This document shows, piece after piece, positions 1 to 64,000 of a stretch of 64,000 nt of DNA. Source of the stretch: Oikopleura dioica. Taxonomy: Eukaryota > Animalia > Chordata. The position numbers were made by a program, and so were the translations under genes. Location: positions 9,734,001 to 9,798,000 of the forward strand of contig OU015566.1 in the NCBI GenBank assembly GCA_907165135.1. Direction: 5' to 3'. Positions within the stretch are counted from its first letter, which is position 1; the number at the start of each line of letters is the position of its first letter. The notes beneath the pieces are model-generated. The model had not been told where the DNA came from. It ran no database searches and was given only the letters and a program-made list of their open reading frames with translations.

Positions 1-2520
1 TTTTATTTCAGCGTGTAAAAATGATTGCCTGATCTTATTTGGAAAGGGACTTCATTTTTACGATTAGGATGTTTCCCGTTATGTCTGGCTCGATTCAATT
101 GTTATGGATCGAGTGTAATTTCCTCGTCGTAAATTCCTCTGACTCCAGCGCCGTCAAAAGATCGCCTTGATTTACAAATTTCAGAAATTTTGATCGATCA
201 ACTTTTTCCTTTTTTCAAGAGCTACTTGACCCTGTCGAGGTTGATTTTTGCTCTTCACGAATCGACCAAAACAAACTTTAGTTTGAAATTGAAAATTTTG
301 GTCGAAACTTTCAACTGAAGGCTTTTTCTATTTTTGGCAAATATTTGGATGCGTCGCAAAGAGAGACGACGGGCGAGAGGTCGGATGAGTGACAGTATCG
401 GCACAGTATCGCTACTGCCAGGCTGATCCGTCCCCCGGCTCAGCTCCCGCCACGCGCCCGAGGGGGAGAAGTTGAGTGGTTCCAACTTTAGAATTTCAAG
501 GTCGAAGCCGGGCGTAGAGAATCTACGTCAATGATTGTCTCATCGACGATTTTGTTGATGAAAACACCGATATTGAAAAACAGACCTGTGCTACCTTCCC
601 TTTTTTTAATCCCGTGGCACTGGGGAAGGCTCAAAAAATCCGTGCTTTAGAAAATTTAGCATATTCAATCCGGGTAATAAGTGTTCGCTAATGAGCCCCC
701 AGCTGCCATCTGCGCTCCCCCGCGGAGCAAAACACATAAAATATGCCTACCGAACTCGCCTAATCGAAGAACAACTCTACCGAAGCCTAATTCCGGGACT
801 GAAAAAAATATTCGAATATTCCATGAACCTTCGAATTTTCTGCTCCGTGCAATAAACCAAATTAGGCCGTAGAGAGGCTGAGTTTTCGAATCTTAGCAAA
901 TTGAATCATTGTGGCTTGGCCCGTCGCTAGAAAAATATTCTCACCACACACGGCACGCGACAGTTTACGGGTAAAATATCAACTTTTCAGACTTTTCATG
1001 GCCTTTTTATTTTGGAGAAAACAAAGAGCTCTGATTCCATAAGAACTCGATTTTCAGAATACTCCAAAATTGGAATTCCAATTTAAATTAAATTTTATTA
1101 CCAAAAAGCCAAAGCAAAGCCGCCCCCGAAAACCGCTTCCTTTTCCAGTTCAAAAGTCGCGCCCGCAATCTTCCTTCCAATAAACGCACTTCTACGGAAG
1201 TGAAATCAAAGTACTTCCTCGCTTCCATTGTCTCCCACGTCGAAATCCATTTCACGCTATTCCAAAAAGTTGGCTCTCCCATGCCCCGCCACGCGGTACT
1301 TTTTGCTTAGATAAGAAAAGCCAATTTCTGTGTCGAAATCGTGACACAAATCGAGATTTCGTGTCAAGTGCTCCATTTTTTCATGAAAACTCATTTTCCA
1401 AATTTCTAGCAAAATGACCTTGTGGTGCCAAAAAATATAAATTAACCCCCGGTGCCACTTTTTAAAATAACCGTGTTGCACCGTACTCGCATCGATACCG
1501 AGGGCCTAGTGATAAGAAACGAGGCGATAAGGAAACCGCGAGTACCCATCTGGCGGGATCCGGTGCCCCGCTTTTGGTATTTTTGCTAATGCGTTTTCTG
1601 GCGCGTATTTTTGGAGCAGAAATGAAATCAACTCCGCCGTGGCCGGCAAAGAATTTACTCGTGCATTTTAAAACCGATCTGTTGTCAGGCTGGTCCCTAG
1701 GATAAGCTTGTTCAATTTTGCAAGCTCCAGGTCATCCTCCTTATCATCTGATTAGCCTCGCCGGATAAGGATCTAAGAGCCACTGATGCAAAAACTAGAA
1801 ATTTCGCGAAATTGGCAGCCTGATGGATTTTTCGCCAAAATAACTATGATAGATGAGCATGGGTTCCACTTGGGCGAGCAGAACCTATTTTCTGGGTTCA
1901 GCACCTTTCTGAGCGACGGAGGAGTCGACGAAAAAAACGGGGCGGCGAGATGAAAAGATGGTTATTTTTCCGGACCCGTTTGTGTTGTGAGAAAAACGGG
2001 AAAGGGGACCTTAGTTTTGTTTATTCCCATAATTGAAAGGCAAAGGCTACAGCTGTGTTTTTGGGGAATAGGCTTTGATCCCGTCGAAGTCCTCAGGTTA
2101 TCCCGATAATTCAGATTGCAGACTTTTATAGGCGAAAAGAGACACTTATAGAAATAAATATTGTTGTTTCCTAAATTTTACTGTAATTTTGAAATGCAGA
2201 AACATGATTAATCCTCCAATCTGCGAGAGTGGACTCAGCATGGATCAGCTGCACGCTCAAACAGCGAAAATCCAGATTCCGTTTTACCGGATTATCGAAA
2301 TAAATCCCCGGGCCGCCGCTTTTGATATGTTAAAAAAGCGTACCCCGCTGGGCTAAGAAAGTTGTAAAACGGGGCGCACAACCTTGATCGGGCGGCGCAT
2401 TTTGACACGTAATGAAAGCTCTTTGATTTTACTCGCCGTGAATATTTTTTCCGTCGGCAATGGCCCTGTAATTTAACTGTATTGAACTTGTTGGCAGCTT
2501 ATTAACATTTCCTTTTCCAG

Positions 2521-5500
2521 GTTTATTGCTCGATACGAGGCAGGCGACGACTGATCTTGGATGGGAAATTGGACCAAACTCAGGGGTAAGTCAGAAGAAC
2601 AAAGAATAAACGTCTAATTTCCAGTCTCTCGGGTGAAATTTTCAAATTTTGAAATGGTCAAACTCTTTCTCGGGTGTGGCTGTTTCTAGTCCCCACAGCT
2701 CGCGATCGTTAAAACTTACGCGCGTAATCTAAAATAGCGGCCGAACTTCCGGACTTACGGCCCATCCATCCGGTGTCCGCCCTTGGCCACGGAAGGTCTA
2801 AGCTTTCCGCGAAGATTTCAGTGAGGCAATTTGAATAAAACGCATTTTGAATACTGATCTTGATTATTGTTATGGAAAACGGGCGACACGTTTTTCTTCT
2901 TTTCGAAATTCCATTTTTCGCTAGGTTGATTCGCAAAACTCTTATTCTCATTGTAAACATCAAATCACACAATCAACAGAGAGGTCGCTGGCCCCGCACA
3001 GTATGCGAAACAAGCTATACTTTTCGCGGCTATTTGTTATCACCAAAAATGTGGGAGTTCTGAATTCAGCAAAAATGTGGGGTAGGCTGATTAAAATTCA
3101 TTAAATTTAGAAATCAAAGAAACGAAATAGGGAAAGGTTTAATTGGTGTTAATATTCTTAATTTTCATTGTACCCAGAAATGTCGTAAATTTTCAGAATT
3201 TCTTCGTAGCGTTTTTAATAGCATTTCAAGGTTTATAAATACTGATTCTGAAAAGGCCTTTAGATCGTTTTGCACAGCCTTAAACTTTCTAAAATCCCAA
3301 AATTGACGCTCCAGACCTTGAGTTGAAGAACAAAGCGCCAATTATTCCTTTGCCTTTGCGTTTTTTTTCTTCTTCGTTTTTACAAAACTGCTACCTTCGC
3401 CGGCCCGTTATGACGCTTCTAGCCACCCATAATTACACCAGAGCAGGTTAAACATTGCGGCCGTGATTTCGCGAAAAGCAAGGAGCCGATTTTAAGGCGC
3501 TAAATGCGGCCTTGCGCAAGTTTAAATTCTAGCGGAGGGGGTTTTTAATCTGAGGTTGTGAATTGATTATCGAGTATACGTGGCTTCTCATACAGTAATG
3601 GCTTGTAATGGCCGCGCGGTGGATCAAGGCGAAGACCTTAAATGAACGAATCGATGATCGATACATCTTTTTTGATATTCTGACTTCTGAAGGGGATCGG
3701 TATTAAGGTGCCAGCCCCCGTAGAGAAAAAGGATATTGGAAGTTGACCGCATATCGCGCGGAATTTAACCCTCCCTCGTCGTGTTGTGTTTTTGATAGCG
3801 ACTCTAAGCGTGACCTAGAGCTAGTTATCAAGAAATATCAAAACGAAAGAACGACGAAGAGGTCCTTTAAGTCTTCGAGAGCCAGTGGAATTCGCTCAAT
3901 TACAACAAAAATGCCAAAAGTGTCAGCGAGCGGTTGAGAGTGAGCTTATCTCCCACAGCACAAATATCTGGCTGTAACTCGACAGTCTTCTAAAACCCAT
4001 TAGAAATAAAATGATCGAGCAAGTTCTTGAGTCAGTAAGAAGCATAAGTTTCATAAGCATTTTTTGGAAAGTGTCCAGCCAGTGGTTTTCGAGATTGATA
4101 ACCAGAAAATGAGATTTGGGCTGGCAACCGCCATGTTGATTTTATCACGAAGCCACAAATTTAGGGTCTCCGGAACCGGATTTGTCAAACTCACCTGGGC
4201 AGCGTCCATAGGTACTGTCACACTGGCCAGTATGAACACTGCAAAGACGGGAAATGCGCGGTGGAATTTAGATCCGCTTGAGAAAGTATGCGCTTTTGAG
4301 TCAGAAGGCATTCAATTCGAGCCGAATTAAGCTCAGAATGGAACTCCATTCTACCAGAAATAATTTCCCTCTCGGTGTTCAATTTTTCGCTCGATGGCAA
4401 ATCGCGAATCGTTTGTGACTCGATCTGATGATGACTGTATGCATCAAAAATATTGATTCTTGCAATTGCCAATTGTCCCTTTCTTTCTGATAAGGGCAGG
4501 ATTTGTATTCGGGAGATAAATCGGTTTGGCCAACTGTCGTGCTCCGGATTTGGCTTTTACGGGCCGCGTAAAAGGTTCCACGCTTTTAGATGGTCCTTGG
4601 CCGCGTGAAACAGGGTTGGTAGTATCCCCTAGACTTGCCTTTGATATTCACTTTAGACAGAATCGTGCCAAAAGGGATCGAAGAGCTTTTCCATACAGAA
4701 AAGAATGGGATTTGCTCGGCACCTGAGAGGCACTGTTAGCTTCAAATCCATCACCCGCCGAGTGATAAAGGCTCGGCGGGTGATCGTGTTAGCCACATGG
4801 GTGACCGATCCCATCATTGCGCTATTCTTTTCCCACCCCATTACGAAAAGAAGGAAACATTAGAAGGTTACGCCCTTACGTATTTTTCTCGCTCCCATGA
4901 ACGTCGCGAAATTCCAGCGAAATTAAAATTTACAATTTTAAAAGGAAAGAAAAACATTCTGAAAAGAACGCGCTCCCAGCATTAATTATTCCCCGTAAGC
5001 GGATTATAAAGAAAATGAACAGTAAGATGAGCAGCTCGCATGGTTAAAAATTGATGAGCAGAGCAGTACAGCAGTAGTAGGCGCACTGTAAATGCATAAG
5101 CGATATATCGACAACGAGACGTACTTCTAAATAATGCTCGAGCCTCGAGGTAGAGTATTTTTAATTAAAAATGGCCAGCACGTTCTATGAGCACAAGCTG
5201 ATTCAGACACTACAAAGTATGCTCACAGTAAGGAATATTCTCTTACTGGACAGTTTTTCGCTAAAATCAGTTGAACAAAAACCATTTGCCTCAATTTCCA
5301 TCGCGGTCACTTCAAGCCTTGGAACCAAGTCCCTCCCTCCCGGAAAAGAAGGTTCCGCTCAATTTTAACCCCTTTTTTAAATAAGTTGCTCAAGTGGCAA
5401 TTTTCGAATTCTGGAAAGTATAACGAGCTTGGAGGAAATAATTTAAATACTTTGAAAATTGAGTGCAAATATTTCCCTGTGCATTTTTATCGGGCAAGCT

Positions 5501-8500
5501 TTCTTGGCAATGTCGCTGACACGTAGTCTAAGTGGGGGCTTTTTGAATACCGAAGAGACTGAAAATTATGATTCTAGCGCGACTTTCCCATGGAGACAAT
5601 CATTTTTGAACCTTTTCTTTACTGTTTCATTTTAGTGGGACGAAATCTCCGGCCACGACGACGCCGGCAACGAGTACCGAATGTTCCAAATCTGCGAAAT
5701 CACCCGCACTGATCAACAAAACTGGCTGAGGACAAATTACATCAAGACATTCGGCGCGAATCGAGTTTTCGTCGAAATCGAATTCACCATTCGGTAAGCC
5801 TTGCCCTTTTACATTCACCCTTTGATGTTGTAATTGAGCTGATTTGAGGTACCCCCTGCGCTCTTGAAAGCGCAACAGATTAGTTTTTTCGGGTTAACTT
5901 AAGCTTATTTGAAAATAAAGCCTTTTTTCTTCTTCGAGTATTTTTTTTGTGTATTTTAAACTTATTTAATACTCTCTTTTTATTTTCTTTCCTTGCTCAA
6001 CGAACAAAATGAGACATATTGTTCTCCAAGATAAAGCTTGTCGAAAATGGATGTTTTTCCTCGCTGTCAGCTTTTAATATTCGCTATCTAAGCGATATTT
6101 GGGGGTGTTGATGGCGGTGGCGGCGGCGCCTTGAAAGGGGCAACAGGGAGTAGATTATAAGTCGACAAGGCTCGGCCGGCCCTTCTAATCGTGTTCGAAT
6201 CACAGTCTTCAACATGTTTACGAAATATTACCAATTTCGCGGCGGGGAGAAAATTTAGCTCCGTCTTCTCATATCTATCCATCGTGATAAGAGAAGAAGA
6301 AACGTGGCCCGAGACCCGTTCAATAATGTACCGAAAATAGTAGCTTAACCCCTATACTCGAAGCTGCCTAAAGAACCCCTTACCCGAAGTGTACAATTTT
6401 TGTCGATTTGATCTTCCTCTCGAGATAATTTTCTGAAAATTTCAGATCATACCAAATCAATGATTTTCTTTCGAACTGCACTTTTAGATTTATCGAAAAA
6501 TGAATACTTAGTGGTTTAACTGATATAAGTAATTTTGTCACTATAAAATTTTTATGTGACGACTATGTAAAAAAATTCATCTTTACCGCGAAAAAAGCCG
6601 CAAATTAACAAAATTTCTTCTTTCGCGAAAATTTCGCATTTCGCCTTTTGGACCGGCCTCGCTCCTCTGAGTACTCATCATATTTCCTAAATTGTCATAT
6701 TTCAAGTGGCTGATGTGTTTTGCCTCGCTCACTGGCCACTTTTAAAGCACTCGACATTAGTAGTGTTGTATCCCCTGGCCGGATACTTCACGTAACCCTC
6801 TGTTGCCGTCGTTTGGACTTATCAGTCTTTTTCAAAGTGTAATTACGATCTCTCCGAGTAGCTGTGCTGCTTGGCACGCGCTGCGGACATCTTCTAACAT
6901 ACAAACCCTAAGTGCACTTTAGATCAAAAGAACGCCCGCTCACTGCAGATGGAGACCCCTAAACCCCTCGGTATTTTTGACAGGCGCTTTTCGTGTACTT
7001 ATGCAAGTGTTGGCATGTTCATTTCCTTGCCAAAAGAAGCATCCAATTTTAGACCGTCGCCGGGTTCGAAAAGATATTGCCTTTGCCATCATAATCGCGC
7101 GGTTTTCTTATCACATTATCACTGAATCCAGCCAAACCGCAATGATAAATGCGGTCGTTGGAATCACATCCTCCTTTCCTTCTATCGCGGTTATACCGAA
7201 ATAAAATAAAGTTTTGCGACTTCCTCTCCCTAATCCTTCCTCGGCTTATTTACTAGTCAGAAAATTGGCCAAGTGGTGGTCCCCTTACGACATTTTTTGA
7301 ACAAGCAACACGACGATAACCCTAAACACAGCCTTGCCGCGACTCAGATAATTTCGCGGTTAGGTCCACCGTTCGGGTGAATAAGCAAATAATAATTTCG
7401 TAAAAAGAAAAGTGTTTCGAATATCATTTCAATTTCGAATACCATCTAACCGCTGAGATGGTCGTTCCGACTAGCTGTTTCTCCTTCTCGACTTCTAGTT
7501 ACAGAATTAAGGGCATCGGCAGCCGCAAAAGCAATGTTCCTCTCACCTTGACGCGAAATAATTAACGTTTTGCGTCTGGCCAAATATGTACTCAAATTAA
7601 AGTTTTAGAAACCTGCTCAACCAAGGAGCAACTGTAAGGTTTACTTCGCACTTAGGATTCGACCTTCCTGTAGAATTAAATATGACCATTGAGCATTTTT
7701 TAATATCAAGTGTTTCCGAAATCTAAGTCGAAAAGAAGCGTTTTTTATGAAATTAAAATTAGATAATGATAGTCATCTTTGCTCTATGGGAACTGTTGGG
7801 TAGCACTTTGCTACCAGTGGAATGTGGTTTTGTCAACTAACTGTGTGGCGAAAGCAGCCTCCCAGCCAAATAGTCTTACCCAACAATCCCCGGTCCTGAC
7901 CAAAACAGACATCACGTGGCTGGGCCAGATCAGCTCTGATTACAATTTGTTCAATCAAATGACCACGCCTCAGTAAAGTTATTTTTCTTCAGATCTTGTG
8001 AAGATTTGGCTAATGTCAAAGTCTGCCGGGAAACATTCAACTTGCTGGCCTACGAAGCTGATGGTGAACAAGATACTCCACAGTGGAATACTCTTCACTA
8101 CAAAAAGGTAAAGCAATCTTATTGACGAAAAACTCCGTTGTCGATTTCTGACTTCCAGGCACTCAAAAGTGGCTTTAAATTTTTGAACCTGGCCAAACAA
8201 AGAGACCAGAGAAGAGTGTGCCCAAACAACAATTTGTTTGCGGAAGATGCTGCTTGACATGAATCCAAATTTGATTTATAATTCGCCACCAAATGTTTAT
8301 ATTTGGCATTTGGTGATTGTTTACGACGCTGATGTATCTATTGAATTCGCTGTCTAAACTAACCTTATTAATTTATCATTTTTTAGGTTGATACAGTAGC
8401 GGCTGACAGACGATTTTCGCCAGAAGCTGATTCCAGACATCGAACAAACTTTGAAACTCGTGAAATCGGAAACTTGACGAAAAATGGTCTCTTCATCGCT

Positions 8501-11500
8501 ATTCAGGTAAGAAAATCTAAACTGGAAAATAGAGATATTCTTGAGTTACAAAACGGATTGTTTATTTCCATTCAATCTCTAATCGCCTTGAAGTGCATTT
8601 TGCTATCTAAAAACATAAATACAAAAAAACGTTCTGGACTTACATAATCCGTTTATCAGCAGGTTCCTTTTAGAGGACTTTGGATTAGCTAAAAAGCCGA
8701 GATCGTTTATCAGTAACTTAGCGCGAGCAACACTCTTATCAGTAGGTGTTTCTAGCTGAGCTGGCCATCAGATCATTCGGCTGATCTTTTCTGAAACGAG
8801 CGTCTAACCGTTCTTTTCAGGATACTGGCGCGTGCATGGCCCTGATGCACTTGAAAGTCTACTACAAATTTTGCCCTGAGACTGTTGAAAACCTCGCTGT
8901 CTTTCCTCGAACTGTTTCTGGACCAGATCTGACTTCGCTTGAAGAGGCAACTGGAACTTGTGTTGATAATGCAGCCATGGTAAGTTCAAAGCTAATTGGA
9001 GAAAACAACATCGAAATTCGCAACTTGAGTTTGAGTACCAAATATTAATTAACAAGAGTCTTGGCGAAAAGATCAAAGCCCCTTACGCATGTACCCCTTC
9101 AATGATTGGCCTCCAATTCGCTTATCGTAAATATGCACGGAAATGTCCCGAAAGAAACAGCTTTATTTGAGAGAATCGCCGCCACGGCAATCCATCGGCT
9201 TCTTCCGGTGCAGCGTGGGGGCCCTCGAGTCCTTGAAGGATCGATAGAGTTAGAGATTTCATTCTAGGCTCAACTTCAAAGCGAGTTTAGGTGAAAAACG
9301 GATAAATCTGAGGATGAGCGGCGGATTGAGCCTTTTTCTAACACTTTAAAGTGTCGAATATCCATGCGTCTGTCTCACGCCTTTGACAAGCTAGATGCAT
9401 TTTTTGGCAAAAAAAAACTTTTGAACACGTAACACCTTCAACTACAGTAGGAAGTCTCCATAAATTTCAATTGTACAGCCTGTCTAAAACATAGCTATTT
9501 ACTTGCTAAAGAGCGTTCCAACTCGAAATCTGTCGGAAAACGTCGCTCATGCTTCCCGCGGGTCCGAACTACAGATACAGTCACGTTTGCTTTCCTCTTC
9601 TGGAGCTCTTTTGACCCAGGACGGAACTGGATGATAAGAGCGCGTGCTTGAAATTTGTCAGAACGCGTGACTGATGGAGCTTATTTTAACATGCTCTTCG
9701 TGTATTTATACGGGTACGTCTCTGAGGGCTCAAAGCTTCAGAAGCGAAAAACATGCGGTTGGATTATTTTCACTTGAAATCGACTTTTCCCCGTCTAAAT
9801 CTGGCTCCCAAGTCAGATATGAAGCCGATTTGCACAGTTTATTATCTAGAGTAAATACGCCATCCGCGAGAAATCGCTCCACCAAGCTCAAAAGAAATTT
9901 CTGTGGATACTCAAAACATTGTAAAAATCTACAACTAATCACACATATAAAACCCAGTCACCTGTTAAATACGCTGCTCCGCGAATTTGATGTTTTTGTT
10001 CTCCACCGGCTCTGAGCCAAGAACACCCTTTCAAAAATACTTTTTAGGATCCATCGCAAAGCCCGAAATTGTACTGCAATGCCAAAGGCGAGTGGACTTT
10101 GCCAACTGGAAAATGTCAATGTGTCGCCGGCTTCACTCCGTCCAAGGACTTTTCTTCGTGCGAACGTAAGTAAAAATCTCTTAAAGTACCTACCCGTAAT
10201 CCTCGACTACAACTTTTTCTAGTCATAATTTCGCGAAAAGCCGCAATTAAGCTTTTCCCTTTTTACTTTCTCCCAAACCCTAATCCGACCAAATTGTAAC
10301 GGTCTTATTCATCCTGCTCCACCACCTTTCTTTACTGGAATTGAATTCAATTGTGCTCAAGCCGGCGGTGAATTTCGTGGCAGCGCGTTGAATTTTAACC
10401 CGTATTCGTGCGGCCGCGCACTTCTCTTTGGGTTCACCACAGGCAGATTTGCGCCCCAGCGGAACAATATAAAAATGCATTCCACGAAATATGCATGTCA
10501 CATCGAATTCTAGCGTTTTCTTTATTTAACCACCCGTCGGATGATGCGAGAATTCCACTTTTATACCTTGAAATTCATGAATTTTCGATCGAACGAAAAA
10601 TAGCCTCAATATTACGAAATCTTGCGCGTAAAGAAAACTGCGAAAGAGAGCAGTGACAGTTTACACATGTTCCCTGTCGCCACCTGTGACAGAGGGTGCC
10701 ACAGTTTCTTTACCGCAAGGGTCTTGAAAAGCAAGTGAGGATTAGTTTGAACTCTGATTTGAATTTTGCCGAGCATCTCAAGATGCTTATTTTTGTCACT
10801 TTATTTGTCACCTTTTTCTTGATTTTTACGTTGCTTCTACGAACAACTAATCCACCGCCAATTTCATTGAGAACAAGGACGAAATCATTATGACCTCAGT
10901 TCGTTCATAATTTTCCCCATGTCCTTTGATATTTAACAAGCGTAAAAATCCAGATCTCGGGCAAATAGTAAACGCATTTTAACACGATCGTAAATCATTC
11001 TCCGATAATAGACAGTGAATTATTTGCTGCGGAATTGAATCTTATTTCTAAAGAGGAAGAGAATCTGATTGATTCAAATATCTCGGAAATATTATCGCCG
11101 TAAAGCTAGAAACGCTAGAATAAATTCCGCAAACGAGCTGGCGCCACGCTCGTATGAGATGCAAAGATGACATAATCAAAATGCCATTTTTGAAATAGAA
11201 ACCGCCGGCGAAAGTGTCAATCCCTTAAGCGTCTCGTTCTTGCTCTAGAAACAGTCAATATCAATATTATGGCGTGTCCTAAGTGGTCTACGGGTTTCAT
11301 TGCAAGAGCCAAGTACCCGTGACCGGGCGATGGTCACACGTGGTTGGCCATAAACTGATTACAACTTATCCAAAATGCAACTGGACGGGTTGGATTTAGT
11401 TACGCGCATTATCAAACCGAAAGGTCGTGTTGCTAGCGAAAATTTTACTCGAGCTGAAAATATGCAAACTTGCGAAATTAAGAAAATATTCCTTTGAACA

Positions 11501-14500
11501 CATTCTAACCCGCGGTGCACCATCTCTTGAATTCCCCACCCACAAGCCGATCCATCCATCCTCTCATCCCTTTTCTGATCCTTTTCCTTTAGCTTGCCGC
11601 AAGGGCACTTACAAGAGTCAAACTGGAAACGGCCCGTGCACCTCCTGCCCACGAAATGCTGTATCCAACTATGGTGGAGCTGATGTCTGCACTTGCCGAC
11701 CTGGTTATTTTCGATCAGCTGATGATTCTGTCGACGCTGCTTGCTCGACTACGCCTTCTGCTCCTCGAGACTTGGCCGCTTTCGACATTTCTGACAATGA
11801 TCTTCGTCTCTCTTGGATGGGACCTTCCGACTTTGGCGACCGACGAGAAATTGAGTACAAAATTGAATGCACCCAAAACAACCAACCTTGCCCACGAAGC
11901 GTCGGGGCCTCACCAAGCTGGACTGTTCAATCCCGCTCCGTCCAGATTCACGGACTCGATGCCAGCTCCAACTACGAGTTCCGAGTTTATGCTCTCAACG
12001 ACATCTCCTCCATCGCTGGTGGCGAAGCTGCTTACGCACAAGTCATTGTCAGCACTGCTGATCGTTCCCCAGCCGGAATCGCCATGGTTGAAATTGTCGA
12101 TTTCACCTCTTCCACCGCTCGAATTGCCTGGCAAGAACCAAGAATCTCTGATGGCGTTGTAAATGGTTATGAAACTGTTTTGGAAAACAAAAATGGCGGC
12201 GGCATCATCCGGAACATGACGACTGACCAGGAGATCTTCTTTTCCGGACTCATGGCCTCGAACGTCTACGTTTTCAAGGTGAGCTAGTGATTTATATTTT
12301 TCTAAAAGGCAACGGGGTAGAACAACTATCCGGATTATGCGTAGCCCGACAGCAAGTTTCCCACACGTCCTTTTTTGTCACTAATGCTTGTTAGTTCTCT
12401 TTTGTCCTGTAGGACAATCATAATGGCATTTGAGAATTCTCAGAGGCCGGAGATTTGTGTTTCCTGATTAGGCTCAGAACAGAAAATCCGGATCGTCATT
12501 GAACCCCGCTAAAGCTGAGCGATATAGATTATGAAAGGTTATCCCTCCGTTTGACCACTGGCCGATGCTTAGTTGCGTTACTTGAGTTTTACCATCTGCC
12601 CTTACATGGAGCGTTTCTTTTTGAGCAAGAGGGACAAGAGCCTATTACACTTGCCAAGATAAATAGCAATCACGTGACTAATTGGCGTTCGGAGCTACGC
12701 GGCCGGTTATACGCCCGAGCGGTTAGCAAAACAACAACCCAGCGATTATTGCCTTATGAGGAGAACCCCCTTAGCAAACTTCTTACTAACCTGATTATTA
12801 AGGTACGCGCACGGACCAGCAACGGACTCAGCCCGTACTCAAATCCCGAGGAGTTCAAGACATACGCGTCCAATTCTCGCGTTATGCTCTCAAAACCTGA
12901 GTTTGAAGAGTCAAGCGAATTTGTCGAAGAAAGCAACACTGGAGCCATCGCAGGTGCCGCCGCTGGTGGTGCTGTTATTCTCATCATGTTGGTGGTCTTC
13001 CTCGTCATCTGCACTAGAAAGAACACTTATCATAAGGGCGATAAGTACGTCCACGAGCTTGGCGTTACTGATGTGACTTTCCACCCTGTCCATCCAGTTG
13101 GCAAAAACTCGGCTATTTACGGGATGGAACACACTCCCTGGCTCGCGAATCAAGAAGCTCCACAGCCAAACCAGGAGCTCGAAGTCAGCCAGGTCGAAGT
13201 CGGATCCACTCTTCGAAGAGCTACAGGTAATAGACCAAACTAATTAGCTTTACAAAGCACAAACAATCCTAAATGACCGGTTTGCTCAATCTGTTTCAAA
13301 ATTGATGCAGGACGTGGAAGCAGAATTAGTGTCATGATGGCGGTGCCACACTGGCGCCGGGGTAAGCAGCTAAACGTAAATTTATTTATGCATCCCGCTG
13401 CAAGCCCCAGATCATGGTCAGGTTGCGCATACCGGACGTTTTTCATCATTTTCCGCAATTTGTGGTCGCCGTGCTTCTTTTGGAAGCAGGCACTGGCTCA
13501 TTATCAAAGCAAAGACATGTCATTTTTATAGATCGTATAATAATAACAGTGATGGAAAATATTCTAAACTACGTTTCTAAACAACCGTTTTTAGGTTCGC
13601 AAATGGTCGAAGTCTTACACGGCACCTTCCGACCCTTCAACGGTCAAGCCCCAGAACCAGCCATTGTCAAACGACTCCGAGTTGGATTCACTGGCCAGCA
13701 GAAAGCCGAGTTCCTCAATGACGCTGACATCATCGCGCAATTCCGACACGAAAACGTGATTGAAATCAAGGGCGTAATTTCACACACGATGCCGCTCATG
13801 TCCGTTTATGAGTACATGGAGCATCCCTTTGCCGACGAATTCCTGAGGGTAAGGATTATTTGATTTTGACTTGGAACATGGATGAATAACCCATCGTTTT
13901 GATGTAACTGTTTGACTACGGACTGGAGAATTCCAGCGGTGGAAGAAATGCTCCGTGTTATCATTATCAGAGCACTCTTATCAGTGTTCACTTTCGATAG
14001 AATTGTCAATATGATATACAAAACAGCTAAGATAGTGGCTGCTTTCGGAATTTCGCTAGAGATCTAAGGGATTTAACAAGTAGCTACCTCGTTTCTTCTT
14101 CTTTTTAGAACGATAAACGAATTCCGCAAGTTTTTGGACCTATTTTTTCGTCAGAATTTAATTAAAACTCGATTTTTGATTCGTCCAATGTTTCCAAAAT
14201 TTAGCAACAAAGCAGCTTGGAGCAAAAACGTCATGATTATTTTCAGATGCATCGGGGTCAACTCTCGCAGGTCCAGCTCCAAGGGATGATCCGCAACGTC
14301 GCGGCCGGTATGAAGTACTTGATTGAACAGGGCTATCTCCACCGGGACCTCCAATGCGCTCACCTTGCTGTCACCGCCAATTTGAACGTCAAAATCGCCG
14401 ACTTCTCTCAAGCCAGACGACTCGCTGAAACCTTTGTTCCAACAGTAAGAATTTAATTAAGTATCCGATCTACCATTTGAGATCTGGAATTTCGCATAAA

Positions 14501-15351
14501 CCTGTACCTTGGTGAAATGCAAATTTTAAAAATGACGTGGCCGTTGACTAATGTTGTTGATTAGGTTGGAAAATGCTCGTACAAATGGAGCGCGCCGGAA
14601 GTCATCAGCCAGAGGATGTACTCAGAGGCCTCAGATGTTTGGAGCTTTGGGGTGACCGCTTGGGAAATCATTAACTTTGGCGACGCCCCATACTGGGAGA
14701 TGAATGATGAAGAGGTAAGAATCGCCACTGATTGCTTTTTCCCTAGCTTTTCCTTTCATGATTTGATCATTCAACTAACTGTCTATTTTCAGGTCATTCG
14801 CAAGATCGAAACTGGTTACCGACTTCCTTGCAACACCAACTGCCCTCCCGCTCTCCAACAAATCCTTCTCGATTGCTGGAAATCCGCCTCTAACGAGCGT
14901 CCTCCCTTCAATCGAATCCTCAAGCAACTCGATCTTTCTCTTCGATCACCAAGCAACCGAACTAGCCAATATTCTGGCTCTTGCATGACTCTTGATTCCA
15001 ACGCGTCTTCTGCCAGCTCTCTCGGTCAATGGCTCGAGGGAATTGGCCTTGCTCAGTACCGAGAACGTCTTCAGCAAAATGGTTTTGGAACTTTGGATGA
15101 AATTATTCAAATGTCTAGAACGTGAGTAACACTCTTTTTCATCACTTCCATGAAAAGATTTTTCAACAAAAGATCAGTTTTAACTAATTTTCTTCAGTGA
15201 TATGCGAGACATCGGAATCAACTCTCTGAACGAGCAAAACCACCTCCAAGAATCCGCCCGAGCTTTTGCCCACTCGCGGACTCGCCAAACCATTCCATAC
15301 GGCAACAGATGTGATATGTCTCTCGAACGAGGAACAACTGTCGCTGTCTAA
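2521..15351 (+). CDS. Eph: Eph receptor, probable pseudokinase (LBD, Cys-rich, 2x FN3, TM, kinase, SAM, PDZ-binding tail); signal-peptide exon not found
   Basis: GT-AG exons with compatible phases: 2521-2585 (LLLDTRQATTDLGW), 5636-5793 (WDEISG..QNWLRTNYI), 7993-8107 (CRETFNL), 8387-8506 (VDTVAAD), 8821-8979 (DTGACMAL), 10048-10165 (PKLYCNAKGEW), 11593-12278, 12803-13226 (TM GAIAGAAAGGAVILIMLVVFLVIC), 13595-13848, 14247-14444 (HRDL), 14565-14714 (SDVWSFGV), 14793-15121 (SAM), 15198-15351 (ends TVAV*). Counting these 13 segments, the gene has at least 13 coding exons. Confidence 0.95.
4750..4784. repeat. Perfect 13-bp GC-rich inverted repeat in Eph intron
   Basis: ATCACCCGCCGAG (4750-4762) and CTCGGCGGGTGAT (4772-4784), 9-nt loop TGATAAAGG. 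Confidence 0.85.
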
Positions 15352-16300
15352 GTGCGAACTTCCTGTATTTATGTTACACGACCTTTGCTTATTTAAAGAA
15401 TTCCTTATAAATCGTTTTTATGCGAGTTAGATGGAATTCAACCGCTGCCAAAAACTCTTATTTTTACGATGAAAGTCGTAGAAAAAACCTTGTATATTTG
15501 TTACTTGAACAGACAAATCTTCAACAGACATAAACTGCTATTTATGCTGGTCAAACTAAATAAAGAACAGCTCAAACCAAACGACTTGTATTTTAGTTTT
15601 TCATTAAAAAGCATCTTTGTTCCAAAGTTACTAAGTAATCAGCTAGATAAGTTCGCTAATGATGCTTTTACGCCCGTCCTCGAGGGAACACTAATTGAAC
15701 AAAATTAACCAAAATTGTCCAAAACAGCAAAAAAGGTCGTCTCGTAAAATAGGGAAACTAAAGTATTTGATGTTTACTCAAAAATACGTTTTCAAGCTTG
15801 TAAAAGGGCAAGATTCAATTAAACGTCAGCCGCCAGATTTAGCACTAGTTTATTGAACAATTGCATGATGCTGAACCTCAAAGGCATTTATCCCGAGGAA
15901 TATTCACGTTTGAAAAACGCTGATTTCTGTTTATTGAAATTGGTTGGAACTCGTCGGTTTGCCGGTAGAAGGCTGCGTTCACCGGTGGCAGTGGTCAATT
16001 TATGAGCCTCTTGGTCCTTCCATGTTTACTGCTTTGTTTACCCTTTGGGGATTAAAATGACAAGTCCCAGCTAAACATTGTGCGGTAACGCCAATCCGAC
16101 GAGTTGAAGGTCCAAAAAATCTAAATCAACCGAAAAATATTCATTTGGAAATCAAAATAAAAAAAAAACAATAATATTTTATGATCCGCTTTTTAAAATA
16201 TCCTTTGATCTTCTGCGAAACGTTCCAATAAAATTGAAAATTTTGAATAGATAATTTTGTTTTGTTGGCAATTTATGGAAAAACAATGAGTGTATTTTTA

Positions 16301-16824
16301 TTATAAGGATTCTGGGTTGAAAATTTTCGAGATGATGGATTTTTTGTTGGCAGATTTTTGCAGTCGTAATGATATTTTCTTGAAGCAGTCGAAATGAATA
16401 TCGAAATTTGCTCTCGTTACTTTCTCCTTGCATTCCAAACAACCTATTGAATGCAAGCAATTTTTCTCGTGATTTCTAAACTCTTTGTAAGGTATTGATT
16501 CGTTGCACTCTTCTGCAGGACAAATAATTCGTATTTGGCTTAAAAATAAGGCAAGAAATCTTGATGGTCTATCACTGAGCTGTTCGGAACAGAGAGGGCA
16601 AAAAGGTACGATTGATCGTGTGTAGTAAACCATTTGCAGACAAGATTGACAACAATATTTTCCACAACAATTCGTTTCGACGGGACCCTGATCAGAGTCA
16701 AAATCGAGTAAATATCAAGTCATACCTCAAGTATAAAGTGACATACCGAGCAGTGAATATCACCTTTCAGATTCTCTAAAAAATTATTGCCGAAGGAATA
16801 GTCGATTTTAGCGTCAATACCCAT
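16301..16824 (-). CDS. Small RING plus zinc-finger protein (TRAF/RAG1 N-terminus-like)
   Basis: Exon 1 16824-16726 (MGIDAK..CSVCHFILE), 38-bp GT-AG intron 16725-16688, exon 2 from 16687 (GPVETNCCGKYCCQSC..CPLC..CPAEECNE..HEKNC..CLEC..HFDC) to TAA at 16301. The 3' end is uncertain. Confidence 0.75.
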
Positions 16825-19559
16825 TTTGAAATGGCAAAATTCATTCCTATGAATTCTCTATGAAGCTAAAGGGTAAACACTACTGAAAGCCTCACCACAG
16901 ATATCGTTACTATTGGCCCAAACAATAACAAAATAACGTTGAGATTGTCAGTCCAAAGATTTTTTTGTAACAAGGAAAAGATAGAATGGAAAAAGACTCG
17001 AAGGAAATGAAAATTTCATTTTGAGGTCGTCAGTTTGCGAGTGCGGTGGAGGGGGAACCGTCCAAACCACCGCCGAGATCGCTTTACGCCAACACGTTTT
17101 CAGCACGCAGAAATAATATTAACTGAGCCAGAGTTTGCACAACGGATAGTCACTTTAACTCCACCAGAGTTGATCTTTTTGCGCAAGAACTCACGTGTCC
17201 TTCCATTATTATCATATTAGATTTTCAACAAGCTTTAAACTTGTCCTCTGACTCGCACCAATAAGTTGGAAAAGAAGAGCCAATGGGTTAAATTAAATTT
17301 TAAGAGATGAATCGTCTTCTTCGAAAAACAAATTGCGCTAAGAGTGTTGATTCAGTGACCTTCTATTGTTTTTGATTAAAAGCGGTCCTTGACTTCTTTC
17401 ATAATGTACATTAACTAACCGATCGGAACCACTCGTGCCGGGCACAATTTGTGACATCGTTCAAGTGACACTGAGATGGCTCGAGAGGAGGTTAACAATA
17501 ACTTCAAATTGAATCGGAGAATATGTACAAACAGTAAGTTCGTACTACTGTTATCGGGTTGAAGATAATCGCGACCGGCGTAAACGTCCGGATTTTATTT
17601 AACCCGCTGCGGGAAGAAAAACATCCGATTTGCAGGGCGAAGATACGATTTACGTCGACTTTTTGGAAAGATTGTTTACCCGCGCTGCCCAACAACCAGA
17701 CGTTTTTATGCAACTTCTTCTGTTCAATTGAAATATCGAAAAGGGAAGGCTTCTTTTTCTTTGGTCGGCGAAAATGCTCACGCGTAATAAATTTGCTTTT
17801 GCGTGGAATTGAAAATTCTAGCGTTGAGTTTGTGCAGATGGCGATGCTGTCTTTGCGCGACTAATGGGGTTTTACCGAATCCAGTGATTTTGTGCTTTTG
17901 ATGTTTTTGCACAGTTTCAACCTGGACAATTTCAAGAATCAATTTCATTTCAACCCGTTTCCTCAAATCGATCAAACTGTTTTACCAAAACTCACTTCTA
18001 GCAAAAAAAGTTCTCACTTCCAATAAATTGGTTACATCGCTCAATTGGGTTAAAATTTTCTGTGAGACGGAAAAAATGGAACGCTCTTGAATATCATCCG
18101 CCCGTTTCTGTGATTTTCTTTAGGCGACAATTCGCCAATTTGTCATACACGAGTTATCTTGACTGGAAAATGGGTTCACCAAAGTCCTTATAAAACGAAG
18201 GGCCAAAAAGTACTCCGCCAAAACGGTGAGTTAGAAATCATGTCGAATACTTCCATTCTGATAAGTTATCAAAAGCGCCGATTCCTTCCTCTGCCGGCAA
18301 GAATAGAAGCCGATCTCCCAACTATCCTTTAGATGTGTCCATTTACATGAAGCTCATTTTTCGCGAAAATGGATTCAAGTGCCTCTGTCACTTGTACGCG
18401 CCTCGCTTCCAAAGCTGACGTGTCTCAATTCCAAAGTTCCGACAGCATGTGCAAATGTCTTTCATCACGCCGCGCAGGGTCCCATCAAGTTTGAAAGAAC
18501 CCGACAGTTTTCTTAACTGGACGACTTCAAGCGTCATTTAGGACTGTTCCGGCTTTATATACTTTTTGAAAAAATATTTTATGGTACTTTAGTACCTCAA
18601 GTAAGGATCTCCAAAAATAATTCAAATCATTATTAGTACTTGCCAAATTTGATCATCTATATTAAAATTCTTATTCGGCTATATTTTTCAAAAATTATGA
18701 TCCCCGTATTACTTCTTCTCAATTGGCTCCTTTATTCGAGAAAAAAACTGATAAAAATGAAAAGGTTAATAGATTCAAGCGCAGCTGTTTAATAAAATTC
18801 TGCAATCTCCCCCATTTTCCCATCATAAAATAAAATTGCTCCAAATGTAAAGGTCAGCTCGTAAGTTCCACCGACGCTTGTACCCTTCTCCACTCCCAGC
18901 AGCTGTTTTTTCAAATCTCCCTCTTCCCCAACTGGCCAATTTCCAATTTCGCCAATTCGAAAATTTCAAACCCACTGGCTCCGTTACATTCTGTTTGTTT
19001 TGGTTGCTCCCTGTAGCGGTGAAATTCCGGGGATTTTTTGAGAATAGCTCCTCGAGCATTTCCTTGATAGAAATCTGCATAATTAATTCCAAGCGCTCCA
19101 AAAAGCGCAACTAAGACTACTGACGAGAAGAGTAAACGAATGCAAGCGGAAATTGAGGGTTTCCGGTCCTGGGATGAATAGCTCTGATTTGTTGAACGGT
19201 TAGACCGTGAACTCTTTGAAGGGAAATTTCAAGGGATGAAAAATAGACTCCAGTTTTGGATCAAAAAACGATCAATCTCTGCTTCCATTCTTGTTTCTGC
19301 CAAAACAGGGCAGAGCATCAAATATTGTCAATATGAAAGTACCCCGATTTTAGGACAAGCTCCAGCGAAATTATTCAACACAAATAAAATACCCAGTTAT
19401 CAAGGCGCCTTTGGTTTATTTTTAATCAAACTTGATCAACGACCGATTGCGCGTTTTTTTTCTGTCGATCTTTGTTATTTAAAAAAAAGTCATGGAGAAC
19501 TCGAAAACCGCAAAATATTTTTGATAAAGAACGATAGTGACCAAGAGTCAAGTGGCGTC

Positions 19560-20386
19560 GGCTCACTCCGCTTTGTGTTGGTGCTAAAAACTCACAGTGG
19601 CCAGGTACGGGCAAGGTGTCAAGCTGTGCAAATAGGATGCAAGGAGTTCACCGACATGTGATACCCACTGCGAAGTCCCGCAGAGACTGCTCCTAGCACC
19701 AACACTGAGCAAGGCTCGGTGTGAGATGGATTGAGCAAAAGTTAACACAAACAAGGGGACTGATCTGCAAACTCGGATCAAGCTCAGCCGGTTAAAAATG
19801 AAGATATAGAAGAATAAAAATTGAATTTTTATGAAATCTCCCCTTATAAGGTTATTTTTTACGGAGATTTCGATTATCAAGCCCAAAATCATCTTCATCA
19901 AAAAAATCTAGATTCCCTTGGTCATAATAAAGTTATGAGAATCGAAAAATATAAGAATCGGAATCGCTATCTATAATCTGCTCTTTTTGCCTTAGCACAT
20001 TTTGAGACTATTTCTGGACTATATCTTGAGCAGACAATACCAATTGGTACCCGAACTTTCTTGTCAAGGGCAGGCTAGGTGAGCTATATTCCATAGCCTA
20101 TGGACCAAAGCCTATGGTCAGATAAATATATTTTCGGTCTCAGAATTAAAATCTACAAAAAATTACTCTACAAAGTTTTATGAAATTCCAATTTTTTATT
20201 ATTTTACAAATTCACTTTTGAGCTTATCCTCGGCTAAGCTTGCTGATTTTGGAGGACCAGTCTCTGCAGGACATCGCAGCAGGCTGCGCGTGTCGGTGTG
20301 CCCGTTGCATCCTATTTGCACAGCTTGACACCTGCCTGTACTTGGCCACTGCGAGTTTTTAGCACCAACACAAAGCGGAGAACCCC
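19560..20386. mobile_element. 827-bp non-autonomous TIR element, 8-bp TSD, GG termini (Merlin- or hAT-like)
   Basis: TSD GTGGCGTC at 19552-19559 and 20387-20394. About 135-bp imperfect TIRs (about 18 differences in 129 aligned columns). No internal transposase ORF. Confidence 0.8.
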
Positions 20387-22105
20387 GTGGCGTCCAGTTT
20401 GAAGAAAAATTTCGGTTTCGGACACTTTTGAGAACACTCAAGCCGCCGAATAGGGAATTTCTAGTTTTGGTCAATTCAACCGTTCCAAAAAAAACGCAGT
20501 GAAAGCCATAAACACTTGAAATATTCACGCGCTCGAGTTTGAAATAAAGATTTCGAATATTTACACACGCGAAGTATGGTAATGAATTTTTCCATCCAGC
20601 GTTTCTGATTGGTTGAACGCATCTTTTTCAAGTTCAGCCAATAAGAGGCTTGGATGGTAAAATTTATTGTACGAGTAAGCTGCTGTAGGTGCGAAATGGC
20701 TTGCTGAGTATGGTTTATTCTGATTTTGGTCAGATATTCTTTTCGAAGAGCTGGAAATTCTCGAGAGCGATTCAAAGATCCGTTGTGAATATTTCAACTA
20801 AGCCCAATGATTAGGTTTTCACTGTTACCGCTAAGAACAAACCGCTTTAACGAATTGGCGGTCGGTTGAGTTATTACTCACCGCCCGGTCACTTTTCCGC
20901 GCAGCTCAAAAGGTCAAATGATGATAACCATCCCTAAGCCAAATGTAGTTTGCGAAGAGATAAAAGCCTTCCAAGATTGGCTCAGCTCCGTATTTCTTGG
21001 ATATTCATAGTTGTACTGCAGTAGTAGAACCGGAAAAGGACTCAGATTCGTGAAAAAGCCGATGCTAATGAAAGGGCGAGCAATTATGAGGAGGCGAATT
21101 TTGAGGGCTCGTCAATAGAGCTCTGGAATAACTACTTTTTTGGACAAATGGATTAGGCAGAATCGTGATGAGTTAAGTGCACAACGGTTCAACTGAAACC
21201 AGAACTAGCCATTATTCGAGTGACAGACAGTTTTCATCATAAAAACACGTGTTTTCCCCAAAATCTTAGAAAGCATGAAAACTTGCTGAAAAGCTTATTT
21301 CTCCAAATAATTGGTCATTTATCTTGAAAAGGTAATTCCACCACTGTCATCGAGAAAAAGTAAAATTACTTGACACAGGTCGTTTTCACGTTCCGACCAC
21401 TTTCATAATAAACAATACGCCGGCTGAAATAATTTTCCACGAGCTTGTGAAAGCGGGATATTATCGACAAATTTAGAGAATTTTACAAGCGTAAAGAACA
21501 CGGGTTCCCGTCGTGCTCGTGTTCCGAATTTTTAAATGTTAATATACGGAACACTTTGAGTTTACTCTAAGAGCTGTCGCTAGAATTTTTAAGAGCGGTT
21601 TCTATCTTAGAAGCTCAACTTTTCTTTAGACGAGCATTTTACCTATAATTTTTTACAGCTCAAATTAGGTTATCCAATCTCCAATTTTATAGTGACATTC
21701 TGAGTGTTAAAAATATTCCCGCCCGATTACCGCACCCGGAAAAGAGTTTGTTGGAACAAACGGCTGTGGCACGTGAGTGCGGATATTTACCGGTTACAGC
21801 AAAATGCGGTGAGAGAGTCTGACGCGCGAGGGTTAAACAAGACAGCTGCTGGAGTCTGCTTCGAGGATTGAAAGACAATTGCCAACAACTCGGCGATTAT
21901 TTTGACGCTATAAACAACGAGGTTTAGAAAATCTTCAAGAAAAGACTGTACGGATATCAGAACTCAATTAAAGTTCCTCCTATTAAGTATTTGATAAATA
22001 GCCTTACAGGAAATAAATCATTCTCTATAATAACTGCTGTTGTTTGCTGAACTCAGCCGGAAAAAAGAGGCCTTACCTTAATATCAGTAGCAAAATTTTT
22101 CGCAA

Positions 22106-23671
22106 ATGAGAGTTTTGATTCTTCTTCTTTTTGAGATTACAGTGGCGGATAAATGCAATGAAAAAAGTATTGATGCTTCACACTAAACCTAATTCACGAA
22201 AAATTTCAGCCGAAGAAATTTTAGAGCTGTGTATCGCTGATTGACAATTCAGATTTTAAAACATCAATGTAACATACCATGGAGTTTTACTCTTGATGGA
22301 GAAAGCCCCTATATGCGTATTAAGGACCCCCGTCAGCTCTTTCCTTCGAAAAATAGAAATTTTAAAAAAACACCATATTTTTGGTTTTAAATGCGTCCTT
22401 AGGTTAAACTTGCTACAAAAACGTGATAAGAGGAAGTTTTGACCAAGAAAAATCAATATTTTTGCCAAAATTGGGGCAAATTTGTCAATTTTTGGCGAAA
22501 AGTCCAATTTTCAAACGCGATTTTGAGGGTGTTAGAGTCGAGATAGACCCCCAAAAAATGAAGCCTCAAAATCGTTTTTTGACCTGAAGAATCCATTTCT
22601 GGGGTCAAAATTTTAAAATTCCAAAATTTGATTTTTCGAAAAAAGCTGACGGGGGGGTCCTTAATATAATTTTACATAATGTATTTCTTTTGCAAAATCT
22701 TTAAAAGCTCAGCATTTGAATGTGCTAGAAAGTGCAGAGAGGATTTCGAAGATTTCATTCAATCTTGCTTTGAATATCGATCAAGGCTGCCGAGAATTAC
22801 TTCATCATGGAGTATACCCGACTCAAACTACACAGATCCTTACACCCGAAACTCATACTTCGGCCGTGATGGTCGAGATGGAATGAATGGAAGAGATGGT
22901 AGAGACGGCGTCGAAGGTGTAAAAGGACAAAAAGGAGAAATCGGTCCTATTGGAGAAAAAGGAAATCAGGGAGACTCTATTCCAGGGCCCGCTGGAGTTG
23001 TTGGCGAGAAAGGTGTTCCTGGTATTCAAGGCGAAAAGGGTGAAACTGGACAAATTGGCGATAAAGGAGATAGAGCTATGTTTATAAATTGATCTTTTGT
23101 GTTACTAGAGTAAATAGACAGATTAATAGTAAGTGATGAAATAAACAAAATGAAGGAGACGATTGCAAGCCACCTCCACGGATTAGTTTCACTGTTGCAT
23201 TATCTGAAACATTTTCCACAGAAAATAGTATTGTTATTTTTTATCAGCTGATCACAAACAAAAACAATATTGGTGGAGAAGCATACAATATGAGAACAGG
23301 GATATTCACTGCTCCAGTTACAGGAACATATTTTTTTTCTGCAAGTGCTCGGTAAGGAATCTATATAATTAATTCCATAATTATATTTTTCAATAAATTA
23401 AGTGGTAAAGACAAAAGAACGGTCCTCCATCTTCGCCAAAATACTAAAATGATGGTCAGCGGGAAAAACAATGCGGTAAGTGAATGATCGCTCAGATTAA
23501 TCTGATGCTTTTCAGAATAAATTTAGTACGTTGTCTTGTTCTGCTGTTTTGTTTCTTCAAAAACGTGACACTGTCGACTTGCTGTTGAGGCACGGAGAGA
23601 TACTTGGCTACACAGATTCAGATGGTCATACAACTCAATTTTCGGGATTTTTGATTTCACAGGAGGACTGA
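22106..23671 (+). CDS. Secreted collagen plus C1q-domain protein
   Basis: Signal peptide MRVLILLLFEITVA at 22106; Gly-X-Y run about 22860-23066; C1q exons RISFTVAL..YNMRTGIFTAPVTGTYFFS (23156-23351), 23403-23475 and 23517-23671 (TQFSGFLISQED*). The 5' junctions are uncertain. Confidence 0.8.
22324..22660. mobile_element. 337-bp MITE with TTAA TSD and GG termini (Kolobok-like), in an intron of the C1q gene
   Basis: TTAA|GGACCCCCGTCAGCT...AGCTGACGGGGGGGTCC|TTAA; TTAA at 22320-22323 and 22661-22664. Confidence 0.8.
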
Positions 23672-26600
23672 TATCTTCAAAAAAATAAATTTTCAAGCCA
23701 GAAATAATTTGTTTTCTTTCAAGAACTTGAACAATTTTTCGGATAAAAGCCAAAACATTGATGAGATCATTTTTTACTCTGGTCAAATCTCGGGCTTCTC
23801 AGACTCTCCCTTGACATGGTTAGATGTCATCGTTGACATTTCCGGCTGAAGTAGGCGCAAGAGGATAAGAGATGTAAGACTAAATGTTGTTGACGTGGGT
23901 GCGCTCTAAACAGTGAGAAACATAATGAGATCACTTTGTGTTTCAGAGGGGATTGCTTTGTATCTTTTCCCTCTGGAAAGAGAGCACAGATGAAAGTTAA
24001 TAAAGAGAAATTCTACTTTGTATCAATATTGTATTTATGGGTATTTCTTATGGCAAGCACTTACTGAAATCGATTCGAAAACAAATCTGTAAATGACTTC
24101 CGCAGCGAAATGGTTGTTGATTTATTTTTACCTAGTTTTGATAGAACATGAAATCGACCAATTAATTATTGAGAGGCTCCTTCGAAGCATCTATTCAATA
24201 ATAAACGTGTGTGGCTTTAAGTGTGCGCCGTCAATGAGTCCGCGGTATAAATGATTTTGGGCGACCACGTTGGCCAGATTGAAAGTGGCAATTAGAGTGT
24301 CCACATCGTGTTATCACTGCTCGTGAAGTAGAAGGGAAGATTTCAACCCGCCAGAGAACTGATAGTGTCGCGCTGCGGCCGACCAGTCCGGCTGGAACCA
24401 ATTCAGATTTACAAGTGCTTCCACAGCTAGCTGGTCTTCCACTAAATCGATGATCGACTGTCAACTGTTGAAAAAACAACGTTCCAGGAAAATGATGATT
24501 CCTTTACAAAGCGCGTACGGGAGCACTTGAGCTCGTGAATTGGCCCGTTTTGCTTCACTAAATTATTGTGGCGATTTTTCGGAAATTGCCATCAACAGGC
24601 CCAAATCCGAAGTTCCCGATTTCAAGTGCTTTGCCTTTTGCACTCCTCTGGTGGCATTCCTTAGTGAGAGATATCACGTGTACGGGACGCCTTATCGCAC
24701 TTCAACTTTTGTCAATTTGGTGATAAGGAGTGCACCTTATCGAAAAATGATACAGATAAAACGAAAACGTAGAACTTATCATAATATTTTCATTTAACAT
24801 AAAACAGCACGAAAACGCTTACGAAATAAAGTCTAAAAATTAACCGTTTTTTGACGGTCTTATTAGGGCAAACCCCTGTAGCTACCGTTCTGCAAACAAA
24901 AAGAAATATCAAAGAAAAAAGCACCGCGACGAAAAATTATGAGCACACGTAGTAAAGGCCGTTTATCTTTCTCGTGGAGCAAACTGATAAGGCAAAAAAC
25001 AAACACAAGAGAAAAACTATTGCCAGACTTGGAGCATTTCCAGTGGAAATTTTCCACCTTTCCATATCTTCTTTACTTTTACCACTGCTTGCATGTTTTT
25101 TGACGGTGATACGGCCTAATTCTTCGGCTTGGAGGCCGAAGGATGGATGCGTGAAAGAACACTGATTCTTTTTCTTCTTCTTATCGAAATCTCCCATTGT
25201 ACTGCAGGTGTTTAAAAGTACATTTGTTGATCAGAAAATGTATTTAGATACGCTTCCTTTCTCTAGAAAGCGGAGAAGAAAGTCGGAATTGTAATTATGA
25301 TTAGCGTGAGCGCTGAAATCGGAGAGACGAAGCCGGATGCTCCTAATTGAAACGGCCTTCGGAACTTTTCCGTTATCAGCCCGGAACGGTTCGGTTTTCG
25401 CTCTGACAGGAGCAGCTCATGAATTCCCAGCCAAGAAGGCATCATTGATCAAGTTCATGGAAGCGCGTAAAACAACATAAGCAGTACCAAGAGGCTCTTT
25501 ATCTAATTGGATGATGACACTCTTCTGAGCACTCTTGATTTCCGCTTAATTCGGCTCGAGAGAGGACTTGCATGAGAACCAGTTCCCTTGCAAGTTTCTT
25601 ATGCAACCGCTCATTTGTTCGCTCAAATGACGGTCATTTCTCTTCATCCCCTCTTGAATGATTCTAGACGGGCGCGTAAATATTTGGACAAAACAGGCTC
25701 CCCATTGGAATTGATTTCGAAAATAAAAAATGTATTTTGAGTGGGTACATTTTTCAAAGGGCAAACTGTTCTCTAACCAGTTGCTGTTTTTCAAACAAAA
25801 CGGGTAGTTTTGCCAAATCAACTAAGGCGGACTGCGCTCTTTAGTTTTCATAACCAATAGACAATGATTGAAAGGTTTCCTTTGAATTTATCAATATATT
25901 AGCCTCTTGCAAGTCTCAAAAAATACTCAAAAATATCAAAAAGAGCAAAGTTTTTTTAAAAAGTAAAAACATAAAAGTTAGAAAGTTGCTGTTTTGAAAC
26001 CACATGTTTATTCTTACATGTGTACCTTTTTTGGAAAATTATGCAAAAATACACTGCCAGGCTCCAGGATTGGCGACTTCCGACATTCTTGAGGAAAGTC
26101 GATGACTAGTCGTCCATGCTTCATGTAACTTTCCGGTATTTCCGGAAATGCCAAAGCCTAAACCTTCTAATTTCAAAATTAACCAGATTTGAACCTCCAA
26201 ATTTCCCTTTTTTGTTCATTCAAGGAATTGAGGGAATCGCATGTCTTTTCTTAGCAGACACATTTTTCGTTATTAAATTGGGAATCATAAAAATAGAAAG
26301 AAACAGATGTTCAAACGGGGGCGGGAAACAAGTGTTTCAGGAGCCGGTAAGACCTGTTAGATCTTGTGAAATGCTGTGTTTGGGCTTGTTCAAGTGTCAA
26401 AACTCGTGACAGTAAGTGTGTCGCGCGGATAATTTTCTTGAGAATTATTTCATTTCGAAGACTTTTTCATGTGCTCAAAGTTATTTCGAGCCCGATTTCA
26501 GTGGTGTTTGAGGATAAATGGATAAGTAAAAACGGGATCCGCAAGAATTCATCAATCCAAAATATAAAGTTCCGTTGAGGTCAGGAATGATGGACCGATT

Positions 26601-27863
26601 AGGCGATAAATTTGGACTGATAACATGAACTTCTCGTATCTGGACCAGCACCCGCTAAAAGTAGAGTTTATTCCCTCGTTGTGTTCGCACGTGAGCTGTC
26701 TTTATAATTGCAATTCAGCGCGACCTCTGATTGTCCCTTGACTGGAATAATCCCTTCTGAGCCGTTTAAAGAACCCGATTCAGGCGCCTGTCTTCCGCTT
26801 TCCCACAACAAACGATCTCTGCTCCAGCTACAAACTCTTCGCGAAGCCTCCTCGATCGAAATAATTAATTCACTAGAATCAACCCTGCCGCTAATCCCCG
26901 TCCAATCAAACACAAGCAGACGGTTAAAATATTTACGCCAAACGATAATGGTACCATTACGCGCGAATCTGGTAGCTCCACCGACGGGGCCAAGAATTTT
27001 CTTTGTGATGATTCCACCCTTTTCAAATATTTTAACTCGTTCGCGCAAAAAGGCACCTAAACAAAAAAAAGCTCACGGAACATGCGTCTAAAATTTGAAA
27101 ATGCAGTCTCGAGGCCAATTGTTTGTAAACCTTACTTGGACGGTTGAAACTTGAAAGACTGTACTTAGAATAACGAATCCATGTTTGGTGATTCATAAAA
27201 TCCACTGTGTAATTAAGACGCTATAATTGCAAAAAGATAAGCGCCCTGCTAAGAAAGGAGACCGCAGATTTTTGCGAAAAAGCCGCATAATTACAGATGC
27301 GATATGGAGAGAAGGAACACGTGATAATAACTCATTTACATACTGTTACATGATCCATCGCCTGGTGAGCTTATCAGTATCCAGATATTGACCTCTATCA
27401 CGGGAATTCTGAAATAAGCAATTAAAATTCCGAGGGGACTGAACCGAGCTAGTCCTGTTTTTCATATTCGTTGACAAAAGTGATACCGGAAAGTAGTGGG
27501 CCAAAGATAGCATCAGTTACCGATCAGATTCTTTCACCATTTGGTCAAACAGGTTTCATGCTATCTTTTCTCATTTTATTCAAAGTTTGAAATTCAAACT
27601 TTGAATCTCAAACTAATGAATTGACAGTAGAATTCCTTTTGGTAACCAGTGGTTACTAACCACCTATCTGAGCAAACCGGCCAAGGAAAATACATTTTTG
27701 ACTTGAGATTTGCATAGACAGATAACGTTATAATAGTAAGGATATGAAGATAAATATCACGACATCCGCTCATTCACTCTGGTACAGTCAACTCTGGCGC
27801 ATACAGAAGCAAAGAAAATCTAAAAGTCACCAACAGAAAAATCTCAAAGAATTGACTTATCGA

Positions 27864-28376
27864 ATGTTCAATCCAGAGAATCTATTGGCCCTTTCTACAT
27901 CTGGAGGTAGACGAAATCCAATAACTGTTGTGGTCATTTCTTCTGATTTGAGGCCCGTGTACTTCAGAGAAGGTAGAACATTTAAAATCATCGAATTGCG
28001 CACCATCATTTTATAAATTTAGAGGTTGCTCTTAACTCAGATGATTTTGAAAAAATGAAAGTCGATTTGTGCAACATATTCGACCATAAGTTGGTTGTTG
28101 GGGAAGACATCAATTCGCACTTCTCACGACTCGGAATTCCTTCTAACATTTGCGAGGTCTTGGATAGCAGATCTCTGCCGATTCCGATGGGTTATCAACC
28201 AACCCCCCTTCGATACCGAAATCCAATGGAAAACGCCATACGAGCCATGCAACTTTTTACAAATTATGCACAAATGCGAGTAAGTATTCTACCCCTCTTT
28301 TGGAAAAAAAAAATCTTTTGGTACGAGCTTCAATCAAATCCAATTTTAGCAAGGTGGTTTGATGCACGCAAAATAG
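27864..28376 (+). CDS. Degenerate REX4/ISG20-like DEDDh exonuclease-fold protein
   Basis: Exons 27864-27972 (or from ATG 27744), 28023-28279, 28350-28376, all GT-AG and in phase. FEKMKVDLCNIFDHKLVVGEDINSHFSRLGI and NPMENAIRAMQLF recall the ExoII and ExoIII segments. Confidence 0.5.
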
Positions 28377-30404
28377 TCTCAACTCTTTTATATGATCAGA
28401 AGATGAAACGAAACGAGTGTGACTGTAATAAACCAAAAATTTCAAGCGAAATCTCAAGATGCACTTACTTTCAAGTTGTAGATTCTACAATGTAGAATGT
28501 AGAATAGAAGTTTTATCAGCTAATCAAATCATTGGGACTAGGGCCGAGATCTTCTAACTTTGAGAGCTCTGTTTGTAAAGCTTCTCGTCAAGTGTTGCTA
28601 CTCATGCAAGTTGTGAGGTTTAGCGCTTGAAATCGCAAAATAACCGGTTCGCGAAATTCTATACGACGCGGTCATTTTCTTATTTCAAAAATTGTCAAGT
28701 GCCCTTTTTGCCGATTTGCACAATCACTACTCCGCAGCTTGAATAACATAAAAAAAATCATAATTGCGATCGTCAGAAACCGAGAGGCACTTGCTCGTCG
28801 AGAATTCCAGCCTCTCTCAAGGCCGCCACCGGAATGGAAATGAAAATATTTGACACCAAAAAGGGCAAATTCTTCTCCTCTGCCAAATATTCCCCACTTC
28901 TTTGAGGAAATCAGCCAAGTTTTGAGGAATCTTCCTTTTGGTCAATTAAAAATACTTCTTCCCAGGCGTGGCTAAGCGAGAAATGCCGTCTAACAAAATT
29001 TTCAAACACAGTTATTATGGGCGCAAGAATTTCAAAAATCAAAATCCGATGGTCGCGCTTTTCAAAAAAAAGTGAAGAAAAAAACCGTGCGGTTCCCACG
29101 CGGTTAGAGCTCACACGAAAATATTCAGCTAAAACGGTTCATTACCGACTCCACCCCGTCCTTTGAAATTTCACTAGATTTTCATGATCAACACGGCGAT
29201 GATTATTTGATTTTTCCCGCTTAGATTGAAAAGCAGCGCTGTGATTGATTAGAGGGGAAAAAGGTCAGAAAATGTTCCAAGGATTTTTCTAGCGCAACCT
29301 TGGACCAGAGCAACACGAGTTATCAAAATGCCAAGATGGGGAAATAAAAGAATCAGTGCAAAATGAAGTTCACTTCAAAAGAATAAGCGCTAGAATTCTG
29401 AATTCCGGGGAACTTGTTTAGAGACGTTTTAACGCTAATTATTGTGCTCCATTTGGGTGCAATTAGCAGGTCAAAGTGACAGACGCTATTCGCGCTAACA
29501 CTATTTCGGCCGAGCAAAGCCACCAGATTGAGCACAAGAAAGCAATTCTGCCCAAGAACAACCGCGAAGATTAACCCTTTCGCGCATTTAGACGATTAGG
29601 GGTTAAGTCTCATCGACTTGAAATTAAAGATGTGCTGTTCACGTCAAATGCATTTTGGTTCGTTCTTTTGAAGTGAAGCATTTTTACCAGCTGTTTCACT
29701 GATAGATGGACCAAACCATTATTTTGATTAGATCTTGAATTTGGTTCGACCGAACTTCTCAGCCTTTATTTAAAGCGAGAAGCCGAAGGAAATACATCGT
29801 AATACCAAAAAAATATAATGATCTCAATACTCATGAAAATGTTTATAGCCTTATGAACTTCTTATGTGAGAAATAAAAATATGGGTTAAAAAATCAGTTT
29901 ATTTTTTTTTATAAAATGGACGTTTTCTTAAAATCTTGAGAAACAAACTTTTGTTTTGACAAAATGAAACTCAATCGCTTATATCATATAAGTTATATGG
30001 TTTAATTTCTTCCTAATTTCAAATAAAAACATTTGTTTCTTTAGTAATCATTATGTCATTTTAAAATTGCAAGAAACATTTCGTGGCGTGAATATGTGTA
30101 TCTAACACGGAGGATTTTCGCTGCTTCTTAGCCACATGAGAAGAGTTGATCCGGCGGTACTTTGGCTGACTCGGATAAATCCACTCGTGATCCGAAAATT
30201 ATAAAAATCTGTCAAGCGCTACCACTTGAAAATCTGAACGCGTCCAATCATCCTTTGTAACAATGTGCAATTTTCACACGTTTTCTGGCTTTATCAAAAC
30301 TTAAAATTGGCGTGTCAAATTTAAAGTATACCGCCGAAAATCCCTTTATAATGACGTTTTCTTCCTTGATTTCAAAATTCCTGAGTGATGATTTATTTAC
30401 AGCT

Positions 30405-32173
30405 TCAGAAGATAGTTTCTGATTTGTCTTCTATGTTGTCAAATATTTCATTCGGAGCAGATTTGTCGTATGATTTTCTTCTCGATTTCTTTTCTTCATT
30501 ATTCCGTATTTTCAAAACAATTGGCAAAAGAAATATCGTTATCCCAAGTCCAGCTTAATAACATTGATGTTTTAAATTTGTCGATTTTAAATGTTACCTT
30601 GAACAAAATTCATCGTCGCAAAATCGTCATTGTTCATGCAAAAATTGTACATCGGCTGGTTTATAAGACCAAAAAGAACGCCAATGAGTGTGAAGAATCC
30701 AAGAACAGAGCCATACAATTGAGGTGAGAAAATATAAAGCCATGCAGGACTCCAACTGATACCGAAGCTTTTACCAATCAGATTCATGAACACCGAAACG
30801 TACGCTAGAAATTATTATTTCTTCCAAGAAAACTTTTGATTTACCGATCGTCGTATTTTGAAATCCTTGCATAATGCTCGCTGCAGTATTGAAAATAAAG
30901 GAAGCTGTCATTAAAACGCAATATCCTTTGAAGAGGCCAACCCCGATCGTCTTTGAGTGATTTTTTGAATAGTCGAGTATAAAGCCGGGAATAATATTGA
31001 GCAGAATAAGCGAGATTCCTGAAACGCTATAAAGTCTATTGATGGAAGTTATAAAGTCTTCTATCTCGGCTTGGGTGACGTCTGGGTCTCCTTTCTTTTT
31101 CCCCGGTTATCAATACAATAGCTTGTTTTATAGTGTTGAAGGTACTGTAAGTCGTGATTGAAGAACCGATTCCTTCACCCATTCGGGCCAGCCACCACTC
31201 ATCCATGCAATGCTACTCTGAATTCTGAGCATGAAGACTCCGTAGCCAACGAACAACAAATAAATCTTCATATCTTTAAAAATGGCAAGTGTTTCTTTAA
31301 ACTGATTTTGCTTGCTTCCAGCATCCTGAGTTTCTTCTTCAAGCGATGCTCGACATTTTCGAATCCAAGTGTTTTGAAAAATACAGTAATCTAGCCCGAT
31401 AACTTTTGGCATCTTCCAGGGTGTGAAGAATAAGAACTTGGGCACACTTATGCAAGCAAAAAGAACACTCCACAAGTAGAAGATGCGAGGAACAGTCACA
31501 TGATCAGTCGTATCAATGACATGATCCCAAAGAAGTGGAAAGCTTCCTGAAGCGCCAAAGCATCCGCTCATGACGGCCATAAAGATTCCGTAAGATTTGT
31601 GAAGCGTGCGGGTTGTTTGAACATTTCCAATGTGGTTCAAGGAGCCGCCTTTTTATAAGCTTACCGAATATTCGCCATAAAATTAGACCTCTGACAAAAC
31701 TCAATCTACCTTTGAGTAAGCTTTTCCTGTAGCTAGCGCAGGCCAAGCAATCCAAATCAGGCTGTTATCAGTGTCAAGAAAGCACATCAAACCAAGACCA
31801 ATTCCATAAACGATGATTCCAGAGCCCCGAAGAAATACGAGCCCAAGTTTGTCACTGATAATTCCGAAGATGAAGACCCCAACATTGTACGCAACAACGG
31901 ACAAAAAATAAACATCGTTGAATAATTTGTCTCGTTCGGAGCAATCACGAGTTGAATTTGAGTTCAAAGGGTTGTTGAGCTCTTAAGATTTTAATTAATA
32001 ATAATGGTCTAGTCCTTACCTTCTCCGACATCAATGCATTTGTCTGCAAAGTAATCTCCCTTCTTAAAGATCGCCGACATCATTCCCCAGCCGAGATACA
32101 GTCCATTACAGGTGACACTCTCTAACAATGCGAAACCTACTGCGAGATAATTCATAAAATTTGAGGCCGCCAT
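30405..32173 (-). CDS. SLC43A: SLC43-family (LAT3/LAT4/SLC43A3-like) MFS transporter
   Basis: Exons 32173-32020 (LLESVTCNGLYLGWG), 31981-31727, 31648 onward (GGSLNHIGNVQ..SGCFGAS), then ..IPGFILDY.., ..FSPQLYGSVLG.., and a final exon ending ETIF* at 30405. Multiple TM segments. Confidence 0.85.
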
Positions 32174-33101
32174 TCTCTTTTTCTTGTTTTTCTCGAATGT
32201 GCGTCGATCGAGTCCGGGGATTGCGTTTGTTTGGCATGGAGCACTATGCAAACAGGAAAAAGGTAGTAAAAATGAAATTGTGAACTACGGTCCTCTTACG
32301 AAATTCTACTGAATGAAGAGGGCAATGTCGAAAAAGCTTGATTCGGCATAGAGAAAATAATCGAAGGCGTTCAGCACGCTGCTTTACTTTAGAACTAATT
32401 TATTTATCGAATTCATAAAATAGTTCATGAAGCATGATCTCTTGATCTTTTTTGGATTATATTTTGCTACAAAAGACAGGGAGAAACACATGAACTAATA
32501 ACACTACTGTCCGAGATAATGAAGAGAAGCTTTTGATAACTGGTTGACATCAAGGAAGACTACTCCTTTCGCTTTCAACAAGTATTCATCATTGTAAATT
32601 TTCATTTTCTGAAGGCTTTGTTGTTGAGTTACAGTAACTCTTTGTAGAGCATCGTATATCACAAATCTTTGAGGCGGTCATGACTGAGATTTTACAGTTG
32701 ACAGTAATGCTAGAAAAAAATTCATGGCTGAAAATTCAAAAGGCAAACATTTTCTTGGCTTCAACAACCGGAGCATCAAAGCATAATTCCATGGTTTCTC
32801 TCTTTTTTTCCAAAGAAAAATTTTCAACGCGACGATATCTTACCGATTCATTGTGACTCTTTTGAATGCCATGATATTTTACCGGATGTATCCTTGCTGT
32901 CTAGTTTACGTTGGCGATCTTTTGTATTTTTAAGGGGGGGCGACGAGAATTTTTTCAGTGGTGGTCGTAATTTGGCTTATACATATAGTATCGATATAAA
33001 TTAAATATTTTTGGAATCTACAGATTCCGCCGAATCTGTTGTGATCTGACCGAATTGTTCTCAACCGATTTCAAACTATCGTCGTTGAAAAGAATAAGAG
33101 C

Positions 33102-33290
33102 TGTGGAATTCGTCTCGAGGAGTACAACGACTCCAGCTCCATCGAGTGCAACATAAAAGCATGCGGGCATCGATACTCCATGTCTTGCCTAAATATACTT
33201 TTTCAAGGACCCCAACCTCACCTTTCACGCAATGGCCAGACGTGCGCACCTGCCCTGCCTGCAGCAAGCCTTACCGAAAAAGCGACATCT
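33102..33290 (+). pseudogene. Decayed C3HC4 RING fragment
   Basis: CGIRLEEY..CGHRYSMSCL (two zinc-ligand Cys replaced by R and S). The final CPACSKPY pair is in a different frame. Confidence 0.5.
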
Positions 33291-33593
33291 TAACAACTGA
33301 TCCGCTTACTGTCAGAAACGAGAATTCCTCACTTTATTTATCCTCCTTTAAATTCTCCCTAAGATTTATTCACTTACATTGTAAGTCTTACGACGTTTCT
33401 CCTCCTTGATTTCATCAAATTTCTTTTCATTGAGAATAATTTTCTTTATTTAACAGAATAGTGTACAATAAATTATATCCTTGAAATAAGACCAGCAAGC
33501 CACAGTTACAGTTTTGCCAAATGAAATTGAAGTTCTGATAAATTTTCCCGGGATCGAAAATACTACAGCAACCGCAGGAGCCCATCATGCGGT

Positions 33594-35691
33594 TCACGGG
33601 TTAACCATGAGCAGGGTAGGATCACGTTCGATAACGTTTGTCAGGATTTTGTCCAGATACTTTTTCACCTCTTCGTGTGTCTGTTCCAGCGTCTCGTACT
33701 TTTCCTTTAATCCTGGCTCGGCGCAGGAGGCAAGTTCTTCGGCGAAAGAGGATGAGCCTTTTATCGATGATTCAGCCGAAATCAAGGAACGAGCCTGCGT
33801 AACTTGGGCCGAAAGAAGCTCATGCTTCAAATCGTCGATTTCGTTTTTGAGCGATTCAACCAGCGAATCGTTTTTTGGACTTTCTACAAAGCAAAAGATA
33901 AACGCAACTTTTTCATATCAAGACTTACCTTGAAAGACAGGAATATCAGCAGAATCTTGAGAAGCGATTTTGAGCTTTTCTTCAAGCAAATGTTTTTCTT
34001 GCGCTGATTTTTCTAGTGATAACTTTTTGAGAGCTTGACAAAGAGACCTTTTAGAAAAATTTACAAGCTTTGAAAATCAATTTGGCAATAATTGGACGGG
34101 TTTATGATAAACAGATAATTTTCCGATGTTTGACAAAAACTAATCTGCAAAGAACTGCTCTCTATCGGCTCTTAGAAACGTAAACCACTCAAAACTTGAG
34201 TCTCCATCCCCTTTTACGTTAAATTCCAAGTCCGGTTTTTTGATAACCACGGGACTTGTCGCTTAGCTTTTTCAAAAAAAACATTGTCAAGCTCGTTCCT
34301 TGAGCTCTTCTAGTGCCACTTCCAGCACTCTTGTATGCTCCTCGAGGGTCTCCCTTTCTGCGCATGATTTTTCCGTGAGTTTTTGATACTTTTCAAACTG
34401 CTCCGCGCTTTTTGATTGATATTCGTCGACTTTTTCTTTGAGTTCGTTGATTTCTTTTTTGTGTTTTTCGTTCTTTGATTTGGCAAGTTCCAGCTCGTTT
34501 TTGCTCGTTTCCAAGTTTTTCAAGAGTTGGTTCTTTTCCAATTCGAGGATTTCCGTTTTTGAAGAAAGTTCTTTTTCAAAGGACTTTTTTGTGTTTCTGA
34601 GTAAAGTCTCGTTTTCCCTAAAAATATGATTAATTGACGATTTTCGGGCATCGTGGTGGCAAATTTGATTTGGAACGTACGAGCGAAATCGGTCGCGATC
34701 TTGTTCGACATCTCGGAGAAACTCCTCTAACTCCAGTAATTTGTTACGTAGCATCAGGTTCTCGACTTTTGCGTTTTCCAATTGTTCTGATTTTAGTTGC
34801 TCTGCTTCTTCTATTTGAAAGATTTGTCTTTTCATCAGGTTGACCTGCTGGGTCAAGTCTTTTTCTAGGCTCTAAAATTCATGGAATGCCGTGGTTTATG
34901 TTCGGAATGCCTTCATAAGTTGGCAACATAACGTGATTTCGCGCGTCGAGAGCCCTTTTCCTTGAATTGACGAATCTTCGTACTTGATTTTTGGCTTTCT
35001 CATTCTACTCGTCGACTTTTTATTCTGCTTTTGTGGTGCTAGAATTTCATATGTCAACCTTATAAACGATAGAAGGAACAAAAGAACCTTCTGGTCCTAG
35101 ATTAGAGGGCCGGTATTAACAGATAATCCAGCAGATCAGCGAATTACTCGACAGATGTTCCGCGGCGGATTAGCCAAACTTTGACTCTGATTTACGGGCA
35201 AAGAACGCCATGTTAATATAAATCGCTGACCTGACCGCATAACACGCACTTACTTTGAGGGAAGCCGAGAATATCCCCTTCGCCTTCCGACTTGTAATCG
35301 TACTCGTTGAAGGTTCGCTCGGGGTCATCAGAGCTTGAGCTACAGCTTCTTACTGGATCAGATGGCTCGGAAAAGGAGAATTGAAGCAGGTTTTCTAGCT
35401 TTTCTAGTGGTTAGAAATCATTTTTAAAAGAATAAGACCAATTAATCATCAATAAAGAGCTATAATCTAGATCTGGATTCTTGAATAATTATTAATGCAG
35501 CATTTGAATAATTAATTCAAGCCACGAATTTCCTTTTGAAAGGGTATCTTTCCGGTGTTTTCTTTGTCCAGCGTATCGATCGCCATTTTGAGTATGACGG
35601 GGTCTTCAATTATTCGCGAGAGATGGGTTGTTTGGACAAAGCCGTCGGTTTCTTCGCATAGCTCCCGCAGACGCGCGTTCTTCTCGTCCAT
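33594..35691 (-). CDS. RAB11FIP3/4: Rab11 family-interacting protein, class II (RAB11FIP3/4, Nuf-like)
   Basis: N-terminal EF-hand-like LDKENTGKIPF (ATG 35691), TFNEYD exon (about 35400-35260), coiled-coil exons (34287-34870), and C-terminal Rab11-binding motif YLDKILTNVIERDPTLLMVNP*. Middle exons unresolved. Confidence 0.8.
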
Positions 35692-37386
35692 TTTTATGAA
35701 ACTGGGAAAATATATCAAGTCATGTTCATAGAAATCTAATCAATTTCGCTTCTGCCACACGTGCGGGCGGATAGAATTTTCCAATAAAAATCGACAGCGA
35801 AGCATTATTTGATTGCCAAGCTGTTGATGGTCAAATAGAATACGTACTGTACCAGTGGATCTATTACAGTTACTATCAACTGTTACAGATCGAAAATACC
35901 TTGGATTGACAAAAACTGGCTTGAATTCAAAACAGCTTCTCTTTAGCTTATCACTCTCTTGTTTCATATCCGGAAAAACAAACTCGATGAAAATTCTAGT
36001 GCTGCAATAAAAAACCGCTTATCCCCGATCAAAACCCAACTTACCTCAAAGGACACGTGTTTTAATCGCCGACAATCTTCTTATCCTCCGCGCGCAATCT
36101 CTTCAAATAATTTTCCTCTCTCTCTTTCTCAACTGCTCTATTTTTTCACACTTCCGCCAAAACACGCAAGCTCGAGCAAGTGTGTTTACGTAACAACTTA
36201 AATTTCGACTGAGAAAATGTGCAAATTATTGCCTTTCCCAGTCGTTTCACGAGTTGTTCTCTAAAAACCTCAGAAAAAAAGTCAGATTTTTTATTTCGCG
36301 GCGGAGGTTTTTCGCGGTGGAAAGTCGGTGGACGATGGCGCCACCGCGCAATTCGCGCTCTGTAATTCACTGTCTGATTGCTGCTCTTGAATCATTCTTC
36401 CCACGGGAGTATTAACTTGTTGAGACAACAGCTCTAGAAACTGTTTGCTTAGGTGACGTAGAGTAGTTGTTGGAGATGATTTTTTGTTTGAAATAACGTA
36501 GAATGGGAGTTTACAAATGAGTAATTATAACTTGGAAAAAAATCATGTTCGCTGTTGTTGTTACTAAAAATTCAAATAATATGTAGTAAATAATATACGC
36601 CAGCGGCTCATTAAAAAAAGTTTTTAATCAAGAGATCGATTCGTTTTCAAACATTCGAGGAACCTCCTACGTTGTGACCAACATGAGATACCAGCTTTAT
36701 CAATATTTTCCCGTAAACTTGAAACGACTCGGATACCACCTGAAATATTCTGACTGGAAACCGCACTGTCACTTGACAAAAACGCGCACTCGTAAATTGC
36801 AAACTTCATTGCTGAGAAACTCGTTCTACGCCGCGCTCAATTGCCTTTCAAAATTGATCACAAACTTGCCCTGTAATTAGTTAGGTAGTAGCATGTCGTG
36901 ATTTATGCGGGTTGATTTACAAGCTCAATGTTTTTTTGCAGAAGTAGACGTTTGTCGTTTTTTTTAGAAGGAACATCCTGCTGAGTTTTTGAATTTTTTT
37001 AAAAGCTAAAGATGGCGTTTAAGCTGCCTGAACGCATGCAATTGACATGATCAAATGAATCGGCAAGGAATCCGAATTATACGCTTCGCGGACGTGTTAG
37101 TGGCGGAAAGGCTCTTTTAAATTGGGCTTGAGTTACGTAAAATTGCAAGTCGTTATCTCGGCTCTTGCAACAGTCGAAACTCGAATTATATTTATTTCAA
37201 AAGAAGAAATGCATTATGCAGATTTGAAGTATCGAACTCGTTCCCTATGTCGTAAACTGGACCCATACCAGACTCTGAGTCTTCTATGATTTCAAAATTT
37301 TTTTAAATTATTTGCAATCTCTTCTGAAAGTCACCTGTTTCTTCCTTTATTGTACATCTAGTCAAAAACATCCTTCATTCTCATAG

Positions 37387-37900
37387 TATGAGAATGAGTT
37401 TCCACTGGAAGAGAATGCCATCGTCAAGGAAGGAGTATCTTGCCTTAGCAAGACACAAAATTATAATTAGTTGGAAGCCGTTGAAATATATCTGTCGTAT
37501 TTGCGAAGCGGAGCACCCATAAATACTCTGATGACAACGGACAATTTTCAACTATGCGCCTGAAAATCTTGTTTCTTAGAAAAGGGTACCTCTTTTGGAT
37601 AATAATCATCATTGTAGGTATCATTTCGCAGCTTTAGTTGTGACTATATTTAGGAAATATGCATTCTTAAGAGAAAACCCTTAGTTTTTCTGACTTCAAC
37701 TTGTCACAATGATTCATTGTCAATTAAGAAATGTTACGAGACTGAAGAGTTCCTCTCCCAAGAACCAGTTTCGAAAATCGAAGAGCTCAAAACCACACCA
37801 CTTGTATTTACGAAAGAAGAAGACGAAGCGACTCTCAGGCGCTGCTAAAAGCAGCAATTTTACGATCGGCTTGTGCTCCGCCATCTTTTCTCGAAAACAC
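37387..37900 (+). pseudogene. Possible decayed BTB/BACK-like gene fragment
   Basis: Spliceable segments YENEFPLEENAIVKEG|LEAVEIYLSYLRSG and CYETEEFLSKNQF, with stops and frameshifts. Weak motif resemblance only. Confidence 0.25.
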
Positions 37901-38612
37901 TCGTTCTGGAATCAACAACGACTAACCCTGTTTCTCCTTGTGAATCAATTTGTTTTCAGTTGCCGAAATCTTCCGACTCTGTCCGGGAAGTCTGCATGCA
38001 AGGATGCCCTTATCCATTGTGGAAAATAAGTCTCGGGACAGAAACTCATTCCTTTTTTACTTGTAAAAAAATTAAAGAGGCAAAAATCAAATACTCTCGA
38101 TAGTGGCTGCAATGACAATTTTTATGGAAAAATAAGGGATCATGATCACCAGATTAAGGTTATTCATAAAATATAAAATACAGCTTGTCCATTTCGTTAG
38201 TAATTCTGCAGTTAAGTCATCTCGGTTGTTTATTGAATACAATTTTCTGATTTTGTAGACTTCAAAAAAGCGATTACAACATCGATTTATTGTATATTTG
38301 GAATAGTGTCCAAGATCTTTGCCTAATCTTTCTCGTCGATATCTGCCCCTTCATCTAGCAGATTTTCAGGTCGAGCTGTGTTGATGAAAAGTGGCATGTT
38401 AGAACTCTAATTGCTTCGGACCATTTCACAACGCAATTTCTGCACCGTTTCTACACAAGCATTCATCCCAGCATATAAGAGGAACTGATCAGAAACTCTC
38501 AAGACAAGAGATAGAGAAGAAACGCGAGGCTAGATGGAATGGATCGAGACAAGGGTTAAAAATTAGGATACAATTCATATCTTAAAAACATTGGCGTCAC
38601 CTGCTTTCCAAC

Positions 38613-39137
38613 CAGTGTTTGAAATAATGGTCAAAACTCTCGTGAGCGAGTGAGCGCGAGAAGAGGTCCTCAGAATTTTAACACGAGTGAGCGAGCGCGA
38701 GCAGACTCTTTTGATTTTTTCGTGAGCGAGCGAGCGCGAGCGCAGATACCAGGATTTTTCTATTAGTGAGCAAGCGTGAGCGCTCGCTCGCTCGCTCGCG
38801 CTCACTCGCAGCTTTTCAACTATGTCTTCATTGAGTGATTTCTTGAAAAATTCTAATACTTTTAAATATGAAGGACTTTTAACTATCATAAGTTAATGAT
38901 GTGTATTCTTACGAGATTAAAAGATAATTTAAGATAGATTTCATAAATATTAAATGATTTTGTCATGAGGGTGACTTCACTAAAAATAACTGTGAGCGAG
39001 CGCGAGTGAGCGCAAGCAGGGACCTTGGAATTTTATGGTGAGTGAGCGAGCGCGAGCAAAGGTTCTCGAAATCAACGTGAGTGAGTGAGCATGAGCGCTC
39101 GCTCACTCGCTCGCGCTCACCATTTTTTCAAACACTG
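38613..39137. mobile_element. 525-bp hAT-type MITE
   Basis: TSD TTTCCAAC at 38605-38612 and 39138-39145; TIR CAGTGTTTGAAAwAATGGT; many internal GAGCGAGC/GCTCGCTC motifs. Confidence 0.9.
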
Positions 39138-41201
39138 TTTCCAACTAGGCATTTTTAAAAAGTCAGAACATAAAATTATCTTGTTTAATTTTTTGATAAC
39201 TCGATTCTCTTAACGTCTCCTTCCCGAAACATACGCGGAGATATCAAAACATCGATCATAATTATTAATTAAGAACTAAAGAAATTTTCAACCTTGACTT
39301 TCAGCCAGTGTCGAATATCATCCAAAAGGAGTTGAATTTTTGGGAGAAGGAAAAATCCCACAATACAACAAAACATACTTGCTGTGTTTTTGATGAGTAA
39401 GAAATTCAAGAATTTCAAATTATAAAGATTGCTTTTAATATTTTTAGGCAAGAAAAATGTGTTTATGAGTGTCCTCTTCCGTCAAAAGAAGATATGATTG
39501 TTGCATCCTTCCTTGGCCTTTTCATCATGTTAGGAAAGAGTGAGATTATAAGCTCCTAGTCTAAGCTTTGAATTGAGATTGATCTCAACAAACAGGAACT
39601 GTGGTGATTCTCTACCTCTGCATATACTTCGGCCTTTGTCTGAAAAACTTTCTCTTTCCCAAGAAAACCGCCACCAACGGAAAAGATTATGTCGACTGAA
39701 TACTCTTACGTTTTGTGATTATTAACTAAATAAACTTGACTAATGATCAGTCGCCATTCACCTCCACCGCTGATCATTTTTGTTAAATATAATGTTCTCA
39801 TGATTCTCACCGTGATTAAACATGAGACAGTAGTTTTATGGTGCTCGAATCTGATCTTTAAATTCGACGGGTGGCGTCAATTTTCCCACTTGTGTTTGCC
39901 TCGATTCTCCATTAATCGATTTTTTTCTAATTAGAAATAAAATCTGAAAAAATTACCCGGGAAACAAGTATTTGCTCTTTGCAATTGTAATTTATGGAAA
40001 GTATCGCGGCGGAAATCAAGCGGAAACGGCAGAGAACGGTAAACATCCCATAGCTGGAAAAACTCACTAGAGAGACATAACAACTATCGCTGCTTAGAAA
40101 AATATTTGTTTTATTACAAAAAGGGTAGAAAAAGAAAGATAGAGCAATAGAAAGACTGAATATACAGGAGATAGAAAAATAAAAATGAAAATACAAGAAA
40201 GTTAGCTGAGTTATTCTTTTGGGAAAGGATGGGTGAGGATGGATTCTTGGAGCTTGAGAAGCTGGTTTTTGATCGAAGTGATTTCTTTGAGGACAGAAGC
40301 TCTAAAAGAATCTTGGCTCTGGCTCTGAGGCTCGGTTCCTGATTCAAGCTTTTCAATTTTTTTCAGATGCACATTTGCACAGATTTTTCGATCAACAAAA
40401 CGAACACTTAAAGCAACAAATTCTGAATCACAAGAACACTAACCTACCTTGACTGCTCAAATTCTAGTCATATTTTTCTGAGTGCGCTAAGACTCGAAAA
40501 GTGTCACTCAGTGCGACATTGAAAAGCCATTCCTGGGGATGATTCGCATGAGGAGAACTTGAGCTTTCTCGTGTTGACTTGTGAAGCTAGAATCTCACGA
40601 TGAGGTGTACTTGTCTGCAGCGACTGAGTTCCCTTAACAGGAAATTTGGGGAAAGTGATAAAATGCTGCACCTAATTAATCAAAAGGGGTGATTATTGCT
40701 GTCAAGAGTAATTAAAATTCCGCGGTTATACGTGAAAATATGTTCTTGTTTAACCGATCGGGTCCAAATTGAACTGTTTACAAGCAAATGGAACTTACTT
40801 GACTAGCAGTTGGCTGGGAAAAGAGCGGCTGCGAGGTTGTTGAAAGCCCCTAAAATAGGATTCTCTTGAGATTATACATACAAACCCACTTATTTACTCG
40901 AGCTTTGAACCCGGAAGTTTTTAATGCTAAAAACAACATATTTCTTAATCCAAATGAATGGTCATTTTGGGACATTTTTTATGCAAGAGCTGCGTGAGAA
41001 GAAATGAATAGAAATCATGTGGTAAACGATCAATCTCAGCATCCCTCCTACTGCGGAGTTTATGAGAGCGGAATAGAAACGTTTTGATATGATACGAAAC
41101 GCTCTAGTTCATCAAGTTTAAATGAAGGTCATCGCTAAATAGATCCCACAGCTACTGGGCAGTTAAGTTGGTTTCACATGATAATTAAACTAAGAAGAAA
41201 C

Positions 41202-42906
41202 CTTCCTGAGAGGGCTGAGAAAAGCTGGAATCTCCTTGCGAAGGGCTGGTTTGATCATTCATCCCAAGCGGGTCGTCGTCTGAGTCGATCTAAAAATATT
41301 TCAAGTTGGTAATTTCTTCTTCGCTTTCACGTCCTCTCTCTATGGCGCGAAATGGATAGGTAAAGAACGTACCACGGAGGAGGGTAGATCGATGGAAATG
41401 TCGACCTCTGCAGGTTGGATTCGTATCTGGTTGATCAGTTACAAACCCGCGGGTTTTCATTCGAACAACTCAGCTGTATAAATACAGTAAACGACAGCGT
41501 ATATTTCACTCCGATCAATAAGAGCTTTAGGGGACTTGTCAGCGCCCTAGCTGCAAAGCTTACAACTGTAGAACTAATCCCTACAGTATTTCATGGCTTG
41601 GTTGGCTCAAACCCTCTTGAATCCTTTCCTGAAGCAGTGTCTCCCAAAGCTTCCAGCTCCTAAAGAGTCACGTGTGAGTTGACAATAAATTAGAATATGA
41701 ATTCATCTTATCCTTTCTTGCGCGCAGATGTCGACATGACTTTTCTCCTGTTAACTGATCATAGTCATTTCAAATAATGTCGCAAATCTGGGCCATTATC
41801 ATCTGAAAGCATTCAAATCACCTGAGTCCCAAGAAATGCTTCTTTTTTCGCCAAGAGATCCGGAAGTAGTTCAGGCTTCTCCAGCTCGACAAAAGCTTTT
41901 TAAATCGGATGAATTACCTTTTCTTTACAATCGAAATTGATGTAATATTAAGCTAGACAGCAGGAATTACAGCAGGCTCGCCGAAAGAGCTATTGCTGAC
42001 TGTATCACCTGAGTAAGTAAGTGAATTCGATCCTTTCCGATCGGAGTGTCTTTCCGCGGTTGCTCCTCGGGCTCGACCTCGTCCCTGAATAATAGAGCTC
42101 AATTAGAGTGAAATCGAACCCCTGGGTGGCCCCAACGAATTGTTATCCAAAACACTAGTTCTACCTAACCGACTTGATCCTAAAAAAGGTCTTACCAGAA
42201 CCTCACGTGACGGCGTTTGGCACGTGTTTGCGTAGCATCGTAAGGATAAGTATAGGTTCGGCGCACAAGTCTGCCAGCTTCTCAAAGGGTACAAAAATGA
42301 TTCAACAATTTGGAATATGATATCGCCGCGGTACACAATCGGAAAAACGAGAGTCTCTACCGTCGAGCTATTTGAAAATAAAAAATATTCTCTTTATCAA
42401 AAGAACAGTCAGAAAAAGGGGCGACTATTGAATAACTGGTCGAGTTTTTCGTGTGATTTAGAGGCTGAGGAAATGGGGCGGGTTTCAAAAGTTATTTATA
42501 GCGATATTTGAGATCTAAAGTGTCGCGAATTTCCGTATAATGTTTTGTGAGTCTCCTACCCCGTTCCTTCGTTATCAGTGCTGATCCACGAGTCGTCCTT
42601 GAGGTCTAAAGGGGTCATAAAACCAGTTCTTTTTGTCATCAAGAAAACCTGGAAAGAGGGTACCTGAAAGATCGGAGACGGTGTCATCCGAGGTGTCGAG
42701 GGGAAAGATCTCCTTGAACGTCTTGGAAGTCATCCTTTCCACAAAAAGATCGCTGAACTTATCTGTGGAAGGAGAGTAGAAAAAGCAACAAGTGGAAGTG
42801 ACGTTCTAGAAAACCTCCGAGAAAATTCCAAAACAAAGCAGATGATATCATTTTATCGGCGCTCAAGTTATAATGGAAACTCACTCAGGCGGGACGGACA
42901 ACTCAT
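41202..42906 (-). CDS. Uncharacterised multi-exon gene (acidic N-terminus, possible RRM-like segment); 3' end unresolved
   Basis: Phase-consistent GT-AG exons 42906-42885, 42762-42664, 42605-42560, 42084-42009 give MSCPSRLNKFSDLFVERMTSKTFKEIFPLDTSDD..IHLLTQ. Further exon-like pieces: AFVELEKPELL at about 41900 and 41289-41202. Confidence 0.5.
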
Positions 42907-44023
42907 TTTTTTGAATTTATGTTCGTTTTTTCTCTTACTGTATCAAATGATGACCTGCAGCGAAGTTATTGGACGCATAATTCTGACAATTCTAATCAAT
43001 GTGAAAACGATGCTACCATAGAACATCTATTCTTAATGCTTTTAACTAGCAAACTATCGATACAAACATGAATTATGATTATTCAATCAATTTTGACAAA
43101 CATTAAACATGCTCTGCCTATTTCCAAGTCTCATGAAAACCTCCACAAGATCTGGATAATGCATTTTATTTGACGCAAGTCTGTTTCTCCTGACTTCACT
43201 TACCATTCAATTATTCCTTGTCAAATATTAGCTTTTTCTTCAATTTCTTTCATTAGTAAATTCCACGTCAAACGACCTTGATCAACTGACGAATGCCCTC
43301 AAGTGTTACTGTTAATCGATCATAAAGCAAACTTCTTGAGTCAATAAAAATCTCAGAACTCGCCATAACTTTGTAAGAGGAGAATGGATAAAATATCGCT
43401 TCTTTGATGAAAACCGCTATTCGTCAGATTGAGACACTTTTATGGACATTTTGTGATCCCGAGGTAATAAAAAGTCAAAGTCCCTTGAAGGCCTTTCAAG
43501 GTCAAGGAAAATGCCAATTTGGCAATTTGGAAACTTTAAGTTTTTCTTTGCCAAATGCCTCCTAAATCCAAATGCAAATGCTTGTTAAAACCGACTAAAT
43601 TTTCTCATGAGAATTTGATGTTTTTCAGACGCAAGACAAAAAGACCGGACGACGATTATTTTTTAATTTGGATCCTTACGATCGATATTAAGATTTATTA
43701 ATGTTTTGTTGCAAAAAATAATAATAAAACAGGTCTGTTGAAAAACCGAATGTACAGTTGCTTATTTAACAAGATTTCTGAAACAGTTTAAATAAGAGGT
43801 ATGAAGAAAAGCATAATAAAATGGTAATTACAGTCTATATTTTCTAGGGAGTTAGTTTAGGTAAGAAGGATTGAGCGAATGAACTTTTTAAATCCAAAAT
43901 ACATACAGAAATCGGGTTATTTTTTGAAGGTGTTGTGGTGTTGGTTGGCTACAGTTGGAAGCTGGGCAGGTCTGCGGTGTACAGTACGGGTCGTTTTTTG
44001 TTCAAATCGGCTACTGGTTACTA

Positions 44024-44887
44024 TCATGAAACGACGGTATTCAGCTTTTCCGTCGATTCGAAGCTGATTAGGTCGCTGGAGGCCGAGCTGGAGTACTCTG
44101 AGTAGCTGCTGCTGGCGGTGCTCTGCGTACTGCTAGCGCTCGTGGTCTGATTCAAATATTCTAGATTGGAGGACAGCTGTCTTCGTGGGTGAATAGTCTC
44201 CTCGGGTGGAGGAAACTCGATATATTTTCGCGGGACGGTGCCGATTCCGCCCGACTTTCGAAAGTCTTTCATCGCCAAATACCAATCGCGATCGATGAAG
44301 GCCAGAATCTGGATCGTCTCGCGTTCCTGTAGGCAGAGTTGGCTGTCGTCCGTGGGTTCAAAGGGGTACAGACTGGTTGCGATCTGCGGCGCGTCCGGCA
44401 TCAAAAGCCGCATTTCGCCAAAGATCGGATAGGTGAGGTAGTAGTCGACGAGGTCAGTGATCGTGCGGAACTTTCTCTTCCAAATGTGAACGTGTCCCTT
44501 GTTCTTGTCCCAGTGGACGCGCATGTGGCCGATTTTGTTGCGCAGTTTGATAGAGAGGGAGAATCCTTCGTGGCTCTGCGAGCACCGAACCACGAAACAT
44601 CCACGCTCCCTTTTCTTGTCTTTGAGATAAAACTCAGCGTTGGTTCTGGTGATATTTGGGATTAACCACGGAATCGGGTCGATGTCCACCCAGTAATGAT
44701 GCACCAAACCAATGGTGTTGGATTTGTCGAGCGCGAGCGCCCAGTCCTTCGAGTAAAAGTAGTCCACGACGCGGAGCGTATCTCCAGCTTTGAAGGACAA
44801 TTCTCTATAGGTCCGTTTCGTTGGATCGCAATCCGCAAGGACCATTTCGCTCTCTCCATCGTGATTTCGCAGTGTTGTTACTTCCAT
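44024..44887 (-). CDS. Intronless, divergent GRB2/Drk-like SH3-SH2-SH3 adaptor with Ser/Thr-rich tail (287 aa)
   Basis: ELSFKAGD (SH3), PW..ITRTNAE..GCFVVRCS..FSLSI..IWKRKF..LVDYY (SH2), ATSLYPF..DW..GTVPRKYI (SH3); single ORF. Confidence 0.9.
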   Translation of the reverse strand: MEVTTLRNHDGESEMVLADCDPTKRTYRELSFKAGDTLRVVDYFYSKDWALALDKSNTIGLVHHYWVDIDPIPWLIPNITRTNAEFYLKDKKRERGCFVVRCSQSHEGFSLSIKLRNKIGHMRVHWDKNKGHVHIWKRKFRTITDLVDYYLTYPIFGEMRLLMPDAPQIATSLYPFEPTDDSQLCLQERETIQILAFIDRDWYLAMKDFRKSGGIGTVPRKYIEFPPPEETIHPRRQLSSNLEYLNQTTSASSTQSTASSSYSEYSSSASSDLISFESTEKLNTVVS

Positions 44888-47041
44888 CTTCTTTCAATAT
44901 CTCTGATGCATAAATTATTTACTCTTCCGCAAGAAATTGATCGTCTCTCGGTACTTTTAGAGTTTTTATGACACGAGAAAAAAACGGTTGTCTTTTTTTC
45001 TATCTATTTTTTTTACTTTGGGTGTGAAGCGATCTCGAGGCCCTTCTTTTATGGATTCGATGGGAGCGCCAGAGCGCTTGAGCTTATAGATTCTCCTTCA
45101 AAAGAAAAATTATCGTTACGAAGCCTCGCCTCATCCCTCGTTTTCTGCAGCAATCTTCATTATTTAATGCCAAGACTCTTGACTCACGAGGAAGTTTATG
45201 AATAACAAAAAAAATATTTTCATATTAAGATTTTTTGATAAAATGAATTTGATAAACATAAATTTAGGTAATATTAAACACAATTTCTACCAATTTTTTT
45301 CTTTAAAAGAATGTTTATCATTTTAAATTTATCGTTACGTAATTATTTTTATTTTACTTATTCAACAGACAGTTTTAGTCAGACTTTAGCAAAGCTGTAT
45401 TAACTCCTTAGCGTAGAAAAGAAACAACGAAATAAAGCAGATTGAAGGATGTGACACCGGTGATTATCGCTAGATTCTTATGTCATCCAGCAGGGGAGAG
45501 TTTCTCATGTCAGACGTACACTTCTGTAACACGCCTCTTTTTTGTTTACGCGGTGTTATCGGAATGCCAATATTTTCACTCATTCTTTAAGTTATTTTGT
45601 TTTCAACTTTACTCGAACTTTTTTGTCTACTGTAGCTCACAGTCCCCCAAGATCAATGTCAGACATGATGCCAATAGCATGTATAGGCCTAAGCATAACA
45701 ACAATCGTTATCATGCCTATTTTTCTTTGCTGGGTAGTTATTACCAATAAAATGTTTTGAGAATCCATGAATTTATTCTCTTTGGGACTTAACAACTTGA
45801 AGTTATCAGAATTGAAGCAAACTATGCTCAATCATCATATTGTACGGGCACTTGTTTGCGGGATTTAATGATCTTGTCCGATGGACAATATTCTTTCTCC
45901 ACCGGAAGAGAATAAATTTTCTTGTATTGAAAGATTGTGCAATAGCAGTTTTCCGCACCGGTGGCAGCTGGATAGAATGATTCGCCGTGAATTAATATTA
46001 AATTAATCGACCTGTAGTCAACAGGGCAAAATAACTAATTCTGAATAAGGAATCGGAAGACGATTCCAAATTTGAACAAAAAATGATTTCCTTAGAAATG
46101 AAAAGCCAGGACTATAATTCACACGTCCAGACCCTTCCCGTCTAGGATTTATAGCACTTGAGTGAAGTAATCATTTGACTCCTTGTGATGGTCATTTTTT
46201 TCGGGGCTTTAATCCGAATCATATTTTTATGTTTTCTGTTTTCGATTGAGAAAATAATGACCATCGATCATGTTATTGTCCATTTTTATTGCTTCAAAGA
46301 TCAAAGGTCCAAAAACAGAAGGCATTAAAAAAGTGCGGACTTTATTCGCTGAATGGCGGTTAAATTTGAGAAGAATTTAAATATTGACCTAAGCATTCGA
46401 ATTCAGAATCAGCGGAAGTAAAAGTGTATATTTACAGACAGCAAGAACTTCTCCGACATAACAATTGAGGTTTGGTATGTGGGGCTGAAGCGTTACGCAA
46501 GACGGTTAACTTATCGTGGCGGCAGTTATCGTCACCGTCTTCACCGTTGACTGTCTTGAGGGCAAAAGAATCAAGACGCTCTCGTTGTTTATCGCGATGT
46601 TGATGCAACCACGTTGAAGAGGGTTTTCCCAACCGGCGGAATCGCCGTCGCCCCGACGTGGCCTCCCACAGCCTCTGGTAACGTTCATCTGGTTCACGTC
46701 CTGGCTTGATAATGCATATTCTCTAATACGATTCATACGTGCACTTGCTTAACCGTAGATGCCATGTTTCGTCATAAAGGGCGACTTCCCTTTTCGTGAA
46801 AAATTCATGAGTCTATCCGTAGCCAGATAAATATTAAATAAGATGCGATAACTGAATTATTAAAGCCCGTATAATAACATAGACGATTACGTAATCGGCC
46901 GTCTCCTTCTCCGATTCAGACAAGAATGGCCCAGGTCAAATATGAATGTTGTGAGGCTAGATACTTTTTTTATTATTTAAGTGAACTGTGATGGAACATT
47001 CATAATACAGTAATACGAACTGGCAGCTTTTCTGAAAGAGC

Positions 47042-50000
47042 TCAGGAGGCATTCAAGTCTTTGAAGTAAGTCTTGTATATGTCGACATATGGAAAGATAT
47101 CTTCAGCAAGCTCGATGTGGAAGGCATCCTTCTTTATCAAATACTGTCGTAACGGCTTGAACTCCAAGTTTTGCAAATTAGTTTTTAGACTACTGTCGTT
47201 TCCGGAGGGCGGGCGGAAATAAAATTTCTGCATAAAATTCGGAAGAATAAGTTTATGAGTCGTTATCTCAAGCCATTTCCTTTACGATTTTATTTGAATT
47301 CGGGCCCCAGTCGATTCTGCTGTCGAAGTTGTCGTTTCTCTAAGAAAACATGTTATCGAGCATCGAGGAAAAAAAACTAACGTTGTAAAGAATTCCAGGG
47401 CCAGCATAGTCCACATCCGATAAGAGCTCGCATCCTGGGGTTATCCACTGCACAACAACGTACTTATCCTTCCTGTTGACCTAATAAAATTCGCCTGCAG
47501 TTTCTGTTCAAATGTCAAAGCCTACCTTGAGAAGTTTTCCAACTAAAGGCCGTCGCACCGTATCTAGCGGGCGGGATTCAGTCTTGATTCTCAATCCTGA
47601 GACTATCAAATTTAAAAAGTGACTAGAAAGGACGCTGAACCCCAAGCATAATTGCTGCCTCCCGAATCATTCAGCGGCACATTTCGTCCTCCAACACTAA
47701 TCGGTTAATTTAGTAACTTATTATAAGACTTATTCACGCGGTCTTGGCGACCGACTGGCTGGCCACTTTTTGCAGTAAAAAGATGACCCATTAGAGGGAC
47801 GCTAGGAAATGTTAAAAAGAAAGTACCCGTTTTTATGATCCTCGATTGCTTGTTTCAGCTCATTTCGCTTGTCACCCAGTCTCCTTTTGACTTTTCTTTC
47901 ATGTGTTGCTCTCTCCCTCGATTTTTTCGTGTCCTCAGCATTTTCGGTATCACCCCACTCGCCACTCTCCGGGTCAGTGCCTGATTCAGGCCGGTACTCT
48001 TCATAGCTAAAGTAGCCTTTGATATCTTTTTCTGACACCTTTTTTCCATCATCTTCTATAAGTTCTGATCCATAAGGTTTGATGTTATATTCCTGTTTTT
48101 GGAGTTCCGAATGAATAATTCGACAGACGAAAATGTGTCTAAGTCTCGGGAACCAGACCTTAATTCTCCGCGGAAAACTTGATAAAAGTTGAAGAATGAG
48201 CGCCTAATTATAGCTATTAAAAATGGATCTTCACACATGACTACATTTTCTATCTTGTCAACTTTTCCTTTTGATATCAAAAGCCCAATACTTCTCGTTC
48301 GGCTGTACCAACATGCCCTTGGTCAGAACCTGTCGCATAATAGAAGGCGAGAGCAGCTTCGGATTACTTCATTATCTTGACGATTTTCGAAGCTCTCTCA
48401 CCTGGTTTAGCGCGGCAGGTGCGTTGAACTTGCTGAAAACCTCCATATAATCCGATTGGATGTCTTGATCGCTTCGCGCGTTCCTGTTTTCAGTCCACAT
48501 CCGGACCATGAGAATACGAACGTCCCAGTTTGTCCTGTAGTAGAAACATTTGCTGCTATTCGCACAAGCGGCCGCTAAATCCAAGTTTTAAAGAATATAA
48601 AAATATTTGCTTTACAAAATTAGTTAAAAAAGAGCATTCAATCATTTTCCTATTACTAATAGGCTATCAGGAACTGTTAAACAGTAAAATTATAAGGAAA
48701 AACAAGTGATTATTAACAAAGTAATTAATTTTAAAGACATGTAAAAGCTCGTTCAAAATAATAAAGGAAAAATTAATGAACGAGAATATTAGCTGAGAAA
48801 ATAGCAGGCACGTTACGTGAACATGCTTTTGTTGGCGAAGCTATAAGTAAAGACTTTTTGCCGAAGGCTTGAATCAAGTCTTTGACCTTCTTATTCACAC
48901 ATGAATAAATGACCACTTCCGCATTTTACGTATTTTAACGAGCACGGCAATTAATCATGATTACGTACCAAGGTGATCTTTTCGCGGGACAAGGCGGTAA
49001 TGCTGCTCCAGGGTTCCCTTTTATCGGATGAGAAAACTAGGACATGGCCTTGTTAATCTTGGAAAATCTTGTTACAAGATTCTTGTATCCATCTCTCATC
49101 CAAATGCCTGATAATCTTGGTTGTTCAACTTGAAAATCGACTTTTTTGGCTTTGTCATAGTTAAATAAAAAAAAACAAGATAACAAGGTTTGATTTCTTG
49201 ATCTAATTTAATTACCTAATTTTACATTAAGGATATAGCCTATGAAATTGAACTTTCATAGCGCCTAAATGCGACGTCAGATCATATTATTTCAAAAGAA
49301 ATCCCAACTAAAAATGTACGCAGAACTCGATTGTGGTACTTTTTTAAAATTTTTCATTTGAAATTCTCTCTGTAGAACGTTTTGAAATCTTACGATCGCG
49401 ATTTCTCGAAATTTTTACATTAAATCGCTAAAACTAAACCCATGACTGCATTAGCAAAATGCTAAACTAGAATATTGTGGCTGAAAATTTTTCAAACTCA
49501 GGCAAATTTCTATTCTAGTGTTTTCCTCTTTCTTGCTCCTGTTTTTCTTCCATGCGCGCTTTTTTGGGTCCAACCAATCAAAGCGCTCTTTCAAACGCGC
49601 ATTTTCTCTCGGGAAAGAGGAGTCGAGAGATTGAGCACCCAGCGCAGCGCTTTTTACACTATTCACGCGCCGAGGAAGCCTCACGGAAATGGCTCTAAAA
49701 TCGGTTTTTGTCGGAATTAGAGAAAACCGAACCCACAATTTTGTAGATAAGGGTCTAGATTATCTTTCTATCAAAAAAACTCGACCGATTTAATGTAAAA
49801 ATTTCGAGAAATCGCGATCGTAAGATTTCAAAACGCTCTACAGAGAAAAATTCAAATGAAAATTTTTAAAAAAGTACCAGAATCGAGTTTTGCATACATT
49901 TTTAGATAGAATTGATTTTGAAATACAATGATCCGACGTCGCATTTGGGCGCTATGAAAGTTCAATTTGAAAGGCTATATCCTTAAATTCTATAATATAT

Positions 50001-51369
50001 AAAATCTATAGGCTTTTCAGTGATTGAAAACAGCAATTTGGGGAAAATATCTCCATAAAATCATGTCGAGGTGAATATCTCGTCACGTGAGTGCCGGACT
50101 TCATAACCAGAATCCGAGTATAAAAAAGATAATTTGAAATCGAAGACTCGGACAAGATATCTTATATATCGGACAAGGCCATGTGCGTATATGCAAATGA
50201 ATATGCTGTCTTATCGCCAAAAGCGATAGGCTTTAGCCATTCCTTAAAATTTGAACTTTGCAAAATATGATAAAAGGTCCGATCGTAAATGTTTCTCGAA
50301 TTGATCGGGATTTTATCGTCATCAACCTCTCGCGTTCGGTAAGTTTGATAGAGGAATAACATGTCCATGATTCTTGTGAAATTTTCTAAAAAGAACTTGG
50401 TAAGAATAACAAAAAAAATCGAAACTTACGATGAGTTAAACGAAGCAGAGCAGGTTTAACATAGTCGTACCAAACTGCTGTTGATGCGCAAAAGTCTAAC
50501 GGACAAGTAAATTTTCCTGATTTGGAAGTGATAAAAATTACCGCAAATTTCTAAGAGCGCGCAAGTATCAACCCACGTAAGTCGAACTGGCAGTCGATGA
50601 ATGGCGGCTAGGTAAATGCTGACAATATGAGGCGAGAATTTTAAATCTTTCAAGACGAGTTTTTTCATGAAAAAAGTGTTGGTACTATCAGATAAGAAAC
50701 CCGTGGCTATGTTAGAAGTACTTCCTTCTTTGAAGGAAAACTGCGAGTCGAGTCCAAATGCGCCCCAAAGATGAGTATTTTTGAACATTTTCTTCATAAT
50801 CTTGAATCTGAAACGCCCTTTTGCATCATCTTGAATGATATCTCCGACATTGATGTCGACGTATTCTTCTTCTCCGTCCCCACACGTCACGTGTAAATAT
50901 TCCGATTCTTTTTCAAGGTCAAAAAAGGAGCTTGAATAGCGATAGTTTGAAATTTTCGACCGTTCCTTCAAGAAAGAACATCCCCATGAAGTTCTTGATC
51001 TGCAAATTGTGCTCTCCCTCGACCGAATAGAATTCAGTTGGATCACTTTCCAGTGTCCATTCTCGCTGTTTCTCCGCAATAGCCATTTTTCGCTTTCGCT
51101 CGGCCTGAATTTCGGGATACAATACTCGCGAAAAATATCATTTTTCTTGTATCTAGAATTCTAGTTTGTAGAATTGAAAGGATTTGTATCCGAATTGCCT
51201 TTTCCCTTTTTCGTTGTCGCACTTCGGCTTTACTGAGTTTCATCGCGAAATTCGCGAACGCATTCTTCTTCTTCCTTCTGTCTTCATTTTCCGCTTCCAA
51301 ACTTTGCCAACTGTTCGCTTCCGTCACAGTTTCTGTCTGCGCACTGTCTGGCGCCCCAGAACGCACCAT
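47042..51369 (-). CDS. Multi-exon BTB/POZ(-BACK)-like protein of unknown function
   Basis: Spliceable segments LHVTCGDG..LVLKDLKFSPHIVSIYLAAIHRLP|KFAV..WYDYVKPALLRLTHQNFTRIMDMLFLYQ resemble a BTB/BACK region. Downstream exons at about 48570, 48200-47820 and 47220-47042. Several junctions are uncertain. Confidence 0.5.
49231..49982. mobile_element. 752-bp foldback MITE, about 197-bp TIRs, TTAA TSD, GG termini (Kolobok-like)
   Basis: TTAA (49227-49230)|GGATATAGCC...GGCTATATCC|TTAA (49983-49986). TIRs 49231-49427 and 49786-49982. Confidence 0.9.
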
Positions 51370-51793
51370 CCTTGTCAGCAGAATCAGGGTGGACCAGGCC
51401 GTTTCTGACCTGTTTCCGTTATCCGGAAAAAAAACCCGATTCTAAATTCGGGCGCGCGTATTTTCTGCCAATCAGACGCAGCTATTTCTCGCACGCGGGC
51501 CGTTCGTGTTTTTGGAATTTCTCACTTTTTATCCCTTTTTTTCCAGAGAGAAATCTGAAGAAAAATCGTTAAAGTGAATGGAAGTTATGAAAAAGAGTTT
51601 TAAAAAGAAGTTATCTGAAAAGTAATTTCTCTTTGTCTTTTTGAAGCAAAATGTTCTTTTTTCGAGAACTAAGAATTCTCTTTTGCCAGAATTCATTTTT
51701 CCTCATTTTCAGAGCAGAGCTGAGCATTCGGAAATCGGAGTCAATGTTTCTCTAAATTGAAATCGAGAATTGAGTCTAGAAAAATCGCCAAAG
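51370..51793. promoter_or_regulatory. Probable bidirectional promoter between the BTB-like gene and POLE
   Basis: 424 bp between divergent ATGs (51369 minus, 51794 plus). Pyrimidine tract plus AG at 51711-51712 upstream of the POLE ATG (5' UTR intron or trans-splice acceptor). Confidence 0.45.
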
Positions 51794-54700
51794 ATGAGTT
51801 GGCAGAAGAAAAACGACGATAATAATTTCGAAGCCGATGAGCGCCCGTCAAATTCCTCTGCGAAAAGCCAGAGGATCGAAAAATTAACGCAAGAAAACGA
51901 ACTGGATGAACTTTATGGTTACCAAGAGCCGTCAGAACCGGTGAGTTTCTTTCTAAATGAATGGTTGTTTGTTAAATTAATCGTATTATAACCAATATCA
52001 TCAAGGATTCCTCGTCCGTTTTCTTTCAACCAGTCCAAGCTAGATTGGGCTGGATAGAGATAGAAGGCTTGCCAGTTTGTCCCAATTGATTCCATCTCAG
52101 CTTCTACATTTCATACCATGTTATGAAGCAGCAGATTGGAAAATAGAAGTAGGGTCCAACAACAAACCCAGGAGTGTGTTCTTCCTATGTTAACAATTGA
52201 TAAGACAATGATTTTTCCACAGAAGTAGCAAATTCAGGGGACATGCTATCTAATTAACTAATTCTGGCCTCTAATCTCCAAATAATAATCTCAGAAAGAC
52301 CATAAGTTCTGCTAACTTTTGATAGAATGGGGGGTTGCTTAGGGATGCCCAGGAATGTCAAAGAATTGATGATGATAAACACAGACCTGTACCGAGGCTA
52401 AGGCCAAGGGAGATAAAACTCAGCTCACTCTGAAATTCTAAGAAAAAGACCTGAAAAATAGATCCAAAATGGATCCCTCCACGACCTCTAAATACAATTT
52501 CAGGGTGTATCAACCGGCTGGCTGGTAAACATGCACGCCGGAGACACAATTAACGAAGATGGCCAGCTTGTTTCTTGCGTCCACTATTACTTCATCAAGC
52601 AAGATGGAGACAGATTCAAAGTCCGTCTAACCTATCAGCCCTATTTCTACGTCGAGCCCAGGCTAGGCCTGGAGCACGAAATCTCCAACTACCTCTCCCG
52701 TCGATTTGAAAAAATGGTCAACGTAAAAGTCGAGCTCGTCGCAAAAGAAGATTTAGACTTAAACAATCATCTTTCCGGACTAAAAAGACATTTCGTGAAA
52801 CTGACATTTGATCACGTGGACGACATGCAGGTTGTTTTGAAACCAATTCGAGCTGCAGTATCGAGAAACAAGAAATTAGCGGACAACAAAGTCTCGGACT
52901 TAGTAATGGCGCTGGATGGAGACAGCGACGCGATTAGCTCGGATATGATGGACGAAATCGTAGACATACGCGAGTACGATGTCCCGTTTCATGTCCGGGT
53001 GTCTATTGATAAGGTACGCAAATGTCTCTTTTATCCCTAAATTCTCATTTCAGCAAATATTCGTGGCGCACTGGTACGATGTCAATTGGACTGGGCAACA
53101 TGATGTACCGACCTTTTTGAGAAGGTTTGAAAGTCTCATATTTCGCACTAGAACTTCCCCCTTTCAGAGACGACCTTTTAACGCGACCAGACCCAGTTGT
53201 CCTGGCATATGATATTGAAACGACGAAGCTTCCGTTGAAATTCCCAAACTCGGAGATTGATCATATTATGATGATATCGTACATGGTCGACGGGCAGGGA
53301 TATCTTATCATCAATCGGGCGATCGTTTCGGCGGACGTTGAGGATTTCGAATTCACTCCTAGGCCAGAATTTGAGGGGCCGTTTATTGTTTATAACGAGG
53401 AAGATGAATTTGCTACTATTCGCAAGTTTTTCGATCATATTCAGGTAAAACGAAAATGCATTAATTCAAGAAGTAAAGGGATTGTTTAGGAGCTCAAGCC
53501 ACATGTTATCGTCACTTACAACGGTGATTTCTTCGATTGGCCCTTTGTCGACGACAGGGCCAAAGTACACGGACTGACGATGAAGCGCGAAATCGGCTTC
53601 GAACGCGAAACGCACGGCGGTGAAGACACATTTCTCTGCCGCCAATGTCTTCACATGGACGCCTTCAAATGGGTCAAGCGTGATTCTTACTTGCCAGTCG
53701 GTTCCCAGGGTTTGAAAGCGGCAGCAAAAGCGAAACTACGATTCGATCCAGTTGAGCTTGATCCAGAGTTAATGTGTAAAATGGCGACCGAGCAGCCGCA
53801 AGTTCTAGCGACATATTCCGTATCAGACGCTTTAGCGACTTATTACATGTATCAGAAGTACGTTCATCCCTTTATCTTCGCCTTGTGTATGATCATTCCA
53901 ATGGAGCCGGATGAAGTCCTGAGAAAAGGATCAGGAACGCTTTGCGAGGCGCTGCTGATGGACTACGCCTACAGAGCAAATGTAATTTATCCGAATAAAC
54001 AACAGACGAATATGGACAAGACGTTTGATGGCCATTTACTCGAGTCTGAGACCTACGTGGGAGGTCGGGTAGAAGCCATTGAGTGTGGAGTTTTTCGGGC
54101 AGACTTTCCGGAAAGATTTCGTTTAGGTAATCTTTTTCTTATTCTAGGAGACTTAATTTTTATTAGATCCGGATGCGTATCAAGCACTTTTGGACGCAGT
54201 CGATGAGACCATGAAGTTTTCATTAGAAAAAGAAGAGGGCGTACCGCTAGATCAAGTTGAAGACTACGACGAAGTGTGTAACCAAATCAAAGCAAAGCTA
54301 GAATCACTGCGCGACACGCCCAACCGAATCGAGAATCCGCTAATTTATCACCTCGATGTGGGTGCGATGTATCCGAATATTATTTTGACGAATAGACTCC
54401 AACCGCCTGCAATCATCAACGAAAATACTTGCGTTACGTGTGATTACAACACGCCAGATGCTGATTGTCGACGACGCATGGACTGGATGTGGAGGTAAAC
54501 TGAAACAAAGTAGCCATTTTGTTTGATAAGAATAGATAATTCACCTTCTTCGCGTAAATTTCACGTCATTTCGCTTTTGCTAATTCAGCCTTGGAATTTC
54601 GATTCTCATTGAATACATTTTAAGAGGTTATAAAAAGACCCCTGAATAATTTATTCGCGCGATGACCTCTCTTCTCATGCTCTTTTTTTTAGAGGAGAAT

Positions 54701-57700
54701 ATTACCCGGCAACTAAAAACGAAACAAGCCGGATTAAACAACAACTTGAAACAGAAAAATTCACAACGAAAAATTTTGGAAACGAAAAAACTAATGTGCC
54801 ATTCTTTAAACTTCCTAAACGCGATCAAGACGCAAAGGTCCGACAACGATTATCAGAGTACTGCCGTCGGGCGTATAAAAAAGTCAAAACTACGAAAGAA
54901 GAATTAAGAAATGATATCATCTGTCAACGAGAGAATCCTTTTTACATTGATACAGTCCGCATGTTCCGTGATAAACGATACGAGTACAAGGGATTACTGA
55001 AAAAGTCCAAAAAGATACTCGAAGCGGCGCAGAAAAGAGGAGCTGATGCGGCAGAAATTAAAGATTGCAACGGAAAAGTTGTTCTTTATGATTCGCTGCA
55101 GTTGGCGCACAAGTGCATTCTCAATTCCTTCTATGGTTACGTTATGAGAAAGGGATCCAGATGGTTCTCAATGGAAATGGCAGGCATCGTCTGTTACACT
55201 GGCGCAAATATCATCAAAAACGCTAGAATGATCGTTGAGAAAATCGGCCGAGGTCTCGAACTGGATACTGACGGTATCTGGTGCATTTTACCAGCTTCGT
55301 TTCCTGAAAACTTCACATTTAACACCCGAAAGGAAGGGAAGAAAAAAGTCATGATCTCGTACCCCGGAGCGATTTTGAATTACATGTGCGATCAGAAATT
55401 CACAAACAATCAGTACCACGATTTAGGCGAAGATGGAAAATACACTAAACGCGACGAGAACTCGATCTTCTTCGAAGTTGATGGCCCTTACAAGGCGATG
55501 ATTCTACCCGCTTCGACAGAGCAAGGTCGAAAGCTGAAAAAACGTTATGCCGTGTTTAATTTCGACGGATCTTTGGCCGAGCTGAAAGGATTTGAGGTGA
55601 AACGCCGTGGAGAACTCCAGCTTGTGAAACTTTTCCAGCAATCCGTTTTTGATTCATTTTTGAAAGGCAAGAACTTGAAGGAATGCTATGGTGAAGTCGC
55701 TAAAGTTGCCGATTATTGGATCGATGTCTTGTATTCCAAGGCTGCTCACATGCCCGACGATGAACTGTTTGACCTCATCGCCGAAAAGCGATCCATGTCG
55801 AAAAAACTATCAGAGTACGGCGAGCAGAAATCAACTTCCATTTCAACAGCAAAGCGTCTGGCTGAATTTCTCGGTGACGAAATGGTCAAAGACTCGGGTT
55901 TAGCCTGCAACTTCTTCATCTCGAAATACCCAGCTGGTGCACCAACGACTGAACGAGCGATTCCCCTTGCTATCTTTCAAGCTGAGCCGAGTATTAAAAA
56001 TTATTACGTGCGGAAGTGGTGCAAAGATTCAAGCCTCCACGATTTCGACATAAGAGACTTGATCGACTGGGAATATTACCTTGAGCGTTTTGGAGCAACG
56101 ATTCAAAAAATCATCACGATTCCAGCCGCGTTACAGAACGTTTCCAACCCTGTCCCGCGCATCAAACATCCTGATTGGCTTCACAAAGAGCTGCTCCAGC
56201 GGAATGACACTTTCCGACAGGGGAAGATGATAGATCACTTCAAAGTCACAAAACGAACGACGACGGAAGAAATAAATGAAAAGGAGAATCAAGCGCCTGA
56301 CATAGAGAATCTTTGCGGAGGGAAGCCTCAAGAACGAAAACCTCTGGTAAACTTTTCCCGTAAACGAGCCCGCGAGGATGAAAGCATGTTCATTGGGAAG
56401 ACCTGGAAGGATGCGCTGGGAGAGATGCCCGTCTGGGGCGAGACATGGGAGGAAAGACGCAAGTGGTTCAAGTTTCAAAAGCTCAAGTGGGAGTTTCAAC
56501 GGAAGAAGAAACGAATTTTAAAGAAATCTGGAAAGGTAGACCGTTCTGGTCGGCAAGGAGAGAGTGTTGGTGGCACTTTAGGTGCGATAAAAAAGCGAGC
56601 AAAAACAGTCTTGGACCAGTTTTGGAGCGTCATCCAAGTTGAAGAACTACAAAACGGCGAGTTCAAATTGTGGACTCAAATTGATCACGAGCTTCATCAC
56701 ATGACCGTCACAGTTCCTCGCATTTTCTACGTCAACAGGAAAACTCCTAAAGCTCAAGAAATCGGGCCAGTGTGGAAGCGTATCCAAAAGTCATTGCCTC
56801 GTTCAACCCCCGCCAACTTCCTCTATCAGTACAGTCTCAACGAGAGCGACTTTCGGGCTCACTATCACGAGATTCAAACGGAACTGAACGGGCCAGAAGT
56901 AGAAGGTGTCTACGAAATGGGAGTGCCGCTTGATTTCCGGCTGATGGTCGACCTTGGTTGTGTTTGCTCAGTAACGCGAAGTGCAGCGAAGGGAATGTCT
57001 AAGATGGGAGTCGAGCAGTTCCAACTTGACGAGCTCGAGTCACACAGCTGCTCGGAGCACATGTATCTATCAGAAAATGTCCGGACAATGTATGTCCATC
57101 ACAATGGCAAGGGAAATACACAATTTCTGGCACTTTACTCTTCTGGCAAGCTCTATATCTACCTCCTAGCGCCTTCGAGACAAAACTTGATGCCCAACAT
57201 CATGAGCTTGTACAAAAAGTATCTCGAGACGCAAGAATTAAACTCTGAAACAGTTCATATCTCCAGCATTGAAGAAGTAAAAGTTGAAACAAGTGTCAAA
57301 GAGTTACAAAAAGCCTTTTCTCGGGCAGTTGCAAAGGAGCGGATCGGCCCTGTGATGGTTTGTATTCAAAGTCCATTCGATGAGCTTCCCGTGAAAATCG
57401 AAGACGTGCCGATTATTCGTCTGCCAAAGCTGGCTAAAGATGAGCTCGCCGGGCGCACGACGGACTGGCAGAAAGCGGCAGCGGAATCATTCGTGACGCG
57501 GCTCTTCGTCCATAAAATGGAAATCGAGAATCTTAAGGAACAAGCCAGATTCTATCACATCCCGATCGGAAACATACCCAGCGATTGCATCTTATATGGC
57601 GCTGATTTATTCTATGCGCGAGCTTTGCAGCGTTCAAACCAGCTCCTTTGGTGTTCGATGTCTGCCAGACCGGACTTGGGCGGCCGTGAACGAGACCTTG

Positions 57701-60700
57701 CGAGATTAGAGGCTGAGCCGAGTCAGCTTGTGCCTTTGTTCGATAAACCAGGGCTATACCAGTCGATTACGGTGGAAATGACGATCAACGGCATTTTCGA
57801 AGCGGCTTTGTTGCAAAGCCACAACCTGACCGAGCTAGACGGGTTTGAGACGTTTCAACAAGGGACCGTAGATAAACAGTTCAAGGGTAAGACAATTATA
57901 TTAATTAATATTGATGGCATGAATTTGACGTTGGGTTTAAACTTGTCATTCAGCCGACGGTCAATTGAATACGAATTATGCTGAGTCGACTCTTGCCCTC
58001 CCTCAGTACCGTATCTTGAAGAATCTGGTCGCTGTTTGGGTCAAAGACATCGGTAAGGTGGCAGACAGCTTTTAAGAATACAGTCGGTTTCAGGGGTGTG
58101 CATTCGGCCCGAAATCGGGTGTCGGGCCTACCGAGGGCCGAGCCGAAACGAAAAAATCAGTGTTGGGCCGGCCGAAAGCCGAGCCGAGCCGAGGTGCCCG
58201 AATCGGCTTCGGCTCAACTTTCGGCTCGGGCAATTTGGGCTAATTTTCGGGCATTTCGGGCAATGATTTTCGGAAAATTAATATAAATCTGAGCTTAAAA
58301 AACAACCGATTTTGAGGAAAATCGGCCAAATTTCTGATGGCAAAATTTTGGGTTATCAATTTATAAGGTTATTGGTAGATATCAGTCGAAGAATCAAGCA
58401 CAGATCTCTGTAAAATTCTTTCTTACTCTCTAACTTTGGCCGGGTGCCCGGTTGCCCGAAGATTGGGCCGAATTGCCCGAATGCCCGAGCCTGCCCGAAC
58501 CTGCCCGAGAGAATTTCAGGTCACCGGCCGACCGAGAGCCGAGCCGAACATGATTTGCCCGAAAAATTTGTCGGGCAGCCGAATGCCCGAGAGCCGAATG
58601 CACACCCCTGGTCGGTTTATTCTCATGGGCAAAAGAATATTTCTAGCAGTCTATCTTAACCATATGTTTGTAGCGCAATACGACAGCTCTTTTGCAGATT
58701 CTCAGGTCCAGCATCTGATGCGTTACATCACCTCTACCACTTCACTTCTTTTTGATCCCGCTATTCAAGAATTACTCGTCTCAGCTGTATATCGTTTGTA
58801 CAAACTTCTCTGCAACGAGTTGAAACGAATCGGCTGTGAGGCCATTCACGTCTCTCCAAGAAAACTACTGCTCGTTACGAAAAAGAAGAATATCGGGGAT
58901 GCAATTGGATATGTCGACTTTATTGAAAAAACTTTGCGGAAAAAGGAGTTGTTTCAGGCGATTGATTTCAAGTTTACCTCTGCCTGGGAGACGCTTTTGT
59001 GGCACAATCAAAATAATTACGGAGGTTTGCAAGTTCAAGATAAAGTCATCAAAGAGATCATGGGGGATGAAGAAGATGAAGATGACGTCGTAGAGGAGGA
59101 TGAGGAAGAAGAGATGGTGATGAAGTTCGAATGGAGTGAGCATCTTCCCACTGAGGCTGGAATGCAAGCTTCATTCACTCAGGTAATCCAATAAAACCAC
59201 GGACAAGTTTTAATGCTTCGTATTTACAGCTGATTGCTGGCTACATCAAGGTCCTTCACGAACAAGCTAAAGAAACGAGCGATGAAGAGAAGCTAGCCGA
59301 ATTCGCTGTGGGCATAATTACCGGCGAGTTCTCAGATCACCTTCTCGAAGCAACGCAAAAGATTCTAAATAGATACCCGGCCGGAACGACACGTGCGAAA
59401 GAAGTTTTCCCAAAGCTAGCTGGCAGCTTTCTGACGCTAGATCACCCGGCACTATTCTATGCGAAAGTTATAACGCAGGTAAGAATAAGTATCGCTAATT
59501 AATCGAGCCGGCATGAATACTTGTGCAGGTTTTGCTCGCTAAGGTGGATTCTCAATACAAAAAATCGCCTTAGCAAAGTAGATATTTTTATGAGAAACGA
59601 TTCAGGTTCTCTCCGCCCACGAAGGCGTTTCTGAAGAGCTCCAGTCGCTTAGACGAAACGTTTTCCGCCTCCTTGGCATTTCCGAATTCTCTGAGAAAGG
59701 ACAATGGGTTGATCCCGCCGCCAAGTTGATCCTCAAGGATGTCGTTTGCAGTCAATGTGGCGTTTCCCAGGATTTAGATTTGACCGTCGATCTCAATCCT
59801 GACTGCGAGTGTGACTTCTTTGATGAAAAGTCACACAAGCAGGTTATTGAGTCTCGCTTGATTGAAGAGCTCAAGGTATAATCAAAGACACCGTTTGTTT
59901 TATATTCTCCCCTGTTTTTCGAACCCCTCTAGAAAAGGGATGAGGACATCCTGAGATTATTTTAACCCCCTACGCCACAGAATAGACCTTCAGCTCTTAT
60001 TTTAGCCAGATTTAGGCACTGTATGATATCTGTACTCCGAGTCCATAGACTCCCCAAAAGGGGTCGAAATGAGCGAAATCGGGTATTACCGGGTTAATGA
60101 CGTCATAAGTCAAAGACCATGTTTCAATTACCTTTTCTAAGTACCCCTACGCCACAGATCAGACCCTAAGCTACATTCTGGTACTCTTGGGAACCCCCTG
60201 TGATAACTGTGGTCGGAGAACATAGACTCCCCAGTTCGGGGTAATATAAAACAAACGGTGTCAAAGCGTTTTCAACTTCATTCGTTACAATTTTTCAATA
60301 GAAACGAGTCATTGGGTGGAATTTGCAAGACGTGGTCTGCATGCGATGCAACCAAGTCCGCTCCGGCGACATGGGACATCTCTGCGAATGCGCTGGAAAG
60401 TTCAAATGTATCGAAGGCAGGGTGGCTATTTTGGACTTGGGGGTTAGTTGAATTGGATTGGATCCAATCCAATAAGGTTTGGATGGAATTTGGATGGCCA
60501 GGGTATCGGATTTTATTGGGTAAAATTGGGTAATTGGGGAAATTGGGGATTGGCGACATTGGAAAATTGGATCTTCTTGGGGAATTGGCAGTTGTTGGCA
60601 AGATTGGATCCGAGAAAAATTGCGAAAAATGATCGACCAATCAGGTTTGTTCTCAACCTACACTCATCACGCGCAGTCTACCTTTCTCAGACGGATAAAT

Positions 60701-63700
60701 ACTGATCATTAGAGAGTTTTACTGCGATTTAAATGGCATTTTCTTTTCTTTTACTAGTCAACCTTTTTCAGAAGGGATGAGTCCACCTGCCAAGCGTTCC
60801 AAGAGATGCATTTATGTGGCGAGTGACGAAAAAGACAAGGATAAACGAAAAGAAGAGGTTGATAGAAAGAAAGCGGAAATTACTGCTGATGAAAAAGTGA
60901 GCAACCGACTGGTGAATGGAAGAAATGGACCCCTACAAAACTACAAGACAAGATTCGAGAGCTCAACCTTGAATTTGAAGAGTACTATTTCGAGGGATTT
61001 CCGACTTGCTACTTGCGCTGCGCAAGAATAGATGGAGCTAAGTGCAAAAATGCAGAGGAGAGGTAAAATTTGCATTTTGTAAAAATTCTTAAAAACCTTA
61101 AGCCATTCCATACATACGATCAAAATACAGATGTCTATAAAAAGACTCTCGAACCGATTGTGGATCGCCACGCGCAAGCACCAGATGAGCAGAGAGTACT
61201 CGCGCTTCTGAATAACACCAAGGACCACAGAGTTGATGTCCAGAAGAAAGTTCTGCAAGTCATGCGCGATACCGGAACAAGCTTCCGGTTTTGGTCACAT
61301 GACTCTGTCAAGGCCCTGATGCGCTGCCTTCTCAAAAATGTATCCTTTAGCCAGATGCTCATCAATCAACTTTGCCTTTCGAAGGATGCCATCAAAATAT
61401 ACATGAAAGAAGAGGCAAAGAAAATTCGGGAGCGCCTTCAACAGATTCTTCCGGAAATGGCAAAAAAGGGCCGCCTGTCAATTTCTCTAGGATAAGGATT
61501 TCAAAGTTTCTTTAAAAATTTTTGAATAATTTGTCTTATTAACAATTTAATATCCTTTAAAGACCACAAATACGTGAAAACTAAAGAAAATACGCTCTGG
61601 AAGATACTCGGGGTTGAGGTCAATATTCGCTGCAAAAACGGATTTTGGAACTGTTTGATCGGTTATGTTCCGATGCCGGACTCAACTGCGGATCACACCA
61701 TAGAAAAACTGAAGCAGATATTTGAAGAATACAACCTTACCGATGCGATAGAGAAAAACTTGGTCTGCATTGTGAGCGATCAGGCAGCAGAGTCCGTGCC
61801 CGAGCATTTTACGATCAACCGTAGCATTTGCGGAAGTCATTCAATGTGTTGCAACCTTAAGAGAGCGTGCGAACAAAATCTCAGACCAGGTGGACCGAAG
61901 GATAAGAAGTACGAATCACTTGAAAAATTCATCGACAAGTGTGAAGCTACAGTATCGGCGAGTGATCTTCCGGCTGGTGTCGGATACAAGTCAATCAATG
62001 CGTTTTTGATTTCTCAAGAAGTGACTAATCGCTTGCTTATAAAAGAGTTTTATAATGCAAAAATAAAAGCGAGTACTGAAATTCTTGAAGACGATCAAGT
62101 CAAACGACTTGTTGAAGAAAAGACGGATGCATTCCTCAACAGAAAGGAGAAAGGGAAGGCCATCGATCGAATTTCCGGCTCCACGCGCTTCCGGAAATTA
62201 ATCTATGGAGTTCAGCGTCTCCTTTTGAGCGAAGATAGCCTAAACAACCTCTTTTCTATCAACCACCCTCAACGCCATCTTCTCGCTGAGTGTCCAGTCC
62301 CAGATCTGCAGTTTGCGCGATCAATCAACCCTCTTCTTATCGAAATTCATCGCAGTATCAATATTCTCGAGTCTGACTCGCTTGCCTGCGGATCAGCGTA
62401 CTACAAGCAAATCGAACGAATAATGATTGAGTGCGTCAATCGAATCACAATCAGTCGGACCGAGGAATCCAGATTTGCGAAGGCTGTGCTCATCAGTGTG
62501 GTGGAACAGGTTACAAAAAAGCGGATTGATATGAATGGAAACGATGTCCCATGTCAAGTACCCCTTCGTTTTACCAACAAAGACTTGGCAAGCATTTACC
62601 TGGCACCCGACTCTACATCGATAGCGATGAATTTTCATCCAGTCGTCGCCAAAATGAAAGATTCCCGAGTCCCCTTCATCTCCAAAATAATGGTATGTAT
62701 TTATCTTCATGCCAAAAAAAAAAAAATAATTCAGAAAGTACTCGTCGACGGAACCAAGGATTGGCTCGAAAAAGCGAAGAACTGGATCACAGAGGTTGAT
62801 CGAACAATGGAAGACGACGAGCTGACAGATGAACAGTTGTTACAGCTCCTTGAAGCTGGCGTTAATAATGTTCAATGTGACAGCCAAAATAACGCTGTTG
62901 GCCCACTTAGTCACCGCCGCGGACTAGGAAAGCCAAAAGAAATCCGTTCCAAGATCGAAGAAGAGATTGCTCAGTACGACGAAGTAAATGATACTGATAT
63001 AGAAGCGCGTAAGTAATTTTCATCATTAATCTACTTTATTTGAAATTAGACAAGAAGTATTGCGCAATGAAGAAGGTTGCGGAAGATGATATTGTTGGAG
63101 AGTTCTGGCGGCGATACGCTGAAACCTTGCCAAGATTGAGCAGAATCGGATTAATGGTTCGGTTTTTTTGAGTTCAAAAATAAAGCATTTCTTAGCTTCA
63201 TCACTCTTCCGTCTCAAGTTCAAGCCTGGAGCGAGCCTTCAGTTTCACGACATTGATGCGATCTATTCGACGCCACAAACTTGCTGCCAGCACAATCCTA
63301 GACATTGCCCTTGGATCTACAGAAATAAACTTTGAAGAATAAGTATTGTTTGTTTGTTTTTTTTTGAATTTGCTAGCTGGAAAATATTGGAAATCCAATG
63401 GAATCGGGGCATATTGGGAATTGGGAAAAGTTGGAATTTCGGAAGAACTTGGAATTGGATTTTAGTTGGGAATTGGGCGAAAATTGGATTGGATTGGATT
63501 TTGGATGGATAGACCCGGTTAGAAATTTTTTGGATGGAATTTGGATGGATAGACCCCTATTTTTTGTCCAAAATAGCCACTCTGATCGAAGGTACTAATT
63601 CTGACTGATTGTCGCCCAATCTAATTCTTAATTTTTCAGACGGTAAAGAACTTCAAACTTACTTCCGAACACTTCGTCAACTAGCCAAATTTTACAAAAT

Positions 63701-63791
63701 GAATCACTTGTCATCAACAATGGACTGGATTCTCGGGAGTGGAGGTCGAAAGTCCGCAGCTGTCAAAATCGACCGAAACATTCTCAATTAG
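51794..63791 (+). CDS. POLE: DNA polymerase epsilon catalytic subunit
   Basis: Exons 51794-51940, 52504-53013, 53054-53124, 53168-53444 (ExoI YDIETTK), 53490-54126 (ExoII YNGDFFD), 54167-54494 (DVGAMYP), 54693-57886 (ELDTDG), 57954-58052, 58674-59182, 59230-59478, 59606-59875 (CysA), 60302-60416 (CysB), 63640-63791. All phases agree; the last intron needs a GC donor. Confidence 0.97.
58091..58610. mobile_element. 520-bp hAT-type MITE in POLE intron 8
   Basis: TSD GTCGGTTT at 58083-58090 and 58611-58618; TIR CAGGGGTGTGCATTCGGC; internal GCCGA/GCCCGA repeats. Confidence 0.92.
59888..60261. mobile_element. 374-bp TIR element of unclear superfamily in POLE intron 11
   Basis: TIR ACACCGTTTGTTTTATATT at both ends, flanked by CAAAG (59883-59887 and 60262-60266). 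Two internal direct units containing CCCCTACGCCACAGA..CATAGACTCCCCA. Confidence 0.85.
60418..63584 (+). mobile_element. 3167-bp autonomous-type hAT transposon at the POLE exon 12/intron 12 boundary
   Basis: TSD ATCGAAGG at 60410-60417 and 63585-63592; 19-bp TIR CAG(G/A)GTGGCTATTTTGGAC; TTGG-rich subterminal repeats; internal transposase gene. Confidence 0.97.
60777..63342 (+). CDS. hAT transposase, about 721 aa in the simplest splice model
   Basis: Exons 60777-60896, 61103-61490, 61563-62692, 62735-63008, 63050-63156, 63196-63342. Motifs SISLD (D1), IVSDQAA (D2), CGSH (CxxH), STRF (TRW-like), LAPD (LDPR-like), [18 protein letters not shown] (E, hATC domain). Confidence 0.9.
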
Positions 63792-64000
63792 TTTCAAATT
63801 CTGTTCACAGCCAGTTATCTGCCTTATTATTTTAATGAAAAACTTTGCTGGCGTCTCATTTATTCACTGCCAGTATTTACTTATAAATGAAACTTCACAT
63901 TCCAAAGCTTCTATTTGAAACCTTTTCCTTGTAGAAAAATGTATAAATGAGCCAAGCAAGAGCTTTGATAAAGAAATATCTCGATAAGTTTCATCCAGGC

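Follow-up and report, generated by a model that had tools for sequence, protein, structure and literature searches.

An insertion at an exon-intron boundary of an essential gene raises the question of whether the gene can still be expressed through it. In the Oikopleura dioica OKI2018_I69 assembly, a hAT element of 3,167 bp lies at the last splice donor of POLE (chr1.g2620, the DNA polymerase epsilon catalytic subunit; chr1, OU015566.1), in the same orientation as the gene and with the downstream intron intact. A sequence-only reading of the 64,000-nucleotide stretch analysed here (the window) had proposed that POLE, being essential, depends on splicing the whole transposon out through a GC donor that the insertion itself built. 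Over 22,207 bp the window matches the chr1 locus L008 with 0 mismatches. The geometry behind this proposal is real; its function in splicing is hypothetical. The parts of POLE concerned are the following (in splice sites, a slash marks the exon-intron boundary).

60302..60416, plus strand: penultimate coding exon, containing the CysB zinc finger (Pfam zf-DPOE, E 8e-9; identical to annotated protein P0037) and ending ATCGAAG
63592..63639, plus strand: original GT-AG intron, 48 bp, intact, matching in position an intron of Bergen O. dioica
63640..63791, plus strand: last exon, 49 codons and the junction Asp, with a SNP at 63644 as second allele marker

The insertion itself consists of five parts.

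60410..60417, plus strand: left target-site duplication (TSD), 8 bp, ATCGAAGG, seven exon bases and the intron +1 G; single copy in empty alleles
60418..63584, plus strand: hAT transposon, 3,167 bp, with TTGG-rich subterminal repeats at either end
60418..60436, plus strand: left terminal inverted repeat (TIR), 19 bp, with G at position 4
63566..63584, minus strand: right TIR, 19 bp, with A at position 4, containing a phase-1 TAG acceptor that ends at 63576
63585..63592, plus strand: right TSD, 8 bp, ATCGAAGG, which rebuilds the old donor context AAG/G (AAG/GTACTA)

This arrangement is as first described: the TSD (60410-60417 and 63585-63592) covers the exon end and intron +1, the old GT donor has been moved 3.2 kb downstream, and the old intron is intact there. 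Excising the element with one TSD gives back the 48-bp GT-AG intron, and real empty alleles show the site so reconstructed. (Two such terminal matches were obtained in 0 of 100 shuffles.) The perfect TSD, the TIRs and the existence of real empty alleles rule out an assembly artefact.

The empty-site alleles whose search had been recommended were found in marine metagenomes and in Bergen O. dioica. Two of the metagenome loci, L016 and L017, are of the same species (97-99% identical to the window) and probably represent a single haplotype that was assembled two times; L019 (88-93% identical) and L022 are haplotypes of a sister population; the Bergen genome has a 42-bp GT intron at the same position, without the element. 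No second filled allele was seen among the haplotypes read. Since other haplotypes carry empty alleles, the insertion is recent and polymorphic, the same-species comparison being with one haplotype. The last POLE intron is absent from a more distant syntenic relative and, judged by uninterrupted called proteins, from two others as well.

The insertion haplotype also has two MITEs in POLE introns that L016 lacks. Over 760 POLE codons, 14 synonymous changes and one replacement change are assigned to it, with none of the replacing kind in the last exon; the penultimate exon has four synonymous changes on this haplotype, including one that creates a GT at 60408. There is no excess of replacement changes, which rules out a long-dead pseudo-allele. 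The intact POLE frame fits continued function, and it also fits a young insertion.

By its TSD and TIRs the element is a hAT, nearly complete. It is flanked by 8-bp copies of ATCGAAGG that are one copy in the empties, its TIRs start CAG, in keeping with the short hAT repeats that begin (C/T)AR, and it encodes a putative DDE transposase.

60777..63342, plus strand: transposase gene, with D, D-x-CxxH and E motifs and five predicted introns
61063-61102, 61491-61562 (GA donor), 62693-62734, 63009-63049 and 63157-63195, plus strand: the predicted transposase introns

Evidence for the CxxH motif and helical insertion domain of this transposase is weak but concordant. Its ESM Atlas neighbours belong to the hAT clan (the top ones are DUF659/ZBED1/hAT RNase H, whose score of 0.90 counts as a lead), and its best PDB match is Hermes (E 0.15), in an alignment that includes the second Asp and CxxH; the first D and the E motif were identified by eye. 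Exon-by-exon Pfam searches gave no match, the hAT dimerisation domain being divided between two short exons. A fold predicted for the transposase core from its sequence alone has a pLDDT of 38, too low for use. A search for transposase homologues and a last-exon search gave no match. The GA donor of the second intron fits the pattern described for O. dioica (PMC7072748). In the first coding exon the frame is broken by 1 nt at least once, and probably twice, within runs of five A (60892-60896, 61046-61050); the breaks may be Nanopore errors or real. Other copies of the family were found neither in the window, nor in the loci examined, nor in three collections. TIR scans gave three metagenome, two genome and no viral matches; the metagenome matches have no partner TIR and no similarity to the element, and the two genome matches lie in bacterial records and were taken as chance.

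What the filled allele could produce depends on four further features.

60408..60409, plus strand: weak phase-1 GT within the exon, on the insertion haplotype only (TGT against TGC in the empties), with SNP 60409 as allele marker; used by the published gene model
60417..60422, plus strand: candidate GC donor, AAG/GCAGGG, phase 1, its G from the TSD and the remainder from the TIR
60745..60771, plus strand: strong acceptor within the element, in phase 1 and 354 nt beyond the GC donor; its use would fuse POLE in frame to the transposase start (an exon trap)
63577..63591, plus strand: possible in-frame micro-exon of 15 nt (TIR end and TSD), present in annotation P0037; its last AG, at 63591, is also a possible acceptor adjoining the old donor

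The GC at 60417 is in phase 1 and the GT at 60422 in phase 0, as had been stated, but the GC is not the only in-frame option: GTs at 60408 and 60447 are also in phase 1, their use costing three residues and adding ten (with no stop), respectively. Also overlooked were phase-1 acceptors at 63576, 63591 and, inside the element, 60771. The sites that the TSD and TIR would supply, GC 60417 and AG 63591, are thus both predicted to be in frame (phase 1). Donors were scored by duplex energy against the U1 5' end. The GC pairs at -5.2 kcal/mol, the old donor at -5.6, GT 60408 at -1.3 and GT 60447 at -0.3; the range for real POLE donors is -4.9 to -11.0 kcal/mol. Out-of-frame donors at 60421, 60422 and 60443 pair as well as the GC or better. 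As scored, the GC donor looks usable, though at the weak end for a 3.2-kb intron. Read-through past the exon terminates 12 codons beyond its last full codon.

Neither human POLE nor any of the 12 other homologues inspected has an indel in the spacing that follows CysB, and only precise removal from 60416 to 63640 would be expected to keep it. A normal POLE protein needs exactly this join, so the GC donor would be required for it. Two routes to the join can be drawn: everything may leave as a single long intron, or the old intron may be removed first and AG 63591 be used afterwards. It is rather unlikely, but a possibility to be taken seriously, that the GC donor does yield wild-type mRNA in this way, whether by a single 3,223-nt GC-AG intron or by the two steps. 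Its pairing with U1 is like that of the old donor and it follows a strong exonic AAG; 11% of O. dioica introns are non-canonical (PMC8008620), and such donors come after exonic AG (PMC7072748). The conserved spacing is reached by the precise GC route alone, and the frame is undamaged. On the other hand, the median O. dioica intron is 49 bp (PMC8008620) and nearer acceptors compete, the insertion is missing from all other haplotypes read, and an annotation with RNA intron hints did not choose 60416-63640 (weak evidence). The earlier claim that the GC donor is plausible therefore survives, supported by the non-canonical introns, the GA donor in the element and the conserved spacing; the claim that POLE depends on its splicing does not. 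More specifically, it is improbable that the insertion has made, at a single stroke, a precisely removed GC-AG intron directly ahead of the old one, with the duplicated AG/GT acting as a recursive zero-length-exon site. The 60416-63640 junction is also, letter for letter, the product of the empty allele. The insertion haplotype is marked by T at 60409 and T at 63644 (C and A, respectively, in the empties read), and junction reads that do not include both SNPs are uninformative because empty alleles make the same join.

The public POLE model (CAG5105974.1) takes another path, from GT 60408 to AG 63576, through the micro-exon and on to the old intron. The RNA hints used to predict it came from different animals of the culture, for which reason the annotation is rejected as evidence of splicing, and it leaves a 2-residue gap against every homologue. 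The model is probably a predictor's workaround, and its error is probable. Splicing mainly via the right-TIR acceptor at 63576 and the 15-nt micro-exon would yield a full-length but altered POLE, with five residues added (from the GC donor) or two (from GT 60408). In favour of such a product are the T-rich tract of 63576, on a par with those of real acceptors, its position ahead of 63591, its choice by the annotation, and the restriction of GT 60408 to the insertion haplotype. But the pairing of GT 60408 with U1 is very poor, and the site may have arisen by chance through a synonymous change, one of the four in this exon. The micro-exon model also carries the gap and the look of a workaround noted above. 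We hold this outcome to be unlikely for a main product, if somewhat less so than a productive fusion with the transposase.

Such a fusion would arise by splicing from the GC donor to 60771, replacing the last 50 POLE residues with transposase sequence. The acceptor matches in phase, is the nearest strong one and heads a gene in sense orientation. The fusion as assembled, though, stops at 61029 after 87 added residues, owing to the frame break; it also lacks the helices that end the Dpb2-binding region, and the allele is not fixed. It is highly unlikely to be the main, and possibly functional, product. The same exon-trap layout is known from CSB-PGBD3, in which a sense transposase equipped with its own acceptor sits inside a host intron and continues the frame of the exon before it. 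CSB-PGBD3 is a piggyBac element, fixed and conserved, whereas the POLE element is a hAT, polymorphic and, as assembled, frame-broken.

The argument that an essential gene must be spliced correctly does not carry over to this assembly. The C-terminal module of yeast Pol2 is indeed essential (PMC7308368), but the insertion is polymorphic, and OKI2018_I69 is one merged haplotype, assembled from Nanopore reads of a single male with ~3.6% heterozygosity (PMC8008620; BioSample SAMEA7282646, PMC11067885). A second insertion on the same assembled haplotype bears on this point. In UBA2, 2.8 kb downstream, a 6.5-kb gypsy element with identical 256-bp LTRs splits a coding exon and breaks the conserved NAL-DN motif, where Bergen UBA2 is continuous. 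UBA2 is an essential SUMO E1 subunit. Insertions that disable essential genes can therefore be present in this assembly, and heterozygosity is the simplest explanation for them.

The POLE insertion, a nearly complete hAT that arrived recently and is still polymorphic, has in our estimate about an even chance of being of this kind, a leaky or null allele that heterozygosity shelters. The element landed with its TSD ending on intron +1, and we infer that the filled allele is spliced imprecisely. The old 48-nt intron, having kept its own donor, would probably be removed first. The GC donor would then be faced with acceptors nearer than the correct one, 60771 (the exon trap into the transposase) and 63576 (the micro-exon and its five extra residues), and the five internal introns and a polyA-type signal of the transposase (AATAAA at 63324) would add to the mixed output. 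Correct mRNA would be a minority of this mixture, and the allele would be tolerated because the other chromosome is normal.

A further reading is adaptive self-camouflage, in which the family prefers splice donors as targets and selection has acted on position 4 of the left TIR as donor +5. The observation behind it is accurate: the only difference between the TIRs, G on the left and A on the right at position 4, falls on donor +5 with the G on the donor side. But donor positions +1 to +4 follow from the TSD register and a common CAG terminus, because any CAG-ended hAT whose TSD ends on intron +1 gives G-C-A-G there, and adaptation is unneeded. CAGG termini are common: an unrelated hAT-type MITE in a POLE intron (58091-58610) has one at either end, and with it a G at position 4; another MITE in the gene has T there. 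The +5 G occurs in 6 of 12 real POLE donors, and a flipped element would have the same U1 duplex energy, with no gain from the present orientation. We regard adaptation as very improbable indeed. The GC donor follows from the geometry as its by-product. If four to six introns per gene are assumed, insertions should fall in this register at ~1-1.6 per 1,000, and at that rate a few such loci are expected; survivorship would account for several of them.

This origin invites comparison with other transposons that make splice sites. Introners are TIR-transposon families that draw donor, acceptor or both from the TSD (10.1101/2022.06.06.494994; PMC12130899), and the POLE element resembles them in drawing a candidate splice site wholly or partly from its TSD. 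Introners, however, are multi-copy, mostly non-autonomous, and have been shown to be spliced out of exon insertions, whereas the POLE insert is one copy in the sequences searched, with a nearly complete sense transposase, and is a candidate for splicing at the sequence level. Introners are also defined by a previously uninterrupted exon; the POLE element hit the boundary of an older intron that Bergen O. dioica also has, and because its target was already such a boundary we do not file the insertion as an introner. Intron gain by transposon insertion, a model illustrated in Oikopleura, maize, rice and Drosophila (PMC3443670), likewise has an insertion at AG/G duplicate the proto-splice site on both sides. 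The POLE target was already a donor, however, so that one would expect a replaced donor or introns in tandem rather than an intron newly gained within coding sequence.

The maize Ac/Ds alleles are likewise hATs with donors near a terminus. They are spliced from pre-mRNA leakily, to several products, and their GT donors lie inside Ds, which is usually antisense and within exons; the POLE element differs in its candidate GC donor, sense orientation and exon-intron boundary.

What the locus means depends on which reading holds. Should precise GC splicing prove false, the locus would simply add to the sheltered insertions of a genome that is highly heterozygous. If precise splicing is true, it would be a polymorphic and datable case of the replacement of a canonical by a non-canonical donor, in a genome in which 11% of introns are non-canonical. 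If the recursive-site reading is true, and recurs at several loci in this genome, transposons would offer a way for recursive splice sites and non-canonical donors to arise.

The POLE–UBA2 region and the sequence upstream of it carry the following features, in window coordinates unless assigned to L008, a locus that extends past the window end:

19566-20380, fold-back element with long TIRs (~130 bp)
38613-39137, hAT-type MITE of 525 bp; TSD TTTCCAAC, TIR CAGTGTTT, repeats GAGC-rich
49227-49986, fold-back element with long TIRs (~200 bp)
52356-52443, conserved 84-bp segment of the first POLE intron; motifs of the C and D boxes present
58091-58610, hAT-type MITE of 520 bp in a POLE intron; TSD GTCGGTTT, TIR CAGGGGTG
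59887-60262, MITE in a POLE intron; TIRs ~25 bp, duplication either 5-bp CAAAG or 3-bp AAA
61491-61562, inferred second intron of the transposase; GA donor required
63947-64000 and L008:22154-24115, conserved gene between POLE and UBA2
L008:24619-31107, gypsy element in UBA2, ~2.4 kb past the window end; 256-bp LTRs, 4-bp TSD

The gypsy element interrupts the NAL-DN motif in one of the coding exons of UBA2; its two LTRs are 100% identical, and the site is uninterrupted in the Bergen genome when compared with L008. The gene separating UBA2 from POLE keeps its synteny in a more distant relative; a Pfam search with it gave no informative match.

Within POLE, the haplotype comparison found no 520-bp MITE in loci L016-L021, and none of the second MITE in the marine-metagenome haplotypes L016 and L019. 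This second MITE, which contains a repeat spaced 177 bp, is separated from a POLE donor by 11 nt. The intron 1 segment (93% conservation in Atlantic O. dioica) is probably an intronic snoRNA; its Rfam matches to C/D snoRNAs are all weak, E 0.4-1.

In the public POLE model CAG5105974.1, STL replaces C at the junction 60408-63591 by way of a predicted micro-exon (63577-63591), probably an annotation artefact. Because the second transposase intron requires a GA donor and interrupts the codon of the first catalytic Asp, the hAT at the POLE donor would itself be dependent on non-canonical splicing by its host.
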